DNA from: an uncultured Pseudomonadales bacterium
GTDB lineage: Bacteria; Patescibacteriota; Microgenomatia; UBA1400; PJMF01
Direction: 5' to 3'
Assembly: GCA_964493195.1 (NCBI GenBank)
Contig: CAZBMX010000001.1
Location: 1-25,510 of the forward strand
DNA length: 25,510 nt
Shown: piece by piece, positions 1 through 25,510 of the stretch
How the letters are laid out: each line of letters opens with the position of its first letter
How positions within the stretch are numbered: the stretch's first letter is position 1
Notes under the pieces: model-generated
Told to the model about the DNA's origin: nothing
The model's input: only the letters and a program-made list of their open reading frames with translations
Databases searched by the model: none
Made by a program: the position numbers and the translations under genes

Positions 1-312
1 GAGACAAGTGCTTTAGCACCAATACTTGCAGTAGTTCTCAATGTGCCACAAGAGCTGTGCAATGCTGCTGCAATTATTATGATGAGGAACCCCAGAAGAG
101 ACATGATTCCAGCTTTTTCTACATTGCAACCCGGACAACAATTCCACTTGATTATTGATAGCGAGCACGCAACTACTGAGTTGGGAATGTATCGAGCCAC
201 GTTAAATAAAAATGGTTACGATGGGTCTAAATTGTTGCCAATTGCACCACCGAGATTCAGCATGTGTAGAGCTGGAAATATGTTATCGTATGAGCTGGTG
301 GTGAAAAGGTAA
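1..312 (+). CDS. 3' end of a hypothetical protein running in from the left edge (weak resemblance to a class I methyltransferase C-terminus)
   Basis: Frame 1 is open from base 1 (ETSALAPILAVVLNVPQELC...) to TAA at 310-312, so the tracked ORF at 43 is only an internal part. LQPGQQFHLIIDSE loosely resembles the LKPGG-x-h-h-h-x-D strand of SAM methyltransferases; the product call is speculative. Confidence 0.5.
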   Translation, partial: ETSALAPILAVVLNVPQELCNAAAIIMMRNPRRDMIPAFSTLQPGQQFHLIIDSEHATTELGMYRATLNKNGYDGSKLLPIAPPRFSMCRAGNMLSYELVVKR

Positions 313-361
313 CTTTTTATTTATACTCAATTGGTTGCCGGCTCACCTTGTTTGGGGCTCA

Positions 362-1759
362 TTACAACAACATTTTCTTAATTCTCCTCCTCCCATGCTG
401 CGCATTACTAAACCGATGCACCTCGTCGCGCACCTGCTGCACCAACTTGAGTGCCGGATGCGTCGGTGGCAGCTTAACTTCCGCATACTCAATTTTTTTG
501 CGCGTCACCGGCCGGACGTCATCAGGGTAGATATTGGGAATGATCAGCCGATCTGGGTCTTTGGCAATTCCAATCACGGGACACTGCCAACCCCACACCT
601 TGAGTACAGCTCGCACCTGCCCTTTGCCACCGTCAATCACCACTAGATCAGGCATCCCCCACCCCCGGTGGTTCTGTCGCCGCGTGAGTGCCTCTTGCAG
701 CATATGGTAGTCGTTGGGAGTGTCCAGCGTGCGAATATTGAACATTCTGTACTGCCCGCTATCCGCTCTGCCCTCTGTAAACACTACCATGCCGACACTG
801 GCCAGCGTTCCTTGAGTGTTGCTGACGTCGTAGCCTTCGATTCTGGTTAGCTCGGCTGTGCGTGGCACGTTGGCGTGCATGCTCAGCAGCGAGCGCAGGT
901 ATGCCCGCCCGTCTGTGGCGATGGTGGCAGTCAGTGCGGCAGTGCTCAGCTCTGGTTTGAGCTTGTAACTGCTGCCGGTAACTTCGGTGATGATGGCAAT
1001 TTTGTCACGCAGGACAGCGGCTTGTTCGAATCGCTCTGCTTTGGCTGCTGCTCGCAGCTGGTCTTGCATGCGTTTGACTACGTCCTTTTTTTTGCCCTTC
1101 AGGAATAGGATGAGATTATCGATAATATCTTGGTACTCGCTGGCGCTGGTTTTGCCCAGACAGACTCCCGGACATAAATCGATGTGATACTCAAAGCACG
1201 GTGTGAGGTCATGCGGATTGTATCCCTTGGCGCACCAGGGGAAGATGCTGCGGGCGATCTTGAGAACTTCGTTGACTTTATACGCACTCGGGAACGGGCC
1301 GAGCACCGTACCGGTGTTTTTTTGTTTAACCAGCTCTTTCTTGCGCAAACGTACCACTTTAGGAAAGGTTTCCTTGGTAATGTGGATGTAGAGAGGACTT
1401 TTATCGTCCTTGAGTAATACATTGGAAGGAGGTTGATATGTCCGGATAAGCTCTGCCTCGGTGAGGAGCGCTTCTAGCTCACTCTCGAGCACTTTCCACT
1501 GTACCTTGCTGGCTGTTTGCACCATGGTGCGGATGCGGCCATTGAGGCGTTTGAGCTGTGTGTAGGAGGTAACCCGGCGCTTGAGGAGCTTGGCTTTACC
1601 GACGTACAGCACGTTTCCGGCGACGTCGGAAAACCAGTACACTCCCGGCTGCGAGGGCAAGCGTGACAGCACCGATTCCCAGGGCAACGGAGCCCGTGAC
1701 GCTGGTGAACGGCGTGAGGACTTTGGGGCTGGTGGTGAGCTGGGTGAACTCTCGGTCAT
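362..1759 (-). CDS. uvrC: Excinuclease ABC subunit C (short form without the C-terminal HhH domain)
   Basis: GIY-YIG motif LPSQPGVYWF...VLYVGKAK, Cys-rich CFEYHIDLCPGVC, UVR motif ERFEQAAVLRD, and RNase H-like domain RIEGYDVSN, PDLVVIDGGKGQV, QVRDEVHRF. An alternative in-frame GTG start lies at 1672. Confidence 0.95.
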   Translation of the reverse strand: MTESSPSSPPAPKSSRRSPASRAPLPWESVLSRLPSQPGVYWFSDVAGNVLYVGKAKLLKRRVTSYTQLKRLNGRIRTMVQTASKVQWKVLESELEALLTEAELIRTYQPPSNVLLKDDKSPLYIHITKETFPKVVRLRKKELVKQKNTGTVLGPFPSAYKVNEVLKIARSIFPWCAKGYNPHDLTPCFEYHIDLCPGVCLGKTSASEYQDIIDNLILFLKGKKKDVVKRMQDQLRAAAKAERFEQAAVLRDKIAIITEVTGSSYKLKPELSTAALTATIATDGRAYLRSLLSMHANVPRTAELTRIEGYDVSNTQGTLASVGMVVFTEGRADSGQYRMFNIRTLDTPNDYHMLQEALTRRQNHRGWGMPDLVVIDGGKGQVRAVLKVWGWQCPVIGIAKDPDRLIIPNIYPDDVRPVTRKKIEYAEVKLPPTHPALKLVQQVRDEVHRFSNAQHGRRRIKKMLL

Positions 1760-3473
1760 AGAGTGGTTGTTCTGAAGCAGCAGAGCGAATTGTCACGCGT
1801 GCAGTTTGCTTGTCGAGTGGCGTCAACCAATCGTCACTGTGTAGTGTAACTGGAATTCGGCGAACCTGGAATGGGAGCAAGTGCTCGATGTGATACCTAC
1901 CGGTTTGCGCTGCTGGCGCTGCTTGTGCAATTTCTGTTGTTATATCATACCAGGCTTGCCCAGATTGATTGTGCATAACGAGCGAGTACTGTCCGGGCAA
2001 AGCAATACCAAAGAACTGGGCTTGCTCGACGGACACCGCTAAGTCGTTTTTTTGTGCGGGGAACTCGTTGGCAAAACTGACCTCGATGTCTTTGGACTCA
2101 AGCGACTCGAGCTTATATGCCCCTGCTGGGTAGGGAATGGTGCTGGACACGCCATTGATGGCAAACACGATATGGTTGAGGTCAAAGCGATTAAAGTAGT
2201 CCACTCCCCGGGTGGTGTGACCCCAGGTGGGATCAACTGGCCGCCATAACTTCTTTTCCTGATCGTAAAACTCTGGCCAGGCGTGCAATATATCACCGGC
2301 AAAACTCAGCGGTCGCAGCTCTGCATTTTGGGTGTAAGCATAACCCGTGAGTCGGCGGGCGGGAATGTTGTTTGCTCGACTCAGGCCGATGAATGCATCG
2401 GTAAACTCCTGGCAGACCGCTCCTTCAGGTTGTTGCAAGCTGGCAGCTGCACCTTTGCGTTTAGGGATGGTCTCAAAATCAACCGCGTATTGGAGTGTTT
2501 CTACAACATGCGAGTAAATTGCTTCTGGTGTGACAAACTTGGCGGCATGCTCCTGAACCACACCACTCTCAGTTTCCCAAAACTCCTGTGCGGCTTGATG
2601 TTTGCGCGTGGGCTGAATGACTGGCACTGATTGGTCTGGCTCAAGTGTGATTTTTGCTATCGCTGACAGATGCAGTGTCGTGTTGCTGGTGGGTGGTAGC
2701 GTGTATGTAGCAATCCAGTTGCCATCGCTGTCTTTTTCTAAACGCTCTGGGCTTGGTTCAATGGTGTGATAGTGCATGCGCTGGAAGCTCGTATCGGGTG
2801 GTAGCGCAACCTGGGTGATCCCTGGTGATCCAGTGGTGTTTTCCAGGTGGTAGCGTAGGCTCAAAAAGTAGTACTGGGTGTCGCCATACAGCAGCGAGAT
2901 GGCGGCTTCGGCAGGTTCAGAGAGCGTTGTGGTGACTGTCGACTCATCCTGAGAAACCTGAAACTTGCCGGCACTGTGATACACCGGAGCCCCAAACTTA
3001 GCAGGAGTAACGATTTTCATGCTCACCGATTGATAGTCCGCTTGATCAGTGATTTGGGGGATATGTACCTCAAGTGCTTTACCACCCACCACCGCGATGT
3101 CCGTGGTGGTGTAGCTGATGCTGAATACGCGTTGTTTGTTTTGGCCGACCACATCCTCGGGAAAACTGAAACCAATGCTGGTGCCCGCGTCTGTTTCTGC
3201 AATGTTTGCCTCTAATGTTTTCCCCTGCTCTGTAACGCGAACATCGCGTAAGCGGCGAAAACTTGTTTTGAGCGCGTATTTATTGATGAACGTTGTGGGA
3301 GATTGGTTGGTGATGGTGTAGTCATGCACTACGCTGGTGGTGCCGTCATCTGCAACGGTGTACGAGAGGGTGAGGTCGGTGCGGAAGGGTTCGGCGGCGA
3401 TGCCAGGCGACAGCATGCTAAAAAAAAGCACAACAAAGATGCAACAACTCAGTATTTTTTGCGGGAGACGCAT
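1596..3473 (-). CDS. Secreted, C-terminally membrane-anchored transglutaminase-like (Cys-His-Asp) protein
   Basis: N-terminal signal-like segment (KILSCCIFVVLFFSMLSPGIAA), triad motifs AVCQEF, LHAWPEFY and VDPTWG, and a C-terminal hydrophobic helix followed by RRRRKRAVRR. The 3' end overlaps uvrC. Confidence 0.85.
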   Translation of the reverse strand: MRLPQKILSCCIFVVLFFSMLSPGIAAEPFRTDLTLSYTVADDGTTSVVHDYTITNQSPTTFINKYALKTSFRRLRDVRVTEQGKTLEANIAETDAGTSIGFSFPEDVVGQNKQRVFSISYTTTDIAVVGGKALEVHIPQITDQADYQSVSMKIVTPAKFGAPVYHSAGKFQVSQDESTVTTTLSEPAEAAISLLYGDTQYYFLSLRYHLENTTGSPGITQVALPPDTSFQRMHYHTIEPSPERLEKDSDGNWIATYTLPPTSNTTLHLSAIAKITLEPDQSVPVIQPTRKHQAAQEFWETESGVVQEHAAKFVTPEAIYSHVVETLQYAVDFETIPKRKGAAASLQQPEGAVCQEFTDAFIGLSRANNIPARRLTGYAYTQNAELRPLSFAGDILHAWPEFYDQEKKLWRPVDPTWGHTTRGVDYFNRFDLNHIVFAINGVSSTIPYPAGAYKLESLESKDIEVSFANEFPAQKNDLAVSVEQAQFFGIALPGQYSLVMHNQSGQAWYDITTEIAQAAPAAQTGRYHIEHLLPFQVRRIPVTLHSDDWLTPLDKQTARVTIRSAASEQPLYDREFTQLTTSPKVLTPFTSVTGSVALGIGAVTLALAAGSVLVFRRRRKRAVRR

Positions 3474-3584
3474 AGGTATAGGGTACTATACTTTTTTGTC
3501 GTCACAAGCGGGGTAACTGGAGTAAATTGCACTGCTTTTGCCGGAACAGCAGCGAGGGGTGTACTCTGATTAGTCAGCAAATGG

Positions 3585-6575
3585 TTAGCCTTTTTGCGCC
3601 ACCAACTCTTCCGCCAAGTACTTCCCAGTAAACGTATTCTGTTGTTGCGCCAACTGTTCTGGGGTTCCCGTGGCCAGAATCTCGCCACCATTCTCTCCTC
3701 CTTCTGGACCAAGATCGATCAGCCAGTCAGCATTTTTGATGATGTCCAGGTTGTGTTCGATGACGATAACAGTATTGTTGGCTTTGACCAGTTGGTCCAG
3801 CACGTTCAAAAGGTTTTGCACGTCTTCAAAGTGTAAGCCGGTTGTTGGTTCGTCCAGCAGGTACACCACATGATCGGTGGTGCGGCTTGAAAGTTCTTTG
3901 GCTAGCTTGACGCGTTGTGCTTCTCCGCCGGAAAGCGTGGGTGCGGGTTGGCCGAGTTTGAGATATCCGAGTCCTACTTCTTGTAAGGTTTGCAGTTTAT
4001 TCTTGATAGTGCCATGCGACTTGAAAAACTCCAGCGCGTCATCGATCGTCATGTCCAACACTTGCGAGATGTTTTTGTCCTTGTACTGAACTTCCAGTGT
4101 TTCTTCACTGTAGCGGCGGCCGTTGCATACGTCGCAGGTGACGTACACGTCGGGCAAAAACTGCATCTCGATCTTGATTTGGCCATCGCCTTGGCAGCTT
4201 TCGCAGCGGCCTCCTTTGACGTTGAAGCTAAACCTGCCCAGTGTGTACCCCCGGGTTTGGGCGTCGCGGGTGTTGGCAAAAATTTTGCGAATAAAGTCAA
4301 AAATTTTGGTGTAGGTTGCCGGGTTGGAGCGCGGAGTTTTGCCGATGGGACTTTGGTCAATCAGTGTGACGCGTTTCACTTCATCCGGGACGGATAGCTG
4401 CTCAATTGGTCCTGGTGTGACTTCTGGTGTGCGCCCCAGGTGTTTTGCCAGATGAGCATACAACGTATCGTGCAGCAGGGTCGATTTGCCCGAGCCAGAA
4501 ATGCCGGTGATGGCAATCAGTTTGCTCAGGGGGAACTCGACATCAACGTGTTTGAGGTTGTGGTGGTGGGCGCCGCGAATGGCAATGGTGCCGGTGGCTG
4601 ATTTTGCGTTGCTCGGTACGGTTGCTTCTGGGTCAACCAGTTTGCGCTCAGGCTTGGGTTTGCTGCGCGTCACGTCTTTTTTGCGCTTGAGGTACTTGCC
4701 GGTCAGCGAGTTGCTGTTGGCCATAATCTCTGCAGCTGTGCCTGCCGCGACAATCTCGCCACCATGAATGCCAGCGCGAGGGCCAAAGTCTACCAGATAA
4801 TCAGCAGCGAGCATAACGTCGCGGTCGTGTTCGACGACAATGACGGTGTTGCCCTTTTCTTGCAAATTCTTCAACGTATCAATCAGGCGATGATTATCTC
4901 GTTGGTGCAGACCAATGGTAGGTTCGTCCAAAATATATAGCACGCCAGTCAGACCAGTACCAATCTGGGATGCTAGGCGAATTCGTTGGGCTTCACCGCC
5001 AGCAAGAGTTGCTGCTTCACGGTGTAGGCTGAGGTAGTTGAGGCCGACGGAGTTGAGGAACGACAACCGACTGGTGATTTCCTTGAGAATTGGTGCTGCA
5101 ATGGTGGACTCTTTGTCAGATAGGACTTTGTCCGCGGTCAGGTGCTGCGACCACGCGAGCGTTTTGTTGATGGCTAGCTTGGTAATTTCTGAGATGTTTT
5201 GGTTCTCGATGTGCACGCCGAGCGCTTCATCTTTGAGGCGGTTGCCATTGCATTCTGGGCAGGTTTGCCGGTGCATGTACTGTTCAATTTCTTTGCGAAT
5301 GTACTCGGAATCGGTTTCCAGATAGCGGCGCTCTAGGTTGCTGATGAAACCTTCAAACTTTTCGTGAATAATGGTTTGTTTGCCGAAGCGATTTTCACCT
5401 TCAACCTTGTAGATTTTGGGGCTGCCGTGCAGTAGCATGCTTTGGGTTTGCTCATTCATTTCTTCGAATGGAGTTTTACGGAAGTCGTAGCCAGCGTCAG
5501 CAACTACCTCTTGTACCAGTCGTGCCCACCAACTATCAGTACTCATGGTGCGGGCAAACGGGATGATTGCGCCTTCGCTCAGGGAAAGGGCTGGCGCTAT
5601 GATTTTTGTTACATCAATTTTTAGCAATGAGCCCAGACCATTGCAGGTAGGACAAGCACCTTGGGGTGAATTAAACGAAAACAGCCGTGGCTCCAGTTCC
5701 GGCAGCGAGATGCCGCAGTCAGAACAGGCGCGTTGTTCACTGAACAACACATCAGTGAAGTCCTTGGGTGCATCGGGGAAATCAAATGTCTGGTCGTGAA
5801 TGGCGCTGACAATGGCGATGCCTTCGGCCAGCTTGAGTGACTCCTCCAGTGACTGGGAAATGCGGCTGCGCAGGATTTTTCGCTCTTCTGTGTCTTTGAG
5901 TTGCTGCTTACTCACCGTCAGGCGGTCAATGATGACAGAAATCGTGTGCTTGTTGGTTTTGATTAGGCTGATGTTGCCATCGAGGTCAAAAGTTTCTTTG
6001 TCGATGCGGGCGCGGCGGTAACCTTTTTTGACCAGGGTGGCAAAAAGCGATGAGAACTCACCTTTTTTGTCACGCACCACGGGCGAGAGAATCATGAGGC
6101 GGCTGGGCTGGCCATTAGTGTTGGTATCTAGGTCATTGAGCACCCGCGTCACCATTTGGTCAATCGACTGGGTGGCTACTTCTTTGCCGCAGTTGGGACA
6201 GTGTGGGTGGCCAACTCTGGCATAGAGCAGACGCAGGTAATCATAAATTTCCGTGATGGTACCGACTGTGGAGCGCGGATTGTGGCTGGTGGTTTTTTGG
6301 TCGATGGAAATTGCTGGGGACAAGCCTTCGATGTGGTCCACATCTGGTTTCTGCATGATACCCAAGAATTGGCGGGCGTATGAACTCAGGCTTTCCACGT
6401 AGCGCCTCTGCCCTTCTGCATACAGCGTATCAAAGGCGAGCGAGCTTTTGCCGCTACCAGATAGTCCGGTGAAGACAATCAGTTTGTTTTTGGGGATCTC
6501 CAAGTTGATGTTCTTGAGGTTATGCTCGCGGGCGCCGGTGACGCGGATGGTGTTGGGGGCGGTTTGGTTGGGCAT
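3585..6575 (-). CDS. uvrA: Excinuclease ABC subunit A
   Basis: [13 protein letters not shown], two Walker A motifs ([18 protein letters not shown]), signatures LAGGEAQR and LSGGEAQR, Walker B ILDEPT and LLDEPT, CxxC zinc fingers. Start placed at ATG 6575 ([12 protein letters not shown]); the 40 upstream codons of the tracked ORF cover the promoter region. Confidence 0.97.
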
Positions 6576-6642
6576 GGATGTGTTTGGGGTGGCTGTGCTT
6601 GCGTGGTTGCGCCAGTGTGCACTCGGCCTAGTACGTAAAAAA

Positions 6643-6659
6643 CACGAAGTAATAGTATA
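6643..6659 (-). promoter_or_regulatory. Putative uvrA -10 box (TATACT) with adjacent TACTTCGTG candidate operator half-site
   Basis: The minus strand reads TATACT-AT-TACTTCGTG; a similar ACTTCG word flanks the lexA -10. Confidence 0.4.
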
Positions 6660-6753
6660 GCGGAAAAAACGGTTGTTTGCTATGTAAATTTTCAAAGTAT
6701 GTTAAAGCATAAAAATGAAACCTTACTTTCTCTGCAGCTTTGCCGCATGGAAA

Positions 6754-6774
6754 GTCAATATGATATAATTTGAC
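6754..6774 (+). promoter_or_regulatory. Extended -10 promoter (TGaTATAAT) for the 6808 gene, inside a GTCAA-N11-TTGAC inverted repeat
   Basis: TG at 6761-6762, TATAAT at 6764-6769, GTCAA at 6754-6758, TTGAC at 6770-6774. Confidence 0.5.
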
Positions 6775-6807
6775 ATATTTAATGTGTATCTTTAAGAGCG
6801 TTTCGCA

Positions 6808-9306
6808 ATGAATTTATTCCCCATTGAGGCAGCGGCTTGTGACAATCAAAAGAATGTTTACCCAGATTTAGCTTGGTATCTTAGAGACGAAGACTTCACA
6901 ATAACCGATATTACTTCTGGGTTTTTGGATCGTCACACTCGTATACTTGCCAAACTCAGACAAAAAGTTGTTCAAGCACTGATAGGAGTAGATTCAAAGT
7001 TGAGCCGTGAGGTGCTGCCAGTGGGATCGCTGCTAGAATTGGGTGCATTGAGTGAGGAAGATGCGGCAGAGATTGCGCTGAAGCGTTGTATCGCAAAGGT
7101 CTGTGTCTATCTTGATCAAGCAGCTTTTGGCATTATGTTAGCAGGCTTAAATCCTGGCAAAATGAACCTCCCTCTTTTTTTGTCGGCATTGATAAGTAGA
7201 ATTGGTTTCCAGCGATTAGAAATGTACTTGTTAAATCAGGCTGCGTCTGATACGGGTACAGCGTTTGCACGACAGGAGAGGCAATACAAACCCCACCTTA
7301 GTTTGTTGCATCAATTGTTAGCTGATAAAATTCCTGACGATAAGATTGCTTTACTGACACAGCAGTATGACAATTTGTACACCGCAGATACACGGTCGAA
7401 CTCAAAGTTGAGAATGATTTGGGCTCCAGTAATTGCGATAGGATCATTGGTTGATCGCGGACGATATCTTTCGGCAATTATTCTTCCCCTACTCGCCGTA
7501 TATCTCTACATGCAAGGTCCTTTGACTTATGTACAGTCAGATAGAAAAAGGCGGTTGGGATTCAGAGTAGTGGCCTCTGCAGAAGATAAAAATGGAAGGA
7601 AAAAGCTGGTTGACGAACACACTGCTATGACGCTGAAACTTGGTTTTAAGTACGATATTGGCACTTTTCTGTTTGTACTTGAATTCTTGTTGGGGATGAA
7701 TTTTGCCCAAGCCTTTTCTAGTTATATAGCAACCACTCAGGGACTCGCGCCATTTAACGCAATGCTGACGCAGCATAGAGAGAAAGTTAATGCAATAGAA
7801 GCTGTTGAACTGATTAGTAAGTTATTTTCCATTCTCAAAATGCATCCATTGATATTTAATCAAGCCATGTGGGATGCAAGTAGGGCCAGCAAGCAGGATT
7901 GGCCTGAGGTGCCAAGAGTACCTGTGTCAATCCAGAATGGGGTGATCATCGAACACACATCTGGTCAGACTGCAGTGCATGCAGCAAGTCCTGACACGCT
8001 ACCAACGACCCATATCGTTGAGTCTAGAACGGTTAAATTTCTTAGAGAACGCTCTGGTACGGGAAAGTCGCTCTCTCTGCAGGCAATTGCTGGACTTATC
8101 GACTCAGATACAACTCGAGTTTATTTGGTTGAAGATGGCAAAGTGCAGCCGTCAATTACAATTGCATCACTCATTGAATATCGACAAAGAATTTTTCATC
8201 CTGAAATTTTCATTAAGGATCCAAACCGATCGATAGTTGATATATGTAATGAGTTATTTTTGTTAGATAGCAGAGCAATAAAGTTACGCAATGATCTCGA
8301 GAAAAATGGCTTCACGCAATCCGAAATTGAGAGAATACTGCAATGCGCAAGCGATTTGTTGCAAGAAGCAATGATCGCCAACAATAGCTATGCGTTATTG
8401 CACACAGAGGTGTCTCAAGAAAGAAAAGCAGTTTTATGGAAGTTAGTTCGAACACTGCTTGATGAAAGATTGCGCTGGGCAGACGAGAGATTTAGGTCAG
8501 CTGGTAACCTGGATTTAGAGAACATTGGATCAAGAAAATATTCTACATTGAGTCGAGGCCAAAAGGCAAGATTTTTGGTTAAACTTTGTCTGGAGGCAGC
8601 CAGACACTTCCCAATCCAGTTGATCTTGCTTGATGAACCATTTGCTGGTTTAGATGAACTCAAGGATGAGAAATCTGATGCTCAAACTATTGTAAATTTC
8701 GAGGAGCAGCTTAAAGATATTGGGGCATTGCTCTCGTTGGACTATAATGGAATTGCACCTGCTTTGCTCATGGCTGAACACTCTACGTCAGTGAACGAGG
8801 TGCTCATACAAAAAACGTCTCTAATTCAGCGAGTTGTGCAGTTTGTTCCACATTCGGAAGAGCGTAACAGATTGATTGATTTAATATCACAAAGCAATGA
8901 TCCTCGAGGTGATCTATTGTTTGAATTGCGCGAAGAAGTGCTGACAAACCTGCGAAGGCCTAATCAAAGAACGTTTAGAAGGTATTTTCCTAACCCCATG
9001 GGCTTGTCGAGTTTTGACATTAGTGTTTTCAATAACGAACGCATTACTTGGTACAAGCAAATTTTGCAACCGACTAATGAAGAATTCCAAGCTTTCTCTG
9101 ATTCGGTAATGTCAGTTTTTCCAAGTGCTTTATATACAAATCTTTCAGCAACAACCCAGACAATGAATGAGTTTGAACGTGATCCCGATGCAGTACGAGA
9201 TGCTGCAATAGCATTAGGTCTGAGCATACTAGAGCTTGATTACCTTTTAAGTGCCGAGCTTGGTGCTCATCGAATGTCTGGAATTTTTGAATGTACTGAT
9301 GACTAG
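6808..9306 (+). CDS. Divergent ABC-type protein: N-terminal membrane region plus degenerate nucleotide-binding domain
   Basis: Hydrophobic segments (LSAIILPLLAVYLYM, IGTFLFVLEFLLGMNF), Walker A-like ERSGTGKS (8047-8070), signature LSRGQ (8548-8562), Walker B/D-loop LILLDEPFAGLD (from 8620) and H-loop MAEHS. Visibly AT-richer than the flanking uvr genes. Confidence 0.7.
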   Translation: MNLFPIEAAACDNQKNVYPDLAWYLRDEDFTITDITSGFLDRHTRILAKLRQKVVQALIGVDSKLSREVLPVGSLLELGALSEEDAAEIALKRCIAKVCVYLDQAAFGIMLAGLNPGKMNLPLFLSALISRIGFQRLEMYLLNQAASDTGTAFARQERQYKPHLSLLHQLLADKIPDDKIALLTQQYDNLYTADTRSNSKLRMIWAPVIAIGSLVDRGRYLSAIILPLLAVYLYMQGPLTYVQSDRKRRLGFRVVASAEDKNGRKKLVDEHTAMTLKLGFKYDIGTFLFVLEFLLGMNFAQAFSSYIATTQGLAPFNAMLTQHREKVNAIEAVELISKLFSILKMHPLIFNQAMWDASRASKQDWPEVPRVPVSIQNGVIIEHTSGQTAVHAASPDTLPTTHIVESRTVKFLRERSGTGKSLSLQAIAGLIDSDTTRVYLVEDGKVQPSITIASLIEYRQRIFHPEIFIKDPNRSIVDICNELFLLDSRAIKLRNDLEKNGFTQSEIERILQCASDLLQEAMIANNSYALLHTEVSQERKAVLWKLVRTLLDERLRWADERFRSAGNLDLENIGSRKYSTLSRGQKARFLVKLCLEAARHFPIQLILLDEPFAGLDELKDEKSDAQTIVNFEEQLKDIGALLSLDYNGIAPALLMAEHSTSVNEVLIQKTSLIQRVVQFVPHSEERNRLIDLISQSNDPRGDLLFELREEVLTNLRRPNQRTFRRYFPNPMGLSSFDISVFNNERITWYKQILQPTNEEFQAFSDSVMSVFPSALYTNLSATTQTMNEFERDPDAVRDAAIALGLSILELDYLLSAELGAHRMSGIFECTDD

Positions 9307-11603
9307 TGTAATCCCCCAATCACATCCCGCAACAACGCCGCCAACTCAAAATCCATAACCTTCACCGCCTCATTCATCCGCCGCCGTAACTTCGTAGCCA
9401 GCTGTTTGCGGTCATACGGCGTCAGCGCCGCAGGATCGATTTTACCCAAATCAATTCGCTCGCCTTTGGCTAAGTTGATAATCGTCCCCTCCTCTTTGGG
9501 CTTTTCTGGTTTTTGGCCGGGGCGGCCGCGTTTGAGTTTGTTTTTCTCCCGTTCTTCCGCACTAATCATTTTTTCGCGCAGCGGTTTGTTGATGGTAAGT
9601 GCTTCGATTCCGTGGCTCAGGTTAAACTCAGTTTGTTTGGTTCTGCGCCGCAGAGTTTCGCCAATCGCTGCACGCATGGATTTAGTAAGTTTGTCCGCAT
9701 ACAGTATTGCTTTGCCTTCGAGGTGGCGGGCGGCTCGACCCATGGTTTGGATCAGCGAGGTGCGGGAGCGCAGGAAACCCTCTTTGTCCGCATCAAGGAT
9801 TGCAACTAGGGTCACTTCCGGCAAGTCCAAACCTTCACGCAGTAGGTTGATGCCCACCACCACATCGAACACACCGCGGCGCAAGTCATCCAAAATGTCA
9901 GATCGCTCCAGTGTTTCCACGTCCGAGTGCAGGTACGCGACTTTGGGGTACTCGGCCGGTGGTAGTTGCAGCTGGTGCAGGAACTGCTGCCGCTCTAGCC
10001 TACCGCTGTGCAGGTGACTGAAAAACTGCGGGTCGATTTTGCCAACTGGCATGTCTTCGATCGGCAGTGTTTCTCCGCTCCATAACACACGTTCCGCATC
10101 AACTTCCGCAGTTAAGGTATCAACACTGCGTTTGAGTAACTGATCGATTTTCTCGCGCTCATTGAGGTACTCTGTCAGTGCTTCAGCCATTTTTTTGGTC
10201 AGGGTCGTCACCAGCACGCGCTGGCCGCGGGTTTTGCGAATCATGATTTCCAACACCAAGTCTTCGATCTGTCCGTCGGTTGGCCGCAGTTCCACGTTGG
10301 GATCAATCAGGCCGGTGGGCCGAATTAGCTGTTCCACCACTTGGTTGCCGGACAGCGAAACTTCGTACTCATCAGGGGTGGCTGAGACGTAGACCATGCT
10401 ATTGGTGCGCTGCATGAACTCCTCGAACTTGAGTGGCCGATTGTCAATGGCACTAGGCAGGCGGAAGCCGTAGTCGATCAGAGTTTTTTTGCGTGCTTGA
10501 TCGCCAAAGTACATGCCCCGAATTTGGGGCAGGGTGATGTGGCTTTCATCGATGATGGTGAGAAACGCTTTGCTAGGGTGTTCAGCTGCAGCCGCGCGGA
10601 AGTAGTCCAGCAAGCTGAACGGTGCTTCACCTGGCTTGCGCCCGTCGAAGTAGCGCGAGTAGTTTTCGATACCGTTGATAAAGCCAAACTCGCGAATCAT
10701 ATCCAGATCGTAGTTTACTTTTTGTTGTAATCGGTATGCTTCAACAATTTTTCCCTCTGCTTGAAGTGCTTTGACACGCACAGCCAAGTCAGTGGCGATT
10801 TCGGCTATTCCCTGCTCCTGGGTGATGGGGTTGACCACGTAGTGTTTGGCCGGGTAAATGATGAATCGCCGGGCAGACGGAGTATCAGGTGTGCCTTTGG
10901 CATCGGGCAGCGGCGAACCAGTCACCGGATCGATCCAAGCGATTTCGGTGATGCGATCTTCCAGGGTTTCAATTCGCAAAGCACGATCTTCATATGCAGG
11001 CCACAATTGAATCATGTCACCGCGGATGCGGTAGCTGCCACGGTAGAGTTCGGCGGTTGAGCGCTCGTACTGTAAATTTGAAAACTGCAGTAGTAGTGTT
11101 TCTCGCGCTAACCGCTGACCTTCGACAAGCTCAAAGATGTAGCGGCCGTACTCAACCGGGGAACCCAAGTTATAAATGCAGGAAACCGACGCCACCACGA
11201 TCGTATCGGGACGCGTCAGCAAGTTGGTGGTAGTGGACAGGCGCAGCTTGTCGATTTCGTCATTGATGGTGGCTTCTTTTTCGATGTAGGTGTCAGTGGA
11301 CGGGATGTATGCTTCCGGCTGATAGTAGTCGTAGTACGACACGAAGTAGCTGACCGCATTATTGGGAAAGAAGTCGCGAAACTCTTGATACAGCTGGGCG
11401 GCTAAGGTTTTATTGTGGGCAATGATCAAGGTTGGCCGTTGGACGTGCTCGATGACCTGCGCCATGGTGTAGGTCTTACCTGAACCCGTTACTCCCAACA
11501 GCGTTTGGTGTTGCTTGTGTGCCTCGATGCCAGCCACCAGCTGTTTGATTGCGGTGGGTTGGTCGCCGGTTGGCTGGAAGGGTGCTTTGAGGGTAAAACG
11601 CAT
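9303..11603 (-). CDS. uvrB: Excinuclease ABC subunit B
   Basis: GVTGSGKT, beta-hairpin YYDYYQPEAY, IIDESH, VYVSATP, GINLLREGLDLPEV, QTMGRAARH and C-terminal UVR motif MDFELAALLRD. Confidence 0.97.
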   Translation of the reverse strand: MRFTLKAPFQPTGDQPTAIKQLVAGIEAHKQHQTLLGVTGSGKTYTMAQVIEHVQRPTLIIAHNKTLAAQLYQEFRDFFPNNAVSYFVSYYDYYQPEAYIPSTDTYIEKEATINDEIDKLRLSTTTNLLTRPDTIVVASVSCIYNLGSPVEYGRYIFELVEGQRLARETLLLQFSNLQYERSTAELYRGSYRIRGDMIQLWPAYEDRALRIETLEDRITEIAWIDPVTGSPLPDAKGTPDTPSARRFIIYPAKHYVVNPITQEQGIAEIATDLAVRVKALQAEGKIVEAYRLQQKVNYDLDMIREFGFINGIENYSRYFDGRKPGEAPFSLLDYFRAAAAEHPSKAFLTIIDESHITLPQIRGMYFGDQARKKTLIDYGFRLPSAIDNRPLKFEEFMQRTNSMVYVSATPDEYEVSLSGNQVVEQLIRPTGLIDPNVELRPTDGQIEDLVLEIMIRKTRGQRVLVTTLTKKMAEALTEYLNEREKIDQLLKRSVDTLTAEVDAERVLWSGETLPIEDMPVGKIDPQFFSHLHSGRLERQQFLHQLQLPPAEYPKVAYLHSDVETLERSDILDDLRRGVFDVVVGINLLREGLDLPEVTLVAILDADKEGFLRSRTSLIQTMGRAARHLEGKAILYADKLTKSMRAAIGETLRRRTKQTEFNLSHGIEALTINKPLREKMISAEEREKNKLKRGRPGQKPEKPKEEGTIINLAKGERIDLGKIDPAALTPYDRKQLATKLRRRMNEAVKVMDFELAALLRDVIGGLH

Positions 11604-11617
11604 ACCCGAACATTATA
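11604..11617 (-). promoter_or_regulatory. Consensus -10 box (TATAAT) 8 nt upstream of the uvrB ATG; probable leaderless promoter
   Basis: The minus strand reads TATAAT-GTTCGGGT-ATG with no Shine-Dalgarno sequence. Confidence 0.55.
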
Positions 11618-11674
11618 CAGTAGCCAGGCTTGCATAACAGCTCTGCACAGATAAACATGTGCGATAATAAGCCC

Positions 11675-12442
11675 ATGCACGTTCACCCAATTAAAACTCC
11701 AACTGTGTATGCCGATGATGATTTGTTCGCACTGCTCAGCGCAGCATTTACCAAGACACCTCCATCAGAGAACACAGTTGTGGCAGTTACCTCAAAAATC
11801 GTCTCGCTCTGTGAAGGTCGTGTTCTTCCCAATCATGATGATCGGGAGGAAAAAGAAGCACTTGTTCGTCGGGAAGCAGAGTTGTACACGGACCCCCAGT
11901 CTTCCAAGTACCGGTTGTTGCTGACGGTCAAAAACCAAATTTTGGCGATCAATGCAGGCATTGATGAATCCAATGCTGATCATCAGTATGTGTTGTTTCC
12001 CAAAGATCCGTATCACTCGGCAGCCAAGATTTGGCAGTGGCTGCGCACCACCTATAGATTGCAGTCAGTTGGTGTGATTATCACGGATAGCCGCACATTT
12101 CCGCTTAAGTGGGGTCAGATCGGTACGTGCCTAGCGTTCTGTGGATTCTCTGCGCTCAACAATAAGATTGGTGAGAAGGATATCTTTGGTCGTGAGTTGC
12201 ACATGACACAAGTCAATGTTGCCGAAGCGCTCTCTGTAGCTGCGGTGTTAGAAATGGGTGAGGCCGCTGAAACGCAACCGCTTGCGCTAATTTCTGAGGT
12301 GAACATGGTGCAGTTCCAAGATCATGCTCCCAGTCCTGCGGAGCTCGCCCAGTATGCAATTGCTATTGAAGATGATGCATATGCGCCGATTTTGGAAAAA
12401 GCGAACTGGAAACATGGGGGTGGAGGGGTCGATGCAGGATGA
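11675..12442 (+). CDS. CofE-family (F420-0:L-glutamate ligase-like) gamma-glutamyl ligase
   Basis: VVAVTSKIVSLCEGR, NAGIDESN, VGVIITDSRTFPLKWG, GEKDIFGRELHMTQVNVAEALS and MGEAAETQPLALI match the CofE family. Start placed at ATG 11675 (MHVHPIKT), 6 nt after TGcGATAAT. Confidence 0.85.
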   Translation: MHVHPIKTPTVYADDDLFALLSAAFTKTPPSENTVVAVTSKIVSLCEGRVLPNHDDREEKEALVRREAELYTDPQSSKYRLLLTVKNQILAINAGIDESNADHQYVLFPKDPYHSAAKIWQWLRTTYRLQSVGVIITDSRTFPLKWGQIGTCLAFCGFSALNNKIGEKDIFGRELHMTQVNVAEALSVAAVLEMGEAAETQPLALISEVNMVQFQDHAPSPAELAQYAIAIEDDAYAPILEKANWKHGGGGVDAG

Positions 12443-12947
12443 GCAAGTTGATGTCGTAACAGAAAACAACCAAGTAGTAGGCAGTGTCAGTAAAACAGCT
12501 GCACACCAACAAGGATTGTTGCATCGTTGTGTTGTTTCCCAGCTCATTGACTCGCAGGGCAGATGGACACTGGTGCAGCAGGCTGCTGATCGGCAGGATG
12601 CTGGGCAGTTTGTTTCACCGGTGGGCGGGCATGTCTCGGCTGGCGAAGACGAAGTTGCAGCGTTGCGACGTGAGGCACAAGAAGAAATGGGAATTGAGGT
12701 GAAAAATTTTCGCAAAGTTGGCGAGCTGATTTTTAATCGCGAAGTGATAGGGCGTAAAGAGAATCACTTATTTTTGGTATATGAAATTTTCTGCGATGAT
12801 GAGATACGTATCAACCATGAAGCGGTTGCAACGCACACGTTTGCAGTTGATGAGTTGCGCGCGCAGCTACAGACACATCCAGAACGATTCGGCGACGCGT
12901 TTCATGTATTGGTGCGGACTCTGTATCCAGAATTACTTTGGGAGTAA
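12432..12947 (+). CDS. Nudix hydrolase (Idi/YfcD-like branch)
   Basis: Nudix box GHVSAGEDEVAALRREAQEEMGI and N-terminal VDVVTENNQVVG...HQQGLLHR. RBS GGAGG at 12422-12426 supports ATG 12432, an 11-nt overlap with the CofE-like gene. It lacks the catalytic Cys of type 1 Idi. Confidence 0.85.
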   Translation: MQDEQVDVVTENNQVVGSVSKTAAHQQGLLHRCVVSQLIDSQGRWTLVQQAADRQDAGQFVSPVGGHVSAGEDEVAALRREAQEEMGIEVKNFRKVGELIFNREVIGRKENHLFLVYEIFCDDEIRINHEAVATHTFAVDELRAQLQTHPERFGDAFHVLVRTLYPELLWE

Positions 12948-13020
12948 AACTTTTGGCTACGCTTCCTAACTAGTCACGCTAATTTTTTTATTGACTTTTT
13001 TCGTGAAGTTGTTCAAAAAA

Positions 13021-13061
13021 TTGACTTCGTGCGCTTAAGAGTTATAATGACGTTGTAGGAG
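13021..13061 (+). promoter_or_regulatory. Near-consensus sigma70 promoter and RBS for the 13067 ORF
   Basis: TTGACT (13021-13026), 16-nt spacer, TATAAT (13043-13048), AGGAG (13057-13061), ATG at 13067. Confidence 0.7.
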
Positions 13062-13066
13062 ATTGT

Positions 13067-13279
13067 ATGTCAGACAAAACTGATTGCTCGCAGATGAAAC
13101 TAGAACTTCATCGGCTTTCAACGCAAATTGCAGAGCTCGAGCAGATGATTGCAAAAGGAGAATTCACGACAGTAGATATCAATTGGCATAATAGACACAA
13201 TATAGGTCCCTGGCAATCACATGAAGCCACATTAAGACAGAGTATACATGGAGCAGCTCGAGGAACTGAGCGTAGATAG
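13067..13279 (+). CDS. Small hypothetical protein (70 aa) with a predicted N-terminal coiled coil
   Basis: Strong promoter and RBS directly upstream; heptad-like LELHRLSTQIAELEQMIAK; no family recognised. Confidence 0.6.
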   Translation: MSDKTDCSQMKLELHRLSTQIAELEQMIAKGEFTTVDINWHNRHNIGPWQSHEATLRQSIHGAARGTERR

Positions 13280-13294
13280 AATCTTCGGTTACTC

Positions 13295-14191
13295 CTAATT
13301 AACTCTGATTACTTTAGCTTTCATCAGTTTGGTTATCCACTGTTTTGCAAACTCCTTCACACTCGGCAAGTACTTCGGCTGCGCATATAGCGGCCACACT
13401 CCGTCCAGCTGAAACTCAATCGTGCAGTATGAGTTTGAATCTGCAATCGCGCTCGAGAGTTCAGCTAACATCTCATCGGTTGTTGCTGCAAAATCAAGTG
13501 AGTCGCTGACATTCAGGCCAAGTGGTAAGTGCAGCATCATGCTCTCAGAAAAATTACTCAGTAGTTTTTCCCACAGTTTGGCAGGTGTGTGTAGTGCATT
13601 GTGGGTGGTCAGAAAATGTGCCAAGTCAAACACGATCACTGCCTGAAAGCCAAGTTCTTGCAAGCGTGCTACAGCGGTTCGGGTTCGCCCCAAATCTGGA
13701 TCATCAATGCTATTTTCAACTCCAATTGCGATGCTGCGTGGAGAGAACTCAAGTGCGTTGGTTGCAAACAGCAGCTCTACTTCAGGCTCATGCAACAATA
13801 GGTATGGTTTTCTACTCCAATCTTCGGTGGTTTCTGTGAGTGTTTTGAGTAGTGGCACAGTCCGGTGCAGCACCTCGTTGTACAGCACAATTTTTTTCTT
13901 TAGGATCGCATTTTGCAGCGGTGAGCCGGGCAGGGAAATTCGTGTGCCGATGCGACCGTGCAAGCCAGCCAGATGTGTTCTGATTGTAGGGTTGTGCAGC
14001 GTGTTCTCGATTGACAGGTGCCGCCAGGCCAAAAGTTCCATCCCAAACGTTGGAGGCTTGGTGTGTGTTTGCTCAAACACTTCGCGCCAGAATTCAAGCG
14101 AGCTTTCAGCATTACCAAACAGCCCAGCAGTATCGGACGAGATCGAAAAATCAAACGTCGCACGGAGTTCTCTGATTATTGGTGCAATCAT
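13295..14191 (-). CDS. Metal-binding TIM-barrel protein of the xylose isomerase-like / AP endonuclease 2 superfamily
   Basis: Ordered strand-end motifs AGLHG, LLLHEP, IGVENS, IVFDLAHF, MLHLP and TIEFQ are typical of the EndoIV/IolE/UvsE-like barrel. Confidence 0.7.
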   Translation of the reverse strand: MIAPIIRELRATFDFSISSDTAGLFGNAESSLEFWREVFEQTHTKPPTFGMELLAWRHLSIENTLHNPTIRTHLAGLHGRIGTRISLPGSPLQNAILKKKIVLYNEVLHRTVPLLKTLTETTEDWSRKPYLLLHEPEVELLFATNALEFSPRSIAIGVENSIDDPDLGRTRTAVARLQELGFQAVIVFDLAHFLTTHNALHTPAKLWEKLLSNFSESMMLHLPLGLNVSDSLDFAATTDEMLAELSSAIADSNSYCTIEFQLDGVWPLYAQPKYLPSVKEFAKQWITKLMKAKVIRVN

Positions 14192-14226
14192 ACCGAAGAG
14201 TATATTATACTGAAAAGAAACAAACT

Positions 14227-14778
14227 ATGACAGCACTCTCAATTTCTACCAAAACCGGTGACGATGGCACAACTGGATTGGCCAATGGCAAGCGGGTGCA
14301 AAAAGATGCGCCTATCATGGAGGTGATTGGTACACTCGATGAACTGAACTCGTGGCTCGGGTTGGTTGCGGCACACTGCGGCAGCGAGTTTCCCGCTCAG
14401 CGCAAGTTTTTATATAAAATCCAGGACACCCTGTTTTATGTCGGCGCTGAGCTGGCGCAGTCGCCCAAAGCACAGTTGCACCAGAAGTCACTTTCAGAAT
14501 TGGAGAAGCATGCAGACCAACTGCAACAATCAATGGCAGAAGGCTGGCATACGAAGTTTTTGTTGCCCGGTGGCACTGTGCTCGGTGGATACTTGGATGT
14601 GGCGCGAACCGTGAGTCGGCGACTAGAGCGACGGGTAGTTACTTTGCGGCGCGAGCAGTCAGTCTCGGCCACTGTATTGCAATATCTGAATCGTTTGTCC
14701 GACTTTTTGTACTTGCTCCGGTGTTTTGTAAACACCGCAGTGGAGTACCGCGAACAGCAGTTTGATGCAAGCAAGTAA
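14227..14778 (+). CDS. pduO: PduO-type ATP:cob(I)alamin adenosyltransferase
   Basis: ISTKTGDDGTTGL, VIGTLDELNSWLG, LDVARTVSRRLERR and YLNRLSDFLY. Start placed at ATG 14227 (MTALSIST). Confidence 0.9.
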   Translation: MTALSISTKTGDDGTTGLANGKRVQKDAPIMEVIGTLDELNSWLGLVAAHCGSEFPAQRKFLYKIQDTLFYVGAELAQSPKAQLHQKSLSELEKHADQLQQSMAEGWHTKFLLPGGTVLGGYLDVARTVSRRLERRVVTLRREQSVSATVLQYLNRLSDFLYLLRCFVNTAVEYREQQFDASK

Positions 14779-15399
14779 TCAATAGCGGAACTTGCGAATC
14801 AACCCCACTACTCTTCCCTGAATTTGTACGTTGGTGGCATAGATAGGACTCATGGATGAGTTGGCTGGTTCGAGTCGCACCCGGGTGACTTCTTTGTAGT
14901 ATCGTTTCAGCGTTGCTAGGCCGTTGTCGAGCAAGGCGACAACAATGTCACCGTCGCGGACTTCTTGGGTTTCTTCCACGACCACAAAATCATCCTCGTC
15001 GATCAAATCTTCGATCATGGATTTGCCCTTGACTTGCAAGACGTACGAGCGTTTCTTGCCACTGATCATCTCGGGGGACACTTTGAAGGTGATGCCGACT
15101 TGCGTGGGCGGTTCGATAGGTGCGCCGGCCTGGATGTACCCCAAAAGCGGCAAATCAATACTGTCAGACATCTTGATGTATGAGCGGTCAATCAGCTCAA
15201 TGCCGCGAACAGAGCCCTCGTGTTTGCGAATAATTTTTTTCCGCTGCAAGGCTTGCAGGTGTTCGTGCACAGTGGCCAACGAGGAAACTCCGAGCGACTC
15301 AGCAATTTCCTTGAGAGTTGGAGAGTAGCCATTTTTCTGGATGTACTGTGCCACGAAGTCCACGATTTGTCGTTGCCGTTTATAGAGTGTGACCGCCAT
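14779..15399 (-). CDS. lexA: SOS repressor LexA
   Basis: Winged-HTH SPTLKEIAESLGVSSLATVHEHL, Ala-Gly cleavage site IQAGAP, catalytic Ser (KGKSM) and Lys (ATLKR), RBS AAGGA upstream. Confidence 0.95.
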   Translation of the reverse strand: MAVTLYKRQRQIVDFVAQYIQKNGYSPTLKEIAESLGVSSLATVHEHLQALQRKKIIRKHEGSVRGIELIDRSYIKMSDSIDLPLLGYIQAGAPIEPPTQVGITFKVSPEMISGKKRSYVLQVKGKSMIEDLIDEDDFVVVEETQEVRDGDIVVALLDNGLATLKRYYKEVTRVRLEPANSSMSPIYATNVQIQGRVVGLIRKFRY

Positions 15400-15443
15400 T
15401 GTGTTCCTTTGCTGGGTATTGATACGAATTTAAACCAAACCAC

Positions 15444-15486
15444 CCGAAGTATCCACAGCATAACCGAAGTAAGCCCAAACCGTAAA
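15444..15486 (-). promoter_or_regulatory. Putative lexA promoter with a direct-repeat candidate operator
   Basis: Minus strand: TTTACG (15486-15481) and TATGCT (15462-15457). Identical CCGAAGTA 8-mers at 15444-15451 and 15464-15471 (20-bp period) flank the -10. Confidence 0.5.
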
Positions 15487-15564
15487 GTAGCGCTTTTAGT
15501 ATCAAAGTTGATCAAATTTGAAAAATGTACAGTTTTTTTGCCAAAATATACATGAATTTTCGGA

Positions 15565-15573
15565 TGCTATATT
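15565..15573 (+). promoter_or_regulatory. Extended -10 (TGcTATATT) pointing into hairpin element E1
   Basis: TG at 15565-15566 and TATATT at 15568-15573; the expected start site (~15580) is just before the E1 stem begins at 15584. Confidence 0.4.
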
Positions 15574-15583
15574 GTACATCTCC

Positions 15584-15679
15584 CTGTAAAAAAAGATGAC
15601 AATCAAGGTACCTGAAGATCCACTGAGAATGAACGCAAATACGGGAGCTTCATACATTGATTGTCATCTTTTTTTACAG
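15584..15679 (+). ncRNA. Candidate structured ncRNA / hairpin element E1 (unassigned family)
   Basis: A perfect 23-bp inverted repeat (15584-15606 / 15657-15679) encloses GTACCTGAAG (15608-15617), N30 and CTTCATAC (15648-15655). Homologous to E2 at 24669-24770. The right arm contains a T7 tract. Confidence 0.65.
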
Positions 15680-17491
15680 CAGCGCCCTCCCCGTCATCGA
15701 CTCAGGCTTTGGTATGCCCATGACATGCAGCATAGTCGGAGCCACGTCTGCCAAAATGCCGGTAGGGAGCATGACTGGCTTGTTGGCATACTGATTTCCA
15801 ATGATGATGAATGGCACGGGGTAGGTTGAGTGTTCGGTATCAACTTCACCAGTTGTGTTGCTAATCATTTCTTCCACATTTCCGTGATCTGCGGTGATGA
15901 GTACAACACCATTTTGGGTGAGGACATGCGAAACAATTTGGCCGACTACTTCATCAAGAATCTCGCAAGCTCGGATCGCTGCCTCGAGATTGCCGGTGTG
16001 TCCAACCATGTCTCCGTTGCAAAGATTCGCGATCACTACATCGTATGTACCCTGTTGTAATCGGCTGATCATTTCTGATGCGATCTCGCGCGAACTCATT
16101 TCTGGCGCTTGATCATATGATTTGACTCCTTTGGAAGGCAGGATTACTCGATCTTCGCCAGGGTAGAGCACTTCCTGCTGGCCATTCATGTAGTAGGTGA
16201 CAAATCGCTCCTTTTCCGTTTCTGTCATGCGCAGCTGACGCAATCCTTGAGTCGCAAAAACTTTGCAGAGTGGATTCTTGACATTCTGGGGAGGAAACGC
16301 GACGTCCGTGGGCAAATTTTCTTCATATCGAGTCATGGTCACAAAGTACAAGTCGTTAATTGTTTTTTTACGGTAGAAAGTCTGCACCGATTCCGGCTGT
16401 TTCTGAATGTTTGTTTTTTCGTATTTTTCTGAGTACGGATCGAAAGCTGTGTGAATGATCCCTTGCTCGAAATCGGGCATCACGAAGGCGCGTGTGAGCT
16501 CGCGCGGTCGGTCAACCCGATAGTTGAAGAAAATAACTGCATCATGTTCTTCGATTGTGCGATGTGAGCCGTCGGTGTTGCAGATGCTAATGGGTTCAAT
16601 AAACTCATCCGTTATGCCCTTTGTGTACTGATCTTGTAGCACTGCAATTGGGTCCACCACGCAAGTGTTTGGACTGCCAAGTGTCAGAGCATCATACGCG
16701 CGCTCGATTCTGTCCCAGCGCATATCGCGATCCATGGCGTAATACCGACCCATTAGTGTTGCGATTTCGCCGACTCCCAAGCTGACGCACGCATCCATGA
16801 TCTGGCGAATGTAGTTGATACCTGAAGTTGGCGGCGAGTCGCGGCCGTCCGTGAAACCGTGAATGTACACTTTGAGTAAGCCTTGTGTTTTGCAGAAGTT
16901 GAGCAGTGCGTACAAATGCTCAATATTTGAGTGCACGCCCCCCGAGCCGATGAGACCCATCAAGTGCAGGGTGGAGTTGTTCCGTTTAACGTGTGCTACG
17001 GCGTTCAAAAATGCCGGTGTATTGCCAAAACTGCCATCAGCAATCGACATGTTAATCCGCGGTAGGTCTTGGTACACGATATGGCCCGCTCCAATGTTGA
17101 GGTGTCCTGTCTCTGTGTTGCCGTCCTCTCCTCTGGGCAGTCCAACTGCCTCGCCGCTCGCAGTCAATTGCGTGTGCGGATACGAGAGCCAATAGCGATC
17201 CATGTTGGGGGTCTTGGCACGCATGATTGCATTGCCTGCGTTGTTGGGGCCGATGCCCCAGCCATCTAAAACTAGGAGTACGGCAGGTTTGGGGCCATTG
17301 TATTGCTGACGCTGAAACGTTTCATTAAATGGCAGGCTGGTCACAATCGGAGTGATTCCCGCAGTTGCAGAAGTTTCTGCGACCGGAGCTGCAACAGCTG
17401 GCTCAGACGGCACTTGACCATCAGGCATAGTGATAACCTGTGGTTGGACGGGTGCCTGTGGGATGGGCGGCAGATTTGAGGTGTCAAACAT
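15674..17491 (-). CDS. gpmI: 2,3-bisphosphoglycerate-independent phosphoglycerate mutase
   Basis: VLLVLDGWG, GNTETGHLNIGAG, GRYYAMDRD, FNYRVDRPRE, NGDMVGHTG, TADHGNVE and TEHST; ~66-aa Pro/Ala-rich N-terminal extension. Confidence 0.95.
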   Translation of the reverse strand: MFDTSNLPPIPQAPVQPQVITMPDGQVPSEPAVAAPVAETSATAGITPIVTSLPFNETFQRQQYNGPKPAVLLVLDGWGIGPNNAGNAIMRAKTPNMDRYWLSYPHTQLTASGEAVGLPRGEDGNTETGHLNIGAGHIVYQDLPRINMSIADGSFGNTPAFLNAVAHVKRNNSTLHLMGLIGSGGVHSNIEHLYALLNFCKTQGLLKVYIHGFTDGRDSPPTSGINYIRQIMDACVSLGVGEIATLMGRYYAMDRDMRWDRIERAYDALTLGSPNTCVVDPIAVLQDQYTKGITDEFIEPISICNTDGSHRTIEEHDAVIFFNYRVDRPRELTRAFVMPDFEQGIIHTAFDPYSEKYEKTNIQKQPESVQTFYRKKTINDLYFVTMTRYEENLPTDVAFPPQNVKNPLCKVFATQGLRQLRMTETEKERFVTYYMNGQQEVLYPGEDRVILPSKGVKSYDQAPEMSSREIASEMISRLQQGTYDVVIANLCNGDMVGHTGNLEAAIRACEILDEVVGQIVSHVLTQNGVVLITADHGNVEEMISNTTGEVDTEHSTYPVPFIIIGNQYANKPVMLPTGILADVAPTMLHVMGIPKPESMTGRALL

Positions 17492-17512
17492 AACTGAGCA
17501 GTTCTGTGCAAC

Positions 17513-18796
17513 CTAGGCAGCAGCAGCGGGTTCTGCTTGCTGGCTTTGGCTGATTTCGTGGGCAATTTGCAGTAACCGGTTGTACTTGGCTACGCGCTCG
17601 CCGCGATTGGGTGGGCCAAACTTGGTGTACTCGGCACCCACACCAACGGCAAAATCTGCGATGATGTCGTCATTGGTCTCGCCGCTGCGGTGTGAGACGA
17701 TGACCTGCCAGCCAGCCGCTTTGGCGTGGCGAATGACTTCGACGACTTCGCTGATGGTGCCGATTTGATTTGGCTTGACCATGAGGGTGTTGCAGGTTTT
17801 GTTGGCAATGGCTTGCTCGGTTTTTTTGAGGTTGGTGGCGAGAAAACTGTCACCCACGACTTTAGTAGTTTCACCCATCTCGGCAGTCATTTGTTTCCAG
17901 CTGTCGAGGTCATCGTCGTGGAATGGATCCTCAATATAAAACACATGATACAGATTGCGCAGTCGTTTGTAGTACTCGAGCATTTCTTGGCTGCTGTATG
18001 GCTGTTGGCGGTCCTTGAGTTTGTACTTGCCGTTCTCAAACAGTTCGTTTGCCTCAGCATCGATGCCAAAGAATAGATCTTGGGCGAAGGTGTATGGCGT
18101 GGCTTTGACTGCTTCAATTAAAATCTCAAACACGTCGCTGTTGTTGTACAAGTTGGGGGTGAAGCCGCCAATAATACCCGTTGAGTGGATGGCACCCTTC
18201 ATTGCCAGAATTTCATCTAGCTTGTGATAGAACGTCACGGCCATGTTGAGAGAAGTATTGAAGTCTATGTGCGTAGCGGGGATGATGTCAAACTCTTGCA
18301 AATCAAGGTTGTCCGCTCCGTGTGCGCCACCGTTGACCATGGTGTAAATGCAGCTTGGCATGGTTAGACTATTGGTGAGCTGATATTTTTCGAGTACATA
18401 GTAGTACAGGGGCAAATTTTGTTTCAGGGCTCCCGCCTTGAGTACAGCTTGTGACACAGCCAAGATAGCGTTTGCACCCAGTTTAGATTTGTCCTCAGTT
18501 CCATCAAGTTGAGTGAGGAGTGTGTCAATTTCCTCCTGTTGGGATGGATCCTTGCCAATAATTTGGGGGGCGATCACGGTATTGATATTGTTGACGGCCT
18601 GCAACACTCCCCTGCCCGCCATGTGGTTGGGGTCTTTGTCTCGCAACTCGTGAGCTTCATATTTACCCACCGAAGTGCCAGAGGGCACACTGGTGGCAAC
18701 AATCTGCCCGCTGTCGAGCCATAGTGTTGCCTCGATGGTTGGAATGGCGCGCGAATCAAGTACTTCGCGTGCATAGATGCCTTGGATGACTGCCAT
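17513..18796 (-). CDS. eno: Enolase (the catalytic GDEGG motif reads GIIGG)
   Basis: AREVLDSRAIPTIE, VPSGTSVG, NGGAHG..QEF, IEDPF, VVGD, VKPNQIGT, SHRSGET and GERVAKYNRLL; RBS AAGGAG upstream. Confidence 0.93.
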   Translation of the reverse strand: MAVIQGIYAREVLDSRAIPTIEATLWLDSGQIVATSVPSGTSVGKYEAHELRDKDPNHMAGRGVLQAVNNINTVIAPQIIGKDPSQQEEIDTLLTQLDGTEDKSKLGANAILAVSQAVLKAGALKQNLPLYYYVLEKYQLTNSLTMPSCIYTMVNGGAHGADNLDLQEFDIIPATHIDFNTSLNMAVTFYHKLDEILAMKGAIHSTGIIGGFTPNLYNNSDVFEILIEAVKATPYTFAQDLFFGIDAEANELFENGKYKLKDRQQPYSSQEMLEYYKRLRNLYHVFYIEDPFHDDDLDSWKQMTAEMGETTKVVGDSFLATNLKKTEQAIANKTCNTLMVKPNQIGTISEVVEVIRHAKAAGWQVIVSHRSGETNDDIIADFAVGVGAEYTKFGPPNRGERVAKYNRLLQIAHEISQSQQAEPAAAA

Positions 18797-18804
18797 AAAA
18801 CTCC

Positions 18805-20643
18805 TTATGATCTGGTTGGTGCCGTAAACAGCGAGCGTTCCGCTTCCATAATACTGGCTTTGGCCACAGATGCAACGTTGGGGCGAACGATGACGCCGTG
18901 GACTCCTTTGCGTACTGCAGTGGTGAGCGCCTGATCATCAAAATGACGCAAATACACTACGGTTTTCAACTGACCAAGTGGCGTGTGTTGCTTGACGATG
19001 TGGTCAAGCAGGTATTCGTACACTGCGTGTGGAAAGCTGTACGCCTCCTGCAATTCAGGTCGATCGGCGTCAATACCAAGGCTGAGGGCCAACACGCTGG
19101 AAACGTTTACCACGATGCCAGCTAACTCACTGAGTGGATATGCAGCAAAATTGATACAGTTTTCTGGAGTGTTGAGCTGTAGCCAGATGCCGGCAAAGTG
19201 CGGGCTGCGCAGATTCCGCTCCTTGACCTGCAGTACGAGCCGCCGAGCTTCCTCAGGGCTACGGACGAAGGGAAACAGAATGCCAAGTGGCGCAGTTGCC
19301 TGCTCCAGTGCATCGCGAAACGTGTCGAGCTGGAAGTTGAGAAGCTCGGGGTACTGCAATTGCTTGAGAGCACCGCGCATGCCGATGGCTGGGTTTGTCT
19401 CTGCCTCGGTGTAGCTAGCGCTTGATCGCAGACCTAAAAGTTCAGCAGAAGTGAAGTTTTCTGTCCGAAACAAAATGAGCCGACCCTTCGCCTCGCGCTG
19501 GTATGCACTGATCGTGTGCAGCATGGCTTGGCGAAGCGCATCCCGGCTTGGACTGTTCAACAGGTGTTCTGGATGGGTACCGAACTGAGCCAGATAGTAC
19601 TCACTGCGGAGTACTCCAACTCCGTCAACTGGTTGCGCCAGGTACTCCCCAGCTTTGTCCGGGTTGCCGGCGGTAATGTAGAGTTGGGTGACCGTTTTGC
19701 CAGATGGGTGCTTGACTACGGGGGCTGCTGGTTCACTGTCTGTTTCGGTGTCGCTGACGCCGGTTATATACAGCGTGTTGTCTGCTTTGATCCACGTGAT
19801 ACTGACTTGCTCGAGGGTTTGCCGCTTGAGTCGTAGCACCAGATGAGCGAGCGCACGAGCTTCAGCTTCGCTCAGTGGCTGTTGCTCTTTTTCTTCTGAA
19901 GTCAGTTTTTCTGTGATGAGTTCGCCGCTACCCTGAATGAGTTTATGGCGCTGCTGATGCGGCCGTTGTTCAACGACTGCCATGGTGCGTACATCCACGG
20001 CGACTTCTGCGCCGGCAGCCATTTCGGGTTCAGCAAAACTACCCCAGACAGCTGAGATATGCACACGCGTTTTATCGTGTGTACCCGGTTTTTGTGAGTA
20101 GGCTGTGCCGGAGGCAACTGCTTGGGGTTGGCGGGTGATCAGAATAGCGGTTGGTCCGACAATGTCTGATACTGATCGGTGACGGTGCGTGTTGTGTACG
20201 AGCTGGTGGGCGATTAGTGCTGACCACACGTCTAGCACCGCCTGGATGAGCGTGGCATCCCCCATCACCAGCGGAACTTTAGTGTCGGTTAGTTCGCTGG
20301 CATAGACTTGCACGGTATCAGCTTGCAGGTACTCATGGTAGGCAGCTGAAAGTGTGTGCAGAAATGTTTGATCCAGATGAACTTGTTTGAGTAGGTGCAC
20401 TATATGTTCGCGCACCGCATCTATCTGTAGGTTGGCTCGATTACGCTGCAGCTGTTCAATTTTGAGATGGAACTGAGCATCCTGGGCCAGCTGGATGAGT
20501 GTTGTAGAAGGAATACACAGACTAGCAGGGATGGGCAGTTGCTGTTCCCAAAGTGATCCGAGTAACACACCAGAAGCACCAATGCTGCTGCGGGCAGCAA
20601 TGGGTAGCTCAGCTAATTGGTAAATTATATGTCTGGCAGGCAC
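18805..20643 (-). CDS. Degenerate PEP synthase (PpsA)-like protein: PPDK N-terminal-like plus PEP-utiliser C-terminal domain, no phosphohistidine domain
   Basis: VDGVGVLRSEY, EAETNPAIGMRG and LFPFVRS resemble the PEP-binding barrel, and the N-terminus resembles the ATP-grasp domain. GTG start 6 nt after TATGAT. Confidence 0.75.
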   Translation of the reverse strand: MPARHIIYQLAELPIAARSSIGASGVLLGSLWEQQLPIPASLCIPSTTLIQLAQDAQFHLKIEQLQRNRANLQIDAVREHIVHLLKQVHLDQTFLHTLSAAYHEYLQADTVQVYASELTDTKVPLVMGDATLIQAVLDVWSALIAHQLVHNTHRHRSVSDIVGPTAILITRQPQAVASGTAYSQKPGTHDKTRVHISAVWGSFAEPEMAAGAEVAVDVRTMAVVEQRPHQQRHKLIQGSGELITEKLTSEEKEQQPLSEAEARALAHLVLRLKRQTLEQVSITWIKADNTLYITGVSDTETDSEPAAPVVKHPSGKTVTQLYITAGNPDKAGEYLAQPVDGVGVLRSEYYLAQFGTHPEHLLNSPSRDALRQAMLHTISAYQREAKGRLILFRTENFTSAELLGLRSSASYTEAETNPAIGMRGALKQLQYPELLNFQLDTFRDALEQATAPLGILFPFVRSPEEARRLVLQVKERNLRSPHFAGIWLQLNTPENCINFAAYPLSELAGIVVNVSSVLALSLGIDADRPELQEAYSFPHAVYEYLLDHIVKQHTPLGQLKTVVYLRHFDDQALTTAVRKGVHGVIVRPNVASVAKASIMEAERSLFTAPTRS

Positions 20644-20651
20644 GATTTCAT

Positions 20652-20680
20652 CATAGCGCAGATGTGGTGGTTGCGCTATG
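20652..20680. terminator. 9-bp hairpin between the PGI/PMI stop and the PpsA-like start (terminator-like or regulatory)
   Basis: CATAGCGCA (20652-20660) / TGCGCTATG (20672-20680) with an 11-nt loop. There is no U-tract on the minus strand, and it overlaps the putative -10 of the PpsA-like gene. Confidence 0.35.
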
Positions 20681-20689
20681 GGTTGTTGT

Positions 20690-21775
20690 TTACTTCGCCC
20701 TCTTCTTCAACTCCCCCTTAAACCAATCCACCCAAGGAATCGGTGCTGGGTCCTGGTTGTACAGCATAGCCAGGTAAAAGTTGGCATAGGCGCCAAAGGT
20801 GATGAGTTCGAATGCCTGCCCGAGCTTAGTGTGGCTTTCCAATGCCAGCTGTGTGTGCTCGATGTGATTTTGATCCAGAACTTCTGCAGTCAAGTCCATC
20901 CGCAGGCTATTGTTGGGTTGGTAGAGGTTCGATTTGATCAGAACATACAGTAAATTCAGCGCGTTTGTATCAGGATTCTTCAGCCCTTCCATCAGGTGGT
21001 GGTTTAGCTCTGGTACCACTCGGTACTCGGAGTAGGTCTTGGCATTTTCGTTGAGCTGATTAGCAAAGACATGCCCAGAGCCTTCCAGGTGTTCGTACAC
21101 GGTGACGATTGGAATCCGGCTTACCATCTGGAACGCGAGCAGTTTGGCAATATTGTCCGCTTGGGGGACATGGACGCTGGCCTTGAGGTGCATGCTGGCA
21201 ATGGCTTGCAAAACCGATTGGTACAGATCATCGGTGATGCTGAGCAAACCAGTTTGGGCGAACAAGGCAATCTGGCCAAAGACCGAGTACCCGAGCGCCA
21301 TCCGGGGTTGGTTGGATGGGTTGTACTTGGCCTCGAAAACCAGGGTTGGGCAGCTATGCTCGGCTAGCAGCTCCGCTAGTGTGCCGCCTGTGGTGATGCC
21401 GACGACTTTGGCACCTTTTTTGAGCGCGTCTTGGGCGGCAGCGATTGTTTCTTCCGTTGCACCAGAGTAGCTGGAGGCAATCACAAGAGTGCGCTGATTC
21501 ACAAATCGCGGTAGGCTGTAATCTGGAACCAGTAGCACTGGTAAACGCAGTTCGTCCTTGAACACAGTTTGAATCACGTGTGTGCCCAAGGCAGATCCAC
21601 CCATGCCGGCTACCACCACGTTGTCAACATCCCGGAAGCTTGGATCAATGTGCACACTCCGAGCGGTGTCCCACACGTGTTGGACTTGATCACTGAGTTG
21701 TTCGACGGAACCAAGCACATTGGACTTGTCAACTGCACTGATGGCGGCGCGGTCTTCGAGGATGGAGGTGGGCAT
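20690..21775 (-). CDS. Bifunctional phosphoglucose/phosphomannose isomerase (SIS domains)
   Basis: VVVAGMGGSALG, IASSYSGATEET, QPRMALGY, QLNENAK and PELNHHLMEG. Confidence 0.9.
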   Translation of the reverse strand: MPTSILEDRAAISAVDKSNVLGSVEQLSDQVQHVWDTARSVHIDPSFRDVDNVVVAGMGGSALGTHVIQTVFKDELRLPVLLVPDYSLPRFVNQRTLVIASSYSGATEETIAAAQDALKKGAKVVGITTGGTLAELLAEHSCPTLVFEAKYNPSNQPRMALGYSVFGQIALFAQTGLLSITDDLYQSVLQAIASMHLKASVHVPQADNIAKLLAFQMVSRIPIVTVYEHLEGSGHVFANQLNENAKTYSEYRVVPELNHHLMEGLKNPDTNALNLLYVLIKSNLYQPNNSLRMDLTAEVLDQNHIEHTQLALESHTKLGQAFELITFGAYANFYLAMLYNQDPAPIPWVDWFKGELKKRAK

Positions 21776-21777
21776 GG

Positions 21778-23148
21778 TTAGCTTTCTGTGACTGCTGATT
21801 TAATGAGTGCGAGCACTTCATCTCGCTTCTCTTCCATCATAACTTTGTCTTTAGCTTCAAGATTAAGTCGAACAAGTGGCTCAGTGTTTGAAGCACGAAC
21901 ATTAAAGTTGCAGTCATCGTAGACAATGGACACGCCATCGACGTGAAGCACCTCTTTGGCAGCCGGACCATAGATTTCTTCAAGTTTTTTGAATAAGCCC
22001 GCACTGTCCATAACGCCGCGCGTATTGATCTCTCCAGAAATGAAATATTGGCTTTCCATCGCATCAACGACCGTAGCCAATGTTTCGTCACTCTGACTAA
22101 ACATTTCGAGCAAGTACATCATCGGCGCCAGTCCCGAATCGCAAAAATAAAAGTCTTTAAAGTAATAATGTCCAGTGACTTCACCGCCAAACACAGCATC
22201 TTCCTGCATCATTCTTGCTTTGATGTACGAGTGCCCAACGCGATTGTATAGGGCTGTTCCACCAAGTTTTGTAATTGTGTCTGGCACCGCATGAGATGCG
22301 CGAATGTCGTAGACAATTGTGGCATTTGGTTGCTTTTGTAAAAAGTACTTTGAGAGTATTGCAGTCATGAAATCGCCTGACACAAAACGACCGGTGGAAT
22401 CGATGCAAAAAAATCTGTCGCCATCCGGGTCGAAGGCAAATCCATATGCAGCTTTTTCTGCGGGGACTCTAGTTTGGAGTTCTCGACGATTTTCCTCCTG
22501 GAGCGGATCTCCCCCATGGTTGGGAAAGGTGCCATCAGGCTCGAAATACATGGGGACTAGTTCGAGTTGTGGGATGTGTTTTGCCAAAGCAGTCAAGGAG
22601 GGACCTACCATGCCATTGGCAGTGTCAGCTAGCACCTTACATGGTTTGATTTTGTTTACATCAACAAGGGAGAGTATTTTGGTTACAAACTCTTCCATCA
22701 AATCCCAGTGCTCAAGGTTGCCTTTTTCAGCAACATCCGCCGGAAGATCGTCTTGTAAAATTGCTTCTCTCATTGCATCAATTCCGTCACTGCCTGTGAG
22801 TAGTTGTGGTATTTGTCTTACCATTTTGAAGCCGTTGTACTCTTTTGGGTTGTGACTTGCGGTCACCATAATTCCAGGTAGTTTTTTAGTTGCACAGGCA
22901 AAATAGTACATGTCTGTTGAAACCATACCAACATCTATGACATGAACACCGACAGCTCTCAGGGTATCAATCAAGATTTGACTCAATGTGGGACTTGAAA
23001 CTCTGCCATCTCGACCAACGATCACAATCGTTGGCGAAATCGCTTTGGCAAAGGCTCGCGCTATTGCGGCGGCAGTCTCATCAAACAGGTTTTTGCCGTA
23101 CACTCCTCTAATGTCATATGCTTTGAAGATTGTGGAGTCAACGTTCAT
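21778..23148 (-). CDS. Phosphomannomutase/phosphoglucomutase (alpha-D-phosphohexomutase)
   Basis: IFKAYDIRG, VTASHNPKEYNG, FDPDGDRF, GGEVTGHYYF and VRASNTEPLVRLNLEA. Start placed at ATG 23148 after an AAAGG RBS. Confidence 0.93.
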   Translation of the reverse strand: MNVDSTIFKAYDIRGVYGKNLFDETAAAIARAFAKAISPTIVIVGRDGRVSSPTLSQILIDTLRAVGVHVIDVGMVSTDMYYFACATKKLPGIMVTASHNPKEYNGFKMVRQIPQLLTGSDGIDAMREAILQDDLPADVAEKGNLEHWDLMEEFVTKILSLVDVNKIKPCKVLADTANGMVGPSLTALAKHIPQLELVPMYFEPDGTFPNHGGDPLQEENRRELQTRVPAEKAAYGFAFDPDGDRFFCIDSTGRFVSGDFMTAILSKYFLQKQPNATIVYDIRASHAVPDTITKLGGTALYNRVGHSYIKARMMQEDAVFGGEVTGHYYFKDFYFCDSGLAPMMYLLEMFSQSDETLATVVDAMESQYFISGEINTRGVMDSAGLFKKLEEIYGPAAKEVLHVDGVSIVYDDCNFNVRASNTEPLVRLNLEAKDKVMMEEKRDEVLALIKSAVTES

Positions 23149-23201
23149 GAGCGCCTTTCTGCAGTATGAAAAAAGTATGACAAAGTATGATCCCAACTAC
23201 T

Positions 23202-23900
23202 TTACTCCTGTATAGTCAATAAATCAAGTTCTTGGGCTAGGGTAAGTGTAGCTTTCCCGGTCTTGTGTGTCCAGTCTATATCGAGCAGTTTGGAGTGCAG
23301 GCGCAGCAGTTTCTCCAGACTAAACAGCGCTGCTTGCTTCTTGAGCTGTGCCACCGCAAACGGATGTCCAGCCACACTGCCTGCGTCTTTGACAATCAGC
23401 AACTGCCGAACCTGCCGGCACAGCATGATGAAACAAAACTGGTCGCTGTCCGCAGCAATTGATTGCTGCAGCAACTCAAGCTTTTTTTTGATGGGCTGTG
23501 TAGTGCCGATGGACTGCAGCCAAGAAAATAAACTGGAGCTGGCTTTGCAGTGTTCGACTTTGGCTCCCTGAAACTGCTTGAGCATGGTGGGTGTCAGATC
23601 GCGCTTCTCCCACAACACAACGGGTATAGAACTTTTGGCAACTGCGGCAATTAGGCTGTTTTTGCGGCTAGATCGTGGCAGTGAGTGCAGTTCTTCCAAC
23701 ACAATCAGCTTGTCAGTGCCAAACAGGTCACTGCTTCCCAGCTGTGTTTCCAACTCTGCTTCTGTCAAATTTTTTGCTTGCAGGCGTACCACGGTGACGC
23801 CATTAGCCCGTGCTTGATCCAGCAGCTGAGCCAAGATCGTGCGCGAGGCGACCGTATGTTCGCCATGCAAGATGGTGATAGGAGTTGTTTCGCGCGGCAT
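23202..23900 (-). CDS. holA: DNA polymerase III delta subunit-like protein (compact form)
   Basis: ITILHGE, DLFGTDKLIVLE and C-terminal HPFAVAQLKKQAALFSLEKLLRLHSKLLDID..KTG. ATG 23900 directly follows the upstream stop (TAA-T-ATG). Confidence 0.75.
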   Translation of the reverse strand: MPRETTPITILHGEHTVASRTILAQLLDQARANGVTVVRLQAKNLTEAELETQLGSSDLFGTDKLIVLEELHSLPRSSRKNSLIAAVAKSSIPVVLWEKRDLTPTMLKQFQGAKVEHCKASSSLFSWLQSIGTTQPIKKKLELLQQSIAADSDQFCFIMLCRQVRQLLIVKDAGSVAGHPFAVAQLKKQAALFSLEKLLRLHSKLLDIDWTHKTGKATLTLAQELDLLTIQE

Positions 23901-23901
23901 A

Positions 23902-24612
23902 TTAATCTTCTGCAACTTGAGTGCGTTTGAGCCACCCTCGCTGTTTAGGATACTCTGGACAGTGAGTGCGGACAATATCCCAAAACGCTTTGGAGTGATT
24001 CATTTGCTTGCGATGCGCCAGCTCGTGTATCAGCACATACTCGATGACAGCAGGCGGGTGATGTACCAGCCGCCAGTTGAAGGATAGAGCGCCCGTACTG
24101 CTGCAGCTGCCCCAGCGGGTTTTTTGCTCACGCACATGCACAGTTGAGTACGTCACTCCCATTTGTTTGGCAAGCACGGGCAGTCGGTGGCTCAGGTACT
24201 CAGTGATAGTTTTTTTGTACAGTCGATCAAGGTGTGTGCGTAGAGATTTTTTGATGGCTGGTTGGTTTTTGGGGAGTGCCGGGTCGTGGACGGGGTTAAA
24301 CAAGGCGGTCGTATCGGTGAGTCGGAGCCCCAGTTTGTGCGCTGCGCTGTATTCAATTTGTATTGGGTAGGTTTTGCCAAACAGCAGAATCGTGTCCGCA
24401 GGCACGGTGCTAGTGTGTTTGATGGCATTTGCTTTGGCCTGAGTGATCCAGGCCTGGTTCTGCGCCACAAAACGGTCGATCAGGAACCTGGGTGTGAACC
24501 GAGGACTGGTCACGACGACCTCGCCGGTGCGCGACACCGAAATCTTGATGCGCCGGGCGCGTGCGGTTACTTTGTGCGTGTATGGAATCGTTGGTGCGCT
24601 GTTTGGCCACAT
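23902..24612 (-). CDS. YgjP/DUF45-family SprT-like zinc metallohydrolase
   Basis: ARARRIKISV, QKTRWGSCS, LSFNWRL and HExxH in YVLIHELAHRKQMNHSKAFW. Confidence 0.9.
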   Translation of the reverse strand: MWPNSAPTIPYTHKVTARARRIKISVSRTGEVVVTSPRFTPRFLIDRFVAQNQAWITQAKANAIKHTSTVPADTILLFGKTYPIQIEYSAAHKLGLRLTDTTALFNPVHDPALPKNQPAIKKSLRTHLDRLYKKTITEYLSHRLPVLAKQMGVTYSTVHVREQKTRWGSCSSTGALSFNWRLVHHPPAVIEYVLIHELAHRKQMNHSKAFWDIVRTHCPEYPKQRGWLKRTQVAED

Positions 24613-24668
24613 TGCACTTGTATGGTATCACGCTAACTACAGGAGCAATTTTTGCTCAGGTAGGTTAA

Positions 24669-24770
24669 AATATCTGCAGTTTTGTGCTGAGGAGAGTACC
24701 TGAAGGCTCACCGAGTGAGAGTGCTAACGTGGAGACTTCATACTCGACGAAGTACAAAACTGCAGATATT
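24669..24770 (+). ncRNA. Candidate structured ncRNA / hairpin element E2 (same family as E1), abutting tRNA-Leu
   Basis: 20-bp inverted repeat (24669-24688 / 24751-24770, one G-U pair on the + strand), GAGGA/GACGA internal loop, then GTACCTGAAG (24696-24705), N30 and CTTCATAC (24736-24743). Confidence 0.65.
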
Positions 24771-24851
24771 GCCGAAGTGGCGGAATGGTATACGCGCACG
24801 ACTTAGAATCGTGTGGAGCAATCCTTGGAGGTTCGAGTCCTCTCTTCGGCA
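24771..24851 (+). tRNA. tRNA-Leu(UAG), CCA not encoded
   Basis: Acceptor stem GCCGAAG/CTTCGGC plus discriminator A, D-loop GGAATGGTA, anticodon arm CACGA-CTTAGAA-TCGTG, long variable arm, T-arm GGAGG-TTCGAGT-CCTCT. Followed by CTG rather than CCA. Confidence 0.96.
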
Positions 24852-24893
24852 CTGGTGATTTTCTTAGTAAGTGAATTTCACAAAAGATTAAAA

Positions 24894-25510
24894 ATGCCAG
24901 AAGTAGATCAAGTTGTTTCTAGTGTTAGGTTGGCTGAGGACGGTGCGTCAGATAGCTATTATCGATTTCTCAAGGAGAAGGAGAACCGAAAACATGCAGG
25001 TCAAGAAACTGACACACTTTTAAGCCAAGAACTTTCATTTGTCAGGGAGGGTCTTGTTATTGCAGATCTATCGATTCTGCGGAAAGAGGGAACATTTCCT
25101 GCATCAGAGCGTTACAGAGATAGATCTACTGCACAGATACCAATTGCATTGTTACATGACATGTTGGATCGTAACGATATGTACGATATCTCTGGCACCG
25201 ATTGGAATGTTCTTGACCAGAAAATTTTGCAGTTTTCCTCTGATAATCAAGCAATTTTAGCACGGTTGGGAATTACTTCAATCTATGATATGGATCCTGC
25301 CGCCGCTGCTACTCTGTGTTACGAGATAGTAAAGTTTTATATGGAACCAGATCAGGAAATGGCTAATCAAATGACAGGTGAGGCAGCATTACTCGCTGAT
25401 AGAAAAACTGCTGACCAGCTGATTATTGATAAAAAAGGCATATGCAGGCATTACACTAAAGTCGCAGTTGCACTGTACAGCAGGTTTAAACAAATAGATA
25501 AATTTGGATA
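24894..25510 (+). CDS. Partial transglutaminase-like protein, truncated by the window end (absent from the ORF track)
   Basis: Open frame from ATG 24894 (MPEVDQVVSS...) to the edge, ending KKGICRHYTKVAVALYSRFKQIDKFG. G-x-C-R-H-Y matches the catalytic-Cys helix of transglutaminase-like proteins. AT-richer than the preceding genes. Confidence 0.65.
   Translation, partial: MPEVDQVVSSVRLAEDGASDSYYRFLKEKENRKHAGQETDTLLSQELSFVREGLVIADLSILRKEGTFPASERYRDRSTAQIPIALLHDMLDRNDMYDISGTDWNVLDQKILQFSSDNQAILARLGITSIYDMDPAAAATLCYEIVKFYMEPDQEMANQMTGEAALLADRKTADQLIIDKKGICRHYTKVAVALYSRFKQIDKFG

Follow-up and report, generated by a model that had tools for sequence, protein, structure and literature searches.

The window analysed here, a stretch of 25,510 nucleotides, belongs to the genome of a Microgenomates-type member of the Patescibacteria (G000; 1.05 Mb, assembly 87% complete) and harbours two long hairpins, which raise the question of what kind of element they represent. 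Hairpin E1 is located at 15584..15679 (+), and hairpin E2 at 24669..24770 (+), in the 5′ leader of a tRNA-Leu gene (anticodon UAG; 24771..24852, +) that begins one base past the E2 3′ arm. Both contain two conserved words with a 30-nt spacer, matched at 15608..15655 and 24696..24743 of the + strand, whereas no matches were obtained in 100 dinucleotide shuffles. The inserts between the words are identical at 14 of 30 positions, and transitions account for 13 of the 16 differences. The outer stem of E1 consists of 23 Watson-Crick pairs, and that of E2 of 19 Watson-Crick pairs and one G.U. Both hairpins are detected by the covariance model R1 (97.5 and 106.7 bits for E1 and E2, respectively), and both fold far more strongly than shuffled sequences (z of -7.1 and -8.0).

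The homology of E1 and E2 proposed in a preliminary description was borne out, as both are members of one family, hereafter family A, with seven copies in this genome. No match to a known family was found: Rfam 15 at the gathering threshold detected only the tRNA in the window, and scans of E1 and E2 by E-value gave only chance-level miRNA and snoRNA matches (E 0.2 or worse), far below gathering. Motifs of hammerhead, box C/D and K-turn type, read by eye, are not kept across copies. A small open reading frame behind the word GAGGAG was rejected, having no start codon and, in one copy, an in-frame stop. The lack of a cognate protein gene nearby, also noted before, was supported.

The distribution of family A is narrow and patchy. 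The three species of the host genus possess seven (G000), one (G002) and no copies (G001), and one copy each was detected in G146, which belongs to another genus, and in the Logan-assembled relative L072. No copies were present among 137 other genomes of the family, nor in 126 genomes from 18 other families of the order. Matches of a loose word pattern over 60 relatives were almost all due to chance, and covariance models were used instead. When GTDB species representatives, JGI metagenomes and IMG/VR were scanned by pattern, only the G002 contig was returned, and protein clusters revealed no close strains. The carriers so far are a few closely related wastewater CPR bacteria. An origin from another gene of the genome was rejected, as the nhmmer matches were the seven copies only, and so was a general property of tRNA-Leu leaders, the element being absent from those of 28 other genera. 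The copies are single and dispersed among housekeeping genes. One copy lacks the whole apical domain and retains the basal part, and in other copies the basal motifs are converted to perfect pairs; some copies have become perfect palindromes. Family A is thus a new, clade-restricted, RNA-constrained dispersed repeat and not a conventional sRNA gene family; among the options offered earlier, a dispersed non-autonomous or REP-like element is the best fit.

The conserved part is longer than the 48 nt first delimited. E2 and three further copies have in common GAGGAG(A) on the 5′ side and YCGACGAR on the 3′ side, which extends the unit to about 64 nt (24689..24752, +, in E2). This unit is a rod composed of two tandem G·A motifs, a GUA/UAC helix, a CC bulge, a UGAAG/CUUCA helix and a G·U-rich apical helix. 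The apical register proposed initially fits 90.8% of cells; an alternative with the pairs 6-27, 7-26, 8-25, 10-23, 11-22, 13-20 and 14-19 is at least as good, with 91.9% paired (eight copies). Compensatory change in the core, as had been claimed from E1 and E2, was confirmed, with double changes at five pairs and a covariation reached by none of 500 shuffles, in a set of only 8-10 mutually related sequences whose counts are not independent. The strand-specific G.U pattern typical of a single-stranded fold is also present in the core (14 G.U vs about 3 A.C). The sense strand gives the better fold in seven of ten copies, with a mean advantage of 5.2 kcal/mol. The earlier statement that the fold works on the + strand only holds for E2 (-49.3 vs -38.4 kcal/mol) and fails for E1, where the - strand is slightly better (-40.2 vs -41.9); both E1 and E3 run antisense to the neighbouring genes, with no sense-strand folding advantage. 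Taken together, the compensatory changes, the one-strand G·U excess and the sense-strand advantage point to a single-stranded, RNA-type fold. Nevertheless, template switching alone can yield seemingly compensatory double changes without RNA-level selection (PMC8794818), and part of the covariation signal of the core could be mimicked in this way.

Copies of family A were gained and lost between closely related species. Neither G001 nor G002 has a copy at the sites of E1, E2, E4, E5 and E6, so that five of the six tested orthologous sites are empty in sister species, and the Logan relative lacks copies at the E1 and E3 sites. Between G000 and G002 the core at the E3 site is flipped, with an identity of 40/48 after reverse-complementing and 31/48 without, while the flanks remain colinear (128/160). 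Insertion of the core into the loops of pre-existing terminator hairpins was rejected, since the empty orthologous sites have no long hairpin; the empty E1 site shows only a weak 7-bp inverted repeat. Eight of ten copies are sense to the neighbouring genes (p=0.11, not significant alone, the copies being related and not independent), and the sense copies lie directly past stop codons, in a 3′ UTR-like position, or in the tRNA-Leu 5′ leader. No promoter or terminator signal common to the copies was found.

The outer stems have a different history. The arms differ in every copy and have no sequence in common. Among 213 stem positions, 196 are Watson-Crick pairs, nine G.U and three C.A, a bias of 9 vs 3 that is not significant alone (p=0.15; related copies). 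The origin of the arms is mosaic, as they overlap coding sequence and take in the native flank, namely a -10 box, a stop codon and the last part of a coding sequence. In E1, the 48-nt core (15608..15655, +) is enclosed by a 5′ arm (15584..15606, +) whose orthologue is the A-rich stretch found at the empty site in the sister species; aligned by hand, the arm matches the empty site of G002 at about 19 of 24 positions, similar to the 76-78% identity of the genes flanking E1. The inner ~15 nt of the 3′ arm (15657..15679, +) were newly copied, in inverted form, from the 5′ arm, whereas the outer 6-7 nt of the 3′ arm are native sequence that includes the gpmI stop codon (TAA, 15674..15676, -) of an iPGM gene (15674..17491, -; domains iPGM_N and Metalloenzyme). 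In E2, the outer end of the 5′ arm overlaps a -10-like TAAAAT (24666..24671, +), which by inspection aligns with TACAAT of G002; no full sigma-70 site was detected there by consensus scan.

Template switching between the arms of inverted repeats has been reported to homogenise and expand the arms and to invert the spacers (PMC8604942, PMC8794818, PMC13100816). All three signatures were found here: homogenised arms, arm expansion from the flank and spacer inversion. Published template-switch hairpins and family A also share perfect reverse-complement arms and concerted multi-nucleotide changes on both arms (PMC8794818, PMC8604942, PMC13100816). Because the arms incorporate native features of this kind (stop codon, coding end, -10 box), the long carrier helix, previously taken for a part of the selected RNA, seems rather to be a local template-switch product, and the long outer stems look like by-products of DNA replication slips. 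Template switching is a mutational process and not an element family. It accounts for the outer stems and the flip, but it does not explain why the inner module is conserved and imperfect, or how that module reached new sites.

The reading that we favour, with about even confidence, is that E1 and E2 represent a dispersed hairpin repeat confined to one clade and built of two layers of different origin, an RNA-read conserved module and a template-switched stem. The first layer would be the inner ~64-nt module, with conserved sequence and single-strand fold, most likely read as RNA in neighbouring transcripts (3′ UTRs or the tRNA-Leu(UAG) 5′ leader) and probably the recognition surface for a putative protein or RNase. 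The second would be the long, copy-specific, almost purely Watson-Crick outer stem, presumably arising, lengthening and staying perfect through template switches between the arms during replication, which may also copy native flank into the opposite arm and occasionally flip the core. In a transcript, the duplex of 17-24 bp would stop 3′ exonucleases or serve as a substrate of RNase III, and RNase P would set the 3′ end at E2; the conserved module would therefore be released or stabilised wherever it landed. Copies may spread by a copy-and-paste route. RNase III was not found in the 87%-complete assembly of G000, though four relatives have one.

Family A could also be a purely DNA-level selfish element, that is, a non-autonomous mobile palindrome whose core is an ssDNA hairpin for a trans-acting transposase or recombinase (HUH/RAYT or attC/integrase type), with RNA incidental. 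Enzymes recognising ssDNA also predict strand-specific folding, and the gain and loss of copies between congeners, the flipped core at one shared site, the almost entirely Watson-Crick arms and the lack of a common promoter agree with such an element. A second hairpin family of the same architecture, family B, occurs in G000 and G002 but not in G001, and this same pattern hints at shared machinery. However, the Y1 transposase domain PF01797 has no match in G000 (87% complete) or G002, and its sole match is in the element-free G001. REP/REPIN-RAYT elements resemble family A in being short intergenic hairpins with strand-specific single-strand recognition and lineage-specific distribution, but they have a conserved stem sequence, a conserved 5′ tetranucleotide and a RAYT gene, whereas the arms of family A have no common sequence, and this assignment was rejected. 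So was a MITE, as no two copies agree in their outermost arm sequences, conserved terminal inverted repeats are lacking, and by inspection the hairpins are not bordered by direct target-site duplications. Integron attC sites have conserved R''/R' boxes at the base of the hairpin and stand in cassette arrays next to intI, whereas here the hairpin bases are the variable part and the copies are solitary and scattered; tyrosine recombinases are present (untyped). The reverse transcriptase PF00078 has no match in G000, G001 or G002, which counts against a DNA-level element and led to the rejection of a retron ncRNA (msr-msd), for which an adjacent reverse transcriptase gene is expected. Against a DNA-level element also stand the sense bias, the frequent G.U-type wobbles, which are weak in DNA, and the comparison of E2 with its L072 orthologue, in which 52/52 basal core nucleotides are identical in a tRNA leader with unalignable flanks (arms 19/31, leader 11/40). 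We regard this explanation as unlikely.

Following the sRNA idea of the preliminary description, family A could consist of independently transcribed, trans-acting sRNAs of ~100 nt (6S/SRP/Y-RNA-like rods) with their own promoters and a protein on the apical 48 nt. The core is indeed conserved and covarying, a promoter-like site at chance level lies on the + strand ~37 nt before E1, and RNase P could free E2, as the tRNA follows directly at the next base. This idea nevertheless appears distinctly improbable. A paralogous sRNA gene family, or an essential RNA of SRP/6S type, does not fit with 0, 1 and 7 copies in congeneric species, mostly empty orthologous sites, an inverted core, and copies that are truncated or turned into palindromes. 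Most copies are 3′ UTR-like and have no shared promoter motif, arms overlap stop codons, and Rfam has no match. A self-cleaving or self-processing ribozyme within variable closing stems, comparable to the variable P1 of twister and other small ribozymes, would explain a multi-copy, patchy rod with conserved internal loops and bulges inside a stem of free sequence, but it is very improbable given no match to an Rfam ribozyme family even at E<=10, no evident pseudoknot or multi-helix junction, and a copy that has the basal part and no apical domain.

Among known systems, the ERIC/IRU and Correia/NEMIS repeats of proteobacteria are transcribed intergenic palindromes of about 100-150 nt that form long hairpins and occur in multiple copies between genes or in 3′ UTRs. 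Their presence at orthologous sites varies, they occur in either orientation and encode no protein, and transcribed copies have been reported as substrates of RNase III or RNase E that alter mRNA stability. Family A likewise has several intergenic copies that form hairpins and vary in their presence at orthologous sites. However, ERIC and Correia repeats are conserved over their whole length, including arms or terminal inverted repeats, while in family A only the inner ~64 nt are conserved, with unrelated, locally derived arms, a tiny copy number (0-7) and a CPR host. RNase III processing hairpins, such as the phage T7 R sites and rRNA intervening sequences, are long duplexes with conserved internal loops between genes; through them a segment can be excised from whichever transcript contains it, and a protective stem stays at the 3′ end. 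Family A has the same long intergenic duplexes with conserved internal loops, but processing hairpins are not dispersed repeats with presence/absence polymorphism. TIGR arrays occur in CPR and phage contexts and consist of units closed by variable, consistently palindromic stems, in tandem beside a Tas (Nop-domain) gene, with variable spacers between tiny box C/D motifs (PMC12045711). The CPR context and the variable yet palindromic closing stems are shared with family A, but TIGR forms a tandem array with variable interior, and family A has dispersed copies with conserved interior. TIGR-Tas was rejected, as PF01798 had no match at E<=0.1, a Pfam model that a divergent Tas could escape.

Few repeats and non-coding RNAs have been described from the small genomes of CPR/Patescibacteria. 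The genome studied here holds a compact hairpin family absent from Rfam and a second of the same build; the family B loci and the C60 copy had no match in Rfam. A bolder interpretation, which we consider unlikely, is that families A and B are previously unrecognised mobile RNA cassettes in CPR, in which a conserved protein-binding module would, at each place to which it is copied, gain a long stem for processing or insulation with local DNA as the template; it could then be excised by RNase III or RNase P from whichever host transcript contains it and work in trans with a putative partner common to the carrier genomes. Family A has two separable evolutionary layers, an inner module apparently kept by selection on a single-strand fold and outer stems with published template-switch signatures. 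Because the layers are separable, it offers a clean natural example for the idea that RNA hairpins arise and persist through template switching, and it cautions against taking perfect stems and concerted double changes as necessarily due to selection on RNA. If the inner module does bind a protein, it would be an entry point to the RNA biology of an uncultured lineage. The Logan contigs end inside the hairpin, and in L072 a -10-like TACAAT box, read by eye, is located upstream of the element in the tRNA leader.

The genome holding the window, G000, possesses seven copies (E1 to E7) of a dispersed hairpin repeat, here named family A, which combines a conserved inner module with copy-specific outer stems (arms); they were detected with a relaxed word search and two covariance models. 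E1 (15584-15679) and E2 (24669-24770) lie in the window, and the others are E3 (C133:1986-2082), E4 (C32:975-1071), E5 (C49:4664-4754), E6 (C21:5092-5190) and E7 (C60:5511-5601, also L104:1512-1602). Outer stems comprise 12 to 24 pairs and are mutually unrelated. Elsewhere, one copy was found in the congener G002, one in a Logan-assembled relative (locus L072), and one diverged copy in G146, from another genus, where the UGAAG/CUUCA helix is replaced by UGAGG/CCUCA. Family A was found neither in the congener G001, nor in 137 further genomes of the family, nor in 126 genomes from 18 other families of the order. Scanning 185,579 species representatives, JGI metagenomes and IMG/VR for the exact pattern gave the G002 contig as the sole match.

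Both window hairpins fold far more strongly than their shuffled versions (z of -7.1 for E1 and -8.0 for E2). The two fixed words and 30-nt spacer that define the 48-nt core of the preliminary description were confirmed on the + strand at 15608-15655 and 24696-24743, with matches in 0/100 dinucleotide shuffles. A recount of the inserts returned the same values, with 14/30 positions identical and transitions making up 13 of the 16 differences. The outer stem of E1 contains 23 Watson-Crick pairs, and that of E2 contains 19 together with one G.U. E2 ends one base upstream of tRNA-Leu(UAG) (24771-24852), and the 3' arm of E1 takes in the stop codon of iPGM, a gene encoded on the opposite strand. 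The preliminary description placed the hairpins in no family, and E1 and E2 had no match in an Rfam scan.

The 48-nt core is conserved as described, but conservation reaches further in E2, E4, E6, E7 and L072, which share GAGGAG(A) 5' of the core and YCGACGAR 3' of it. These two stretches pair as two tandem G.A motifs flanking one G-C pair. Inward from them, the module consists of a GUA/UAC helix, a CC bulge, a UGAAG/CUUCA helix and a CUC/GAG helix, followed at the apex by a CA bulge, a G.U-rich helix and an A-N-Y-G tetraloop. The apical register first proposed scores about equal to that of this structure. Pairing in the cells of this structure amounts to 91.9% on eight copies, with changes on both sides in five pairs; the observed covariation was reached by 0/500 column shuffles, and pairing falls to 28-46% when the 3' partners are slid by one to three columns.

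Opposite an invariant G, three columns switch between C and U (or between G-C and G.U), giving 14 G.U vs approximately 3 A.C cells. In seven of the ten copies the fold of the sense strand is more stable than that of the antisense strand, by a mean of 5.2 kcal/mol; this margin reaches 7.5-12.9 kcal/mol where the tandem G.A motifs are retained and in the diverged copy of G146. The G.U excess of the core and the sense-strand folding advantage match a single-stranded, RNA-type fold, evidence that is suggestive and not conclusive because the copies are few and related to one another. A selfish hairpin acting purely at the DNA level, against which the G.U excess counts and with which a dispersed repeat is compatible, is a less likely explanation.

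E2 and L072, both located in a tRNA-Leu leader, are identical at 52/52 nucleotides of the basal core, against 8/13 at the apex (with a compensatory A-U to U-A change), 19/31 in the arms and 11/40 in the upstream leader. The YgjP-like neighbour proteins of the two organisms are only 64% identical. Core similarity is highest between orthologous pairs (0.90 and 0.83), and paralogues range from 0.56 to 0.84. At the tRNA-Leu leader site, these sequence comparisons argue for purifying selection on the module. The identity between E2 and L072 may also derive from a recent exchange between lineages.

The sites of E1, E2, E4, E5 and E6, that is, the orthologous positions in relatives, lack the entire hairpin in G001 and G002, including the arms. 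The Logan relative possesses the tRNA-Leu copy and lacks those at the E1 and E3 sites, and a Woesebacteria MAG is empty at both sites compared (E1 and E3). The E3 site is occupied in G000 and G002 with homologous arms, and the core is inverted relative to the colinear flanks: the two cores agree at 40/48 positions when one is reverse-complemented vs 31/48 in direct orientation, and the upstream flank agrees at 128/160. Among Logan contigs, which tend to break off inside hairpins, a variant of E1 (15602-15671) from other wastewater runs carries 13 changes in its 3' half between flanks approximately 97% identical, and a contig from another wastewater run skips E2 (window 24653-24767). A tRNA-Leu leader from another sample has the 3' core word unchanged and a different arm.

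The outer helices of the ten copies contain 196 Watson-Crick pairs, 9 G.U, 3 C.A and 5 other mismatches. In our own alignment, the 5' arm of E1 resembles the A-rich sequence of the empty site in G002 (approximately 19/24 identical, near the identity of the flanking genes), and the inner 15 nt of its 3' arm are new, being an inverted copy of the 5' arm. E2 represents the reverse case, as its inner arm corresponds to native tRNA-leader sequence; at its outer end, the 5' arm overlaps a conserved -10-like box, and the tRNA-adjacent complement is new. The 5' arm of E5 covers the end of a gene, from the fifth-last codon through the stop, and the basal G.A motif of E5 is converted to a perfect GAGGAGAG/CUCUCCUC duplex. 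The same motif is now CCUCGUG/CACGAGG in E3 and the G002 copy, and is entirely lost in E1. E7 still has its tandem G.A base, and three G.U pairs occur in its middle stem; its apical domain is gone, and the copy ends in a perfect UGAAGGCUC/GAGCCUUCA hairpin. Template switching by DNA polymerase between inverted-repeat arms is reported to homogenise arms, expand arms and invert the spacer (PMC8604942, PMC8794818, PMC13100816). Because these outcomes are the same, we interpret both the outer stems and the core inversion as results of this mutational process rather than as a designed carrier helix.

The neighbours of family A copies are housekeeping genes, including lexA, iPGM, a YgjP-like peptidase, a histidine kinase, a nucleotidyl transferase, tyrS/recG, an aminoacyl-tRNA synthetase and a Band-7 gene adjoining groES; no candidate partner gene was detected among the adjacent genes. 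Relative to the flanking transcription, eight of the ten copies are in sense orientation, and E1 and E3 are antisense. Five sense copies start 0-50 nt past a stop codon or overlap one, two are situated within the tRNA-Leu leader, and the one of G002 is located directly upstream of recG. A -10-like TACAAT box approximately 30 nt upstream of the L072 element suggests putative co-transcription with tRNA-Leu. Among public RNA runs, none contains the sequence. E7 lies 10 nt past the stop codon of the aminoacyl-tRNA synthetase, directly before a TACAAT box.

Family A is most likely, at roughly even confidence, a cis or cassette-like hairpin under RNA-level constraint, with stems grown by template switching. 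The preliminary description is correct in its observation and right in part in its interpretation: the structured module is novel, covarying and strand-specific, but it behaves like a dispersed repeat restricted to one clade instead of a set of sRNA genes. A trans-acting sRNA family, which the covarying core would suit, is rather improbable. Conserved terminal repeats, direct target duplications, tandem arrays and a conserved ORF were not found for family A. REP/RAYT, retron and TIGR-Tas elements were rejected, as neither a Y1 transposase in the carrier genomes nor a reverse transcriptase or a Nop-domain protein was found. In 28 other genera, the tRNA-Leu leader lacks the hairpin, and a general feature of such leaders was discarded.

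A perfect inverted-repeat scan placed most of the longest hairpins of G000 in two families. The second, family B, possesses a conserved interior of 82-85 nt with two covarying helices, enclosed by copy-specific perfect stems of 17-28 bp, and has no Rfam match. Six copies were found in G000 (three in tandem), seven in G002, three in G008, from another genus, and none in G001. The copies in G000 are L100-L103 (C23:7577-7717, C114:3236-3375, C41:6530-6651 and C151:467-582) and two weaker tandem copies (C23:7365-7423 and C23:7468-7565). Certain copies adjoin tRNA genes, namely tRNA-Arg and, in G002, the tRNA-Asp leader. That two unrelated families are built alike is consistent with a general process forming stems around any strongly folding insert. 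Families A and B are alike present in G000 and G002 and missing from G001, a pattern that may hint at shared machinery.

G000 (1.05 Mb, 176 contigs, 47% GC, 87% complete) occurs in wastewater and activated sludge, and belongs to a Patescibacteria (CPR) organism, since its nearest named proteins are from Woesebacteria and Pacebacteria. The G002 contig C4 (L053, CAZSJW010000004.1) is publicly titled 'uncultured Pseudomonadales bacterium', probably a mis-assignment; the entries nearest to the genes of this record and of the window come from Woesebacteria/Pacebacteria (Patescibacteria). The RNase III domain (PF14622) is present in G001, G002, G146 and G008 and was not found in the 87%-complete G000, likely an assembly gap; this absence bears on any RNase III model. 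Runs of 100 N in G000 (C3:4268-4367, C10:11339-11438, C12:3989-4088 and C64:1429-1528) may be scaffold gaps, and are mistaken for long palindromes by naive inverted-repeat scans. Between tyrS and recG, locus L006 (~1720-1830) encodes a small conserved ORF for a hydrophobic peptide of ~35 aa (MKK..RKALLT..), present too in G002 (L039) and the Logan relative (L084). An ordinary intrinsic terminator lies 3' of this ORF, and therefore classical terminators exist in this organism.

Follow-up and report, generated by a model that had tools for sequence, protein, structure and literature searches.

A copy of a rare palindromic repeat family directly upstream of tRNA-Leu in a tiny-genome member of the Patescibacteria

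The inverted repeat E2, which immediately precedes the tRNA-Leu(UAG) gene in the window (the whole stretch of 25,510 nucleotides that was analysed), is a copy of a rare, previously undescribed family of palindromic repeats of about 100 bp present in Patescibacteria with tiny genomes. Genomes in this phylum are very small, with few non-coding elements described so far, and the architecture of the E2 family is opposite to that of the classical small palindromic repeats, the centre being conserved and the ends free. Indeed, E2 combines a conserved, asymmetric module of 66 nt with nearly perfect inverted arms that appear to evolve fast. The explanation that we favour, with moderate confidence, is that E2 is a rare palindromic repeat lying in the transcribed leader of tRNA-Leu, with arms that have grown up to the -10 hexamer on one side and up to the tRNA on the other, and that its release by RNase P would be a by-product of this position. 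The coordinates of the features are given in Table 1.

Table 1. Positions of the features discussed, numbered in the window unless a contig of the source genome is named
Feature	Position	Strand	Remarks
E2 inverted repeat	24669-24770	+	arms 24669-24698 and 24741-24770
E2 left outer arm, 20 nt	24669..24688	+	pairs with 24751-24770
E2 right outer arm	24751..24770	+	final base is tRNA position -1
66-nt module	24687..24752	+	GA/GA loop, P2, CC bulge, P3 and apical region; from L270 and family alignments
GA/GA internal loop	24689-24693 with 24746-24750	+	part of the 66-nt module
P2	24694-24698/24741-24745 and 24701-24705/24736-24740	+	part of the 66-nt module
CC bulge	24699-24700	+	within P2
P3	24707-24709/24732-24734	+	part of the 66-nt module
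Apical region, 22 nt	24710-24731	+	part of the 66-nt module, fixed letters
Putative -10-like hexamer TAAAAT of the tRNA-Leu promoter	24666..24671	+	placed by conservation only; overlaps the first 3 nt of E2
Predicted 5' leader RNA	24678..24770	+	hairpin of ~84 nt plus 8-9 nt single strand; placed from the -10 position
tRNA-Leu(UAG)	24771..24851	+	ARAGORN 24771-24852; Rfam RF00005 24771-24851, 60.2 bits
E1, second copy in the window	15584..15679	+	antisense to the gpmI operon; the final 6 nt of gpmI lie in its right arm
Family copies in the source genome (G000)	C1:15596-15669 (E1), C1:24684-24757 (E2), C49, C32, C21, C133, shortened C60		covariance model

Hairpin E2 and its junction with tRNA-Leu

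Folded as RNA, E2 forms a single rod of -48.2 kcal/mol, a hairpin far beyond chance given that shuffled sequences average -22.1 kcal/mol (z -8.86) and that none of 200 shuffles is as good. Its outer arms comprise 19 Watson-Crick pairs and one G.U pair. Both ARAGORN and Rfam place the first base of the tRNA at the same nucleotide, and CCA is not encoded in the gene. The first-pass annotation had described a repeat that ends exactly at tRNA +1 without any spacer, and had pointed to a GAGGA/GACGA loop around a G-C pair; both descriptions were confirmed, the last paired base of E2 being position -1 of the tRNA (a U, spacer 0 nt) and the loop surrounding one G-C pair as stated.

Several readings of the hairpin were rejected: (i) a kink-turn, the loop being symmetric (2x2 + 1 bp + 2x2) and bulge-free; (ii) an intrinsic terminator, none being called at E2, where the tRNA follows directly and there is no U-tract; (iii) a tRNA-like fold of the core, since ARAGORN detects none.

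The outer 11 nt of the left arm are similar to promoter-proximal sequence in relatives, and the inner right arm resembles the native leader of G002, a genome of the same genus, with a local alignment score of 8 that is matched by 179 of 5000 shuffles. The abutment with +1 is less special than it appears, because five of the 18 arm ends of nine family copies lie at most 6 nt from a gene boundary (the right arms of E2 and E1, both arms of the C49 copy and the left arm of the copy in genome G135). Only this genome lacks a spacer, and the flush junction is a feature of this strain alone, not a design for RNase P.

Copies, distribution and conserved centre of the family

The source genome (G000; 1.05 Mb, 176 contigs, 47% G+C, 87% complete) belongs to an organism found in DNA runs of wastewater and sludge origin. 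BLAST of E2 against this genome gave further partial matches, and the family was defined by motif searching together with a covariance model, constructed from six copies, that detects seven copies in G000 with 27 to 83 bits. Among about 180 related genomes, copies were found only in G002 (n=1) and in G135 (n=1; another genus of the same family), the latter being distant (37.9 bits). Two stricter pattern scans of 185,579 species genomes likewise returned only G002 and G135/L266; a first exact pattern had been too loose, with at least 118 chance matches and the G002 copy as the only real one. The stricter pattern had 16 matches in JGI metagenome contigs, of which the five seen by the covariance model were weak, with broken pairing, and no members were accepted; a pattern scan of viral contigs gave no family match. 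Together with the leader copy of a second lineage (L270), described below, ten copies are known in total.

At the gathering cut-off of Rfam 15 only the tRNA passes and the elements of the window are unmatched, and at E-values up to 10 the elements draw only chance hairpin matches to miRNA models. To our knowledge, none of the hammerhead, twister, T-box stem I, SRP, Y RNA and C/D box RNAs corresponds to them, and no model match was obtained.

E2 is the only copy adjacent to a tRNA, the other eight of nine family copies having no tRNA as a neighbour. With respect to the neighbouring genes, four copies are in sense orientation, two are antisense, one lies between convergent genes and one is in the tRNA leader; seven of nine are situated just past the 3' end of a gene or ahead of the next promoter. 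Presence is sporadic and copy number varies among close relatives. Copies within the genome are only 59-84% identical, which excludes a recent burst. No direct repeats were found around any copy, filled sites substituting for a few native bases rather than duplicating them. The copies have no conserved terminal inverted repeats in common, only the centre being shared, and neither a Y1 transposase (Y1_Tnp) nor a reverse transcriptase (RVT_1) was found in the 87% complete assembly. Given these four results, no means of spreading is shown for the family.

Dispersed imperfect palindromes of about 100-150 bp, occurring in both orientations, are well known: ERIC/IRU, the Correia elements of Neisseria (CREE/NEMIS), RUP and the Rickettsia palindromic elements (RPE). 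ERIC, Correia, RUP and RPE are intergenic or transcribed, form long hairpins as RNA, lengthen ORFs in some cases and differ in copy number among relatives. By description, not by sequence, the E2 family is comparable to them, consisting likewise of dispersed palindromes of about 100 bp in both orientations. However, ERIC, Correia, RUP and RPE have conserved terminal inverted repeats, whereas the ends of the E2 family differ fully and its centre is conserved; Correia elements show a TA target duplication, which the E2 family lacks; and the copy number of the latter is very low (1-7), unlike that of all four. REP/REPIN elements, which are mobilised by RAYT (Y1) transposases, are also doublets that form long hairpins and evolve with compensated arms, but REPINs conserve the arm (REP) sequences and not the loop, while the E2 family conserves the centre and its source assembly (87% complete) yielded no such transposase.

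The centre is asymmetric in all copies and is composed of a short helix, a CC bulge, a 5-bp helix, a 3-bp helix and the 22-nt apical region; the GA/GA loop beneath it is common to five copies. The outer arms (17-24 bp) are unalignable between copies and almost purely Watson-Crick within each. In an eight-copy alignment the named core pairs are paired in 88% of cases, compared with 33-43% in slid controls. Changes on both sides of a pair occur in P2 and P3 at six pairs (11 cells), a level reached by only 1-2 of 500 shuffles, and of the 48 core columns 24 do not vary among seven copies, compared with an expected 15.4 (P ~1e-4). G.U cells outnumber A.C cells by 12 to four in the core helices of the sense strand, a modest hint that this strand could matter as a single strand. 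A coding reading was rejected, the variable columns having no 3-base periodicity, no consistent open frame being present and stops occurring in some copies.

Arms, core inversion and proposed template switching

The copy in the tyrS-recG spacer is orthologous in G000 and G002, with the same flanking genes and a 130-nt upstream flank that is 79% identical. Its core is inverted between the two genomes: identity reaches 78%, gap-free save for terminal overhangs, only after reverse-complementing, versus 60% and numerous gaps when the orientation is left unchanged. The arms have stayed in place; they are alignable, compensated and 63-67% identical, and have thus changed faster than the flank.

At the second copy in the window, E1, the six gpmI nucleotides covered by the right arm are native, being the same in G002, which lacks the element, and the left arm is their exact mirror. 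E1 was not found in G002, G001, L276 and L277. A contig of a relative from run X2, covering 15602-15679, carries a variant of E1 whose right arm differs by eight substitutions and lacks 1 nt and whose core differs by five changes, the left arm lying outside the visible part; this variant points to fast change of the E1 arms between relatives. The C49 copy has perfect complement in place of the GA loop, the stop of a convergent gene is 2 nt from its right arm, and the corresponding site of G002 consists of only 10 nt between two convergent genes. At the same locus (L010, G000:C49, 1489-1590), a nucleotidyltransferase ORF has lost its native stop and runs for five extra codons into the left arm. 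The G135 copy begins at the stop codon of the upstream gene. That arms are nothing but inverted native flank is partly true of E1, E2 and the C32 copy and untrue of the C49 and C21 copies, in which most of the arm does not derive from native flank.

Template switching is described as homogenising the arms of inverted repeats, expanding the repeats and inverting their spacers (PMC8604942, PMC8794818, PMC13100816). Near-perfect Watson-Crick arms, arm extension and inversion of the spacer between orthologues were all found in the present family. The pattern of the arms and the core inversion fit such a process during replication, as indicated by the tyrS-recG core, the Watson-Crick arms, the closed loop of the C49 copy and the E1 arm that mirrors the gpmI stop. 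The published cases and the E2 family are alike in their homogenised arms, growth into flanks, multi-base compensated changes and spacer inversion, but the spacers in those cases are a few bases long, whereas the flipped spacer here is 48-66 nt, structured and conserved (PMC8604942, PMC8794818, PMC13100816). As an explanation, template switching accounts for the arms and for the exact stop at +1, and not for the origin or conservation of the core or for the C49 and C21 arms. The family thereby offers a compact natural case in which to ask whether it is template switching or selection that produces and preserves long perfect stems.

Other observations were made at these loci. The shortened copy (L014, G000:C60, 1501-1557) keeps the GA/GA loop and P2, with a small loop in place of its apical part, and its arms include three G.U pairs on the sense strand; the 489-aa ORF upstream of it has its counterpart in the first half of an open frame of 960 aa in G002. 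In both species, the short ORF for a membrane protein that lies between tyrS and recG is followed by a small, well-conserved hairpin (L013 1340-1385; L015 1345-1390), probably the terminator of that ORF. Furthermore, a (TG)GTATACT box is located 8-9 nt before the ATG of recG and of a DUF2130 gene in G000, G001 and G002 (L013 1585-1610; L015 1590-1615; L012 ~1455-1480), which suggests leaderless mRNAs or mRNAs with very short leaders in this group.

The tRNA-Leu leader, its predicted processing and alternative readings

The leader of tRNA-Leu(UAG) was compared in six lineages, namely the window, G002, L270/L271, L272, L279 and L273, the last four having been reached through YgjP homologues that led to public contigs; the Logan contigs of the second carrier lineage are short pieces. 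An exact-protein look-up of the YgjP protein of the window found it not on record. The neighbouring genes, coding for a YgjP-like peptidase and for holA, are syntenic across these loci. The element is present in two of the six lineages. In L270/L271, whose YgjP and holA are 64% and 78% identical to those of the window, it occupies the same place in sense orientation to the tRNA and scores 76.8 bits. The first-pass annotation had proposed checking whether orthologous loci carry E2 or are empty, and both states occur: L270/L271 are filled, with a 5-nt spacer, whereas G002, L272, L279 and L273 are empty, with 14-27 nt from the -10 box to +1 (14-23 nt in L272, L279 and L273). The tRNA of G002 is 100% identical to that of the window, and its spacer is just 75 nt.

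Between E2 and L270, the 66-nt module is identical at 61 of 66 positions (92%), all five differences being apical, while the arms are 56-65% identical and the sequence upstream of the -10 box is 55% identical. Thus, in this family, the centre has been flipped between species at one locus, and at another the module has been kept while its surroundings diverged. In L270 the right arm stops 5 nt short of +1, and the left arm begins about 36 nt beyond the -10 hexamer. The apical part of the L270 module (~1040-1075, minus strand) forms a perfect 6-bp stem with a 4-nt loop, and its five changes relative to E2 are clustered and look like one multi-base event.

The linkage of the module with tRNA-Leu(UAG) therefore recurs, in only two of six lineages. 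In a YgjP tree L279 is the supported sister of L270 (99/99); the tree could not be used to order the lineages, its backbone being unresolved. The module may have been acquired on two occasions or transferred; alternatively, it is old and three losses occurred, which is also plausible since long palindromes are easily deleted. Two contigs give weak hints at this site, each over 30-34 letters: one from run X2 joins 24652 to 24768, and one from run X5 departs from the window after 24656, keeps the hexamer and continues with 102 unlike nucleotides.

A consensus promoter scan found nothing upstream of tRNA-Leu. A TA.AAT hexamer with A..(N)CAG after it is nevertheless common to all the lineages, L270, L272, L279 and L273 included, and in this genome, in G002 and in the close-strain contig of run X5 it is located 9 nt after a TTTGCT word; the promoter of tRNA-Leu is inferred from this conservation only. 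A start 6-8 nt past the hexamer, at about 24678, would trim about nine bases off the left arm and would lie inside E2, given that the conserved hexamer overlaps this arm. The predicted transcript (24678-24852) folds into an 84-nt hairpin, eight unpaired nucleotides and the cloverleaf, the same order of hairpin, single strand and tRNA as in L270 (hairpin, 5 nt, tRNA). The genome encodes a type-A RNase P RNA (RF00010 at C46:1292-1608, 120.6 bits, above the cut-off). Co-transcription of E2 with the tRNA and cleavage at 24770/24771 are likely in view of this RNA, the U at -1, the conserved upstream hexamer and the same module in the leader of the second lineage. With RNase P RNA present and U at -1, the precursor should lose a leader of about 93 nt by cleavage, like any pre-tRNA, and release of this leader is probably incidental.

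The proposal of the first-pass annotation that RNase P could free a discrete RNA from this locus is thus retained as likely for the cleavage and corrected as to the product: in place of a 102-nt rod, a hairpin of about 84 nt with an 8-9-nt tail is predicted. The start placed from the hexamer falls within E2, a position which that annotation had counted against its proposal. Its alternative, a precise insertion at the 5' boundary of the tRNA, finds no support: the element is situated inside the leader, with arms that appear to have grown to the boundary. RNase P acting beside a tRNA or tRNA-like structure gives an upstream RNA an exact 3' end in pre-tRNA 5' leaders and in the eukaryotic MALAT1/mascRNA system; cleavage at +1 would set an exact 3' end for E2 in the same manner, but the linkage of E2 with the tRNA is limited to two of six related lineages and its upstream product is a predicted one.

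According to the explanation that we favour, the arms of E2 would have been rewritten and lengthened at the DNA level in this strain, most likely by replication template switching, a process able to homogenise and extend inverted repeats and to invert the spacer, and a recent deletion would have contributed. Extension of the arms would have gone on until constrained sequence was met on either side, at the -10 hexamer to the left and at tRNA +1 to the right, and the palindrome would stop exactly at +1 because the constrained tRNA halted its growth. The RNA hairpin would then start at about 24678 and be followed by 8-9 unpaired nucleotides, and RNase P would cut at 24770/24771 and free a leader of about 93 nt that is almost all hairpin. 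The family would be a selfish or near-neutral palindromic repeat, passively transcribed. The conservation of the module (92% versus 55% for the flank), the 24 of 48 invariant columns and the G.U excess run counter to this last step, fitting a selected RNA or single-stranded DNA better than junk DNA; a function of the family is putative and unproven. If E2 is selfish DNA and nothing more, it nevertheless accounts for assembly breaks in this region and for differences between strains at tRNA-Leu.

The same evidence bears on the main alternative, an unlikely one, that the tRNA-leader copy is an RNA gene, driven by the tRNA-Leu promoter, given its 3' end by RNase P and acting in trans as a hairpin; this copy may also be the source copy of the family. 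The same module in the same leader, in sense orientation in two lineages and far better conserved than its flanks, speaks for such a gene, as do the RNase P RNA in the genome, the G.U enrichment of the sense strand and the site-varying constraint. The tyrS-recG copy has no excess conservation (core 78-83%, flank 79%), which would fit one working copy plus decaying copies. However, four of six lineages, including the sister of the second carrier, have no element at the tRNA, in this genome the start is predicted within the left arm, the length of the spacer varies, no reverse transcriptase for RNA-mediated copying was found in the 87% complete assembly, and other copies are antisense to their neighbours or in convergent spacers. 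The locus allows one to test whether bacteria use a tRNA promoter and RNase P for a second RNA. A broader proposal, which we regard as doubtful, is that the 66-nt module represents a new class of structured RNA or single-stranded DNA element under purifying selection, whose principal copy would be expressed from the tRNA-Leu(UAG) promoter, trimmed by RNase P and either seeding new sites or carried into them. If true, it would be a bacterial tRNA-linked element with a site preference, found in the same leader in separate lineages.

It is quite improbable that the hairpin is a cis-acting RNA element with a protein-binding core, serving as a signal for processing, stability or insulation and, at the E2 locus, modulating the maturation or level of tRNA-Leu. 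The position of seven of nine copies past a gene's 3' end or ahead of a promoter, the two-sided changes in P2 and P3 (six pairs, 11 cells, 1-2 of 500 shuffles) and the presence of RNase III in six of six relatives searched would suit this role; in G000, RNase III was not found, its syntenic place falling in the gap between contigs C171 and C165 (reference locus L269, G002:C8). Yet both orientations occur and one orthologous copy is flipped, which alters the loop sequences presented, a U-tract is missing after most copies, so that they are not general terminators, and two-sided pair changes can also be produced by template switching.

Very unlikely as well is a DNA-level site, in which the core, exposed on a hairpin or cruciform, would be recognised by a recombinase or nuclease, E2 being a mobile module with site specificity whose entry into the tRNA-Leu leader took place separately, or through transfer, in two lineages: two gains require fewer events than one gain and three losses on the YgjP tree (with its unresolved backbone), near-identical modules occur in deeply diverged hosts, presence is sporadic with copy number varying between close relatives, and function seems indifferent to orientation, but no candidate enzyme was found, target duplications and a common insertion-site word are lacking, the diverged arms between module and tRNA (65%) argue against a recent transfer of the whole block, and the ease with which long palindromes are lost makes several independent losses plausible too.

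On the 3' side of the tRNA, G+C content falls from about 0.53 to about 0.40 right past the gene (24852-25510), and the contig ends 660 nt further on. The ORF starting at 24894 has no Pfam match, and the trailer of the tRNA is unlike that of all relatives, L270 and L272 having a common terminator-like hairpin there; this region could be foreign DNA integrated on the 3' side of the tRNA. Finally, many closely related MAGs of Patescibacteria (L177, L178, L180, L207 and others) are titled 'Pseudomonadales' or 'Gammaproteobacteria', an apparent naming error.
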